Shown piece after piece: positions 1 to 64,000 of a stretch of DNA of 64,000 nucleotides. Source of the DNA: Eledone cirrhosa (taxonomy: Eukaryota); NCBI GenBank assembly GCA_964016885.1, contig OZ024753.1, positions 14,198,001 to 14,262,000 of the forward strand. The letters are read 5' to 3'. Below the pieces are notes generated by a model that was not told the origin of the DNA, searched no databases, and worked only from the letters and a program-made list of their open reading frames with translations. The position numbers and the translations under genes were made by a program. How positions within the stretch are numbered: position 1 is the first letter of the stretch; every line of letters begins with the position of its first letter.

Positions 1-870
1 TTATTGTCATTGTAGTTTTATTGTCATTGTAATTATATTGTCATTGTAGTTTTATTGTCATTGTAGTTATATTGTCATTGTAATTATATTGTCATTGTAG
101 TTTTATTGTCATTGTAGTGTTATTGTCATTGTAGTTTTATTGTCATTGTAGTTATATTGTCATTGTAGTTATATTGTCATTGTAGTGTTATTGTCATTGT
201 AGTTATACTATCATTGTAGTTATATTGTCATTGTAGTGTTATTGTCATTGTAGTTTTATTGTCATTGTAGTTATACTATCATTGTAGTTATATTGTCATT
301 GTAGTGTTATTGTCATTGTAGTTTTATTGTCATTGTAATTATATTGTCATTGTAGTTTTATTGTCATTGTAGTTATATTGTCATTGTAGTGTTATTGTCA
401 TTGTAGTGTTATTGTCATTGTAATTATATTGTCATTGTAATTATATTGTCATTGTAGTTTTATTGTCATTGTAGTTATATTGTCATTGTAGTGTTATTGT
501 CATTGTAGTGTTATTGTCATTGTAATTATATTGTCATTGTAGTTTTATTGTCATTGTAGTTATATTGTCATTGTAGTGTTATTGTCATTGTAGTGTTATT
601 GTCATTGTAATTATATTGTCATTGTAGTTATATTGTCATTGTAGTTATATTGCCATTGTAGTTATATTGTCATTGTAGTTTTATTGTCATTGTAGTTATA
701 TTGTCATTGTAATTATATTGTCATTGTAGTTACATTGTCATTGTAGTTTTATTGTCATTGTAGTTTTATTGTCATTGTAGTTATATTGTCATTGTAGTTA
801 TATTGTCATTGTAATTATATTGTCATTGTAGTTATATTGTCATTGTAGTTATACTGTCATTGTAGTTATA
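1..870. repeat. 17-bp minisatellite (TATTGTCATTGTAGTTW)n, truncated by window start
   Basis: About 50 directly visible tandem copies. Confidence 0.97.
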
Positions 871-994
871 TGCCCATTTCTATTCTGGCTAGGTTTAGTA
901 GGTCATCATAGTTTGAGATAAGATGGGTCAGATAACTTTATTTTGTTCATACATTCTATATTTTGGCAGGGTTTCTATGGCCAAATTCCATTCC

Positions 995-1290
995 ACTTTA
1001 CAGAGTGTAGTGGGTGCATTTTGTCATGATACCAGCACTATCACTTTCCAGAGTGTACTGGGTGCATTTTGTCATGACACCAGCACTATCACTTTCCAGA
1101 GTGTACTGGGTGCATTTTGTCATGACACCATCACTATCACTTTTCAGAGTGTACTGGGAGCATTTTGTCATGACACCAGCACTATCACTTTCCAGAGTGT
1201 ACTGGGTGCATTTTGTCATGACACCATCACTATCACTTTCCAGAGTGTACTGGGTGCATTTTGTCATGACACCAGCATTAGCACTTTACA
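995..1290. repeat. 48-bp minisatellite amplified from a SINE/RTE-tail internal motif
   Basis: GTCATGA recurs at 1023 and 1071; unit resembles the SINE segment CACTTTACAGTGAGTGCTGGGTGCTTTTTTGCCGTGGCACC; explains ORFs 923-1307. Confidence 0.9.
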
Positions 1291-2158
1291 TTGGTAAATA
1301 TACATAAATAGATAACTATAGATAGAGAGTTAAGAAGGTAGGAAGGTAGGTAGGTGGGTAGGTTGATAGGTAGGTAGATAGATAGGTATGTGTGTAGGTA
1401 GGTGGGTAGGTAGGTAGGTAGGTAGATAGATAGGTGCTTTTATTTCCAAAGATAGATAGATAGATTGCTGCTTTATCACTGGTCTTGTTTGATCAAAACA
1501 CTTCATTTCACATTGCTCAGCTATATACTCAGCTGAAAATGAGTACCAGCAATAGCTGGGGGTTTAACCCTGTGATGGACTGGTGTCATCTCCAAGGGGA
1601 ATTCTTGTACTCCTCTCTGTTGCTTACTGTCACAAAAACCAGGATAAGTACCAGCCTCATCAGCCTCCTGACTCGAGACAGACTTTAGACTTAGATAGGT
1701 ACTAATTATATGTAAATTTACTGATACAGTTTGCTGTTACTGCCACATTTGGTGGACTTACAAAGCTACTAGTTGCATATTTCCCTGTAGTGTGTGTGAA
1801 AGATGTGAACAGCTTTTGAAGGTCATTCCAAATTGAACTGCAGCTTGAGTCAGGCTGTTCCTCTTTTGCTATATATAGAGTAATATCTAAACAAGATCTG
1901 TTTATATTTATATATGTGTATGTTTACATACACTTTAACACAACTTCAAATTTACAGCATACTTCAGCTGCTTGGTGTCAAATTAAAGACATAGTTGAAA
2001 AAGTATTTATCACAATATGATCGACACCTCAGAGCTTTCAGTTATAGTAATGGGGAAAACAGGATGTATGTTAACTTCTCATGTATTGTCTGTCTTATGA
2101 CGTCATAACTTGGTAAACTAATTCCTATTCTGGTGTTCTTTGATTCTTTGGTTCTTAG

Positions 2159-2479
2159 AATGATTATGAAAAAGACAATGGTATAATTCAGTCAGAAGAG
2201 GACAAAGACATTATCAATATGCTTAACAATAGAAGACACAACAATAACAAAATGCCTGTCGATTTTGACCTCAACAATGGTGATGAAAATAACGTGGGCA
2301 ACCAACCATTGGAGAGGATAAATGTTGAGGACAACCTTGCTGGACGTGAACTTCCCAATGACCATCCAAAAATTGTTGAAAACAAAATGCCTCCAGATTT
2401 CTTTAAGGGGGATCTGAATAATGAAAACAAAATTGGTGGCTTTGAACATGAATTTCAGTTGGATGGGAGAGAAGTTCAG
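2159..2479 (+). CDS. Internal coding exon of an unidentified acidic/Asn-rich protein (gene A)
   Basis: ttcttag acceptor, 107 open codons NDYEKDNGIIQSEEDKDIINML...DGREVQ, donor CAG|gtagct, phase 0/0. Confidence 0.75.
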
Positions 2480-3289
2480 GTAGCTAAAATCTATTTGTTG
2501 TTCTTGTTCTGGTTTTCACTAATACCTGCCATGCCTCTCTCTCTGTTCTACTAATGATTAACATGAGCAATATATCTACTATCTATTTGCTATATTACTT
2601 CTATCTATACTACAACTGCTTTGCTATTTAATTTTTTTTTTTAAATCATAGCATGAATTACTCAATGGCAGTGCCCTAGCCTGTCGGCTGGAACATATAA
2701 TGGAGTAAAGAGCATAAAAGTGAAGATGTCTTCTTGATATTGTTAAGGCACGCTTATATACAGACAAAGCTGGGGTCCTATGGAGTTGCATCTCAGATGT
2801 TTCTTGAGGGTTTTAATGACAAACAACCCCAGACATATCATGTCACCATTTTCTCCAGTGACTGATGCAGGATTTGAACTGAAACAGATGCTGCTAAGCA
2901 TCCTATTCATTGCTTTAACAATTCCAACAATCTGTCACCCTAAACTGGGCCTTTATTTTTTTACACTAAAAAGGATAAAAGGATAAGTTAACCTTGGCAG
3001 GATCTGATCTCAAAAGGTTGAGCTAGAACAAATACTGCTTTCCCTATTTTGGCAAGGTTTTTTTTTCTGGCTTTATACCTTTCCTATCACCAACCACTTT
3101 ACAGCGTGGACTGGGTACATTATTTGTGCCCCCAGCACTAGTAGAGAACTTGTCTTACTGGGCTCAAGAGTCCTCTCCACTCTGTACCAGTTCTTATTAG
3201 GAGTGTCTACTCTCCTAGATAGGTTGCCTTCACTATGGCTTATGGAGCCCATTTCTAGCAGGTACTTAATTTGATGTTGTAATAACTCT

Positions 3290-4020
3290 GCTAACTTGCC
3301 TAGCATGAACATTTTTAAAATGTCCTTGATAAATCATTTGGTCACTACCAAAGGGTTCATTTCCATAGAGGTTTTTCCTTTACAAGCAAAAGGCTAGCTG
3401 TATGATACCTGTGTGTTGTATGATGGTGCATAGGGGTGAGACATGGGCAGTGAATGCAGAGGATATGTGAAGGCTAGAGAGAAATGAAGCAAGTATGGTC
3501 AGATAGATGTGCAGTGTTAATGTGCATGAATAACAAAACATTGATAAACTGAGAGAGAAACTGGGTTTAAGAGGAATCAGATGTATTGTGCAGGAGAGAA
3601 GACAGCACTGGTATGGACATGTGATGCATAGGCAGTCGATTGACTTTCGTCAAATCAGACCGAGGAAACAATGTTTCCAATGGTCTTTCCAATTGCTAAT
3701 ACTATCTGTTGGTCGCAACTCCAGGTAGAAGGAGCAACGTGAAATAAAGTGTCTTGTTCAAGGACATAAGGCATCGCCCGGTCTGGAAATCGAACTCACA
3801 ACCTCACAATTGCAAATCCAATTCTCTAACCACTCAGCCACACGCCTTCACTTATATGTGATGCTTATTGATGATAATAATTGGGTGAAGAGAGGACAAG
3901 AGATCCCAGTGGAGGATAGCTGCTTTAAAGAAAGAGAGAGAGAGACCAAGGAAACGAGGGCAGAGATTGTGAGAGCTGATCCAAATCACTAAAGCTCATG
4001 CAGGAGGTAACAAAGGACTG
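3290..4020 (+). mobile_element. Degenerate RTE LINE 3' fragment interrupted by a SINE (about 3635-3850, - strand)
   Basis: Remnants of RLYDxCV, HGxETWA, RLERNEA and WYGHVM also seen in the intact RTE copy. Confidence 0.7.
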
Positions 4021-4128
4021 TGAGTAGTAGTAGTAGTAGTAGTAGCAGTATTAGTAACAGTCGTAGTAGTTTTAATCAACCCAGTATTGTTAGCTATACT
4101 AATGCTTGTATATCTTTGCTAAACTGTC

Positions 4129-4160
<32 letters not shown>

Positions 4161-4429
4161 ATAATATTATTATTATTATTACCATTAATATTTATGAACA
4201 AATAGTTTTTTTATTTGTTTTGTGTTATATTAATGTTTAGCAAAGTCTTAGAACATCAGATAGAATGCTTTGTAGTATTTGTTCTGCATCTCTGCTCTTT
4301 GAGCTTAAATTCCACTGAGGTAAGCTTTGCCTTCCATCCATTGAAGGTTGATAAAAAAGTACCAGTCTAGTACTGAGGTTGATTCTTCCTATATATATCT
4401 TTTTCATTTCATTTTTTTCATTGTTTCTC

Positions 4430-4755
4430 CTTCCCTGGAAGAAATCTACTGTATTCACATCTGGAGGTCTCCTTTTCTGGAAGAAATCTAATGTATTCAC
4501 ATCTGGAGGTCTCCTTTTCTGGAAGAAATTTGTTGTTCAGATCTGGACTCTCCTTTTCTGGAAGAAATTTACTGTATTCACATCTGGAGGTCTCCTTCTC
4601 TGGAAGAAATTTATTGTATTCAGATCTGGAGGTCTCCTTTTCTGGAAGATATCTGCTGTATTCAGATCTGGAAATCTCCTTTTCTGGAAGATATCTGCTG
4701 TATTCAGATCTGGAGGTCTCCTTCTCTGGAAGAAATCTACTGTTCAGATCTGGAA
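4430..4755. repeat. 42-bp minisatellite
   Basis: GAAATCTA recurs at 4441 and 4483; produces the repetitive ORFs at 4379-4811. Confidence 0.9.
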
Positions 4756-5514
4756 GGGGATTAGCTCCACAGGGTTTTAGAATGCTCAAGAAATTCTGTA
4801 TGTTACTATGAATAGAAAGAATTAAGAGAGTTTTAGTGATAGTAAAAATTAAGAGATAAAATATTAGTAGTCCAGATGGTATAGAACATATGTATAATAC
4901 AGAGAGAGAGAGTTTTAGAGATGGAAAGAGTTAAGAGATATTTATTTATAAGGGAAGAGGAATATAAAAAAATCTAAGCCAAAAGAAGGCTAGAAGAAGT
5001 TTGGAAATAGAAAGAATTGGAGGAGGAAGAACTGAGGAATATGGAAAAAATAAAATTAACCCTTTCATGACTGTATTTCTAATGAAATGCAGTCTATCTC
5101 AATTAATTAATGAAGAATTTTGAAGGATTTACTAAAATTATTAATTATTCCATTACTAAGATGATAACTTAATGTAAGGTTCTTATAAAATTATGTTGGA
5201 AGATTTTAATTTAAATTGGAAACATTTAAAATGAGGTGATTTTATTTCATAGAATCAGACAGGGATTTGGTTGGGTTGGTAACTAAAGGGTTAATGAAGC
5301 CATAGCGATGGAGATGAGAATTCCTACGGGCACTGAATGTTGTTAATATGATGATTATCCACAAGTTGTTGTCATGTACTGTATGTATGGCACCAGATGT
5401 CAGCTGAAATCTGCTGAGAAAACCCACCCACTTCATTCCTTTGATAAGGAAGAGCAGGTAGTCTTCACCTTGGTAAGGAAGAGCCCATGTCCTCCTCCTT
5501 CTTCTTCTTCTTCT

Positions 5515-5760
5515 TGCAGTTGGACACCATGCTTTGTAGAATAGAGTTACGTCCCTTTACGTTCTTAGTTCAAATCTCGCCGAGGTTAACTTTGCCTTTC
5601 ATCCTTACGGGGTCGATAAAATAAAGTACCAGTAATGCACTGGGGTTGATTTAATCAACTTTCTCCTCCCCTAAGATTGTTGACTATATAAGAAACCAGT
5701 AATGTACTGGGTAATTGCTGGCCTTGTGCCTAAAAATAGAAACAATTATTATTATTATTC
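5515..5760 (+). mobile_element. tRNA-derived SINE family B (Nin/Deu-type core); other copies near 4240, 10935, 16845, 24170, 28090, 46985, 61590
   Basis: Recurrent core GAGGTTAACTTTGCCTTTCATCCTTACGGGGTCGATAAAATAAAGTACCAG, B-box-like GTTCAAATCC, (ATT)n tail. Confidence 0.8.
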
Positions 5761-5887
5761 CTCTATGTTATTGTGTTAAAGTCCTACAAAGATTTGTAAG
5801 TTTTCCAAAAAAGAAATGTTTTGTAAATATTTAAACCAAAAAAATTCTGTAATAATTTTAATGTCTGTGATTCCATCTTTTTCTCAG

Positions 5888-5936
5888 GTCCAACTTCCAA
5901 AGAATATGGAGAACAAGAAAGTAGAATCCAAGTATG
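5888..5936 (+). CDS. Penultimate coding exon of gene A
   Basis: tttttctcag acceptor, VQLPKNMENKKVESKY+G, donor gtaagc; phase 0 in and phase 1 out match the flanking exons. Confidence 0.72.
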
Positions 5937-5963
5937 GTAAGCAACAGCTTATATCTATTTTAA

Positions 5964-6334
5964 CCCTTTAGCATTTACATTACCCTATATATACTATTGT
6001 ATTAACCCTTTAGCATTCACATTACCCTATATATACTATTGTATTAACCCTTTACAATTTACATTACTCTATATATACTATTGTATTAACCTTTTAGCAT
6101 TCACATTACCCTATATATACTATTGTATTAACCCTTTACCATTTACATTACTCTATATATACTATTGTATTTTCATAGTAAAGGCTTTATCTCACATTGA
6201 ATCTATGAGATTTTGATATTATTTGTTTTGAGAAAAATACCTTAACATCAGTATGAGTGACCTGTTAGAGCCGGTTTGAACAGAAAGAGGTGAGATAATT
6301 CTGGCTGGATACATCCGGATTAAATGCTAAAGGG
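5964..6334. mobile_element. piggyBac-type MITE with tandemly repeated left end
   Basis: TTAA|CCCTTTAGCATTTA ... TAAATGCTAAAGGG|TTAA; related copies near 16331, 49110, 50233, 60250. Confidence 0.8.
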
Positions 6335-6344
6335 TTAACACACA

Positions 6345-6720
6345 TCCAAATAGGCAGCCACCTAGGGCTCAGACCTCAGAAAGGTACATTACTGAACCTT
6401 AAAGGATCACAGTTTTATACAGGGCTGATCCTGCCATGAAGGCCAAATAGGACACACACCTCAGTGAGGTACATTACTGAACTTTAAAGATCACAGTTTT
6501 AAACAAGGGTTGGTGCTACCATTAAGGCTAACTAGGCAGCCACCTAGGACACAAACCTCAGTGAGGTACATTACTGAATCTTTAGGATCACAGTTTTATA
6601 CAGGGCTGGAGCTACCATGAAGGCCAACTAGGGCACAGACCTCAGTGAGATACATTACTGAACCTTAAAGAGCACAGTTTTATACAGGGCTGGCACTAAC
6701 ATGAAGGCCAACTAGGGCTG
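6345..6720. repeat. About 86-96-bp imperfect tandem repeat (about 4 copies)
   Basis: ACCTCAGTGAGGTACATTACTGAA...CACAGTTTTATACAGGG repeated. Confidence 0.85.
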
Positions 6721-6934
6721 GGTGCTTTTTTGTCGTGGCACCTCCACGACCACTTTGCAGTGGAATGATATGGACCCCAGTCCCTATCATCTCATTTCTA
6801 CAGATGAGTAAACTGGAGCAATGTGAAATAAAGTGTCTTGCTCAAGGAAACAACACATCACCCGGTCTGAGAATTGAACTCACAACCTTTCGATTGCAAG
6901 GCCAATGCTCTAACCATTAAGCCATGTGCCTCCA

Positions 6935-7480
6935 TTTTACTATATTTACCTATATTTCACATCTCATCCTAGTTCAGAATATTTACCCATATTTCACATC
7001 TCGTACATCCCAGTTCAGAATATTTACCTATATTTCACATCTCGTACATCCCAGTTCAGAATATTTACCTATATTTCACATCTCGTACATCCCAGTTCAG
7101 AATATTTACCTATATTTCACATCTCTTACATCCTAGTTCAGAATATTTACCTATATTTCACATCTCGTACATCCTAGTTCAGAATATTTACCTATATTTC
7201 ACATCTCTTACATCCTAGTTCAGAATATTTACCTATATTTCACATCTCGTACATCCTAGTTCAGAATATTTAGCTATATTTCACATCTCTTACATCCTAG
7301 TTCAGAATATTTACCTATATTTCACATCTCGTACATCCTAGTTCAGAATATTTACCTATATTTCACATCTCGTACATCCTAGTCCAGAATATTTACCTAT
7401 ATTTCACATCTCATACATCCTAGTTCAGAATATTTACCTATATTTTGCACCTCATAAATCACAATTCAGAAAATATTTAC
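6935..7480. repeat. 41-bp minisatellite
   Basis: TATTTACC recurs at 7021 and 7062, about 13 copies. Confidence 0.95.
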
Positions 7481-7515
7481 CTGTCATTGTTTTTTGTTTA
7501 TTTGAAATTTTCCAG

Positions 7516-7586
7516 ATAACCAATTCTACAATGAAGAAGAAGATGATGACATCAATAACAACAACATCAATAATAATAATTATTAA
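7516..7586 (+). CDS. Terminal coding exon of gene A
   Basis: ttttccag acceptor, (D)NQFYNEEEDDDINNNNINNNNY-stop; phase matches the previous exon; AT-rich 3' UTR with AATAAA near 7941. Confidence 0.72.
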
Positions 7587-7884
7587 TGGACAACTTTCAT
7601 TTATAGCACGCATTCTTTAACTGTTAAGAGCCTCGTTAAAGATTCCTGCAAATGATGTATCTTGGAATTATCTGTCATCAGATATTATTGATACAGATAG
7701 AAGAAGATGAAAGATGATGGGAGAATTTTTTTTTACTGGGTGTTAACCTCATCATTTCTTGTGGGTTCTGTATAGCAAGGAGTGGGATTAGAGGGGATAT
7801 TACTTTGGGTGTGTTTTATTGTTGTGAAACACAAATTTTTAAATGGTTTAATCTTACTTCATCATTAGTTGATGTATTTTCCAT

Positions 7885-7937
<53 letters not shown>

Positions 7938-8645
7938 AATAATAAATGGAAACAACACAGTACAATGAAGAAATATATTAGTTTAACGCTTGATATAGTA
8001 GGAAAAGAGTCTTTATGTTTCAGACACTAGTCCTTCATCAAAAGATAGAATGAGTACCTATTTATTTAAGTATCTAGCAACCACTCTAGCTATTTATTTG
8101 TTTGTATATACATATATATGATTCAGTGAATTACTGATGGTGGTACCAAAACAAGCACTCAATGCACAAACAGAGTGTATATATATATATTAGTAAGCTT
8201 TTTTTTTATTGTATATCGACTTGTGATGTGCATTTTGCTGGGGATTGGCTCAGGTTCACCCATAGCAGTTATGGACCAGACTCCATTATCGATCTGCTCT
8301 GGCAATCTGACAAAATATATGGAGCAGATCAATAATGGAGCAGGTCCATAACTTCTATGGGTGATCTCGAGTCAATCCACTGTGAAACGCACATGTGAAC
8401 AAAACTTCATCATTTTCATTAATATATATATATATATATATATTCTTTTACCTGTTCCAGCCAACCAACTGAGGCCATGCTGGGGCACCTCGCTTATATA
8501 TATATATATATATGCAAAAATATATGGTGGAGAAAGCAAGACTTATATACCTTACACAGTATTTCATCGTTAAGTACACTTGATAATTCTACGGGAGGAG
8601 GGGAATAAACAAGATTTATATGACTCTTATTTTGATATGTATATA

Positions 8646-9038
8646 CGAGGGCAATCCCAAAAGTAAGGTCTCCAAAGCAATGGGGACGCAGAGAAACTGT
8701 TCGTACGGCTGTTGCCAACACTGTTGTGATTGGTGCTTCCTTCGCTCCCAAACAAGCATGCGCGCGCTTCGCTGGGATGCTCAATCTTGGCTTGGCAACC
8801 ATTGAGAATGGAGCTCCCGTTGAACGCTACCGCCAAGTGCGAATTTCGGCAGTTATTATATATGAGGGCAATCCCAAAAGTAAAGTCTCCTTCTGAGGAA
8901 AACATGTGTAAAGATTGGCGGATCACTCTGGATGCTCTCTGCATTTTGGTTCCTAAGGTTTCCCGAAGCACCATCCACAGGATTTTAACGGAAAAGTTGC
9001 AATATCGGAAGGAGACCTTACTTTTGGGATTGCCCTTG
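8646..9038. mobile_element. Mariner-derived MITE (internally deleted)
   Basis: TA|CGAGGGCAATCCCAAAAGTAAGGTCTCC ... GGAGACCTTACTTTTGGGATTGCCCTTG|TA; HTH remnant SRSTIHRILTEKLQYRK; third TIR-like copy near 8863. Confidence 0.88.
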
Positions 9039-9391
9039 TATATACACACACACACACACACACACATATACATGGTAAATTTGACTCCTGATGACAACCA
9101 AAGACTATAAATTATGTTTTACAAAACGAAAACGAAAACAATATAAAAAAAAAACAATTATAAGAAATGATGAGGTTAACATTGGAGTCAGGTAATTTTC
9201 ATCTTCATTGGTATCACTGTATCTTAGTGTACTAACTAACTATTTAACTGGTACACTTAGTATTTCAGTATTGTTAACTGTTCCCACCTAGATATATATT
9301 GGTAAAAAATACTCATCTTTGTTATCAATGGACTTTAAAGATCAAGACATTTTCTTTTCTTTTCAATATTTGGAAATTGTGCGAGTTAGCT

Positions 9392-9447
<56 letters not shown>

Positions 9448-9493
9448 GCATATATATGTATATATATATACATAATATATATATATATATATG

Positions 9494-9685
<192 letters not shown>

Positions 9686-9908
9686 GGTTATATATATGTT
9701 ATGCATATATATATATATATATATAGAGGTGTACATACAAGTATGAATGAATGTGGTATTGGAACTCATTTTATATTTTCATTATAAGACTATTCTTCAT
9801 TTGGGTGGGTGGTTTTTTTGTGTTTTTTTTTATACAATCTACAATCTACTAAAGAATTTTGATCTGGATTCATATATATAGATATATATATATATATGTA
9901 TATACGTG

Positions 9909-9968
<60 letters not shown>

Positions 9969-10012
9969 AAGAATATTAATAAATGGAAAATATCTTTATA
10001 AAACCATATTTA

Positions 10013-10069
10013 TTTTATTATACGTATTTCAAGGGTACTAATATTTAAGAACGCTTTCGTCAGATAAAA
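10013..10069 (-). ncRNA. Type I hammerhead ribozyme (PLE-type)
   Basis: - strand TTTTAT-CTGACGA-stem II-GAAA-TACGTA-TA-ATAAAA; 6-bp stem I, palindromic stem III. Confidence 0.7.
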
Positions 10070-10619
10070 CCTAATATTTGGTGTTAAGATAGTGACATAT
10101 CTTCATGTGAACTTAATGGTATAAGTGAAATGAAGATAGTGATTGAAAAATTCAAAACTCAAGGGATATATGTTAATGAGGATACGTTAAACCTGAAAAA
10201 AGACATTAAATTTAGACGCTTGATAAATTAAAACAAATCCTTATTTATATTGTTTATGAGTTTGTTATTATAGGGTGAAAAATTATTGTAGGGTTATTTT
10301 AGAGATAGTTATAGATATATAACCCAAAGATATATACATGAGTTTAGAAGGAATCACATAATTATACTTATTTAATTTTTAATATATATTTTAAGAATAT
10401 GGATGTATTTATAATATTTAGATGAGAATTATAATGTATTGTAGTAAATTAAGAATTATTGTTCCTTAAAACAATTACAACAATATAACATTTATGTGGT
10501 TATGTGATTGAATATACATCGTATTTATACGCACACACACACACACACACAAGCGCACACATATATATATATATTCGAGTGTATTTATTTTTTAATATTA
10601 TAGTATATTATTAAAAAAA

Positions 10620-10900
10620 AAAAGTCTGTCTTAAGCCAGAAGGCTCATTTGACCGGTGCTTATCCCGGTTTCATGGCGTGAAACAACTGAGAGTACAAGA
10701 CTCCCCCTCCCCCCTGGGCAGGATTAAACCATCGCAGGGTTAAACCTCCAGCTATTGCTGGCACTCATTTTCAGCTGAGTATACTGGAGCAACGTGAAAT
10801 GAAGTGTTTTGCTCAAGAACACAACACGCAACCCAGGAATCAAGCCCACAACATTATGATCGTAGGTCCAACACCATTACCACTAGGCCACGTGCCTCCA
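10620..10900 (-). mobile_element. tRNA-derived SINE (V/Meta-type core); related copies near 1480, 15150, 26960, 52420
   Basis: tRNA-like head GTGGCCTAGTGGTAA, core TTCTTGAGCAAAACACTTCATTTCACGTTGCTCCAGT, T-run tail. Confidence 0.8.
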
Positions 10901-11139
10901 CAGTATATTATAAGACATTATTATATATCGTTAAGGGTGGTGGATTGGCAGTATCGGTAGAGCGTTGGACGCCATGCTTTGACACATTGAGTTACGGCCC
11001 TTTCCATTCTGAGTTCAAATTCCGCCAAGGTCAACTTTGCTTTCATCCTTACGGGGTCGATAAAATAAAGTACCAGTAATGTACTGGGTAATTGCTGGCC
11101 TTGTGCCAAAAAGTAGAAACAATTATTATATATCGTTAA

Positions 11140-11680
11140 TTAAAAAATAATGATTTCTTTATTAACCACAAGGGTTTACATAAAGTAGACATTAAGGACA
11201 GTGCAGGACAATGCAGGACGGTACAAATGGGCATTTCTGCGTGTAAAAAACAAAAACAGAGGATGTAACAAAAATAACAATGAAAATAACAATGAAAAAT
11301 TCCCCAATAGGGGGGAGACTTTGGAGGGACATTTGTGGAGAAAGCCCAGTAAAAAGCCACAATGACCCTGACCACCAAGGCAAGTGCCCTCTCCCAGTTT
11401 TCCACCTTTAGTTTACAGATATATACTCAGAGTCGGCCCATTCACTCGGGCCATTCTTGCTTCTCTCACCCATCTTTCAACAAAATGCTGGGAAGAGAGC
11501 ACTTCCCTCTCTACTCTGATTTTCCTTTTCAAATGAAATTTGAAAAAGTCAATCAGAGCATCACCGAAGAGGTAAGTGCTCGTCTTCAGCCCTTTCAAAC
11601 GTGTCCACCATACTATCTCTTTCGCCATGGCCACCAGACAGATAAAAACTGCCTGCCCTTCCCGATGATTATTTAGTACA
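11140..11680 (-). mobile_element. 3' end of an L1/Tx1-like LINE
   Basis: C-terminal peptide ...FFKFHLKRKIRVEREVLSSQHFVERW..., then a 3' UTR and AATAAA; family assignment from memory. Confidence 0.5.
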
Positions 11681-12189
11681 TAAATGATTATGCGTGAATA
11701 TACATCGTATTTAAGTATATATATACATAGATTTATAAATGGGCGTAAGAGAGATCAAGTAACTATAGATATGTTATTCTTTGGGAGGGTCATGTTGCCA
11801 ATAAGAAACACACGCACCAGTTGCTTTCACTTCAATTTATTATAATAAATTTATAATAAATTTATAAATTTATAAATTTCTGGTTGGTTGGTTGGTTCCA
11901 CAACCAGATAGTTGTTTATATATTGTCATAGTTCTTTCGTCACACACTCTGTGACCTCTTCAGTGACTGGGGATTCCTTTCTTTGTTTTTGTGCCTCTCC
12001 TTTGTTCTGTCCTACGCCATTTTGTTTCTCTAGATATGTATAGATATGTATTTTATACATATATTTTAAGGATGTGAAGTGAATTATATTTTTTAAGTAA
12101 AAATTTACAGTATTGTGGCATAATCTATTACTGCATATGGTTAGTAATATAATATTTAAACAGTTATGCAAGTTGAAATATATCGTATA

Positions 12190-13745
12190 TATAAACTTTG
12201 ATTATAAACAAAAAAATATGGGGAGATATCTCTAAGAATTAGTATTTTAAAGAATATGTTAAATGTATACTTATGATAAACATTTAATAATATATTGTTT
12301 CATCTAATGTTTACCATAATTATTAATTATAATTTATATTATAAATAAATAATTTATATAAGATTTCAGAGCACCATATAGTAAATATGGTTTTGATAAT
12401 AGTTTTTACATTGTATAAGAAATGTTCTATGTGTTAAATTTAAAAGTAATTGTATTTATATTGTAAATAGGCAACTTATATAGACCAAATATAGTAGGTT
12501 CTATAAATTATAATCAGTGTGTTATACAGCCTATCCCGAGTTTTTATGGTGCATTTGTATACTAAATTTCTATCTAGGCAATTATTCTGTAGTGGGCATA
12601 AGATGTAATTCCTGCAATTACATTTTCTTATATTGTTACTTGAAGATACCGTATTATTATTCATGTATTCGCTATTATTATTATTCCTAATGCTATTAAT
12701 TACATTGTTATTATTAGTTGGGTTTACTTCAGTTAGGTTTAATTTTAAATTCCTATTATTAATTCTTGCTATATTCTGGGCTACATTCATAGTTGTAGAG
12801 TAAGAGAGCTTGACTGTATGTCTGTTAAAAATGGAGTGATACTTGTGGGACTTAGGTAAACATTTATCTAGAGCTTTAAAGAATTGGTGTGCTAAAGGTG
12901 TCTTAATTCCTAATGATACTGGAGGTGAATACCAAATTATATTTCTAGTTCTGGCTTTTCTATTTGATTTATTATCTTGGTTAAGTTGTTTAAATTCATT
13001 AATATTATAATAAACTTAAGAGATTAGTTTGTACTATTCTTATCTATGTAATTAATTTTATTAGTGTATCCAGCTCTGTGTAGAGCGTCATTGTCATATT
13101 CTGCTTTGTTATCAAATATATTTTTATTAGCTGAGAGTCTAGATATTCTTTGCTGGACACTATTTACTATAGCTTTTTTAACGTTTCTTGGGTGGTTTGA
13201 GTAGAAGCTGACATAATTTAGGTTTCATTAATCTTATGGAATGGGTAATATAGGCTGGAGTTAAGGTTTAGTGTAACATCTAATAAATTAACAATTTTAT
13301 TATTGTTTTCTATTTCTAACTTAAGGTCATAATTATTGAAGAAGTCTATAATAATTTTCTTTTTTCTGTTCACTATTGTTATGTTTATCTAATATAAATA
13401 ATGCATCATCACGGTATAAACCTCCGGCAATTTCCTATGTAAGGCATTAAGAATGAAGGTGCCAACGAGATCTGTAACTTGAGCTGAGTTCAAAGAACCC
13501 ATCATAATATCAAAATTCTTCGGTCAATCAGCTCTAGTCCAGAGATCATTGTTAAATTCAATAAGGGTTTTCGGTGCAGTTAATATAATGTTTATTTCTT
13601 CCCTAGATAAGTCAGTATGTTTGGATGTGTATATTAGTGCTTTATTAAGTAAATTAGGAGTTATTGAAGAATAATAATTAGCTATATCCATTTGTATAAA
13701 TTTAGTATTATTTTTAGATTTAATGTTTACAAACCAATCTATTAC
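12190..13745 (-). mobile_element. Decayed Penelope-like element (Neptune-type), RT plus Cys linker plus GIY-YIG endonuclease
   Basis: RT motifs FIQMDIANYYSSI, MGSLNSAQVTDLVG, GLYRDDAL; CNCR..CPLQNNC..LVYKCTI..YI linker/GIY-YIG; many stops and frameshifts. Confidence 0.85.
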
Positions 13746-13778
13746 ACACATACATATATATATATGTATATATGTGTT

Positions 13779-13815
<37 letters not shown>

Positions 13816-14010
13816 GAGTGTGTGTATATATATTAATATAATATATATATTTGTGAGTGTGTGTATATATATTAATATAATATATATGTATATATATATA
13901 TATATATATATACACACAAACACATATATACATTACATATATATACATTACATATATATATTTGTGAGTGTGTGTATATATATTAATATAATATATATGT
14001 ATATATATAT

Positions 14011-14085
<75 letters not shown>

Positions 14086-14244
14086 GTATGTATATATATT
14101 TTGTTTGAACTTACAGAAGGAAGCAGTTTTGTTGATATTCTAAAATGGCATCACAACTTATAATGCATTCTTAAGTCACTCCATCTAGATAGATTCTTTA
14201 CTAAGCTCCAAATATTCCATACACATACACACATACACACCACA

Positions 14245-14310
<66 letters not shown>

Positions 14311-14502
14311 AATATATATCTATATATATATATATAACAAATAGTTTATCACTCTACATGGCTGAATACAATAAATCTAATGTGAGTTTTTCCTAATATT
14401 AATAATAATATTCGATTCGTTTGCAATTATGCAAACAGCCACTTAAGCCATGTCAGTAGAATGACACCGTCATTCTTGCTCTTGTGTTGGCATATAAACA
14501 GA

Positions 14503-14549
14503 ACTGCAGACACTAATGTTTCTGGGTGATTACCCTTCATCAGTGCAGT
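14503..14549 (-). ncRNA. Type I hammerhead ribozyme, near-canonical
   Basis: - strand ACTGCA-CTGATGA-A-GGGT(AATC)ACCC-A-GAAACA(TTAG)TGTC^TGCAGT: 6-bp stem I, 4-bp stem II, 3-bp stem III, GUC site. Confidence 0.85.
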
Positions 14550-15651
14550 ATACTGCTCATCTGCCAACTGTCAGAGCTAGTGAAAATATATGATATTCTC
14601 TGAAATATACAGTGACTGATCAACCTGATTTGCATATTAGCAGACTGGCTGATATATATATATATGAAAACGTCTATTTTAATTGTTATAATATTATTTT
14701 TTTATTTGTTTTACATTCTTTACACTGCTAAATTAATTTTCTGAGATGAAAAATTGTCATTATTAAGAATCATGAACTAGGTGTGCCTGGCTCCCTTAGA
14801 CCTAGGTGGGCCAGCCCCCTTAAAATGTTAGGAGGAATCATAGGTCGAAAAACCTTCTTGAAGGGGAGTTCTTCTTCTGAAGATCCTCCTGGTGTCTGCT
14901 TAACCTGTCATCATCTTCCACCTACTGAACTGATTTATTCAGACTGGAGTCCTCATCTTCGTTATTATAGTAATGTTGTTTTAGTCCTTCTACCTTTTGT
15001 CTTATTTCAGGTCTCTGTTCTTGGAATTTCAAATTGGATCCTTTATTCAACTCATGGGATCATAACATAATCTATATGGGGGTTCTTCTCATATTTTTTC
15101 ACTCCAAACCCTGAGGATCTGATGCTTATCCTGGTTTCATTAGTGTTAAGTGACTGGGGGCACAAAACTTTCCCCCCTCCCTGGACAGGACACCAATCCA
15201 TTGCAGGCTTAATCTCCAGCTACTGCTGGTACTCATTTTTTAGCTGAGTGTACTGGAGCAATGGGAAATGAAGTGTTTTACTTAAAAACACAACATACAC
15301 CACCTGGTCGAGGAATCAAACCCTCAACATTATGATCATTAGTCTAACACCCTAACTTCTAGAACATGAACCTTCACAGTATAGTTGTTGGTTAAGCATT
15401 AAGTTTTCCAGTTTACATATTGGCCATGCACTCAATCTCTTTGTTTGTATACCTATATATGTATGGTCCCATAACTCAGGTGGGCATTTATAGGAGCGCT
15501 GTATTGACATACAGCATTTCTAGGATATTTTTTAAACCTCTCCTCTCCAGTTTAAATTAAACAACCAAGTGACATCACAAGTAACAAACTAATTAACGTG
15601 AGGATGTTTTAGTTAAAAATTCTAAGAACATTATTGAACATGACAGATACT

Positions 15652-16226
15652 TCATGAAATCCAAAGGATACAACAGCTGAAATATTGTGACCATAACAAC
15701 TGAGATGAGGACACTAGTCTGGATATATCAGTGTATAATAACAATAATACATCTGAAGATGGCCAGAGGGTACAACGACTAAAACATTGTGACCATGACA
15801 ACTGAGATGAGGGCACTAGTCTGGATATATCAGTGTATAATAACAATAATATATTTGAAGATGGCCAGAGGGTACAACGACTAAAACATTGTGACCATGA
15901 CAACTGAGATGAGGGCACTAGTCTGGATATATCAGTGTATAATAACAATAATACATCTGAAGATGGCCAGAGGGTACAACGACTAAAACATTGTGACCAT
16001 GACAACTGAGATGAGGGCACTAGTCTGGATATATCAGTGTATAATAACAATAATATATCTGAAGATGGCCAGAGGGTACAACGACTAAAACATTGTGACC
16101 ATAACAACTGAGATGAGGACACTAGTTTGAATATATCAGTGTATAATAATGATAATACCTCTGAAGATGGCCAGAGGGAACAATGACTGAAATGTTGTAA
16201 CCATAACAACCAAGATGAGGACACTA
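15652..16226. repeat. 102-bp tandem array (about 5.6 copies) with a hammerhead-core-like motif
   Basis: GAAGATGGCC at 15755, 15857, 15959, 16061, 16163. Confidence 0.92.
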
Positions 16227-17199
16227 ATCAATGAAGTAAACAATGCTAAATTAATATTTCTCCCTAAGATGTGAATACTGTTGAAATATTTCAATATTTT
16301 AATAAATTGTTTTTAGTATTGGTTATCCCTTAACCCTTTACCATTTACTTTACTCAATATTTACTATTATATTTCCATGATAAAGGCTTTATCTCATATA
16401 ATATCAAATCTATGAGATTTTGATATTATTTTTGAGAACAATACTCTAACATCAGTATGAGTGACCGGTTACAACCGATTTGAACAGAAAGAGGTAAGAT
16501 AATTCTGGCCAGATTCAGCCATTTTAAATACTAAAGGGTTAAACATAATATTGTTCCCCCTCTCCCATTTTTTTTTCTATCCCACATCATTAATTGAATG
16601 TTTAATTAAAACGCATTTTCGATTCGATTTTTTTTTTTATAAATAAAACATTTGTTTCTTTTTAAAAGTTCATACATTGATAATTAGATTTAATCACAGA
16701 AATAATTGTAAGAGCCGAGAAGTTTTGTGTTTATCTATAGTCTATAGTAAAGTAGATTAGACGATAAAATGAACATTAATTTGAAAGGGTCAGCATAGTT
16801 TTCAGTCAGACCCCTTTATTGAATAATCTCATAATTATGGACAATGTTGGATTGGCAGTATTGATTGAACATCTGCCAACATGCTTTATGGCATAGAGTC
16901 ACGTCCCTTTATCTTATGAATTCAAATCCCACCGAGGTTAGCTTTGCCTTTCATCCTTACAGGATCAACAAAATAAAGTACCAGTTATGCACTGAGGTCG
17001 ATTTAATCAACTCCCCACTCCCCAAATTACTGCCCTTGTGCCTAAAGTAGAAACAATTATTACTACTACTTACTCACCATGCTTGGCTAAATTGCAGATT
17101 GGGGAGACTACTTAACCTAAAGCTGGGGTGGATGGCTGTTGACGCTGAGGAGTTCATCCACCCTTTTAACAGCTGTTATTTGTGCTGTTGTAATAACAT

Positions 17200-17500
17200 T
17201 TATGTGGATACCTAAATATGGAATGTTACACGATGAGGTCCCCCCACAGCCCCAGCGGACAGGATAGAGAAGGCCTTCCCATGGAGGATGGCAAGGGAGA
17301 TGCTCCAACTCGTGGGGTTCACACCTGCAGCTGGCCAGCTCAGCGCCTATGGTGGTGAGTAGGGAAGTAGCCCTGGGGCCGAGGACACCAGAAGTCTCCA
17401 CTGCCAGGGGTACAACCGCAAACCTGTTGGAGAGCGACCGGTATTTGAGGAGCTTGGCCTCCTCTACCCGACGTGCAGCAGAATCTGGGTTAGTTGCAGA
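17200..17500 (-). mobile_element. Non-autonomous derivative of a CRE-like LINE 3' end; copies near 34090-34360 and 50335-50620
   Basis: VETSGVLGPRATSLL remnant matches the ETxG region of the REL fragment at 37135-37500. Confidence 0.6.
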
Positions 17501-18098
17501 GGTATTCTACCTACTCTCCTCACTGGACTAGTGTCTGGTGGGGGAGCTGATTTAGTTGCTGATCACCACCAGCCACTTGACCATGAAGTAGGTTGTACTG
17601 GGTTACATGGTACCAGTAATATAGTGGATTACATGGTACCAGTAGTAGCTGTCATTTTAAAATTACAGCCAGTTTGAACAGAAAGAGGTGAGAAAATTCT
17701 GGCCGGTTTAAATGCTAAAGGGTTAAAGTAACAAAACACAAAATAGGAACAAAACTATCAAACAAAACAAAATCAAGCCAAGTTGACCAAGAATTTTATT
17801 TTGAAATTTTATTGAGGCGTCTTTGTTTAATGTTCTTCTTTAATAGAATCTCTTCTTTGGAGAATGTTTTACCAAGATATTACAGTCTATGAAGCGTCTG
17901 ACTATGACAGGTGTGTGTGAAAATAACTAAACAAAACAAAATCAAAGATCAAAGAAAAAAAAATACTCAAGGAAATCTCAAAACATTTTCAAAGAATGAT
18001 TTCAAAGGAATTGGTAAAAATGGCCGAAAAAACAAAAGCATTGAGTATTTTCTTATATATGTGTTCAATGTTTATGATGTGTGTTTGTATGCATGTAT

Positions 18099-18166
<68 letters not shown>

Positions 18167-18170
<4 letters not shown>

Positions 18171-18365
18171 AACGAGTAGGACCCCGACGGCTGAGCTCAA
18201 GCCGTTTCGACGGCTAATTCTGGACAGTCCAGAATTAGCCGTCGAAACGGCTTGAGCTCAGCCGTCGGGGTCCTACTCGTTCCTATCACCCACTCTACTA
18301 CCCTAAGTATTGAGTACTTTGGTGCGTTATGGTCCACCTGGTTCCTTACCACATTTCCTTCCTTA
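18167..18365. mobile_element. Fold-back (palindromic) non-autonomous element in (TA)n; copies at 24555-24740 and 28818-29008
   Basis: Perfect ~118-bp palindrome centred on CTGGACAGTCCAG plus a one-sided tail; contains the GAAACGGCT...AGCCGTC half-hammerhead. Confidence 0.85.
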
Positions 18366-19144
18366 TATATATATATATATATACCCGCAGAACAGCACAG
18401 GAATTCTGGCTTTCACTTAAAAATTTTTGCAAAACAGATTCATGTCTGTCCGGGTATCATAGGCTATTTGCCCAATATAGGTTTGTTATTTTTATTGATT
18501 TATTATGTTAAACCGAGTCAGGCAAACCATATTGTTTTAAATTAGTATTTTTTCAACCTAGCTAACTTGGTCATTTGCAATTGGAACACATGTATAGTTA
18601 TATCTGTGTTCAACCCTCTCATATATCCAATTATATATATATAAAACACAAATTTAAATAATTTTGAAAACCATACAATGCAATAGAAAGAAAATCAAGA
18701 TTGCTAAGACAACAAAAGAATCTTGCATTGGCAAATTTGATAATCCCAAATATTTTCAGGTTTAAAAACCCATTATCAAGGAAGTATCCCTATGAGCGAC
18801 TTACAAGATCGATTGGAGTTGATTTGTTTGTTTGGAGAGCAGATTTAAGTTAAATTTGCTAAAGCAAGATTCTTTTGTTATCTTAGCAATCTTGATTTTC
18901 TTTCTAGTGCATTGTATTGTTTTCAAAATTATTAAAATTTGTGTTTCCTATTCAACAGTGCTTCAAGCAAACTACACCACTCTGATATATATATATATAA
19001 TATATATATAATCAAAAGGGATATTTAATTTGTTGGTAATTCAACAAATATATTTATAACAGATTCAAAGCACTTGACAAGTTTTCTGGAGTGTAATATC
19101 AATGATATTAATAAATGGAAACTATATTTATAAAACCATATTTA

Positions 19145-19200
19145 TTCTATTATATATATTTCAAGGGTACCTAACTTTGGTACGCTCTCATCAGATAAAA
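19145..19200 (-). ncRNA. Type I hammerhead ribozyme
   Basis: - strand TTTTAT-CTGATGA-GAGCGTACC(AAAGTTA)GGTACCCTT-GAAA-TATATA-TA-ATAGAA. Confidence 0.72.
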
Positions 19201-19298
19201 TACAAAGTTTGTTTTATAAATATTGACTATCTGGGTGAAACTTGAACCGTTAAGGTCTCATTCCTGGATATGTCAATATTTGTAAAATAAACTTTGTA

Positions 19299-19355
19299 TT
19301 TTATCTGATGAGAGCATACCGAGGTTTTGGTACCCTTGAAATATATATAAAAGAA
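19299..19355 (+). ncRNA. Type I hammerhead ribozyme (mirror copy)
   Basis: TTTTAT-CTGATGA-GAGCATACC...GGTACCCTT-GAAA-TATATA-TA; one stem I mismatch. Confidence 0.65.
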
Positions 19356-19431
19356 TAAATATGGTTTTATAAATAGAGTCTCCATTTATTAATATCATTG
19401 ATATATATATATATAATATATATATATATAT

Positions 19432-19760
19432 CATCATCATTTTTTACGTCCGCTTTTCCCTGCTTGCAAGGGTGGGACGGGAACTGATTCTGGCTTGATT
19501 TGTACAGCTGGATGACCTTCCTAACACCAACCTCATTTACAGTGAGTGCTGGGTGCTTTTTTGCCGTGGCTCTTCCACGACCACTTTACAGTGGAATGAT
19601 AGGGACCCCAGTCCCTATCATATCATTTCTACAGCTGAGTAAACTGGAGCAATGGGAAATAAAGTGTCTTGCTCAAGGAAACAACACATCACCTGGTCTG
19701 AGAATTGAACTCACAACCTTTCGATTGCAAGGCCAATGCTCTAACCACTAAGCCATGTGT
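19432..19760 (-). mobile_element. tRNA-derived SINE family A with an RTE-type 3' tail and (GAT)n end; copies near 6720, 37865, 53890, 56057, 58400, 60930, 63322
   Basis: Head CACATGGCTTAGTGGTTAGAGC..GAGTTCAATTCT (A/B boxes), core TTCCTTGAGCAAGACACTTTATTTC, tail GGTTGGTGTTAGGAAGG..CAGCTGTA. Confidence 0.88.
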
Positions 19761-19772
19761 CTCTCTCTCTCC

Positions 19773-19824
<52 letters not shown>

Positions 19825-19879
19825 ATATATATATATATTAAAATATAAGTATTAATAAAATAGATGTTCTTTTGATCAA

Positions 19880-19940
19880 TTACATTTTATTATACATGTT
19901 TCGGATGTACAACAGTACGTCCTCATCAGACAAAATATAA
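19880..19940 (-). ncRNA. Type I hammerhead ribozyme inside the fold-back element 19837-20150
   Basis: - strand TTATATTTTGT-CTGATGA-GGACGTAC(TGTT)GTACATCC-GAAACATGTATA-ATAAAATGTAA. Confidence 0.75.
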
Positions 19941-20170
19941 TGATACATGACATACCCTGAGATGTTAACATCTCAGGCTATGTCATGTATCATGTATAAT
20001 AAAATGTAATTGATCAAAAGAACATCTATTTTATTAATACTTATATTTTAATATTAATAACTCTAGAAAATTATTTTCCGTTGAGTGCTTCCAATCTACT
20101 GTAAAACTCTCTCTTTGACATAATCATTGAATATTGTTTAACAATTTAATATATATATATATATATATAT

Positions 20171-20516
20171 ATTATTAGAAATGTTAGCTATCGCCGTATT
20201 TTGGCTAAAGAAATTAAAGAAATTATTTAGCCTGATAGTGGGGTTAAGAATTCTCGGAGAAATGGAAAAAGATGAGTATTGACGTACAAGGGAGTCGAAC
20301 CCAGATCTTTGGTTATCCGGACCACTGTGCTACCATTTACACCAACGTAAATGGTAGCACAGTGATCCGGATAACTAAAGATGTGGGTTCAACTCCCATG
20401 TACGTCAATACTCATCTTTTTCCATTTCTCCGAGGGTTCTTAACCCCACTATCAGGCTAAATAATTTCTTTAATTTCTTTAGCCAAAATACGCCGATAGC
20501 TAACATTTCTAATAAT
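20171..20516. repeat. Near-perfect ~170-bp-arm palindrome with a tRNA-like head at its centre
   Basis: Arms are reverse complements; A box TGGTGTAAATGG and B box GGTTCGACTCC on the - strand, GGTTCAACTCC on the + strand. Confidence 0.88.
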
Positions 20517-20546
20517 TTCAAATCAACTCGCTGTTTCAAAAATATT

Positions 20547-20617
<71 letters not shown>

Positions 20618-21169
20618 AGAAATAATTTCATTAATGTTGGTACAGAATCACTTCAAGAATAATATATATATATATATATATCATCATCATCATCATCATT
20701 CTACGTCTGCTTTTCCCTGCTTGCAGAAACAGACCCCATAAATTTTTTTTTTCTCCTCCCTTTTCTCTCGCCCCCTTTTTTAATGTCTTTCCACCACTTC
20801 CCCACACACCCTCGGAACTCTCTTAACTGTACACATGTCACACACACACATATACATGTACACACACACATATACATGGAGACACACACATATACATGCA
20901 GACCCCCACACACATATACGGTCAGAAATACTGATGACGTGTAGAATTCTTGACCACTCATCGACCGACAAGACCAGGATAGAAGTTGGTGAGCAAAGGC
21001 TGACGGGATAAACAGGTCATTTGGAAACTCTGCTTCGAAGGATTGAGACGTGTCTGAAGAACTTGCGATTTCAGAGTCAGGTTCGATCGTACCTCGAGCT
21101 GGTTGCCAGAGAAACGATTGTAATATGTCTAATAAATTCTAATTCGTCGCACCACTGATTCTCCGTTTC

Positions 21170-21855
21170 TTATGTGATGAACTAAGTGAGAAATTAGGAA
21201 TAAGAGGGGTCAGATGCTGTTTACTCGAGAGAAGACTACGTTGGTATGGTCACGTGATGCGCATGAAAGACGACAGCTGTATAAAAAAGTGCAGGGCGAT
21301 CAAAATAGATGGAAGCTACGGAGTAGGCAGACCCAGAAAACCTGGGACGATTTGATAAATTCCGACCTTACACACGCCTCTCCAAGACAATGTCACTGGA
21401 TCGAGATCTTTGGCGCTACGCAGTAATACAGAAGACCCGCCTTGCCTAAGTACAAAGCGAAACCTACAATCAGTAGGCACCTCTTAACCAAAATACACCC
21501 CCATCCCACTACCCCTACCCCCATCTACACCACCCCTTTGTAAAGTTATGTAAAGTTATGTTGGTACCACAACATCCAGTCCTAAATAAATGAGGTTTGT
21601 AGGTGTCATGACAAAAAAACACACAGTCCACGCTGTAATGTGGCCGTGTAGGTAACACAGTAAAAACCTCCCAGTCCACACTGTAAATGTGGTTGGTGTT
21701 AGGAAGGGCATCCAGCCGTAGAAAACCTGCCAGACAGTCCTATGTGAGCAAGACAACCAATCTTGCCTCAAGTGGGAAAATTCCTGTCTAAACCCATGCT
21801 AGCGTGGAAGATAGACGTTAAACGATGATGATGAATGATGATGATGATGATGATA
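21170..21855 (+). mobile_element. RTE LINE 3' end with (GAT)n tail
   Basis: RLRWYGHVMR...GRPRKTW region plus the same 3' UTR as the copy at 39817. Confidence 0.85.
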
Positions 21856-21867
21856 TATTTATATATA

Positions 21868-21928
<61 letters not shown>

Positions 21929-21954
21929 CACCTATATATATCATATATATATAT

Positions 21955-23785
21955 CACAAATAAACAGCATCTGATCCTTCTTATTCCTAATTTCTCACTT
22001 AGTTCATTTATGTTTTGCCGTTCGCGTATATTACTATTACACATCAAACGGAGCATGCATGCTTCGTTCCTTTCCAGTCTGCGCAGGTCCCCTGCACACA
22101 ATGCCCATGTCTGACTGCCATGTAACATTGCTGCTCATATATAGGCATAATACAATCTGCCTTTCATTTTTAGATAGAAACCTTTTGTGGCCAACAGCGA
22201 TATAAGCTCTCTGAACTTTTTCCATCCCGTTCTGACTCTGGCTACTGTACTTTCAGAGCACCCTCCACCACTACTGATTTTGTCACCCAGGTAACGTATG
22301 TACCCATAGTTTGCATTTGGGACATAAAATGGAATTTCTACCTACTCCTTTCCTACACACTGAGCAGGGCCATTTACCAGAGGGCACCTATTTTCCTTTC
22401 TACATACTAGAACTTTAGTCTGAGACAAGTTAACTTTAAGGCCTTTTGATTCTAGGCCATTCTTCCATGTTTGGAATTTCTTCTGTAGTTCAGCCATAGA
22501 TTCAGCTATGAGAGTTAGATCATCTGTGTATAGAAGTTCCTATGGGCAGCCGGTCTTAAACTCCCCTGTTATAGCCTGAAGGGCAATAATAAATAGGAGG
22601 AGGCTAAGGACAGAGCCTTGATGAACACCAACGTTTACACTAAATTCTTCACTATATTCATTGTTAATTCTAACCTTACTGACTGTTTCATTATACATAG
22701 CTTGAATAGCTCTCACAAGCCATTCATCTACACCTAGTTTTCTAAGGGCCCACCAGATAATGGAGTGGGGGACTTTGTCAAAGGCTTTCTCCCGGTCTAC
22801 AAAAGCTAAGTAGTGGGGTTTACTTTTACTAGGTACTTTTGTAGTTCTCGTACAAACCCAAACTGCATTTCATCTAGATCAATTCGATCTCTGATTAGTT
22901 GTGCTATAACTCTTTCTGTGACCTTCATGACCTGGTCATCTAAGTTAATGCCTCTATAGTTTCCCCTATCTAGAGCATCCCCTTTATCCTTGTAGCAGTT
23001 AATGATGGTGCTGCTACGGAGGTCATTTGGTATGACCCCATTCTTTATTACTTGGTTTACTATCTGGGTGACCACCATTCCAGATGCTTTCAACATCTCA
23101 GCAACTATCTCTGAAGGCCCAGCTGCCTTGCCTGTCTTCATATCTTTGATTGCCTTACTTATTATACTACCTTTAACTTGCACCGCTGGTCCTTCTATTT
23201 AGTAGTCTCTCGTAGTGACACTTCCAAGCTACCTTCTTAGTATGGGTGAGAGCAAGTACACCATCATCATTACGGACACACTTCTCCCCGACAATATCAC
23301 GGTTTTCCTTGACACATTGTCTTGCAATCCTGAACACTTCATGTTTTTGGTCCTCACATTGTAGAACACGCTTGAACTTTCTATCCTCTGCTTCCCTTCT
23401 TGCAAAGTACACTTGTCTCCTAGCTTCTCTCCTGGCCACTTGATAGTGTTCTCTACTTTCCCCATCTCGCCATACTTTCCAAGCCTGCTTTTTGGCATTG
23501 ATTGTCTCCTCCACCTTACTGTTCCACCACCAAGTTACTCTCCTCCTGCCTATAGGTCTGCTCCAGCCACAGATTTCATGTCACCTTCAGTAGGTTAACT
23601 TTCAAGAATACCCACTGTTCCTCTATATTGTACGTCTCTAATTATTCTTCCTTACTGTCAAAAGCATCAAATTTGTTACTGGCTGTGGGGTCCTTCAACT
23701 TCCATATTCTTCTTCTCAGGGTAGTCCTCCTCTGTCGTTGAGTACCTCTATTCCTGACTATGAGGTCACTAACTACTGGGCTAGT
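21955..23785 (-). mobile_element. Decayed RTE LINE internal fragment
   Basis: ORF fragments 21928, 22806 and 23173 are homologous to the 884-aa ORF. Confidence 0.9.
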
Positions 23786-24825
23786 TCCAAACAATTTAAT
23801 TTAATTTAATAATATTATGATTTTACAATTTGGTTCTCCAGGAAAGTTAATCTCCCAACCGAAGTTAACAAAGTACTTACTAGATCTACCAAACCAAATT
23901 ATAAAATCATAATATTATAAAATTAAATTAAGTTGTTTAAACTACAAGTGAAGTCATTCTTTTCCTTCTTTTTAAATATACCTAACTGTACCAAAATTTC
24001 AAACATTTTCCAATATATATATATACATATATATATATATTTATATATATATATATATATATATTCATTAGTTAAGCAAAACAAGACCACAAATTTCACA
24101 AGGAAGACATTATTAAGAGATTGTCAACATAGTTTTAGTTTAATGTAAGGAATGTAGAGAATAATAATAATAATAATTGTTTCTACTTTAGGCACAAGGC
24201 CAGCAATTACCCAGTGCATTACTGGTACTTTATTTTATCGACCCCGTAAGGATGAAAGGCAAAGTCAACCTCGGCGGGATTTGAACTCAGATCGTAAAGG
24301 GACGTAACTATGCTGGAAAGCATGGTGTCTGACCCTCTACCGATACTGCCAATCCACCGCCCAATGTCTGTTTACAATTGTTTCGCTACTCCATATAATG
24401 TTTCTAGCTGCCTTCTACTGCATATTGCACATTGAGCACATGCCTTTACGCTTTGGCTTCTCACTAATTCACCAATCTCTCTTCTCCTCTCCTATCTCCA
24501 TCTCTCTCTTTACGATTGATTACTCTTGAACTCTGTATATATATATATATATATAACGAAGGAAATGTGGTAAGGAACCAGATAGACCATAACGCACCAA
24601 AGTACTCAATACTTAGGGTAATAGGAACAAGTATGACCCCGACGGCAGAGCTCAAGCCGTTTCAACGGCTAATTCTTGACGTCCAGAATTAGCCGTCGAA
24701 ACGGCTTGAGCTCTGCCGTCGGGGTCATACTTGTTCCTATATATATATATATATATATATACCGTATATAAATATATATATATATATAGTACAAATTTGG
24801 ATGGGAACAAAACAGAGAGGCAGAC

Positions 24826-24867
<42 letters not shown>

Positions 24868-25040
24868 ATGTGTCGTAGTTTGCTTGAAGCATTGTTGAAT
24901 TGGAAATATAGCTACGGTAAAATTCTATCGTTATCTTGGCACCTTTAATTTTCTAGTGCATTGTATGGCTTTTAAAATTATTTAAATTTATATCTCCTAT
25001 TCAACAATGCTTCAGGCAAACTACAACACTCTGGTATAGA

Positions 25041-26342
25041 CGAGGGGGGATCAAAAAGTTCGTGGAATTTTATCATAGTAAGAAAAAAATAGGTTAAAAC
25101 AATATTAAACATGTCAGAACATTGTCACTGGGTCTTTACCTTGCTATTAGTCACTTGCAGTCAGTTATGCGTGGACTATTGTACAGTACTGACACTCTTT
25201 AAAAAACCTCTTTTTGGAACAATGGAAAATAGTTATTTTGAGATGAGATCGAATATCAAGTTTCTGGTGAAACTCAAAAGGAAAGGGACACAGATTATGG
25301 AGGCTTTAGTTAAAGTTTACGGCACTACTGCCTCAAAGAAAACTGCTGTCTACAAATGGATTCAGTGATTCAAACAAGGGAGAGACGACTTTGAAGACGA
25401 CCATCGCAGTGGAAGACTAGGAACATCAAAAAATGACCAAACGTTGAGGCTGCTCAGACTTTTATTGAAGAAGATCGAAGAATAACAGTTAATCAGTTAG
25501 CTAAGTCCCTAGACATTTCATATGGTTCGGCAAATTCAATTCTGCACGATAATTTGGGACTAAGCAAGCTTTCAATGCGATGGGTCCCAAAAGCGTTGCG
25601 CCCTGATCAGCTGATTCTTCGAAGTGATCTGTCTTTGGCGATATTAAACAAAATTGAAGTTGATTAAGAGCATTTCCTTACCAGAATCATCACCGGAGAT
25701 GAAACCTGGATCTACCAGTATGATCCTGAATCCAAACAGCAGTCAAAACAGTGGCTTCCGCGTGGGGGCCAATCAAGTTCAAATCTCAAAAATCGGATAA
25801 AAAAGTGATGGCCACCATTTTCTGGGATTCAGATGGGGTGATACTAATAGATTATCTTGAAGGTCAAAGAACTGTGACAGGAGCTTACTATGCAAATGTT
25901 TTAAGGAAACTGAAAGAGGCATTAGTCAAGAAACGAAAAGGGAAACTTCATGGTGGGATCTTGTTTGACCATGACAATGCACCAGCGCATTCTGCATGGG
26001 TTGCAAAAGAAGTTCTTCAAGAATTTCGATGGGAAGTGCTTCCTCACCCGCCTTATAGTCCAGATTTAGCCCCATCAGACTTTTTCCTCTTTCCAAAACT
26101 CAAAGAAATGCTAAAAGGAACCCGTTATAGTGGTGTTGAAAAAGCTAAAAACAATGCCAACACATGGCTTCGAACAAGGCCTTCAACTTTCTTTAGAGAC
26201 GGCTCTCGAAGCTGGAAGCATCCCCTTGTGAAGTGTATTGACCGGGATGGCAACTATGTAGAAAAATAAATTGAAGGTAAATCATATTTTTTGAAAAATA
26301 GAATATTTTCTGAAAAATTCTGCGAACTTTTTGATCCCCCCT

Positions 26343-26344
<2 letters not shown>
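25041..26344 (+). mobile_element. Full-length decayed mariner (DD34D) transposon
   Basis: TIRs CGAGGGGGGATCAAAAAGTTCG / CGAACTTTTTGATCCCCCCTTG|TA, about 1.3 kb. Confidence 0.95.
25222..26269 (+). pseudogene. Mariner transposase pseudogene
   Basis: WVPKAL, ITGDETWIYQYD, HDNAPAH, HPPYSPDLAPSDF motifs; in-frame stops and frameshifts. Confidence 0.93.
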
Positions 26345-26383
<39 letters not shown>

Positions 26384-26417
26384 GTTTTAGTTTGCTTGAA
26401 GCATTGTTGAATAGGAG

Positions 26418-26488
<71 letters not shown>

Positions 26489-26729
26489 TATATATATATA
26501 TATATATATATTTATTAAAATAACCGATTATATTTTAAGCAAAGAATCGCTGCTTTCACCCTTAACGGGATCTTCTCAGAAGATCCCGTTAAGGGTGAAA
26601 GCAGCAATTCTTTACTTAAACTTTAATCTGTTATTTTAATAAATATTTGCTCTACAGTTCTTATATATTTGATATATATTTATCCTTATCGAGCCCTCTT
26701 TGGATTTTAGTCTTCAAATTTATTATTAT

Positions 26730-26781
<52 letters not shown>

Positions 26782-27220
26782 GAAGATAGATGTTAAATGA
26801 TGATGATGATGATATATATATATGATATATATATGAGTGTGTATGTGTGTATATATATATGAATATGTGTCTGTGTGGTACGTGTGTATGAATATGTGTG
26901 TAAGATCACATTTTTAAGTGTATGTATGCATTTTTCTCTTTCTCTATATATATATTAAAAAAAAAGTCTGTCTTAAGCCAGAAGGATCATTTGGTGTCAT
27001 GGCGTGAAGCGACTGAGAGTACAAGACTCCCCCCTGGACAGGACGCCAGTCCATTGCAGGGTTAAACCTCCAGCTATTGCTGGTACTCATTTTCAGCTGA
27101 GTATACTGGAGCAACGTGAAATGAAGGGTTTTGCTCAAGAACACAACATGCAACCCAGGAATCAAACCCACGACATTATGATCGTAAGTCCAACACACTT
27201 ACCACTAGGCCACGTGCCTC

Positions 27221-27283
<63 letters not shown>

Positions 27284-27419
27284 TACACACATGTATATTA
27301 TTTTTTAAAGTGCCTTTATATTAAATGTTTTTTTTTATTATTGTTGTTGTTTTTATTTATACTGATTAATCAATGAATTTAAAGTTTCCCTGGGATTTTT
27401 TTACATTGTTCAGCACTGT

Positions 27420-28090
27420 GGATACACACACACACACATACTCACACAAACACAAACACAGATATACACTTACACATGTACAAACACATACAGATACACA
27501 CACATACACAAACACACACACATACATTCACACTCACACATAGTCACACAAACACACAAGCACACATACATACACACTCACACATACGCATAGATACACA
27601 CACATACTCACACAAACACACATGTACAAACACAAACACAGATACAGATACACACACATACACAAACACACACACACATACACACACAAACACATACATA
27701 CACACGCATGTACAAACACAAACACACAGGCACACATACATACACACTCACACATACGCATAGATACACACACATACTCACACAAACACACACATACACA
27801 CACAAACACATACATACACACACAAACACAAACACACACACACATATACATATACACACAAACACGTACGTACAAACACAAACAGATGTGTACAGCAAGC
27901 GCACATGCACACGCAAAGACACATGCATACACAAACATGCACAAAGACACACACACACACACATATACATATACACACAAACACATACGTACAAACACAA
28001 ACACATGCGTACATAAACGCACATGCACACACAAAGACACATGCATACACAAACATGCACAAAGACACACACTCACACACACATATATAG
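27420..28090. repeat. Degenerate (CA)n microsatellite field
   Basis: Low-complexity CA-rich tract. Confidence 0.95.
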
Positions 28091-29075
28091 AACGTCGGAT
28101 TGAATGCTTTGTAGTATTCGTTCCAGCTCTCTGAGTTCAAATCCCACCAAGGTCAACTTTGCCTTTCATCCTTTCAAGGTCGATAAAAAAAGTACCAGTC
28201 AAGTACTGGGGTTGATTCTTCCTCTATGTCTCTTTCACATTTCCTCTCTCCCACTTTCTATCTTTCTCTGGAAGAAATATTCTGTACTCAGGCCTGGAGA
28301 GGGATGGGCTCCACCACGCTTAAAATTCCAAAGAAACGCTGTATCTTAATACAGCACCACTACAACTCTATCAGAAGTTATGGGACCATACATACATCTT
28401 ACCCAATTACACCTCTCAAAGGCGATGACACACGACCGTGACCTCTGGCGTCACCCAGTAATACAGAGTACCCGACCTCCCATGGGTACAAGCTGAAGCA
28501 TATAGACAATATGCCCCCACACCCTCCCACTGCAAGGTGGTCGTGGAGGTGCCACGGCAAAAAAGCACCCAGCCCACACTGTAAAGTGGACGTGTAGGCG
28601 CCACGGCAAAAAAGCACCCAGCACTCACTGTAAATGAGGTTGGTGTTAGGAAGGGCATCCAGCTGTAGAAATCAAGCCTGAATCAGTTCCTGTATGAGAA
28701 AAGGCATGGTCAGCCGACCAGACACTGCCCACAACAGGACAACCTCTCTAACCCATGCTAGCGTGGAAGAACGGACGTAAAACGGTGATGATGATGAAAT
28801 ATATATATATATATATAACAAAGGAAATGTGGTAAGGAACCAGGTGGACCATAACGCACCAAAGTACTCAATACTTAAGGTAGTAGAGTGGGTAATAGGA
28901 ACGAGTAGGACCCCGACGGCTGAGCTCAAGCCGTTTTGACGGCTAATTCTGTCCAGAATTAGCCGTCGAAACGGCTTGAGCTCAGCCATTGGGGTCCTAC
29001 TCGTTCCTATATATATATATATATATAATTCAATGATATTAAATAAATGGAAACTATATTTATAAAACCATATTA

Positions 29076-29133
29076 TTCTATTATATATATTTCAAGGGTA
29101 CGAAAACTTTTGGTACGCTATCATCAGATAAAA
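29076..29133 (-). ncRNA. Type I hammerhead ribozyme (family of 19145)
   Basis: - strand TTTTAT-CTGATGA-TAGCGTACC...GTACCCTT-GAAA-TATATA-TA-ATAGAA. Confidence 0.62.
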
Positions 29134-29299
29134 TACAAAATGTTTTATAAATATTTGACATGACCAAAGATAATATACCTTAATGGTTCAAGTTATCCCT
29201 GGAAAACTATCATTGAATACTTACTCCAGAAACTGTTGAGTGCTCTGAATCACTTATAAACATCTACATTTGTTGGATTTCCAACAAATTAAATATCTC

Positions 29300-29365
<66 letters not shown>

Positions 29366-30139
29366 TCATCAACATTGTTTAACGTCTATCTTCCATGCTA
29401 GCATGGGTTAGACGGGAATTGTCCAATTTGAGGCAAGATTGGTCGGGTGACCGTATCTTGCTCGTATAGGACTATCTAGCAGGTTTTCTACGGCTGGATG
29501 CCCTTCCTAACATCAACCACATTTACAGTGTGGACTGGGAGCCTTTTTACCATGTTACCTACACGACCACATTACAGCGTGGACTATGTTTATATATATA
29601 TATATATATATATCAAATCATGGTAGTTACGACGGGATTAATTCACCATAATTGTTTACATGGTTATTCATGTGACTTTGTATGCAATCATATGTGCAGT
29701 TATGAAATCATTAGGATATGCCGGTGGCATGTCTATTGGCATATGCCGACCCATTTCACTACTGGATAAACGTACATGACCACCAGCATATCACAATGAT
29801 TGCATAACTGCACCAATGATTGCATAATCACCTTACAAAGTTACATGAATAATCATGTAACAGAAATATATATAATGCAATAAACAATTATGGTGAATTA
29901 ATCCCGTCTTAACAACCATTATTTGATAAATATATACTCCGTCACTCGTTATCACCTACCTCAGATATCAGATAAAATACTGATGTGTAGTGCTTTCGTT
30001 TGCTAGGACTTGCTTATCCTCAAAAAGTTACATTTCATCATAAACAGGCTTCACGAAGCAATACAATTTCCTATGGAATGTAATAAAAAGGAACTACTGT
30101 TTCTGGATATCAAAAATGGTAGTTCCTTTTTATTACATT

Positions 30140-32020
30140 ATAAGATATGAAGATGGGGAAGGCAACCGGTCCATCGGGTATAGCTGCCGAGATGCTGAAG
30201 GCATCTGGGTCTGTAGCTCACACTATAACCACACGTATTGTAACCAGGTAATACTAGAAGGTGTCATACCAAAATATTGGTGCAGTAGCATCATTGTCAA
30301 CTGCTACAAAGGTAAAGGTGATGCACTAGATAGAGGAAACTATAGAGGTATAAAGCTGATGGACCAGGTCATGAAAGTAACAGAAAGAGTTATAGCACAG
30401 TAGATTAGGGACCGGGTGAAACTAGATGAGATGCAATTTGGGTTTGTACCAGGAAGAGGCACCACTGATACCCTCTTCCTTGTGAGGCAGTTACAGGAAA
30501 AGTACCTAGCTAAAAGTAAGCCACTCTACCTGGCATTCGTCAATCTCGAGAAAGCCTTTGACAGAGTTTCACGTGCTATAATCTGGCGGGCTCTTAGAAA
30601 ACTAGGAGTAGATGAATGGCTTGTGAAAGCTGTACAAGCCATGAATAGGGGAGCAGTCAGCAAAGTTAGGATTAGCAATGAGTATAGCGAGGAATTTAGC
30701 GTACAGGTTGGTGTCCACCAGGGCTCTGTTCTTAGCCCTCTCCTGTTCATCATAGTCCTGCAGGCAATAACGGAGGAGTTTAAGACCGGATGCCCATGGG
30801 AACTCCTGTATGCAGATGACCTCGCACTTATAGCTGAATCTATGGTAGAACTAGAGAAGAAATTCCAAACTTGGAAGCAGGGACTAGAAAGAAAGGGTCT
30901 CAAAGTCAACCTGACAAAGACTAAGGTCCTTGTGTAAGTAGACTAGAAAACAGAACCCAGATCCCCCCAGGGAAATGGCCTTGCTCAGTATGTAGGAAAG
31001 GTGTAAGTAGGAACTCCATTCTCTGCCCCAAATGCAAACAATGGGTACACAAGAGATGTAGCGGGATCTCAAGAAGCTTAATTAAGAATGTAGGCTTCAC
31101 ATGTAGCAGCTGTGCTGGGGCAGCAAGCAGCAAACAGCCACAGGAAACAAGTACCATCAATCTCTGGGAGGGCTCTGTAGAAACAGTAGACAGCTTCTAC
31201 CTAGGTGACCGAATTAGCAGCGGAGGTGGGTGTTCAGAAAGTACAATAACTAGGGTAAGAACGGGATGAAAGATGGGAACTACTGCCACTGCTAGCTGCA
31301 AAAGGCTTTTCCTTCAAAATGAAAGGCAGACTGTATGATGCGTGTATACGAACAGCAATGTTACATGGTAGTGAGACCTGGGCGCTGAAGGTGGAAGACT
31401 TACGTAGATTAGAAAGAAACGAAGCCTGCATGCTCCGATGGATGTGTAATATACGTGAACGGCAAAGCATAAATGAATTGAGAGAGAGACTGAGCATAAA
31501 AGGAATCAAATGCTGTGTGCAGGAGAGGCGGTTGCATTGGTATGGACATGTGATGCGTATGAAGGATGACAGCTGCATAAAAAGGTGCAGAGCACTAGAA
31601 GTCAATGGAAACCGCGGAGTGGGGAGACCCAAGAAGACCTGGGATAAGGTGATAAAAGCTGACCTTACCCAATTACACCTCTCAAAGGCGATGGATGACA
31701 CACGACCGTGACCTCTGGCGCCACACAGTAATACAGAGTACCCGAACTCCCATGGGTACAAGCTGAAGCTTATAGACAATATGCTCCCACACCCTCCCAC
31801 TGCAAAGTGGTCGTGGAGGTGCCATGGCAAAAAAGCACCCAGCACTCACTGTAAATGAGGTTGGTGTTAGGAAGGGCATCCAGCTGTAGAAATCAAGCCA
31901 AAATCAGTTCCTGTATGAGCAAGGCATGGTCAGCCGACCAGACACTGCCCACAACAGGACAACCCGTCTAACCCATGCTAGCATGGAAGAACGGACGTAA
32001 AACGGTGATGATGATGATGA
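30140..32020 (+). mobile_element. 5'-truncated decayed RTE LINE (RT domain to 3' tail)
   Basis: QFGF, AFVNLEKAFD, GVHQGSVLSP, YADDL motifs; stops present; (GAT)n tail. Confidence 0.93.
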
Positions 32021-32039
32021 AGGGGAAAATATCAAAACA

Positions 32040-32420
32040 GACCTATTTTACCAACCAACAGACACACACCACTTGAATTTCCAATCAGCACACCCCTCAC
32101 ATACTGAAAGGAACATTCCCTTTAACATGGCAAGATGCATTTGCACCATAGTAAAACACCCCACACTATAGAAAAAAAAATTATATGAACTAAAAGAGTT
32201 CCTTAAAAGACAAGAATATCTGGTGAACATCATCAATACGACCATCTCCAAAGCCCAGAACATCTCAGTTACAACACTGAGAAAAACAAACCAACAAAAT
32301 AAAAGGAAAAAAGCATTTTGTCATCACTCACAATCCAAGGAACTTCAACATTGTGAAAGCTGCTAAACAATATCTCTCGATTCTCCAGCAGTCCCCTAAA
32401 ATAAATGCAGTCATAAAAGA
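32040..32420 (+). mobile_element. Penelope-like element fragment (RT thumb/linker)
   Basis: Reads Y.PTDTHH-LNFQSAHPSHTERNIPFNMARCICTIV, typical of the post-RT region of PLEs. Confidence 0.65.
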
Positions 32421-33425
32421 CGATTTGGACGTTAAATTTCAGGAAGAATTCATTGAACTTCAAGCAGATGACATGATCAAAATTAGATTTCCCAAAATAG
32501 GTGAACCCCTTTTTGGGATGCAAGAGGAAATTCAGCATTGATTTCCACACCTATATGCAGAGGCTAAGAGATTTGCTCTGCCTTTTCCAAGCTCATACTT
32601 AGTCGAGAGGAGGTTTGGTGTTGTTTCCAGACTACACAGTAAGGCTCGCAACCGCTACAATGTAATTACACGTGGAGATCTCTGGCTACATCTTAGGAAA
32701 ATTCAGCCTCATGTCAAAGAGTTAGCTAGACTCCATGAAGCTCAAGGGTCCCATTGAAATGAGTCAAAGTTAAAGTAAGTTGATTTATCCGAAAACTTGG
32801 ATATGCTATTGTTACAAAGCAAACTAACAATTTTTTTATTTGTAGTTGCAGTCTGACTGGACTGGAAACCATCTACTACAATTCACTTACTCATTTGTGG
32901 TATATATTTTACCATTTATTAATAAATATACCCTCCCGCATGGTCATGAAAACCCTCTTCCGTGGTCTCTAAGCTCACAAAGCAGAGGGACATCAAGTTT
33001 GATATCAACATTTATTCTGTCCGTTTCATTAAAGGGAAAATTGGAAAGCTTTGAAATGATATAATTGCCACTTTCTTCCAGATAAGAGCACTCTTGGGAT
33101 AGACAGAGTTGCTCTGGTATAAATGTTCAAAATAGCTGGTATCACCCGGTGGGAATATAACAAATTCAACTGGTCCTTATTCATAAAAAAGAACATTTAT
33201 GTTCCTTTTTTTTGAAATTTATATATTTCCTTTCAAGGAATGTATTTATACTCTCAGCTGCCTGAATATTGTTAATCAATTTTTTAGTAATCTACTGATA
33301 TCAAAATCAGTAGTATATTGAAAAATGGAAAAATAGGGTGTGTGTGGGGGGTGGGGGTGGGGGGTGGGTTCGTGATTTCAAGGGACAAAAGGGGGCGTTT
33401 GGCCTAAATGGGTTGAGAACCTGTG
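32420..33425 (+). mobile_element. hAT (Buster/Charlie-type) transposon 3' portion
   Basis: C-terminal dimerisation region ...LPFPSSYLVERRFG...KARNR...RGDL.L.L...QGSH-stop (to 32758); terminal GGTTGAGAACC resembles a Buster TIR. Confidence 0.8.
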
Positions 33426-34778
33426 GTGTAGATGTATATGTATGTGTGTGTGTATAGGTATATATATATGGATATATGTGTGTATGTGTGTGTATAAGTA
33501 TATATGTGTGAGAGCATGTGCATGTGTAAATATATGGGTATGTATGAACTAGAATATGTATATGGGCTGTATGTATATTTATATGTAGGGAAGTAAATAT
33601 GTGAGCTAGTATGATTCCCCCACCTCCTCTCCCAAACCAATATCAACAACACACATTTCTATCAACAAATATTTCAAAACTAACCTTATTTTTCTCTTTG
33701 TTGTCATCCCCTTTTTATCAAAAGACATGTATCTTACACCTCATTAACCCAACACACACCCAAATTCATCTTTAATATAGAAAATAAGAAACAGAGGTGC
33801 TGTACTCATATTTAAACAATGGTTGTATTTAATCAATGGTTGTATTCAATCAATGGTTGTATTTAATTAATGGTTGTATTTAATTAATTAATGGTTGTAT
33901 TTAATTAATTAATGGTTGTATTTAATTAATCAATAGTTGTATTTAATTAATGGTTGTACCACAACATAGCCACAGCATGTGGGTTGTTCCTGTAAGTTAT
34001 ATTTGCTTTCTAAGGATTCAAACTATAAATAGGAATTCACAATGTTCGTCACAAGTATGAGAATACACTCTTGACAGGTGCAATGTGTCCGAACACGGAA
34101 GAGCCAAACTCCCACTGTCATCGCCTCCATCTCTCTCGCCCTCCCCATCTCTCTATATAGTGAGCAAATGGGGTTCCACATGCTGGCTGCCCACCGGACA
34201 GAATGGAGAATGCATTTCCCCAGAGGATGGTAAGGGAGATGCGCTGGAAGAGCCATTCCATCTCGCAAGGCTCACACCTGTGGCTGGCCAGCTCAGTGCT
34301 TATAATGGTGAATAGGGAGGTAGCCCTAGGGCCAAGGACACCAGAAGTGTCGGAGAGCGACTGGTAATATAGAAAATTGTTGAAGTTTTTCTTTATAAAT
34401 TTAAGATAGTTTATTCAGCTATAAAAAAAAGAATTTGAAAAGCATCTGTTCATTATATTTCGCTAGTATTTTAAGGAACCAGCAGGAGGGTACTTTCACA
34501 ATACATTTCTAAAACACTCCTTAAACACTCTCAATCAAATCTCTTATATATAGAGTCACACAATCTGAGATAAGTTTGACAATCGCCACCGATGAATGCA
34601 AGAAAATTCTCCATGAAAGATAACCAAGAATCTTTTAAAAATCTCACCACTGAAGTTAACAAAGAACTTACTAGATCTACAAAACCAAATTGTAAAATTA
34701 TAATATAAAATTAGATTGTTTAGAACTAGTGAAGTGAAGTCATTCTTTTCCTTTTTTCAAATATATATATATATATAT

Positions 34779-34999
34779 ATTCATTAGTTAAGCAAAACAA
34801 GACCACAAATTTCACAAGGAAGACATTATTAAAAGATTGTCAACATATTTTAGTTTGATGTAAGGAATGTAGAGAATAATAATATTATTATTATTATTAT
34901 TCTCTACATTCCTTACATCAAACTAAAATATGTTGACAATCTTTTAATAATGTCTTCCTTGTGAAATTAGTGGTCTTGTTTTGCTTAACTAATGAATAT
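34779..34999. repeat. Near-perfect ~105-bp-arm palindrome; a single-arm copy lies at 24060-24170
   Basis: ATTCATTAGTTAAGCAAAACAAGACC ... GGTCTTGTTTTGCTTAACTAATGAAT. Confidence 0.9.
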
Positions 35000-35163
35000 T
35001 TCCAGCTCTGCACTTCTAACTTCTGCATGAACCCAGCCACCTAGCTGCTTTCTACTGCATATTGCACATTGAGCACATGCCTTTACGCTTTGGCTTCTAA
35101 CTAATTCACCAATCTCTCCTCTCCTATCTCCATCTCTCTCTTTAAGATTGGTTACTCTTGAAC

Positions 35164-35217
<54 letters not shown>

Positions 35218-35424
35218 AGGTAATATATATATCCATTTAGGTTTGTTGGTTCACGACTGGATAGAACTGGTCATTCCGTATAGTCAACCTTGATGTAATA
35301 TTAGGGAGAGCACTCGACGTAATGCAACTCACCCTTCGTTTGTGTTGTTGGTGGTGCGAGTACGGAGTTAATTATTATAAAATAACAGGAGGCTGGACTG
35401 GTGTAATTCCTTAAAAGGTTTATT

Positions 35425-35482
35425 ATACTATGAACATTTCAATGACTGAGTTCAGTATGAATCCGGTGACATCATCAGGTAT
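35425..35482 (-). ncRNA. Type I hammerhead ribozyme
   Basis: - strand ATAC-CTGATGA-stem II-GAAATG(TT)CATA^GTAT. Confidence 0.65.
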
Positions 35483-35639
35483 TCTAAATTTAACAAAGGA
35501 ATATAATAGACACAATCCATGGGGCTGAACAGCCAGAGAGACGAGAAGAGGGCCAAACATTTAGCAGTTTCTAGTCCGGTCGGCCGCCTTCTCGTCTCTC
35601 TGGCTTTTCAGCGCCATGGATTGTGTCTGTTATGTTCCT

Positions 35640-35674
<35 letters not shown>

Positions 35675-35675
<1 letters not shown>

Positions 35676-36065
35676 GAGGGTAATCCCAAAAGTACCGTCT
35701 CCAAAGCAATGGGGACCCAGAGAAACTGTTCGTACGGCTGTTGGCAACACTGTTGTGATTGGTGCTTCCTTCACTCCCAAAGAAGCATGCGCGCGCTTCG
35801 CTAGGATGCACAATTTTGGCGTGGCAGCCGTTGAGAATGGAGCTCCCGTTGAACGCTACCGCCAAGTACAAATTTCGCGCAGTTATTATATAGAGGGCAA
35901 TCCCAAAAGTAAGTCTCCTTCCGACGAAAACATACGTAAAGAACGGCGGATCACTCTGGATGCTCTCTGCATTTTGGTTCCTGAGGTTTCCCGAAGCACC
36001 ATCCACAGGATTTTAACGGAAAAGTTGCAATATCGGAAGGAGATCTTCCTTTTGGGATTGCCCTC

Positions 36066-36066
<1 letters not shown>
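35675..36066. mobile_element. Mariner-derived MITE, same family as 8646-9038
   Basis: TA|CGAGGGTAATCCCAAAAG ... CTTTTGGGATTGCCCTCG|TA. Confidence 0.88.
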
Positions 36067-36116
<50 letters not shown>

Positions 36117-36233
36117 TATAACTATACTGCTTTTTTTAAACCTGTTTCTAGACACAAAAACATCGTTCACTGAATCATAAGGGGAGATCACTCTAATTGT
36201 TCTTCCTGTTAGTCTGTTGTGAAACTTACAACG

Positions 36234-36347
36234 ATGGCAGATGTGTCGTCTCTCACGGAGGAAGATTTCACTAAACAAGTCGAAAAATGTGTTTATATTT
36301 TGAAGAAAGCTGGAACGGACAACGAGAAGCTGGCAGGACTAATGATG
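36234..36347 (+). CDS. NCDN: Neurochondrin, coding exon 1
   Basis: ACGATGG start context; MADVSSLTEEDFTKQVEKCVYILKKAGTDNEKLAGLMM resembles NCDN (L..AKNDSEQFAALLL); donor gtttgt, phase 0. Confidence 0.88.
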
Positions 36348-36731
36348 GTTTGTGTAGAGGACTTTTTATGTACATTTTATCTCCTGTAGTTTTTCTTTCA
36401 CCCTGCTTCGCACGCCCCCCTCTCCCCGACTTTGTATACTCGTAACTTTCTTGCTAATTAATATTTCTTAATGAAATTTGCCCGAGATACACTTTCTAAT
36501 CATGTAAATTACAATTATGTTTATGTTTATGAAAAAAAAAATGATAATAATTAGTTTAATATGCTAATACTTTCATTTTTGTATATAGTCCTTTTTACTG
36601 AAAACTTTCCAGTCTCGGAGATTTTCAATCGAAAACTCTCCAATTTAATTTGGCTAATCGATAATACCAATCAGTATAATATCATTGATTTTCTAGAGGA
36701 ACGTAATGTCATTTCTAGAAACAAGAACTGC

Positions 36732-36804
<73 letters not shown>

Positions 36805-37134
36805 CAAGTCACGTGGAGTTGAGAAGACGGTGGCGATTTGAATTTGAAATTCTTTTTATTTTTTAAAGAATATTTTAATTTATTTTTACGATATAGTTAC
36901 ATAAAATTTACAGTAGAATAACATAACAAATATGTTTTAAATATATACATAAATAAGATTACAAATGCTTCGATAACATTATAAATAGCTCACGATTCAT
37001 TCAGAAAGATATATTCTTTTAATGTTGCAATATTAAAGAAAATGTAAAAGAAGGGGTGAACAACGGAGTCAACACCAGAACAAAAGACAGCGACGCCGCG
37101 AGTACTGAGCAACCTCTCTAATGATTTTTTAGGC

Positions 37135-37502
37135 AAGCCAGCACTCGCAGCGTTGCCTCGGGTGATGGCGAGGCTGATGCGCTGAAACAGCTAAGCACCC
37201 TCGCGAGATTCGCCAGTCACCTCTATTAGGCGAGCCGCCAGTGAAGAGAGGAACCTCGCAGTGAGCGGCCCGACTCCGCCAAACGTCTCGAAAGCCACAA
37301 GCTGAAAAATGTAGCTGGCCAACAATTTGAGGGTCCTACTCCGCTCGGCTGCAGAAGCTGTGTCTCTCGTCCTAAACGCAGCATCCAGAATGTGGGAAGA
37401 AGCAAAAGAGTCACTAACAGTGACGTCCCAGACAAGGCACCTGCCTCTCGCCCACTGGCACAGGGTAAGGCCGTCAGGTCTTTTTCCTTCACCTCTGGAC
37501 AA
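37135..37502 (-). mobile_element. CRE-like non-LTR retrotransposon 3' fragment (restriction-like endonuclease)
   Basis: KRPDGLTL..W..GR.LVWDVTV, F..VAFETFGG.G, RISLAITRGNA. Confidence 0.8.
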
Positions 37503-37638
37503 CCCAGATTTGAATTGAATTAGCAGCTTTCACCGTATATTTTTACAACAGAATATAGTCTAATAATGGGGCATAACTGAGAAAAAATGGATACCAGCAC
37601 GCGTGGGTATCGAACTCAAAACTCTTATTTTATAAATA

Positions 37639-37837
37639 CGAGGGTGACGGTCGGCTGAAAAGTTCATAGGCTGACTATGAAGGAATGATGCTAGAGCTGT
37701 GAAATCTTGCATGCAATAATTTCGACTCTTAATAATAACTATTGTTTCTATCCAGGGACTATGTTGAAAAATAAACCTCATTTGGTCATTCAATGAGAGT
37801 ATCTTGGTCAGCCTATGAACCGCTCAGCCGGACTTCG
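37639..37837. mobile_element. Short mariner-type MITE
   Basis: TA|CGAGGG..CGGCTGAAAAGTTCATAGGCTGAC ... GTCAGCCTATGAAC..TCAGCCG..TCG|TA. Confidence 0.75.
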
Positions 37838-38370
37838 TATATATAATATATATATATATCATATCATCATTTTACGTCCGCTTTTCCCTGCTTGCAAGGG
37901 TGGGACGGGAACTGATTCTGGCTAGATTTCTACAGCTGGATGCCCTTCCTAACACCAACCTCATTTACAGTGAGTGCTGGGCGCTTTTTTTTTCCGTGGC
38001 ACCTACACGTCCACTTTACAGTGAGTGCTGGGTGCTTTTTTGCCGTGGCACCTCCACGATCACTTTGCAGTGGAATGATAGGGACCCCAGTCCCTATCAT
38101 CTCATTTCTACAGCTGAGTAAACTGGAGCAATGTGAAATAAAGTGTCTTGCTCAAGGAAACAACACATCACTCGGTCTGAGAATTGAACTCACAACCTTT
38201 CGATTGCAAGGCCAATATATATATATATATATATATGTAGATAAATCTACCAAGAGTTTACGGTAGTGTCCAATCCGTATGAAGAACTCAATGTATTCCG
38301 GATATCATGGAAAGAAGAGATGTAATGAAAAATCACTTTCGGTGAAAGATAAACGGTATACAGAGTCAAG

Positions 38371-39217
38371 ATAAAATATTAAACAAATAATGAATAAACA
38401 ATGAGACAGTTCCTTATATTAAACAAAAAAAGTTCATTATTTAACGATCGTTTCTAGGATATATATGTGTTAGAATTGGCATGCATATTCAACAGATCTA
38501 TGTACAAAATTATACAAAATTATACAAACTATCAAGATTAAATATACATACCAACACATATATACGCCGTCTTCAGAAATAATGAAGTATATTTATTGAT
38601 AATAACAACAATTCAAAATTTCAGGTCCGTTTGGGAACAAAATTGACCAATGAAAACACAAAAGGTTAAATGCAGTTCGGTGTGTGTATATACATGTAAA
38701 ACCCTTACACATATTTTACAAAAATGTATGTATAATTTGTATACGCATACTAAAAGGATGGATGCAGATACAAAATTTCAAGGTTAATGTCTCTGTAAGT
38801 TTATAATGCACAGATAAGATGCGTATAGACACACAAATATGAAATTAAGTATATAAATATATTTTTTCATACTCACATATATCCGTACAATCACACATAC
38901 ACGCGCGTATATGCATAAATATACACATAACCACGAACATACAAACACACACACACCCCCACTCACATTTATATATGTGGATATAAAATCATAAGCACAT
39001 GGATATTAATTCACTCACATAAACACTGGCACACACATTTAGATCAAGATACAGAAATTAGGTGGGAGGGGGGGGAGAGGTCAGTATTCAACGGTCTGGG
39101 CAGACTGCTTAATATAGATGTATCTATAAACTAAGAAAATAAAAAATAATAAATAATAAATAAACATTAAAGAGGAAAGAATAGAAAGAAAAAAGAAAAA
39201 AGAAATATATCAAGAAA

Positions 39218-39304
<87 letters not shown>

Positions 39305-39450
39305 CACACACTCACACACATACATATATATACACACATATACAAACACATACATACATATACACACATCCACACTAAGAACATACATACACACATATAT
39401 AAACATATACATATACACACATACATACATATACACATATACATATAAAT

Positions 39451-39499
<49 letters not shown>

Positions 39500-39817
39500 T
39501 ATGTATATACACATACATACACACATACATATACATATAATCACACATACTATATAGACACACATATATATAACCACACACATACACGCACATATACAAC
39601 ACTTACATACTTATATACATACAGATATACACATACATAGCTATATATACACACAAATATATACAGACTTACATACATACATACAGACAAATACTTACGC
39701 ATCTATATATCGGTATATACATACAAACACCACTACACTATCACACAACTTAGACATACAAAGAGAAAGGTATATACCTATACACACATACATATACAAA
39801 TAGAAAAACATATAGAT
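38371..39817 (-). repeat. Left arm of a ~1.4-kb inverted repeat (partner 45237-46648)
   Basis: Near-identical reverse complement, including microsatellite detail; identical 60-aa ORFs at 38784(-) and 46054(+). Confidence 0.95.
38433..38586 (-). ncRNA. Type I hammerhead ribozyme with extended stem II (antisense copy)
   Basis: Reverse complement of 46434-46587. Confidence 0.7.
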
Positions 39818-42800
39818 CATCATCATCATCATCATCAGCGTTTAACGTCCGTGTTCCACGCTTGCATGGGTTTGGACGGGGGTAGTCCCACTTGAGGCAA
39901 GAGTGATTGTCTTGCTCGCATAGGACTGTCTGGCAGGTTTTCTACAGTTGGATGCCCTTCCTAACACCAACCACATTTACAGTGTGGGTCTGGGAGGTTT
40001 TTACCGTGTTGCCTACACGGCCACATTACAGCGTGGACTGTGTGTTTTTTTGTCGTGACACCTACACGATCTCATTTGTTTCGGCCTCGATGGCGCGGCA
40101 CCAACATAACTTTACATAGAACGGGGTGGTGTGGATCGGGTGGGGGTGGTGGTGGTGGGACGGGGTGTATTTTGTTAGAGATGCCTACTGGCTGGAGTAG
40201 GTTTTACTATATATTTAGGTAAGGCGGGTCTTCTCTGTTACTGAGTACCGCCAAAGGTCTCGGTCCAGTGACATTGTCTTGGAGAGGTGTAAGTGTGTGA
40301 TGTCGGAGTTTATCAGCTCGTCCCAGGTTTTTCTAGGTCTGCCTATTCCGTGACTACCGTCTATCTTTATTGCCCTGCACTTTGTTATACAGCTATCGAC
40401 TTTCATGCGCATCACGTGTCCATACCAACGTAGCCTTCTCTCGAGTAAACAACATCTGATCCCTCTTATCTCTAATTTTTTTCCTTAGTTCGTTTATGCT
40501 TTGCCGTTCACGTATATTACTGTTACACATCCAGCGGAGCATGCAAGCTTCGTTCCTCTCTAGTCTGCGTATATCCTCTGCACACAATGCCCAGGTCTCA
40601 CTGCCATGCAGCATTGCTGTTCGTATGCAGGCATCGTACAACCTGCCTTTCATTTTTAGTGAGAACCCTTTAGCAGCTAATAGTGGTATAAGCTCTCTGA
40701 ACTTTTTCCAACCAGTTCTGACTCTAGCTACAGTACTTTCAGAGCACCCTCCCCCACTGCTGATTTTATCGCCCAGGTAACGGAAGCTGTCCACTATTTC
40801 TATAGAACCCTCTGCGCAATTGAAAGAGCTAGTAGTTTGTGGGCACTTGCTGCTACTTATTGCACCAGAGCACCGGCCACATGTAAAATCTATGTTCTTA
40901 GTTAGCTTACCTGTGATCCCACTACATCTTTTATGCACCCATACTTTGCATTTAGGACATAAAATGGAGTTTCTACCTACGCCTTTCCTACACACCGAGC
41001 ACGACCATTTCCCAGAAGGGACCGCCGCCTTGTTTTCTTTCCTACAAACTAGTACTTTGGTCTTAGCCAGGTTAATTTTAAGTCCTTTTGACTCTAGGCC
41101 GTGCTTCCATGTTTGGAATTTCTTCTCTAGCTCGGCCATTGATTCCGCTATGAGTGTCAGGTCGTCTGCGTATAGGAGTTCCCATGGGCAGCCTGTCTTG
41201 AACTCCTCTGTTATAGCCTGAAGGGCAATAATAAATAGTAGTGGACTGAGAACAGAGCCCTGATGGACGCCAACTTTTACGCTAAACTCTTCACTATATT
41301 CGTTGTTAATTCTAACCTTGCTGTCTGTTTCTTTATACATGGCTTGTATAGCCCTCACAAGCCATTCGTCAACGCCTAGTTTTCTAAGAGCCCACCAGAT
41401 AATGGAGCGGGGGACTCTGTCGAAGGCTTTCTCCAAGTCGACAAAAGCTAAGTAGAGGGGTTTACCTTTAGCTAGGTACTTCTCCTGTAGTTGTCGTACT
41501 ATGAAAAGAGCGTCTGTGGTACTTTTGCCTGACACAAACCCGAACTGCATTTCATCTAGGTCAATTCTCTCTCTGATTAGTTGCGCTATTACTTTTTCCG
41601 TGACCTTCATGACCTGGTCGATTAATTTAATGCCTCTATAGTTGCTCCTATCTAGGGCGTCTCCTTTACCCTTATAACAGTTAACGATGATGCTGCTATG
41701 CCAGTCCTTCGGAACAACCCCATTCTGTACGACTTGGTTAACTATGCGGGTGACCATGGTGTGTCCCACCGTGCCAGATGCCTTCAGCATCTCAGCAACT
41801 ATTTCCGAAGGCCCAGCCGCCTTACCAGTCTTCATATCCTTGATTGCCTTACTTATTATACTCCCCTCGACTAACACTGCTGGTCCCTGTATTGGGTCGA
41901 TATGGGGGAGACTGCCTTTCTCCCAATTATTCTCCTCATTTAGTAGCCTTTCATAGTGACACTTCCAAGCTACCTTCTTATCAGCGTCGGTGATGGCAAG
42001 TGTGCCATCGTCGTTTAGTACACACTTCTCCCCGACAATATCACGGTTTTCCTTGACGCATTGCCTAGCAATCCTGAACACCTCACGTTTTTGGTCATCG
42101 CGTTGTAGAACATGCTTGAACTTTCTTTCCTCAGCTTCCCTTCTTGCTAAGTACACTTGTCTCCTAGCTTCCCTCCTGGCCACTTGATAGTCCTCTCTAC
42201 TTCCCCCATCCCGCCATACTTTCCAAGCCTGCTTTTTGGCCTTAATTGACCCCTCCACCTTACTGTTCCACCACCATGTTACTCTCCTCCTGCCTACAGG
42301 CCTGCTCCAGCCACAGACTTCGTCTGTCGCCAACAGCAGGTTTGCTTTCAGAAATTCCCACTCTCCCTCTATATTGTCCGACTCTAAATGTTCTTCCTTA
42401 CTGTCGAAAGCATCAAGCAATATGCTTTGAAATTTATTCCTGGCTGTGGGGTCCTTTAGCTTCCATATTTTCCTCCTGAGGATAGTCCTCTTCTGTTGTC
42501 GAGTACGTCTCGTCCTGACTATGAGGTCGCTAATTATCAGTCTATGTTGGGAGGTGCATTCTTCATGGGAGAGGGATTTAGTGTTTACAACAGACACTCT
42601 GTCACGTCTTCTGGTAAGGATATAATCTACCTGGCTTGTGTGTTCCCCGGATCTATAGGTGATCAGGTGATTGTCACGTTTTTTGAAGTTAGTGTTACAG
42701 ATAGTTAGGTTATTTGCATCACAGAATTCCAGGATTCTGGAGCCTTCCTCATTTCTAGTACCAAACCCATAGCCTCCATGGATTTCGTCGTAGCCGTCAC

Positions 42801-43130
42801 AATGTTGTCCAACGTGACCATTTAGGTCGCCTGCGATAATTATATAGTCACTGTCGGATATTTGGGAGGTAGTTAGCATCAGTGTCTCATAGAATCTGTC
42901 TTTTATAGTGTCGGGCAGTCCGGATTGGGGTGCGTACGCAGATATTACTGTCACCGTAGTTCTATTGAGGACAAGTCGTATTTTAATTATTCTGTCGTTC
43001 ACTCTATTTACGTCTATTATCTTATCTGCCCACTTTTCTGCTACCATGATTCCTACTCCACCCAGCCCATCGTCGTTTCCTACCCAGAAAAGCTTATAAC
43101 ATCGTTTTTTACCCTCAATGAACCTAGCAA
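39817..43130 (-). mobile_element. Young RTE-clade LINE, slightly 5'-truncated, in NCDN intron 1 (antisense)
   Basis: APE + RT ORF, 3' UTR and (GAT)n tail at 39817-39837. Confidence 0.96.
40393..43047 (-). CDS. RTE LINE ORF: AP endonuclease, reverse transcriptase and inserted PHD-like zinc finger
   Basis: SAYAPQ, GDLNGH, VDYIL, SQHR; AFVDLEKAFD, GVHQGSVLSP, YADDL; C..C...C..C..WVHKRC...C..C; frame stays open upstream to about 43128; one frameshift in a homopolymer near 40480, C-terminus continues to 40215. Confidence 0.95.
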   Translation of the reverse strand: MVAEKWADKIIDVNRVNDRIIKIRLVLNRTTVTVISAYAPQSGLPDTIKDRFYETLMLTTSQISDSDYIIIAGDLNGHVGQHCDGYDEIHGGYGFGTRNEEGSRILEFCDANNLTICNTNFKKRDNHLITYRSGEHTSQVDYILTRRRDRVSVVNTKSLSHEECTSQHRLIISDLIVRTRRTRQQKRTILRRKIWKLKDPTARNKFQSILLDAFDSKEEHLESDNIEGEWEFLKANLLLATDEVCGWSRPVGRRRVTWWWNSKVEGSIKAKKQAWKVWRDGGSREDYQVARREARRQVYLARREAEERKFKHVLQRDDQKREVFRIARQCVKENRDIVGEKCVLNDDGTLAITDADKKVAWKCHYERLLNEENNWEKGSLPHIDPIQGPAVLVEGSIISKAIKDMKTGKAAGPSEIVAEMLKASGTVGHTMVTRIVNQVVQNGVVPKDWHSSIIVNCYKGKGDALDRSNYRGIKLIDQVMKVTEKVIAQLIRERIDLDEMQFGFVSGKSTTDALFIVRQLQEKYLAKGKPLYLAFVDLEKAFDRVPRSIIWWALRKLGVDEWLVRAIQAMYKETDSKVRINNEYSEEFSVKVGVHQGSVLSPLLFIIALQAITEEFKTGCPWELLYADDLTLIAESMAELEKKFQTWKHGLESKGLKINLAKTKVLVCRKENKAAVPSGKWSCSVCRKGVGRNSILCPKCKVWVHKRCSGITGKLTKNIDFTCGRCSGAISSSKCPQTTSSFNCAEGSIEIVDSFRYLGDKISSGGGCSESTVARVRTGWKKFRELIPLLAAKGFSLKMKGRLYDACIRTAMLHGSETWALCAEDIRRLERNEACMLRWMCNSNIRERQSINELRKKIRDKRDQMLFTREKATLVWTRDAHESR

Positions 43131-43699
43131 TTAATACATATACATTGTATATGTATTAATTTTGATTTCTATTTGCATATAATTATATTCTGCTATTGAT
43201 AAAATACAATATCTGTTTTATTTATTATATACCTAATTAACATATACTATAGAAATAAATATATAATTTTTAATTTAGTTAACCTATAATTTATATTCTA
43301 CTACCGATGTAATACTTTATTTGTTTTTTCCCTATTACTAAATTCATTTCCTAATATTGATACCATAACGTTATTAACTTTAATTTAGTTATACTATAAT
43401 TAATACTCTACTACTATTTAACTTCAAAATTCTGCTTCAAATATTATAAACCTAACTAATTTACACCTTAGAAATCAATATGTTAACTATCTTTAGTTTA
43501 GTTAACATATAATTAATGGTATACTTGTTTATTTTGAAATGCATAAATTTTGCCTTATTTCTCGTTTATTGTATTTCCTAACACTGAAACTATGTAAAAA
43601 CATACATTGGATCAAGATACGGATAATATTCTATGTTTCTTGAAACATATATTTACTATAATCCCCTTCTCCAAACCCCCCCTTTCCCCCATACTATTA

Positions 43700-43908
43700 T
43701 CATCTGTATTTGTAAGCGTGTATGTATGAATATATATGTAGGTAGGTGTGTATATATGTTTGGGTATTTATATCTGAATATAAAAATACATATATGCGCA
43801 TGCAAATATGAATGTAAGATTGTGTGTGTATATATGTGTGTGTGTATGTATGTATATATGTGTATAGATGCATGTGTATATGTGTGTGTATGTGAATGTG
43901 TGTATGTG

Positions 43909-43964
<56 letters not shown>

Positions 43965-44168
43965 TGTATATATATGTGTGTGTATGTATGTGTGGTTGTA
44001 TATATATGTATGTCTCTATTTATATGTCTATCTTCGTATCTATGTGGATATATGTGTGTGTGTGCATGTATACACATATATGTGTTTATGTGTATATGTG
44101 TGTATGTGTATATATGTGTGTGTGCACACACATATATGTGAGTGTGTATATGTGTCTGTGTATATGTA

Positions 44169-44210
<42 letters not shown>

Positions 44211-44250
44211 TGTCTATGTGTGTATATATGTCTATATTCGTATGTGTGTA

Positions 44251-44301
<51 letters not shown>

Positions 44302-44546
44302 ATATATATATATATATATTATTTATTATTATAATATAACTTATGTGTATGTGTGTATATGTGAGGGTGTGTATATGTATATAATATGTGTATATATAAG
44401 TGTAAAAAAATATATATATGTGCATGTCTGTTTTTTATGTGTGTGTATATATATATATATATGTGTGTATATATATGTATATGTGGGTGTTTGTATGTGT
44501 ATTTATGGTGGTATGTGTGTGTGGGTATGTATATATATATATGAAT

Positions 44547-44596
<50 letters not shown>

Positions 44597-44911
44597 CTCT
44601 ATTAATGCGTGTATATATGTATATGCATATGCCTTTTTATTTTTATTTGTATGTCTGAGTTGGGTGAGGTTGTAGTGGTGTTTCTATGTATATACGCATA
44701 TATGGATGCGTATGTATTTGTATATATGAGTATATGTAAGTGCATATGTATGTATGATTATATATCTAATTCTATGTATGAATATATATGTATATATATG
44801 TGTGTATGTAAGTTGTGTGTGTATGTATGTATATGTCTATGTGTGTATGTATATATGTATGTATATCTATGTATGTGTATGTATGTACATGTATGTCTAT
44901 GTATGTGTGTG

Positions 44912-44968
<57 letters not shown>

Positions 44969-45177
44969 CTTTATTATTTATTTTTTATATATATGTGTGT
45001 GTGTGTATGTGTGTGTGTGTGTGTGTATATATATCTTTATATATGTGTATGTGTATGTTCGTGTAGGTGTATGTGTGTGTATGACTTTATATGTATGTGT
45101 GTATGTGTGTATGCGTATATATTTCTATGTGTGTGTACATGTATGTATGTGTATGTGTGTGTATGTGTATATGTATG

Positions 45178-45211
<34 letters not shown>

Positions 45212-45554
45212 TATGTGTGTATATATATATATATATATCTATATGTTTTTCTATTTGTATATGTATGTGTGTATAGGTATATACCTTTCTCTTTGTATGT
45301 CTAAGTTGTGTGATAGTGTAGTGGTGTTTGTATGTATATACCGATATATAGATGCGTAAGTATTTGTCTGTATGTATGTATGTAAGTCTGTATATATTTG
45401 TGTGTATATATAGCTATGTATGTGTATATCTGTATGTATATAAGTATGTAAGTGTTGTATATGTGCGTGTATGTGTGTGGTTATATATATGTGTGTCTAT
45501 ATAGTATGTGTGATTATATGTATATGTATGTGTGTATGTATGTGTATATACATA

Positions 45555-45599
<45 letters not shown>

Positions 45600-45747
45600 A
45601 TTTATATGTATATGTGTATATGTATGTATGTGTGTATATGTATATGTTTATATATGTGTGTGTATGTATGTTCTTAGTGTGGATGTGTGTATATGTATGT
45701 ATGTGTTTGTATATGTGTGTATATATATGTATGTGTGTGAGTGTGTG

Positions 45748-45800
<53 letters not shown>
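43700..45800. repeat. Degenerate (TA)n/(TG)n microsatellite field
   Basis: Low-complexity tract producing spurious YI/CV ORFs. Confidence 0.95.
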
Positions 45801-45803
<3 letters not shown>

Positions 45804-46640
45804 CTTGATATATTTCTTTTTTCTTTTTTCTTTCTATTCTTTCCTCTTTAATGTTTATTTATTATTTATTATTTTTTATTTTCTTAGTTTATAGATACAT
45901 CTATATTAAGCAGTCTGCCCAGACCGTTGAATACTGACCTCTCCCCCCCCCCTCCCACCTAATTTCTGTATCTTGATCTAAATGTGTGTGCCAGTGTTTA
46001 TGTGAGTGAATTAATATCCATGTGCTTATGATTTTATATCCACATATATAAATGTGAGTGGGGGTGTGTGTGTGTTTGTATGTTCGTGGTTATGTGTATA
46101 TTTATGCATATACGCGCGTGTATGTGTGATTGTACGGATATATGTGAGTATGAAAAAATATATTTATATACTTAATTTCATATTTGTGTGTCTATACGCA
46201 TCTTATCTGTGCATTATAAACTTACAGAGACATTAACCTTGAAATTTTGTATTTGCATCCATCCTTTTAGTATGCGTATACAAATTATACATACATTTTT
46301 GTAAAATATGTGTAAGGGTTTTACATGTATATACACACACCGAACTGCATTTAACCTTTTGTGTTTTCATTGGTCAATTTTGTTCCCAAACGGACCTGAA
46401 ATTTTGAATTGTTGTTATTATCAATAAATATACTTCATTATTTCTGAAGACGGCGTATATATGTGTTGGTATGTATATTTAATCTTGATAGTTTGTATAA
46501 TTTTGTATAATTTTGTACATAGATCTGTTGAATATGCATGCCAATTCTAACACATATATATCCTAGAAACGATCGTTAAATAATGAACTTTTTTTGTTTA
46601 ATATAAGGAACTGTCTCATTGTTTATTCATTATTTGTTTA

Positions 46641-46648
<8 letters not shown>
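45237..46648 (+). repeat. Right arm of the ~1.4-kb inverted repeat
   Basis: Reverse complement of 38371-39817. Confidence 0.95.
46434..46587 (+). ncRNA. Type I hammerhead ribozyme with extended stem II, sense to NCDN intron 1
   Basis: TTCATTATTT-CTGAAGA-[TATATATGTGTTGG/CTAACACATATATA stem]-GAAACGATCGTT^AAATAATGAA: 10-bp stem I, palindromic stem III. Confidence 0.72.
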
Positions 46649-46695
<47 letters not shown>

Positions 46696-48519
46696 TCATC
46701 ATCATCGTTTTACGTCCATTTACCATGCTTGCTGGGTTAAACGTGTCGTCTATGCACCATACCTTGTTCAGCCGAAACTGTAAATTTAGCAGGGATTTTT
46801 ACAGCTGGCTGGCCTTCCTAACACCAACCACTTTTACAGAGTGCGACCATTATATATCAGGTGTACACGTTCTGTCAGACTGTCCATGTCTGCGCATCAT
46901 TACAGTAGCAATGCTATGATAGTACTAAATATTTTATTACTCATATGATCTTAAATATCATTTATTATTATTATTATTATTATGGCAGTGGATTGGCAGT
47001 ATCGGTAGAGGGTCGGATGCCATGCTTTGTAGTATAGAGTTACGGCCCTCTACAGTCTGAGATCAAATCCCGCCGAGGTTAGCTTTGCCTTTCATCCTTA
47101 CGGAGTCGATAAAATAAAGAACTAGTCACGCACAGGGGTCGATTTAATCGATTTTCCCCTCCTCCCTAAATTACTGGCCTTGTGCCTAAATTAGAAATCA
47201 TTATTATTGCCTTTATCTACGTAAGATAACAACAGCGAGTCAAGATGCAACACATACATAAGAAAGAATACTTAATCATAACAATACTTAATCATCATCA
47301 TCATCATACGTCCGCTTTTCCCTGCTTTGAAGAGTTGGATGGGTCCTATTCAGCACAGCATCTCTCCACTTGTGACGGTCTTTCGTTATCTCCATCGTGA
47401 GCTGAGGTTTGCTCTCACCACTTCCGCCCATGTTTTTCGTGGTCTACCTCCACTGCGTCTTCCCTCCACTGGGACTTCCTGGCACTTCTTCACCCATCGG
47501 TCATCCTCCATGCGCATCACATGTCCATACCATCTCAGCCATCTCTCCTGCGCACCCCAATAAAAGCCCAGGTGGTGTGGGAGAACACTCTCTTGCATTG
47601 CAGAAACACAGGGGCAAGATGCCTCATGGTTCCAGTGGACTGCTTGGAGAAAGTGTTACCCCAGAGGATAGCAAGGGAGATGTCATCATCATCATTACCA
47701 TTTAACATCCACCTTTACCACCCAGACTTTGGTTAGATGAGTTATCCTGTTGTGAGCAATGCCAGGTCAGGTGACCATGTCTAGCTCCTACAGAACTGAT
47801 TTTAGCTTGATTTCTACAGCTGGATGCCCTTCCTAACACCAACCTAATTTACAGTGAGTATTTGGTGCTTTTTGCTGTGACACTTACATGACCCCTTTAC
47901 AGTGAGTACTGGGTGCTTTTTGCCATGACACTTACATAATCCCCTTTACAGTGAGTATTGGGTGCTTTTTGCTGTGACACCTACATGACCCCTTTACAAT
48001 GTGGAGTGGGTGCTTTTTGCCGTGACACCTATGCAACCACTTTACAGTGTGGGCTGGGCGCTTTTTGTTGTGTCACCATCAAGACCATTTTACAGTGTGG
48101 GTTGAAGGCTTCACTGGATTATACTTCAGCTTGTTCTCATGGGAGTCAGTGGGGTGGTGTATACTATACATATGCTTCAAGTTTGGTCTCTACCCATGGG
48201 AAGTCGGGTCTTCTGTATTACTGCTTAATGCCAAAGATCTTTGAGAGGTGTAGTTGGGCAAGGTCAGCTTTTATCACCTCCTTCTATGGCTTCTTTTTGT
48301 AATAACCATTCGATCTTGTGGATGCCCTGATAGCCATGAGTAGGGAGGTGGTTCAGGGACCAAGAACGGCAGAAATTTCCATCATTACAGGTTCACTTGA
48401 AACATGGCTGCAGTCCAATGACTGAAACCAGCAAAAGAATACATTTACAAATGTAAATAATACACAAACACACATATACATGTCTACTCTACCCTCTGTT
48501 GTCTTGGTTCTTTCATCAA

Positions 48520-48872
48520 CCTCTCTCAAATCATTTGTCAACCTCTCTCATATCATTTGTCAACCTCTCTCAGATCTCTTGACAGCCTCTCTAAGTTCTC
48601 TTGACAGCCTCTCTAAGTTCTCTTGACAGCCTCTCTAAGTTCTCTTGACAGCCTCTCTAAGTTCTCTTGACAGCCTCTCTAAGTTCTCTTGACAGCCTCT
48701 CTAAGTTCTCTTGACAGCATCTCTCAGTTCATTTGTCAACCTCTCTCAGTTCATTTGTCAACCTCTCTCAGTTCATTTGTCAACCTCTCTCAGTTCATTT
48801 GTTAACCTCTCTCAGATCTTTTGTCAACCTCTCTAAGTTCTCTTGACAGCCTCTTTGAGTTCATTTGTCAAC
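48520..48872. repeat. 21-bp minisatellite just upstream of NCDN exon 2
   Basis: (CCTCTCTAAGTTCTCTTGACAG / CCTCTCTCAGTTCATTTGTCAA)-type units. Confidence 0.9.
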
Positions 48873-48902
48873 ATGGCTACGTCTTTTGTTCTATATTTTT
48901 AG

Positions 48903-49002
48903 GTAACCAAACTAATCAAAGCTGACAAATGTGATTCCCAGAGCCAAAAGTTACTGTTTGATGCCATAGGCTTTAAGTTTCTTGTCAGGTTACTGCGTTC
49001 AA
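48903..49002 (+). CDS. NCDN: Neurochondrin, coding exon 2
   Basis: tttttag acceptor; VTKLIKADKCDSQSQKLLFDAIGFKFLVRLLRS matches the NCDN signature VTK...IFDAVGF.F..RLL; donor gtaaga, phase 1. Confidence 0.93.
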
Positions 49003-49381
49003 GTAAGACAACAAACTTAACATCTCTGTTGTGTGGTTAGTTACTGGCTGTATTGTGTAAATATCTGCTAAGACTGAAGTCGATTTTACAAGCTACTGTT
49101 TAATTCTTTTAGCCCTTTAGCATTTAAATCGGCCGTATCCGGCCAGAATTCTCTCATCTTTTTCTGCTCAAACCGGCTGTAACTGACCACTCATACCTAC
49201 ATCAAGGTATTGTTCTCAAAATAAATAATATCAAAATGTCATAGATTCGATATATGTGAGATAAAACCTTTAGCCTTTACTATGAAAATACAATAGTATA
49301 TATAGAGTAATGTTAATGCTAAAGTGTTATGGGATGGTGGTGTTTTGCTTTGTCTTCATTGTATGAAGCAGAGAAGAAATA

Positions 49382-49549
49382 CTGTATTTCCCGGTGCCGA
49401 AGACGCTTTGTCCTCAAGGACGCACCCTAATTTTGACAACCAAAAATTGAAAAAAAAATAATAAACAACCTTCGACTTCCAGGACGCATGATAGATTTTT
49501 AAGACTTATTTTAGGAAAAAAGTAGCATCTTCGATGCCTGGAAATACGG
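49382..49549. mobile_element. Tc1/pogo-type MITE; second copy at 54410-54578
   Basis: TA|CYGTATTTCCCGG...GAAGACGC / GCRTCTTCGATG.C.GGAAATACGG|TA. Confidence 0.82.
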
Positions 49550-49960
49550 TAAATATTACTCTGGATATGACATCCATATATCTAAGGTAACTATGCAGTA
49601 CCACACTTGTAAGTACCATATTCCTCTGAAATATTCTCTGTTGGTCTTAGTTTTACTTGTGTTTCTTTTTTATTTTCAGTTATGATGTTTATATTACCAG
49701 CTAAAGTATTTCAAAACTACATTGAATAAATCTCTCTCTCTAAATTACCTCAACACCAAAATAAGCACATTTAAGATATTCTCTCTCTCTCTGTCTCATT
49801 CTCTCACTCTAAAATACTTCAACACCAATTTAAACCCATATTTAAGACTCTCTCTCTGTCTGTCTGTCTGTCTCTCGCTCTCTCTCACTCTCTCTCTCTA
49901 AACTACTTCAACACCAAAATAACCCCATATTTAAGACTTTCCCTCTCTCATCATTTCCAG

Positions 49961-50046
49961 CCAAAGTCCCTGAAGGGTGCAGTAAATATATATACAAGTC
50001 ATTATCTCTCACCATTCTCTCCAGTTTCTCAGGATTACAACATGTG
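49961..50046 (+). CDS. NCDN: Neurochondrin, coding exon 3
   Basis: tttccag acceptor; (T)KVPEGCSKYIYKSLSLTILSSFSGLQHV resembles NCDN P.GCP...ALG..LL..F; donor gtaagt, phase 0. Confidence 0.9.
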
Positions 50047-53000
50047 GTAAGTCAGAATTAAAGTTTCTAAATTCTGTGATTCTTTCTCTAACCTGTTTAG
50101 CCATTCTCACCTTAATTACAATTATTGTTGTTTTTAGAACCCATACCAAAAGGACTGAAAGGACTTTACGGCAAAATACGAAATGTGATTGATAAACCTT
50201 TAATTGGTCAAAGTTATTGATCCCTATATGTTTAACCCTTTTTCATTTACATTACTCTATATATACTATAGTATTTTTGTGGTAAAGGCTTTACCTATGA
50301 CACGCAAATTCATGAAGCGTTCCATATTTTTCTAGCAGTGGAGACTTCTGGTGTCCTTGGCCCTAGGGCTACCTCCCTACTCACCACCATAGGCGCTGAG
50401 CTGGCTAGCTGCAGTTGTAAGCCTCGCGAGATGGAATAGCTCTTCCAGCACATCTCCATTACCATCTTCTGGGGGAAACACCTTCTCCATTCTGTCTGCC
50501 GGGGCCCTGGGGCGGCCAGCACATGGGACCCCATTTGCTCATAATACAGAGAGATGGGGAGGGTGAGAGAGATGGAGGCGATGACAGTGGGAGTTCGGCT
50601 CTTCTGTGTTCGGACCTGGTGTGCAGCGACAGTTGTCTGTAAGAAGGTAGTGAAGTACTAAATATGAGAGAGAGTCTTGTAATTATAGAATGTCATTCCA
50701 GATTACACCTCACATAATATCGAATCTATGAGATTTTGATGTTATTTATGTTGAGAACAATACCTTAACATAAGTATGAGTGGCCAGTTACAACCAGTTT
50801 GAACAGAAAGAGGTGAGAGAATTCTGACCGGATACAACCAGTTTAAATGCTAAAGGGTTAACTTGACTAAATGTATTTTTACGTCTATCATATCTCTTAA
50901 TGTGTTCAGTAATTTCTTTGATTACTGGAGATGGCACCAATATTCACACTCAATACTACAGCAGAGTCTGTATATTATGTTTGAGATACGCTGTAATACA
51001 GAAGACCCGACCCCCCACGGATACAAGCTGAAGCATATAGACAATATGCCCCCAAACCCTCCCACTGCAAAGTGGTCGTTGAGGTGCCACGGCAAAAAAG
51101 CACCCAGCCCACACTGTAAAGTGGACATGAAGGTGCCACGGAAAAAAACAGCACCCAGCACTCACTGTAAATGAGGCTGGTGTTAGGAAGGGCATCCAGC
51201 TGTAGAAATCAAGCCGTATGAGCAAGGCATGGTCAGCCGACCGGACACTGCCCACAGCAGGACAACCCGTCTAACCCATGCTAGCGTGGAAGAACGGAGG
51301 TAAAACGGTGATGATGATAACGAAATTTCATTTAAAAATGTTATTGCCTATCAAATGTTATTTGGTGATCAATACTGGAATCCAGTCAATCATATCAATA
51401 AAGACCTGGAGCTAATCATCAATGAAACTTATGTAATGTTCAATATGCAATAAAAACATTTTAAAGTGAAACCTCGTTATCTCATACATAATATATACAC
51501 TCTGCTATAGCATTGAGTGCTCATATTGGGGTCATCTCCAGTAAGCAACAAAATTACTGAATAACCTTCTTTTTTTTTATATATATATATATATATATAT
51601 TGGTTGGATGGCCACTGATGAGGACAAACTTTTTCATATGTAACCCATTTGCAGCGCCGCAGCTCCATTATTATCATATTTACACATATATTTTTTCCTC
51701 CGCTGCCACCAGTCTGTTTCGTTCTTTGTGTCTTTACCCTTTCTAGCAGTCTCTCTCTCTCTGTTAGCCTCTTCCTCACCTTTCACTCACTCACTCTCTG
51801 TCACTACCTCTCCTCCTCCCCTTCCCGTTTGACCTGTCCGTAATCCTTTTCTCGCGGGCACTTGGCCAAGCCGGTATGAATTTTTTTTCTTTCTCTCTCG
51901 TCTGCGACTTCACAGAACTTATGTTTACCGAATTCGCAGACCAGACCCCTTCTTCCTCCCGTTAGACCTGTGCGAAATTCCTTCCTTGCTCACATTTCAA
52001 CCAGGTTTGATGGTCTTTATTCTCTCGTTCACGATTCCACCGAATTTAAATTTATAGAAATCTGGGACTTGTTTCCTTCTTCATCACTTTCTGCTGCTTA
52101 AACCATTTTGTTCGTTTACCCTAGCGTCCCCCTTATTTACGTGTCCCAACGACTTTTTTTTAGCCGTTGCTCGCACCAACCTGAGGTATATGGCCTTTAA
52201 TGCGACGAAATGCCTACGACGGTTGGATGGCCACTGATGAGGACAAACTTTTTCATATATATATATATATATAGTTATGTAATAAACAACATAAGATAAT
52301 TATTTCATTTACCAGTGGTTTCTTGAAAGCAAACAAATCTGCTTTCAGTCATCAGAATGAAAAAATCCTGGTGTTTTTATTGAATCTCTCTCTCTATATA
52401 TATATATATATGCTTAAAGCTTAGTGTTTAGAATGTCAGATTCACGATCGTGAGGTTGTGAGCTTGATTCCTGGACTGGGCTGTGTGTTGTGTCCTTGAG
52501 CAAGACACTTTATTTCACATTGCTCCAGTTCACTCAGCTGTAGAAATGAGTTGTGATATCACTGGTGCCAAGCTGTATTGGGCTTTGCCTTTCCCTTGGG
52601 CAACATCAGTGGTGTGGAGAGGGGAGGCTGGAACATGTGGGTCACTGCTGATCTTCCCCAAACAACCTTGCCCAAACTTGTACCTTTGAAGAGAACTTCC
52701 TAGGTGCAAATCCCCTGGTCATTCATGACCAAAGGGGTCTTTACCTTTTTACCCTAAAAGAAAAACAAAGCTATATATATATATACAGTGTAGGTGATTC
52801 AGTGAATTACCGGTAGTGGTACCAAAACAAGCCCTCGATACTCCGACAGAGTATATATTAAGAACGAGGAAGTTTCATTTACATGATTCTATATTTTTCT
52901 CGCATCGCCAGTCTGAAGAGTAGATCGATAATGGAGTTGGGTCCATAACTTCTACGGATGACCCTGAACCAATCCTCTGTGAAACACATGTAACATGTTG

Positions 53001-54306
53001 ATACACAATAAGAATCTAAATATACGTAAACGGAACTTAATCATTCTTTCTTTAATATGTATATATTATATCTTTCTATTTCGGAAGGAAACCAGGTCTG
53101 AAGTTTCTTAGCTATTTCTTTCCCTCTTCCTTTCTTTCCCCTTCTTCCATTCTTTCTGTCTCTTCCCCACTCTTTTCTTCTCCCTTCTACCCACCACTCT
53201 TGCTTGTCACTTCCGCTTACAACCACCTCTGCAGCCAGGGGCTTTGTTGTTGTCTTTTCTTACAGCCTCCTCAGGCCGAGTGGATGTACTTTATTTTTCT
53301 CTCTCTCTCTGTCTGTTTATCTAATCTGTTCATTCCTCAGACAAACATCATACCAACAGAAATATTTATTTCATTGTTGCACGAGCCGGCTGTTTTACAT
53401 GGTACTTTTAGTTAAATCGTTGAAACCACAGGTGGTCTACAAGTTAAGAGTATTTAAATGTTTGTGTTATCTTCTCTTGTCCATTTTCTCATTTCTTCCT
53501 ATCACTTCTGTGGGCCAACACATATCTAGCCACTGATTTCTGTCTTTTGAGGTAAATTTTACCCAACACTGTCATTGACGGCATTTTGCTGTTTTAACAG
53601 CTTCCTTGCGCTGAGTTCTTCCCATTATTCTACGAATTCTAATCCACTCAAGCTTCAAACTCGATATTTGAAATAACTTCAGAAAGCACCCAGCACACAC
53701 TGCAAATGTGGTTGGCGCTAGGAAGGGCATCCAGCCATAGAAAACCAGCCAGAAACAGTCCTATATGAGCGAGACACGGTCACCCAACCCAACTTGCCTC
53801 TAAATGGGACAAACCTGTCTAACCCATACAAGCGTGGAAGGTAGTCATTAAACGATGATGATGATATATATATATATTTTTATTTTTATTTTACATCCAC
53901 TTTTCCCTGCTTGCAAGGGCGGGACAGGAACTGATTCTGGCTTGATTTCTACAGCTGGATGCCCTTCCTAACACCAACCTCATTTACAGTGAGTGCTGGG
54001 TGCCTTTTTTCTGTGGCGCCTACACGTCCACTTTACAGTCTGGGCTAGGTGCTTTTTTGCCGTGGCACCTCCACTTTACAGTGTGGGCTGGGTGCTTTTT
54101 TGCCGTGGCACCTCCACGACCACTTTGCAGTGGCATGATAGGGACCCCAGTCCCTATCATCTCATTTCTATAGCTGAGTAAACTGGAGCAATGTGAAATA
54201 AAGTGTCTTGCTCAAGGAAACAACACATCACCATTTATATATATATATATATATATACCATATATACCATTTATTGCATTTAAATACACAAACCTACAAA
54301 ACAGCC

Positions 54307-54347
<41 letters not shown>

Positions 54348-54409
54348 TATATATAGATTTATAGTGACATTAAGAAGTCAGATTTGCAACTTTTTATGAA
54401 ACTTTATTG

Positions 54410-54578
54410 CCGTATTTCCCGGCGCTGAAGACACTTTGTCCTCGAAGACTCACCCTAATTTTGATATCCAAAAATTTGAAAAAAGATAATAAACAACTAT
54501 CGGCCTCCAGGTCGCATGGTATATTTTTGAGACTTATTTTATGGAAAAAAGTAGCGTCTTCGATGTCAGGAAATACGG
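54410..54578. mobile_element. Tc1/pogo-type MITE
   Basis: CCGTATTTCC...GGAAATACGG|TA TIRs; same family as 49382. Confidence 0.82.
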
Positions 54579-54604
54579 TATATATATGCATCCTATAATT
54601 CCAG

Positions 54605-54669
54605 AAGGAAGATCCTCGAATGCTCACCTCCATTCCACTTATAATTGATGTCCTCATCTCTTGTCTCAA
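54605..54669 (+). CDS. NCDN: Neurochondrin, coding exon 4
   Basis: ttccag acceptor; KEDPRMLTSIPLIIDVLISCL resembles NCDN HPQVLNKIP.L; donor gtaagt, phase 2 matches exon 5. Confidence 0.85.
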
Positions 54670-54728
54670 GTAAGTCATATTTATACACTTGTTTCTTTGC
54701 AGAAATTTAATATATACACACACTCACT

Positions 54729-54786
<58 letters not shown>

Positions 54787-54789
<3 letters not shown>

Positions 54790-56012
54790 TCATCATCATT
54801 TTACGTCTGCTTTTCCCTGCTTGCAAGGGTGGGATGGGTGTTATTCAGCACAGCATCTCTCCACTCGTCACGGTCCTTCGTCATCTCCACCGTGAGCTTC
54901 AGCGATCTGAGGTCTGTTCTCACCACCTCCGCCCATGTTTTTCGTGGTCTACCTCTACCACGTCTTCCTTCAACTGGCATTTCCAGGCACTTCTTCACCC
55001 ATCGGTCATCCTCCATGCGCATCGCATGTCCATACCACCTCAGTCTCCTCTCCCATACACTACATTCTATCCCTCTCAGACACAGTTTCTCTCTCAACAC
55101 ATTCATGCTGGGTCGTTCACGCACATTTACACTGCACATCCAACGGAGCATGTTTGCCTCATTTCTCTCCAGCCGTCACATATACTCTGCAGTTGCTGCC
55201 CATGTCTCACTACCATGCAGCATCGCGCTCCTCACACAGGCATCATACAACCGGCCTTTCGTCAGCAGAGGAAGCAGCTCCCTAAATTTCTTCCAACCCG
55301 TCCTTATTCTAGATACTATGGCCTTGAAACACCCTCCTCCCATGCTAATCTGATCTCCTAGGTACCGGAAGCTATCCACCACTTCTATAGCGCCCTCCTG
55401 CATTTGAAAAATGTGTCTATCAATGCGACTTCTACTGTCTAATTTCCCTGTACATCTACTGCATACATATTTCTCCCTACCTGTTAGTTTGCCTGCTATC
55501 CCGCTACATCTCTTGTGTACCCAAGATCTGCATTGTGTACATTTTATAGAATTTATGCCAGTTCTTTTTCTGCATATCAAACATGGCCATTTCCCTGACA
55601 GAATCAGAGTTTTGTCCTCTTTTCTACTCATCAACACTTTTGTCTTAGCTATGTTCACTCTCAGTCCTCTTGCTTCCAACTGCTGTTTCCAAAGCCAGAT
55701 TTTATTCTCTAGCTCCTCTACTGATTCTGCTATAAGAACCAGATCGTCAGCGTAGAGAAGTTCCCATGGACAGCCAGTCTTAAACTCTTCTGTTATGGCT
55801 AGGAGGACTATAATGAACAAGAGCGGGTTGAGGACCGAACCTTGATGTACTCCTACTTGTATCTGGAATTCCTCACTAAACTCCATTCCTACCCTGACTT
55901 TACTGAGAGTACCTCTGTACAAAGTTTGCACTGTCCTCACAAGCCATTCCTCAACACCTAGCTTCCTTAGGGACCACCAGATGACAGATCGGGGTACCCT
56001 ATCAAAAGCCTT
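54787..56012 (-). mobile_element. 5'-truncated RTE LINE, second subfamily; smaller copy at 47292-47555
   Basis: GVHQGSVLNP, YADDL, zinc finger, WYGHAMR, (GAT)n tail. Confidence 0.92.
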
Positions 56013-56382
56013 CTCTCTCTATATATAGATGTATGTATATATATATATATATATTAAGGCACATGGCTTAGTGGTTAGAGCATTGGCTTTGCAATCGAAA
56101 GGTTGTGAATTTACAGTGAGTGTGGGGTGCTTTTTTACCGTGGCACCTCCACGACCACTTTGCAGTGCAATGATATGGACCCCAGTCCCTATCATCTCAT
56201 TTCTACTGCTGAGTAAACTGGAGCAATGTGAAATAAAGTGTCTTGCTCAAGGACACAACACATCACCCGGTCTGAGAATTGCACTCACAACCTTTCGATT
56301 GCAAGCCCAATGCTCTAACCACTAAGCCATGTGCCTCCATATACTAATGAAAACATTTATGTTGTAATCTTTCTTTTCACAG

Positions 56383-56555
56383 TATTGATGAAATGCTGGA
56401 TGAGACTGAACTGACAGAAGAGGAGTTCAAATCCATGGTTGACAGTTGTTATGATTGCTTGACATCTGTTTGTACAACAGACAAAGGAAGGACAACATTG
56501 ATAGACTCCAGATCTGTGTCACATCTGTGTACTTGCTATATACATGCTACTTATG
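56383..56555 (+). CDS. NCDN: Neurochondrin, coding exon 5
   Basis: ttttcacag acceptor; ...FKSMVDSCYDCLTSVCTTDKGRTTLIDSRSVSHLCTCYIHATY resembles NCDN SMIDDTYQCLTAV..TPRG...LI....VSALCQAY; phase 2 in, phase 1 out. Confidence 0.92.
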
Positions 56556-56901
56556 GTATAGTGGGATTTTTTACTTCTATATACATACCTGTGTATGTGT
56601 GTGTATATATACATACCTGTGTATGTGTGTACATACCCGTGTATGTGTGTACTTCTATATACATACCTGTGTATGTGTGTGCATATACATAAGCAGCTTG
56701 GAGCATACAAAAATACAAATGAACACACGTAGATAACCACACACATAAATGCATATTAGTATATATATATAAGGGAGAGAATTGGGAGTGTGTAACACTC
56801 CACTTATCAAATAGGCAGTATATGGTTAGCTCAATGTCAGAGGACAGAGCCGTAATACAATTAACAACAAAGAGTGCTTAGAACATAGGTATATCTTTAA
56901 T

Positions 56902-56947
56902 TGCTAACAGTGTTTCGTCCACACTAGAAGTGGGACTCTTCAGAGCA
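56902..56947 (-). ncRNA. Type I hammerhead ribozyme (antisense copy)
   Basis: Reverse complement of 57470-57515. Confidence 0.8.
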
Positions 56948-57469
56948 TAAAGAGTGAATACATAGTATACAAGCATTGACAAAGCCAAAACAGAAGAATA
57001 TATGTGGGGATACCATAAGTTGGGAGGATAAAAATTAAAAAATAAATAATAAAAAATAAGAAATGTTATCACTCACAGTTGGGCAGGGTTACGTTAACAT
57101 ACAGCTACATACAATTATATGCATAAGCATGAGCACCCGCATGCACCTACACACAAGCACCCGTATGCAACACATACAGTATACACTAATACAAATAACA
57201 TATCATAGACGGATGGGCACAAGTTAAGAGGTAGAGATAGATAAAAAATAGATAAGATGCTTGTGTGTAGGTGCATGCGGGTGCTCATGCTTATGCATAT
57301 AATTGTATGTAGCTGTATGTTAACGTAACCCTGCCCAACTGTGAGTGATAACATTTCTTATTTTTTATTATTTATTTTTTATTTTTTATCCTCCCAACTT
57401 ATGGTATCCCCACATATATTCTTCTGTTTTGGTTTTGTCAATGCTTGTATACTATGTATTCACTCTTTA

Positions 57470-57515
57470 TGCTCTGAAGAGTCCCACTTCTAGTGTGGAC
57501 GAAACACTGTTAGCA
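57470..57515 (+). ncRNA. Type I hammerhead ribozyme, sense to NCDN intron 5
   Basis: TGCT-CTGAAGA-GTCCCAC(TTCTA)GTGTGGAC-GAAAC(ACT)GTT^AGCA. Confidence 0.8.
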
Positions 57516-57911
57516 ATTAAAGATATACCTATGTTCTAAGCGTTCTTTGTTGTTAATTGTATTAGTATATATATGTATTTGTGTATGTATGTCATCATCA
57601 TCATCATCATCATCATCGTTTAACGTCCATCTTCCATGCTAGCATGGGTCTGGACGTGAATTGTTCCACTTGAAGCAAGATTGGTTGTCTTGCTCGGAAC
57701 TGCCTGGCGGGTTTTCTACGGCTGGATGCCCTTCCTAACACCAACCACGTTTACAGTGTGGACTGGGAGGTTTTTACCGTGTTACCTACACGGCCACATT
57801 ACAGCGTGGACTGTGTGTTTTTTTGTTGTGACACCTACACGCCCTCATTTATTTAGGACTGGATGTTGTGGTACCAACATAGCTTACTGTATGTGCGGTA
57901 CAAACATAGCT

Positions 57912-57949
<38 letters not shown>

Positions 57950-58033
57950 AAAGGTAAACAGGAATAACAACACAATCGGTACAGTATATGGAAGGGATAT
58001 ATTAGGTTAACGCTTGATATAGCAGGAAGAGGG

Positions 58034-58069
58034 TCTTAACATTTCGGACGCTAGTCCTTCATCAGAAGA
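58034..58069 (-). ncRNA. Minimal type I hammerhead ribozyme; decayed family copy near 8010-8045
   Basis: - strand TCTT-CTGATGA-A-GGAC(TAGC)GTCC-GAAATGTT^AAGA. Confidence 0.72.
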
Positions 58070-58993
58070 AAGAATGAAAAATAAAATAGATTGAAGGGAC
58101 GGGCGGGATGGAATTGGAAAAGATGTCTTTAGATAAAAATAACAGGTCCATTCATGTTGACATCTCTTGCAAAACTGTTGGTGCTGGTGTTTTATGTATG
58201 ATTTATTTTTTAGAAAAGTGGATGATGGCGCGCGTCTACCTGAAATGAAAAAAAAAAAACGTTTTGTGCACGTGCATAAGCATGTGTGTGTGTGTTATTA
58301 TAGATCCATACAAAGCTAAGAAGAAATGTGTGTGTATATGTGGGTAAAAGAGTGTGTGTGCATATCAAGAGAAAGTGATAGAATCTATTTTTATTTATTT
58401 ATGGCTAAGTGGTTAGAGCATTGGCCTTGCAATCGAAAGGTTGTGAGTTCAATTCTCAGACTGGGTGATGTGTTGTTTCCTTGAGCAAGACACTTTATTT
58501 CACATTGCTCCAGTTTTTCTCAGCTGTAGAAATGAGATGATAGAGACCTGGGTCCCTATCATTCCACTGCAAAGTGGTCGTGGAGGTGCCACGGCAAAAA
58601 ATCACCCAGCACTCACTGTAAAGTGGACGTGGAGGTGCCACGGCAAAAAAGCACCCAGCACTCACTGTAAATGAGGTTGGTGTTAGGAAGGGCATCCAGC
58701 TGTAGAAATCAAGCCAGAATCAGTTCCCGTCCCACCTTTGCAAGCAGGGAAAAAGTGGTCGTAAAATGAAACGATGATGATGATATATATGTGGTTGCGT
58801 GCGTATGTATATATATATACACTAATATGTATTTATGTGTGTGGTTATTTGCGTGTGTTCATTTGTATTTTTACATGCTCCAAGCTGCTTATACTTCCAC
58901 TGGACACATACATGCATGTATCTATTTGTAGTTTTGCGTATGTGATTGTATTCATGTATAACTCTGTGTGTGTGACGTCTCCGTATCATTTCG

Positions 58994-59024
<31 letters not shown>

Positions 59025-59614
59025 TCGCGTATGTATGTTTTTGCAGACTGTGCTATATAAACATATATATGTATATATGCATGCATGTTTGTGTATATAT
59101 ATATATGTATGTGATATATGTGAGTGTGTATATGTATTTATATATGTCTGTATGTCTATACGTTTTTATATGAGTGTGCGTATCTATATATATGTGTATG
59201 TCCGTGTACATGTATGTTTGTGTATATATATATATATATATGTGTATATGCATGTATGTATATCATCATCATCATCATCATCGTTTAACATCCGTGTTCC
59301 ACGCTTGCATGGGTTTGGACGGGGGTTTTCCCACTTGATATATATATATATATATTTTCCTTTTATCTCAATGTGTGTATGTGTGTGTGTATGCATGTAT
59401 GTATATATACATAGATATATTTTTTTCCTTTTATCTGAATGTGTGTATATGTATGTACACGCGTCTTTTTTTATATTGCTATATATTTTTATTTTCTTAT
59501 CTTTTATATATTATTTTTCTTACCCTTCTCTTCTTATTTTCCCCTTATTTTTCCAGCCTCACTTCCAATTTTTAACAGATTTTAAATCTCATTTCATATC
59601 TTTTATCTATAACA

Positions 59615-59683
59615 TCTCTGTCTGATGAACGATCCAGACGTATATTATTATCATCTGTAATCCAGAAACCTTTGGTACTGGAG
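59615..59683 (+). ncRNA. Degenerate type I hammerhead ribozyme
   Basis: CTGATGA at 59622, GAAACC(TTT)GGTA at 59665; weak stem I. Confidence 0.5.
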
Positions 59684-59779
59684 TAGATATATTTTGTGTT
59701 GTTCACTTTCTAATTAAATAGCTCTGTTCTATACATAGAGCACTCTTTTTTTCCTTTGCTTTTCCTTTGGAATTACCTA

Positions 59780-59814
<35 letters not shown>

Positions 59815-59815
<1 letters not shown>

Positions 59816-60166
59816 TAGCAGTGGTACCCGGCGTTGCACGGGATAAGGTACTTTGGAACGCAGGCCGCCAACAGACCTAATCGTGGAAAAACTGCATGCG
59901 TGGACAATATGTAAAGAAAATAAACCGAATACTCTGATGGCTGGATAATCTTTAAGATTTTCCTCGATAAAGCAGGAAAAATGCAGGTTTTCATCTAATG
60001 CGGGCCCTAGGGGATCAAAAAGTTGAAAAGCTGAAACATAAGTAATACACATGTAAAGTTTGAAAACAATCGGTTGGGTACATCTCGAGTTTTAGGGATT
60101 CAAACTCACAGACACACACACACATACACACACAGACTGACATCCTCAGTTTTATATATATATAGA
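59815..60166 (-). mobile_element. Non-autonomous Helitron
   Basis: - strand starts TCTATATA, ends CCCGTGCAACGCCGGG hairpin then CTAG, inserted between A and T with no TSD. Confidence 0.85.
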
Positions 60167-60554
60167 TATATATATAAAAGAAGAGACTGTTTCACATATT
60201 GAAATTTAGTTAATAACTCTACACCTGTTATGCATATTTCAAAGGCATTAAACCTTTAGCATTTAAACCAACTGTATCCAGCCTGAATTCTCTCTTCTGT
60301 TAAAACCTGCTGTAACCGTCCACTTATACCAATGTTAAGCTTTTGTTCTCAAAATAAATAAAATCATCAAAATCTCGTGTCTTCGATATTATGTGAGATA
60401 ATTATATAAAATAAAGCCTTTACTGGACTACGACAATACAACAGTAAATATAGAGTAATTTAAATAGAAAAGGATTAAAACTGTTTTGATGTAATTAAGT
60501 TGAATATGTGAAACTGTCTCTTTTTGTTTTCTTAATATTGTTACTCTGTCTGAT

Positions 60555-60775
60555 ACGATATATGTAATACCTTATGATATATGTAATATCTTGATACCAT
60601 ATATGTAATATCTTATGATACATGATATATGTAATATCTTGATACCATATATGTAATATCTTGATACAATATATGTAATATCTTATGATATATGTAATAT
60701 CTTGATACAATATATGTAATATCTTATGATATATGTAATATCTTGATACCATATATGTAATACCTTATGATACCC
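60555..60775. repeat. About 20-bp minisatellite abutting the NCDN exon 6 acceptor
   Basis: ATATATGTAATATCTT(ATG/GATAC) units. Confidence 0.85.
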
Positions 60776-60794
60776 ATGATGTTTCTCTGTCCAG

Positions 60795-60922
60795 GTAATC
60801 AACGGGCTTTGGCTGTGATACAGCAGATTATCTCAACAAATGGTGCCGGAATTTGGACAAAGAATGTGAAGGGTCTCCAAGAACTATTGGCTTATCTAGG
60901 AGAGAATTTTTTGCAGTCAAAA
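60795..60922 (+). CDS. NCDN: Neurochondrin, coding exon 6
   Basis: ctgtccag acceptor; (G)NQRALAVIQQIISTNGAGIWTKNVKGLQELLAYLGENFLQSK; donor gtaagt, phase 0. Confidence 0.88.
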
Positions 60923-62120
60923 GTAAGTATATCATCATCATTTTACGTCCGCTTTTCCCTGCTTGCAAGGGTTGGACGGGAACTGATTCTGGCTTGATTT
61001 CTACAGCTGGATGCTCTTCCTAACACCAACCTCATTTACAGTGAGTGCTGGGTGCTTTTTTTCCGTGGTGCCTACACGTCCACTTTGCAGTGTGGGCTGG
61101 GTGCTTTTTTTGCCGTGGCACCTCCACGACCACTTTACAGTGGAATGATAGGGACCGCACTCCCTACCATCTCATTTCTACAGCTGAGTAAACTGGAGCA
61201 ATGTGAAATAAAGTGTCTTGCTCAAGGAAACAACACATCACTCGGTCTGAGAATCGAACTCACAACCTTTCGTTTGCAAGCCCAATGCTCTAACCACTAA
61301 ACCATGTGCCTATATATATATAAATATATGTAAGTATGTTTTGAAACAGTGAGCAAGTTTGAAATTAGAAAATAGAAGCTTTCACTGTATTTTTTTGACT
61401 AAAGAAATTTTAACCTGATATATATATATGTGTGTGCACATGCATGATGTGTGTGTGTGTATGCATGAGTGTATGAGTGCAGGCACGCGTGTCAGTGTGT
61501 GTGTACAAGTGTCCGTAAGTATGTGTGTATGTGTGCATGAGTGTTTTTTCCATATTTGTATGGGTTGGCCAGGTCTTCTCCCAAATAATTGTTTCTACTT
61601 TTGGGGCACAAGGCCAGCAATTATCCCAGTGCATTACTGGTACTTTATTTTATCGACCCCCGTAAGGATGAAAGGCAATGTTAACCTCGGCAGGATTTGA
61701 ACTCAGATCATAAAGGGAGGTAACTCAATGCTTCAAAGCATGGCGCCCGACCCTCTACCAATACTTGTTTCTACTTTAGGCACAAGGCCAGCAATTACCC
61801 AGTGCATTACTGGTACTTTATTTTATCGACCCCATAAGGATGAAAGGCAAAGTCAACCTCGGCGGGATTGCCAATCTACCGCCAATCCACCGGTCTTCTC
61901 CCACATAATGTTATGACATTTGTTGTCATCCCTGCTCACCTTTTCATTGGTGTCTACCATTTTAAGAACAACTCTTACTACTTCTTCCTGTCTTTCACCT
62001 ACTCGGCTTCCTTCCAATTTTTATTTTCTTTCTGTCATTCTTTCTTTATTTATTCTTTCCTTCCTTCAGTCCTCCTTTCCTTCCATCACTCATTTATTTA
62101 CTTATTTATTTATTTTGCAG

Positions 62121-62180
62121 GAAGCTGAAAAGTTCCAGTTTTGTGACATCCTTGCCAATATCTTCAGCAGTATTTTAAAA
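62121..62180 (+). CDS. NCDN: Neurochondrin, coding exon 7
   Basis: ttttgcag acceptor; EAEKFQFCDILANIFSSILK resembles NCDN DASKFELCQLL; donor gttagt, phase 0. Confidence 0.88.
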
Positions 62181-62219
62181 GTTAGTCTTGGTATTTTCTT
62201 CCTTTTTTGTATTTCATGG

Positions 62220-62720
62220 AACAAATTAACAGCGATGGTGTATGTTCTGAAAGTGCAGTAGCCAGAGTAAGAACGGGATGGAAGAAGTTGAGGGAGCTAC
62301 TACCACTGCTGGCTACAAAAGGCTTTTCCCTCAGAATGAGAGGCAGGCTGTATGATGTGTGCATATGTACAGCAATATTGCATGGTAGTGAGACCTGGGC
62401 GCTGTGTGCAGAAGACTTGCGTAGATTGGAAAGGAATGAAGCTTGCTTGGATGTGTAATAGTAATGTATGAGAATGGTGAAGCATTAAATGAACTGAGAG
62501 AGAAACTAGGCATAAGAGGAATCAAATGCTGTGTACAGGAGAGGAGATTGCGTTGGCATGGACATGTGATGCATATGAAAGATGAAAGATGACAGCTGAA
62601 TAAAAAAGTGCAGAATGCTCAAAGTCGATGGAAGCCTTGGAGTGGGGAGACCTGGGATGAGGTGATAAAAGCTGACCTTGCCCAATTGCACCTCTTAAAG
62701 GCGATGACACAGGATGGAGA
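62220..62720 (+). mobile_element. Decayed RTE LINE 3' fragment
   Basis: GCSESAVARVRTGWKK...HGSETWAL...RLERNEA. Confidence 0.88.
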
Positions 62721-63847
62721 TCTCTGGCAAAACCTTGCCCAGGCTTGTGCCTCAGAGGGAAACTTTCTAGGTGGAAAACCATGGTCATTTGTAACCGAGT
62801 GGGGCCTCAAAGATACAGGTATATATAGATATATGCATGTGTGTGTGTGTCTCACTTTCTCTCACAACATGTCTTCACATTGGCATTGCTGTTCGTTTAT
62901 GTCCCTCATAAACAATACGTTATGCAGCTGGACTTGAAGATATACCCATCTACTAAACTCAGTCACAAGGCATTGGTCAGCTGGAGGTTGTAGGAGAAGA
63001 CACTTGCCTAAGGTGCCAAACAGCATGACCGAACACGGAACTTCACGGTTTAGAGGTGAACTTCTAAACCACACATCCAGAACTGTGTCTGTCTTATGAT
63101 GGTGTCACACCTGTTTTGTATATCTGTATGAAACGAGGGTAACACTCAAGGTATTCACCAGGTGTAATTCCGAACTACCAACGAGAGACTACGAGACTCT
63201 GTACACACAGTTTACCTGACAGTTCACTTCAGTTCTTATAGACTTTTGGCCTAGTCCACTTTTAGTTATGCACGGATATTCAGGGTTTTTTTCCCCCCAC
63301 AACACTCTATATATTATATATCATCATCATCATCATCATCATCATTTTACGTCCGCTTTTCCCTGCTTGCAAGGGTGGGACGGGAACTGATTCTGGCTTG
63401 ATTTCTACAGCTGGATGCCCTTCCTAACACCAACCTCATTTACAGTGAGTGCTGGGTGCTTTTTTCCGTGGCGCCTACACGTCCACTTTACAGTGGAATG
63501 ATATGGACCCCAGTCCCTATCATCTCATTTCTACAGCTGAGTAAACTGGAGCAATGTAAAATAAAGTGTCTTGCTCAAGGAAACAACACATCACTCGGTC
63601 TGAGAATTGAACTCACAACCTTTCGATTGCAAGCCCAATGCTCTAACTACTAAGCCATGTGCCTCCCATATCTCTGTTATAATTTAAGAAACTACTTGAA
63701 ATTGTGAAATTAGTTCACAGATACTTTGTACTCTTCTTGTAGAATCCAGGCTGGGACAACTTTATGAAGTTTACCAACAGCTGTTGTAAATTTAATGAAA
63801 ATCTATAAAAGGATGTTAATAGTATTGTTGTTGTTGTTATTGTTTAG

Positions 63848-63926
63848 GAGAACATCCCAAAAGGTAACTTTAGTTGGCAGAAAAACATACCAAAAGGAAT
63901 AATGGACTTGATTAAATCACGTCTAG
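63848..63926 (+). CDS. NCDN: Neurochondrin, coding exon 8 (gene continues beyond the window)
   Basis: tgtttag acceptor; ENIPKGNFSWQKNIPKGIMDLIKSRL resembles NCDN ..DLQAGL..IL.SKL; donor gtttgt. Confidence 0.75.
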
Positions 63927-64000
63927 GTTTGTAAACCATTTCTCATTTAATTCTTGCACCCACTACACTCTGCATTGTAGTAATGTTGATGCCAGTATAT

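What the first reader, a model, noticed from the sequence alone, without database searches (positions are those of the whole stretch)
56750..57564. Sense-strand intronic ribozyme in neurochondrin intron 5 caged by its own antisense copy
Seen: a ~300-bp-arm fold-back about 300 nt after exon 5. The antisense hammerhead copy (56902-56947) would be transcribed first and the intact sense copy (57470-57515) second. Established: coleoid cephalopods have very extensive ADAR A-to-I editing of dsRNA in neural transcripts, and NCDN is a neural gene. Inference: the duplex would block ribozyme folding and so make the insertion tolerable, while editing or unwinding could release it, giving a possible editing-dependent pre-mRNA cleavage switch.
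Basis: partly seen in the sequence, partly recalled or inferred. Interest (0 to 1): 0.72.

Follow-up and report, generated by a model that had tools for sequence, protein, structure and literature searches.

The report
Folded-back Penelope stump in octopod neurochondrin
This mirror-image repeat with a self-cutting RNA motif in an octopod neurochondrin intron is real, but it is one short copy of a young jumping gene of the Penelope type whose copies often land as such mirror pairs, and its ribozyme is predicted to be silent with or without the mirror arm, so it is likely an ordinary insertion and not an editing-controlled switch.

Summary
In detail: 307-nt arms (56853-57159, 57258-57564; 4 mismatches), identical hammerheads at 56902-56947 (-) and 57470-57515 (+), in intron 5 of neurochondrin. 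The interpretation mostly does not. The 0.8-kb insert has a 15-nt target-site duplication and is the ORF-less end of a young Penelope-like element (PLE). Its 46-nt hammerhead has 176 exact copies in the genome, and full-length copies encode RT plus GIY-YIG nuclease with Hydra-clade motifs. Head-to-head pairs are the family's usual footprint (21 divergent, 0 convergent among 76 insertions), so 'antisense first' holds on either strand anywhere. Six such fold-backs lie inside 4 of 11 myosin genes. The ribozyme is the minimal, dimer-type form (helix III probability 0.016 alone). Simulated 50% editing leaves the ribozyme fold at least 41 kcal/mol above the duplex and would usually hit a catalytic A. 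The caging geometry itself is predicted to be real. Editing and cleavage in RNA were not tested. The scan reported the same architecture before, in this and other genomes.

The parts
56383..56555 (+). Neurochondrin coding exon 5
   Evidence: Pfam PF05536 E 5.8e-8; tblastn with Octopus proteins; borders from splice sites and an intronless retrocopy
56754..56768 (.). Left target-site duplication, 15 nt, TA-rich
56769..56852 (-). One-sided PLE 'tail' (84 nt); in full-length copies it leads from the pLTR towards the ORF
56853..57159 (-). Left arm: pLTR part of the 5'-truncated PLE copy, antisense to NCDN
56902..56947 (-). Minimal type I hammerhead, antisense to the NCDN transcript
57160..57257 (-). 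Spacer: further 5' part of the minus-strand copy, not host DNA
   Evidence: collinear with other family copies
57258..57564 (+). Right arm: inverted, shorter, tail-less pLTR copy, sense to NCDN
57470..57515 (+). Minimal type I hammerhead, sense; predicted cut after 57511 (GUU); helix III is a near-palindrome with 2 bp possible in the monomer
   Evidence: 176 exact copies genome-wide
57560..57574 (.). Right target-site duplication (first bases shared with the element end)
58034..58065 (-). Second, unrelated minimal hammerhead in the same intron, antisense, no inverted partner
60795..60923 (+). Neurochondrin coding exon 6

Best explanation
The fold-back is a 5'-truncated, ORF-less insertion of a young Penelope-like retroelement with Hydra-clade motifs, likely made in one integration event that left the element's ribozyme-bearing end plus the usual head-to-head inverted copy, and its hammerhead is predicted to be silent in the neurochondrin pre-mRNA. 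Shown: family membership, target-site duplication, tail, TA-rich target, head-to-head geometry across the family. Inferred: the element's GIY-YIG nuclease nicked a TA-rich site, its RT copied about 0.5 kb from an internal start in the tail, and a second, shorter tail-less copy was laid down inverted from the same template. Predicted: in the pre-mRNA the arms zip into a 307-bp hairpin as they are made; the ribozyme cannot fold, and even if freed it lacks a second sense copy or the element's protein. The hairpin is likely an ordinary ADAR substrate, edited as repeat dsRNA and discarded with the intron, with little or no effect on NCDN output.
For: 1117 first-look candidates, 40 scored at 98-100%. 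176 exact copies of the 46-nt motif; mean pairwise difference 0.5% over 54 copies. Copies L054 and L043 hold an RT (YRDD) plus C-terminal GIY-YIG ORF between direct pLTRs, and the window insert maps only to their pLTR and tail. [quoted passage not shown] Nearly all listed ends run into TA repeats. The first 100 of 176 matches form 76 insertions: 21 divergent pairs, 0 convergent, 3 direct, 52 single; with inexact partners 31 of 76 (hand count). 16 of 18 inverted pairs seen in 34 regions have the tail on one arm only, as here. A second family (8,517 exact copies): 16 divergent, 0 convergent of 82. Both arms carry a rare allele at 57461 (2 of 54 other copies) and the same shortened microsatellite. 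Papers describe this layout as typical (PMC8557442, PMC3846280 passages). Helix III probability 0.016 in the monomer. A single minimal PLE hammerhead showed no cleavage (PMC4209133); the Anolis PLE one needed the element's protein, and no RNA-seq ends were found at its site (PMC11167929). Six fold-back pairs, three with an intact core, in 4 of 11 myosin genes.
Against: No cleavage assay and no RNA data, so silence is predicted only. Helix I here can extend to 10 bp with a bulge, longer than the 4-5 bp of typical minimal forms, which might help activity. Single PLE ends inside genes lean antisense (3 sense of 12-13, one-sided p 0.05-0.07), as expected if sense copies are harmful. Clade placement rests on motifs, not on a tree. 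Whether the insertion is fixed is unknown.
Confidence: 0.9

Rival explanations
1. Passive caging with selection: the insertion arose as above, but sense-strand PLE hammerheads are harmful enough in introns (for example when the element's protein or a second copy activates them) that single sense copies are purged and fold-back copies such as this one are kept more often.
For: Co-transcriptional trapping predicted. Single PLE ends in 458 kb of intragenic DNA: 3 sense to 10 antisense (9 if a duplicate is merged), one-sided p 0.046-0.073; intact cores only 1 to 3, p 0.31. Xenopus retrozymes are reported depleted from introns (bioRxiv 10.64898/2026.07.22.740005, passages).
Against: Pairs are 6 of 18 intragenic insertions, no more than the 21-31 of 76 genome-wide (p 0.6 against 21/76). 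The same lean is seen for broken cores (2 sense, 7 antisense), and antisense bias of intronic retroelements has other known causes (recalled). One intact unpartnered sense motif and one surplus sense copy sit in myosin genes. Introns cut by a slow hammerhead were still spliced (as summarised in PMC2995048, passages).
Confidence: 0.12
2. Editing-dependent cleavage switch: ADAR editing or unwinding opens the hairpin, the sense ribozyme folds and cuts the NCDN pre-mRNA.
For: Intact core and a near-perfect 307-bp duplex in a pre-mRNA. [quoted passage not shown]
Against: The ribozyme fold costs +98.6 kcal/mol against the duplex unedited. With 20-50% of arm adenosines changed it still costs +75 to +95 (A to G model) or +41 to +79 (non-pairing model), 12 runs each; with every upstream-arm A made non-pairing, +39. 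At 50% editing the chance that five core adenosines all escape is 0.03 (arithmetic); that these are needed is established hammerhead knowledge (recalled). A freed monomer lacks a stable helix III. The family is very young and the layout is not special to neural genes.
Confidence: 0.02
3. The hairpin acts as an ADAR landing pad that raises editing in nearby exon 5 (298 nt upstream), like inverted-repeat editing inducers of mammals (recalled); the ribozyme plays no part.
For: Long near-perfect duplex close to an exon.
Against: No editing data. About 20 other inverted-repeat pairs lie in the gene body. The processed retrocopy of exons 1-8 shows no A-to-G excess and none in exon 5, a weak test.
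Confidence: 0.05

Closest known systems
Insertion units of endonuclease-positive Penelope-like elements with an adjacent inverted 5'-truncated pLTR, one-sided tail and TSD (PMC8557442 Fig. 2 legend; Adineta Pen2/Pen2a, PMC3846280; passages read)
   Same: Head-to-head inverted copy, tail on one end, target-site duplication, strong 5' truncation, hammerhead in the pLTR; an asparagine-rich insert in the ORF as in Adineta families.
   Different: Tail about 85 nt instead of 30-40; this copy holds no ORF sequence.
Hydra clade of PLEs, including Hydra-1_Obim of Octopus bimaculoides (PMC8557442 section 11 and supplementary file S1 rows)
   Same: C-terminal GIY-YIG without CCHH, DKT, CxCX5C linker, CxxC and CxH round the conserved E and N, (TA)n targets, hammerhead.
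   Different: RWR rather than RWK; repeat unit 5.3-5.9 kb rather than under 3 kb, from a long microsatellite-rich region after the ORF; this hammerhead string was not found in the one supplementary file held. No tree was built.
Minimal type I hammerheads of metazoan PLEs (Cervera and de la Pena 2014, PMC4209133; parts 1-2 of 4 read)
   Same: Long helix II, short proximal helix I, near-palindromic helix III; that paper also reports dual motifs 100-700 bp apart on opposite strands.
   Different: No unpaired base between core and helix II in the modelled fold; helix I can extend past a bulge; GUU cut site.
Intronic ribozymes with a proposed host role, such as the CPEB3 HDV-like ribozyme (PMC10274809, search listing only) and amniote intronic hammerheads (recalled)
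   Same: Self-cleaving motif on the sense strand of an intron.
   Different: Those are single-copy, conserved and active as monomers (recalled); this is one of hundreds of near-identical young transposon ends, buried in a duplex.

Membership tests
EN+ Penelope-like element | Single ORF with RT and GIY-YIG endonuclease in full-length copies | tested here: met
   L054 and L043 translations and alignment with 10 homologs; both copies have ORF breaks; Pfam gave no hit, so assignment is by motifs
EN+ Penelope-like element | Direct pLTRs round the ORF (partial tandem) | tested here: met
   L043, L054 and a third pair, 5.3-5.9 kb apart
EN+ Penelope-like element | Adjacent inverted 5'-truncated copy, head-to-head | tested here: met
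   21 divergent, 0 convergent of 76 insertions; window copy
EN+ Penelope-like element | One-sided tail and target-site duplication | tested here: met
   84-nt tail, 15-nt TSD; one-sided in 16 of 18 pairs
Hydra clade | DKT motif, CxCX5C linker, no CCHH, CxxC and CxH round E and N | tested here: met
   SDKT, CNCRRASGC, CNLC-TE, N-KSE-SSCPH in L054/L043
Hydra clade | RWK motif | tested here: inconclusive
   RWR here; homologs show RWR or RWK
Hydra clade | Insertion into (TA)n | tested here: met
Hydra clade | Length generally under 3 kb | tested here: not met
   unit 5.3-5.9 kb; the paper words this as a tendency, not a rule
Hydra clade | RT tree places it with Hydra families | not tested
   reference proteins not held as usable sequences
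Minimal type I hammerhead | Core CUGANGA/GAAA/UH with helices I and II | tested here: met
   pair probabilities 0.84-0.98 for proximal helix I and helix II
Minimal type I hammerhead | Unstable palindromic helix III that needs a dimer | tested here: met
   P 0.016 in the monomer; self-duplex of the segment -1.6 kcal/mol
Minimal type I hammerhead | Self-cleavage | not testable with these tools
   needs an assay
Non-LTR retrozyme | Head-to-tail tandem units each with a hammerhead | tested here: not met
   head-to-head pair, not a tandem
Host-domesticated intronic ribozyme | Single copy, conserved across species, active in the pre-mRNA | tested here: not met
   176 exact copies, 0.5% family divergence; cross-species conservation and activity not tested

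The most novel reading that the evidence does not exclude
The head-to-head footprint of Penelope-like elements works as a built-in safety catch: sense hammerheads are purged from octopod introns unless zipped to their own inverted arm, so these fold-backs accumulate in genes as ADAR substrates, and at NCDN the hairpin could be opened and the ribozyme activated (by helicases, editing or the element's protein) to trim expression.
Probability: 0.1. Interest if true: 0.55.

Novelty: new member of a known kind. Interest (0 to 1): 0.12.

Why it matters
As it stands it matters little: it is one more truncated Penelope-type insertion, from a family that may be undescribed. What is of some use is the scale (one sister family has 8,517 exact hammerhead copies; six fold-backs in 398 kb of myosin genes), which suggests such stumps are a common source of long intronic dsRNA in an animal group known for heavy editing. 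If the weak antisense lean proved ribozyme-specific, it would be indirect evidence that minimal PLE hammerheads cut in vivo, an open question in the papers read.

Tried and rejected
Rfam at gathering threshold: no ribozyme hit. Pfam on seven PLE ORFs: no hit; PDB sequence search: nothing meaningful. [quoted passage not shown] Sequencing runs: no RNA holder listed, which says nothing on expression or editing. Host-gene orientation test for this very family: 43 regions of 20 kb round single or direct copies, 338 candidate frames picked from 6,222, scanned with Pfam; one clear multi-exon host gene (PDCD2, copy downstream and antisense), plus weak zinc-finger/PHD fragments and transposon hits; inconclusive. 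Within-insertion versus between-insertion identity gave no signal because the family is too uniform (0.64% vs 0.54%). Retrocopy as a record of editing: no A-to-G excess. Literature: a search for hammerhead + antisense + inverted repeat + ADAR + ribozyme switch found 0 papers; octopus + Penelope + hammerhead found 5, none on this idea by title or abstract start; one search found 1 unrelated paper. The library lacks most subscription papers. Only one supplementary file of PMC8557442 was held; its other files (hammerhead list, alignments) may name this family.

Full report
Observation. The inverted repeat is as described: arms 56853-57159 and 57258-57564, 307 nt each, 98 nt apart, four mismatches, none inside the ribozyme. 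Each arm holds the same type I hammerhead motif, at 57470-57515 on the + strand and 56902-56947 on the - strand. A minimal-hammerhead descriptor finds 4 motifs in 104 kb against a mean of 0.03 in 30 shuffles; Rfam misses it. The host gene is neurochondrin on the + strand, 79-81% identical in exon 5 to Octopus proteins, so the animal is likely an octopod. The repeat lies in intron 5 (56556-60794), 298 nt after the donor. That NCDN is neural is recalled from mammals and was not tested.

What it is. The insert runs from 56769 to about 57562 between 15-nt TA-rich target-site duplications. Read on the - strand, spacer, left arm and an 84-nt tail are one collinear piece of a dispersed repeat; the right arm is a shorter inverted copy without the tail. 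The family is young: 40 scored hits at 98-100% among 1117 candidates, 176 exact copies of the 46-nt motif, 0.5% mean pairwise difference. [quoted passage not shown] The protein has RWR, DKT, a CxCX5C linker, CxxC and CxH round the conserved E and N, and no CCHH; ends run into TA repeats. These match the Hydra clade of Penelope-like elements as defined in PMC8557442 section 11, which lists an Octopus member. An earlier scan note gave me that lead; I checked the motifs but built no tree, and the unit is longer than the usual 3 kb.

The geometry is the family's footprint. The first 100 of the 176 exact matches form 76 insertions: 21 divergent pairs, none convergent, 3 direct, 52 single. Counting inexact partners by hand gives 31 of 76. 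The window's hammerhead spacing (568 nt) lies within the family range of 237-6672 nt. In 16 of 18 inverted pairs seen in 34 upstream regions only one arm has the tail. A second family with 8,517 exact copies gives 16 divergent and no convergent clusters among 82. PMC8557442 and PMC3846280 (passages) describe the inverted 5' copy, the one-sided tail and the head-to-head order as typical, and PMC4209133 (parts 1-2 of 4) already notes dual minimal hammerheads 100-700 bp apart on opposite strands. Both arms share a rare allele and the same shortened microsatellite, consistent with one template in one event.

How it likely behaves. Folding of transcript prefixes pairs 265 of 266 bases of arm 2 by the time the ribozyme is complete, so caging is predicted. 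But the ribozyme is predicted weak on its own: helices I and II form (mostly above 0.84), helix III does not (0.016), and its near-palindromic segment pairs only weakly between two copies. Such motifs showed no cleavage as single copies in PMC4209133. The Anolis PLE hammerhead cut only with the element's protein, and no RNA-seq ends were found at its site (PMC11167929, parts 1-2 of 4). The fold-back has only one sense copy. GUU is a slower cut site than GUC (recalled). Simulated editing does not release it: the ribozyme fold is 98.6 kcal/mol above the duplex unedited, and at least 41 above it at 50% editing in the harshest model (12 runs per condition); five core adenosines all escape with probability 0.03 at that level. 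These are equilibrium models and do not cover helicases. Even a cut need not stop splicing: introns cleaved by a slow hammerhead were spliced, those cut by a fast HDV ribozyme were not (as summarised in PMC2995048, passages).

For this family, Pfam scans round 43 single or direct copies found too few host genes. Instead I took 398 kb between collinear myosin-head exon hits of 11 genes plus the 60-kb NCDN body and looked for PLE hammerheads by descriptor and by homology to 12 probes. Six fold-back pairs lie in 4 of the 11 myosin genes, three with intact cores, so the arrangement is common and not tied to NCDN. One intact sense motif has no partner, and one insertion has two sense copies against one antisense. 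Pairs are 6 of 18 insertions, like the genome-wide share. Against my reading, singles lean antisense: 3 sense to 10 antisense, or 9 if two identical copies are merged (one-sided p 0.046 and 0.073; intact only 1 to 3, p 0.31). The lean also shows in broken copies, and the sample is small, mixed in family and assumed intragenic from exon order. It is a hint only.

Verdict. A real feature and a new member of a known kind: a truncated Penelope-like insertion with its inverted arm. Best explanation 0.9; selective retention of caged copies about 0.1; editing-gated switch about 0.02. Editing, cleavage and fixation were not tested. The scan has described the same architecture several times, twice in this genome; those are unchecked AI notes and not independent support. 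Interest 0.12.

Noticed in passing
L067:1397-2213 (G000:C1 near 157.36 Mb): Intronless retrocopy of NCDN coding exons 1-8, about 97-98% identical, start codon lost, truncated after exon 8; no A-to-G excess against the gene.
   Followed up: partly
window 56110-56330, 58401-58769 and 60938-61305: Inverted copies of a tRNA-derived SINE-like repeat (about 92% identical) flank exon 5 and exon 6; such pairs can favour exon skipping or circular RNA (recalled). About 20 inverted pairs lie in the gene body.
   Followed up: no
window 11925-11963 (-), and genome-wide: Hammerhead of a second, much larger family: 8,517 exact copies of a 34-nt core, 16 of 82 sampled clusters divergent.
   Followed up: partly
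G000:C11 about 46627170-46628110 (L186): Inside a myosin gene: one antisense and two identical sense hammerheads of another family; two sense copies in cis could form the dimer if not paired with the antisense arm. A better candidate for real intronic cleavage than the NCDN copy.
   Followed up: no
G000:C2 about 18981934 (L178): Intact-core sense hammerhead without inverted partner in a 1.4-kb myosin intron.
   Followed up: partly
L054:3233-5743, L043:3775-6288: The PLE ORF has a poly-asparagine insert between RT and nuclease and is followed by about 3 kb of microsatellite-rich sequence before the 3' pLTR, unusually long for Hydra-clade elements.
   Followed up: no
L058:8824-8987 with L159:482-2044: A tail-less family end lies about 1.5 kb beyond the last detected PDCD2 exon, on the opposite strand.
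   Followed up: partly
window 14518-14543, 19898-19929, 52318-52355 (-) and 59622-59669 (+): Looser CUGAUGA...GAAAC motifs that fail the strict descriptor; possibly decayed ends of older PLE families.
   Followed up: no
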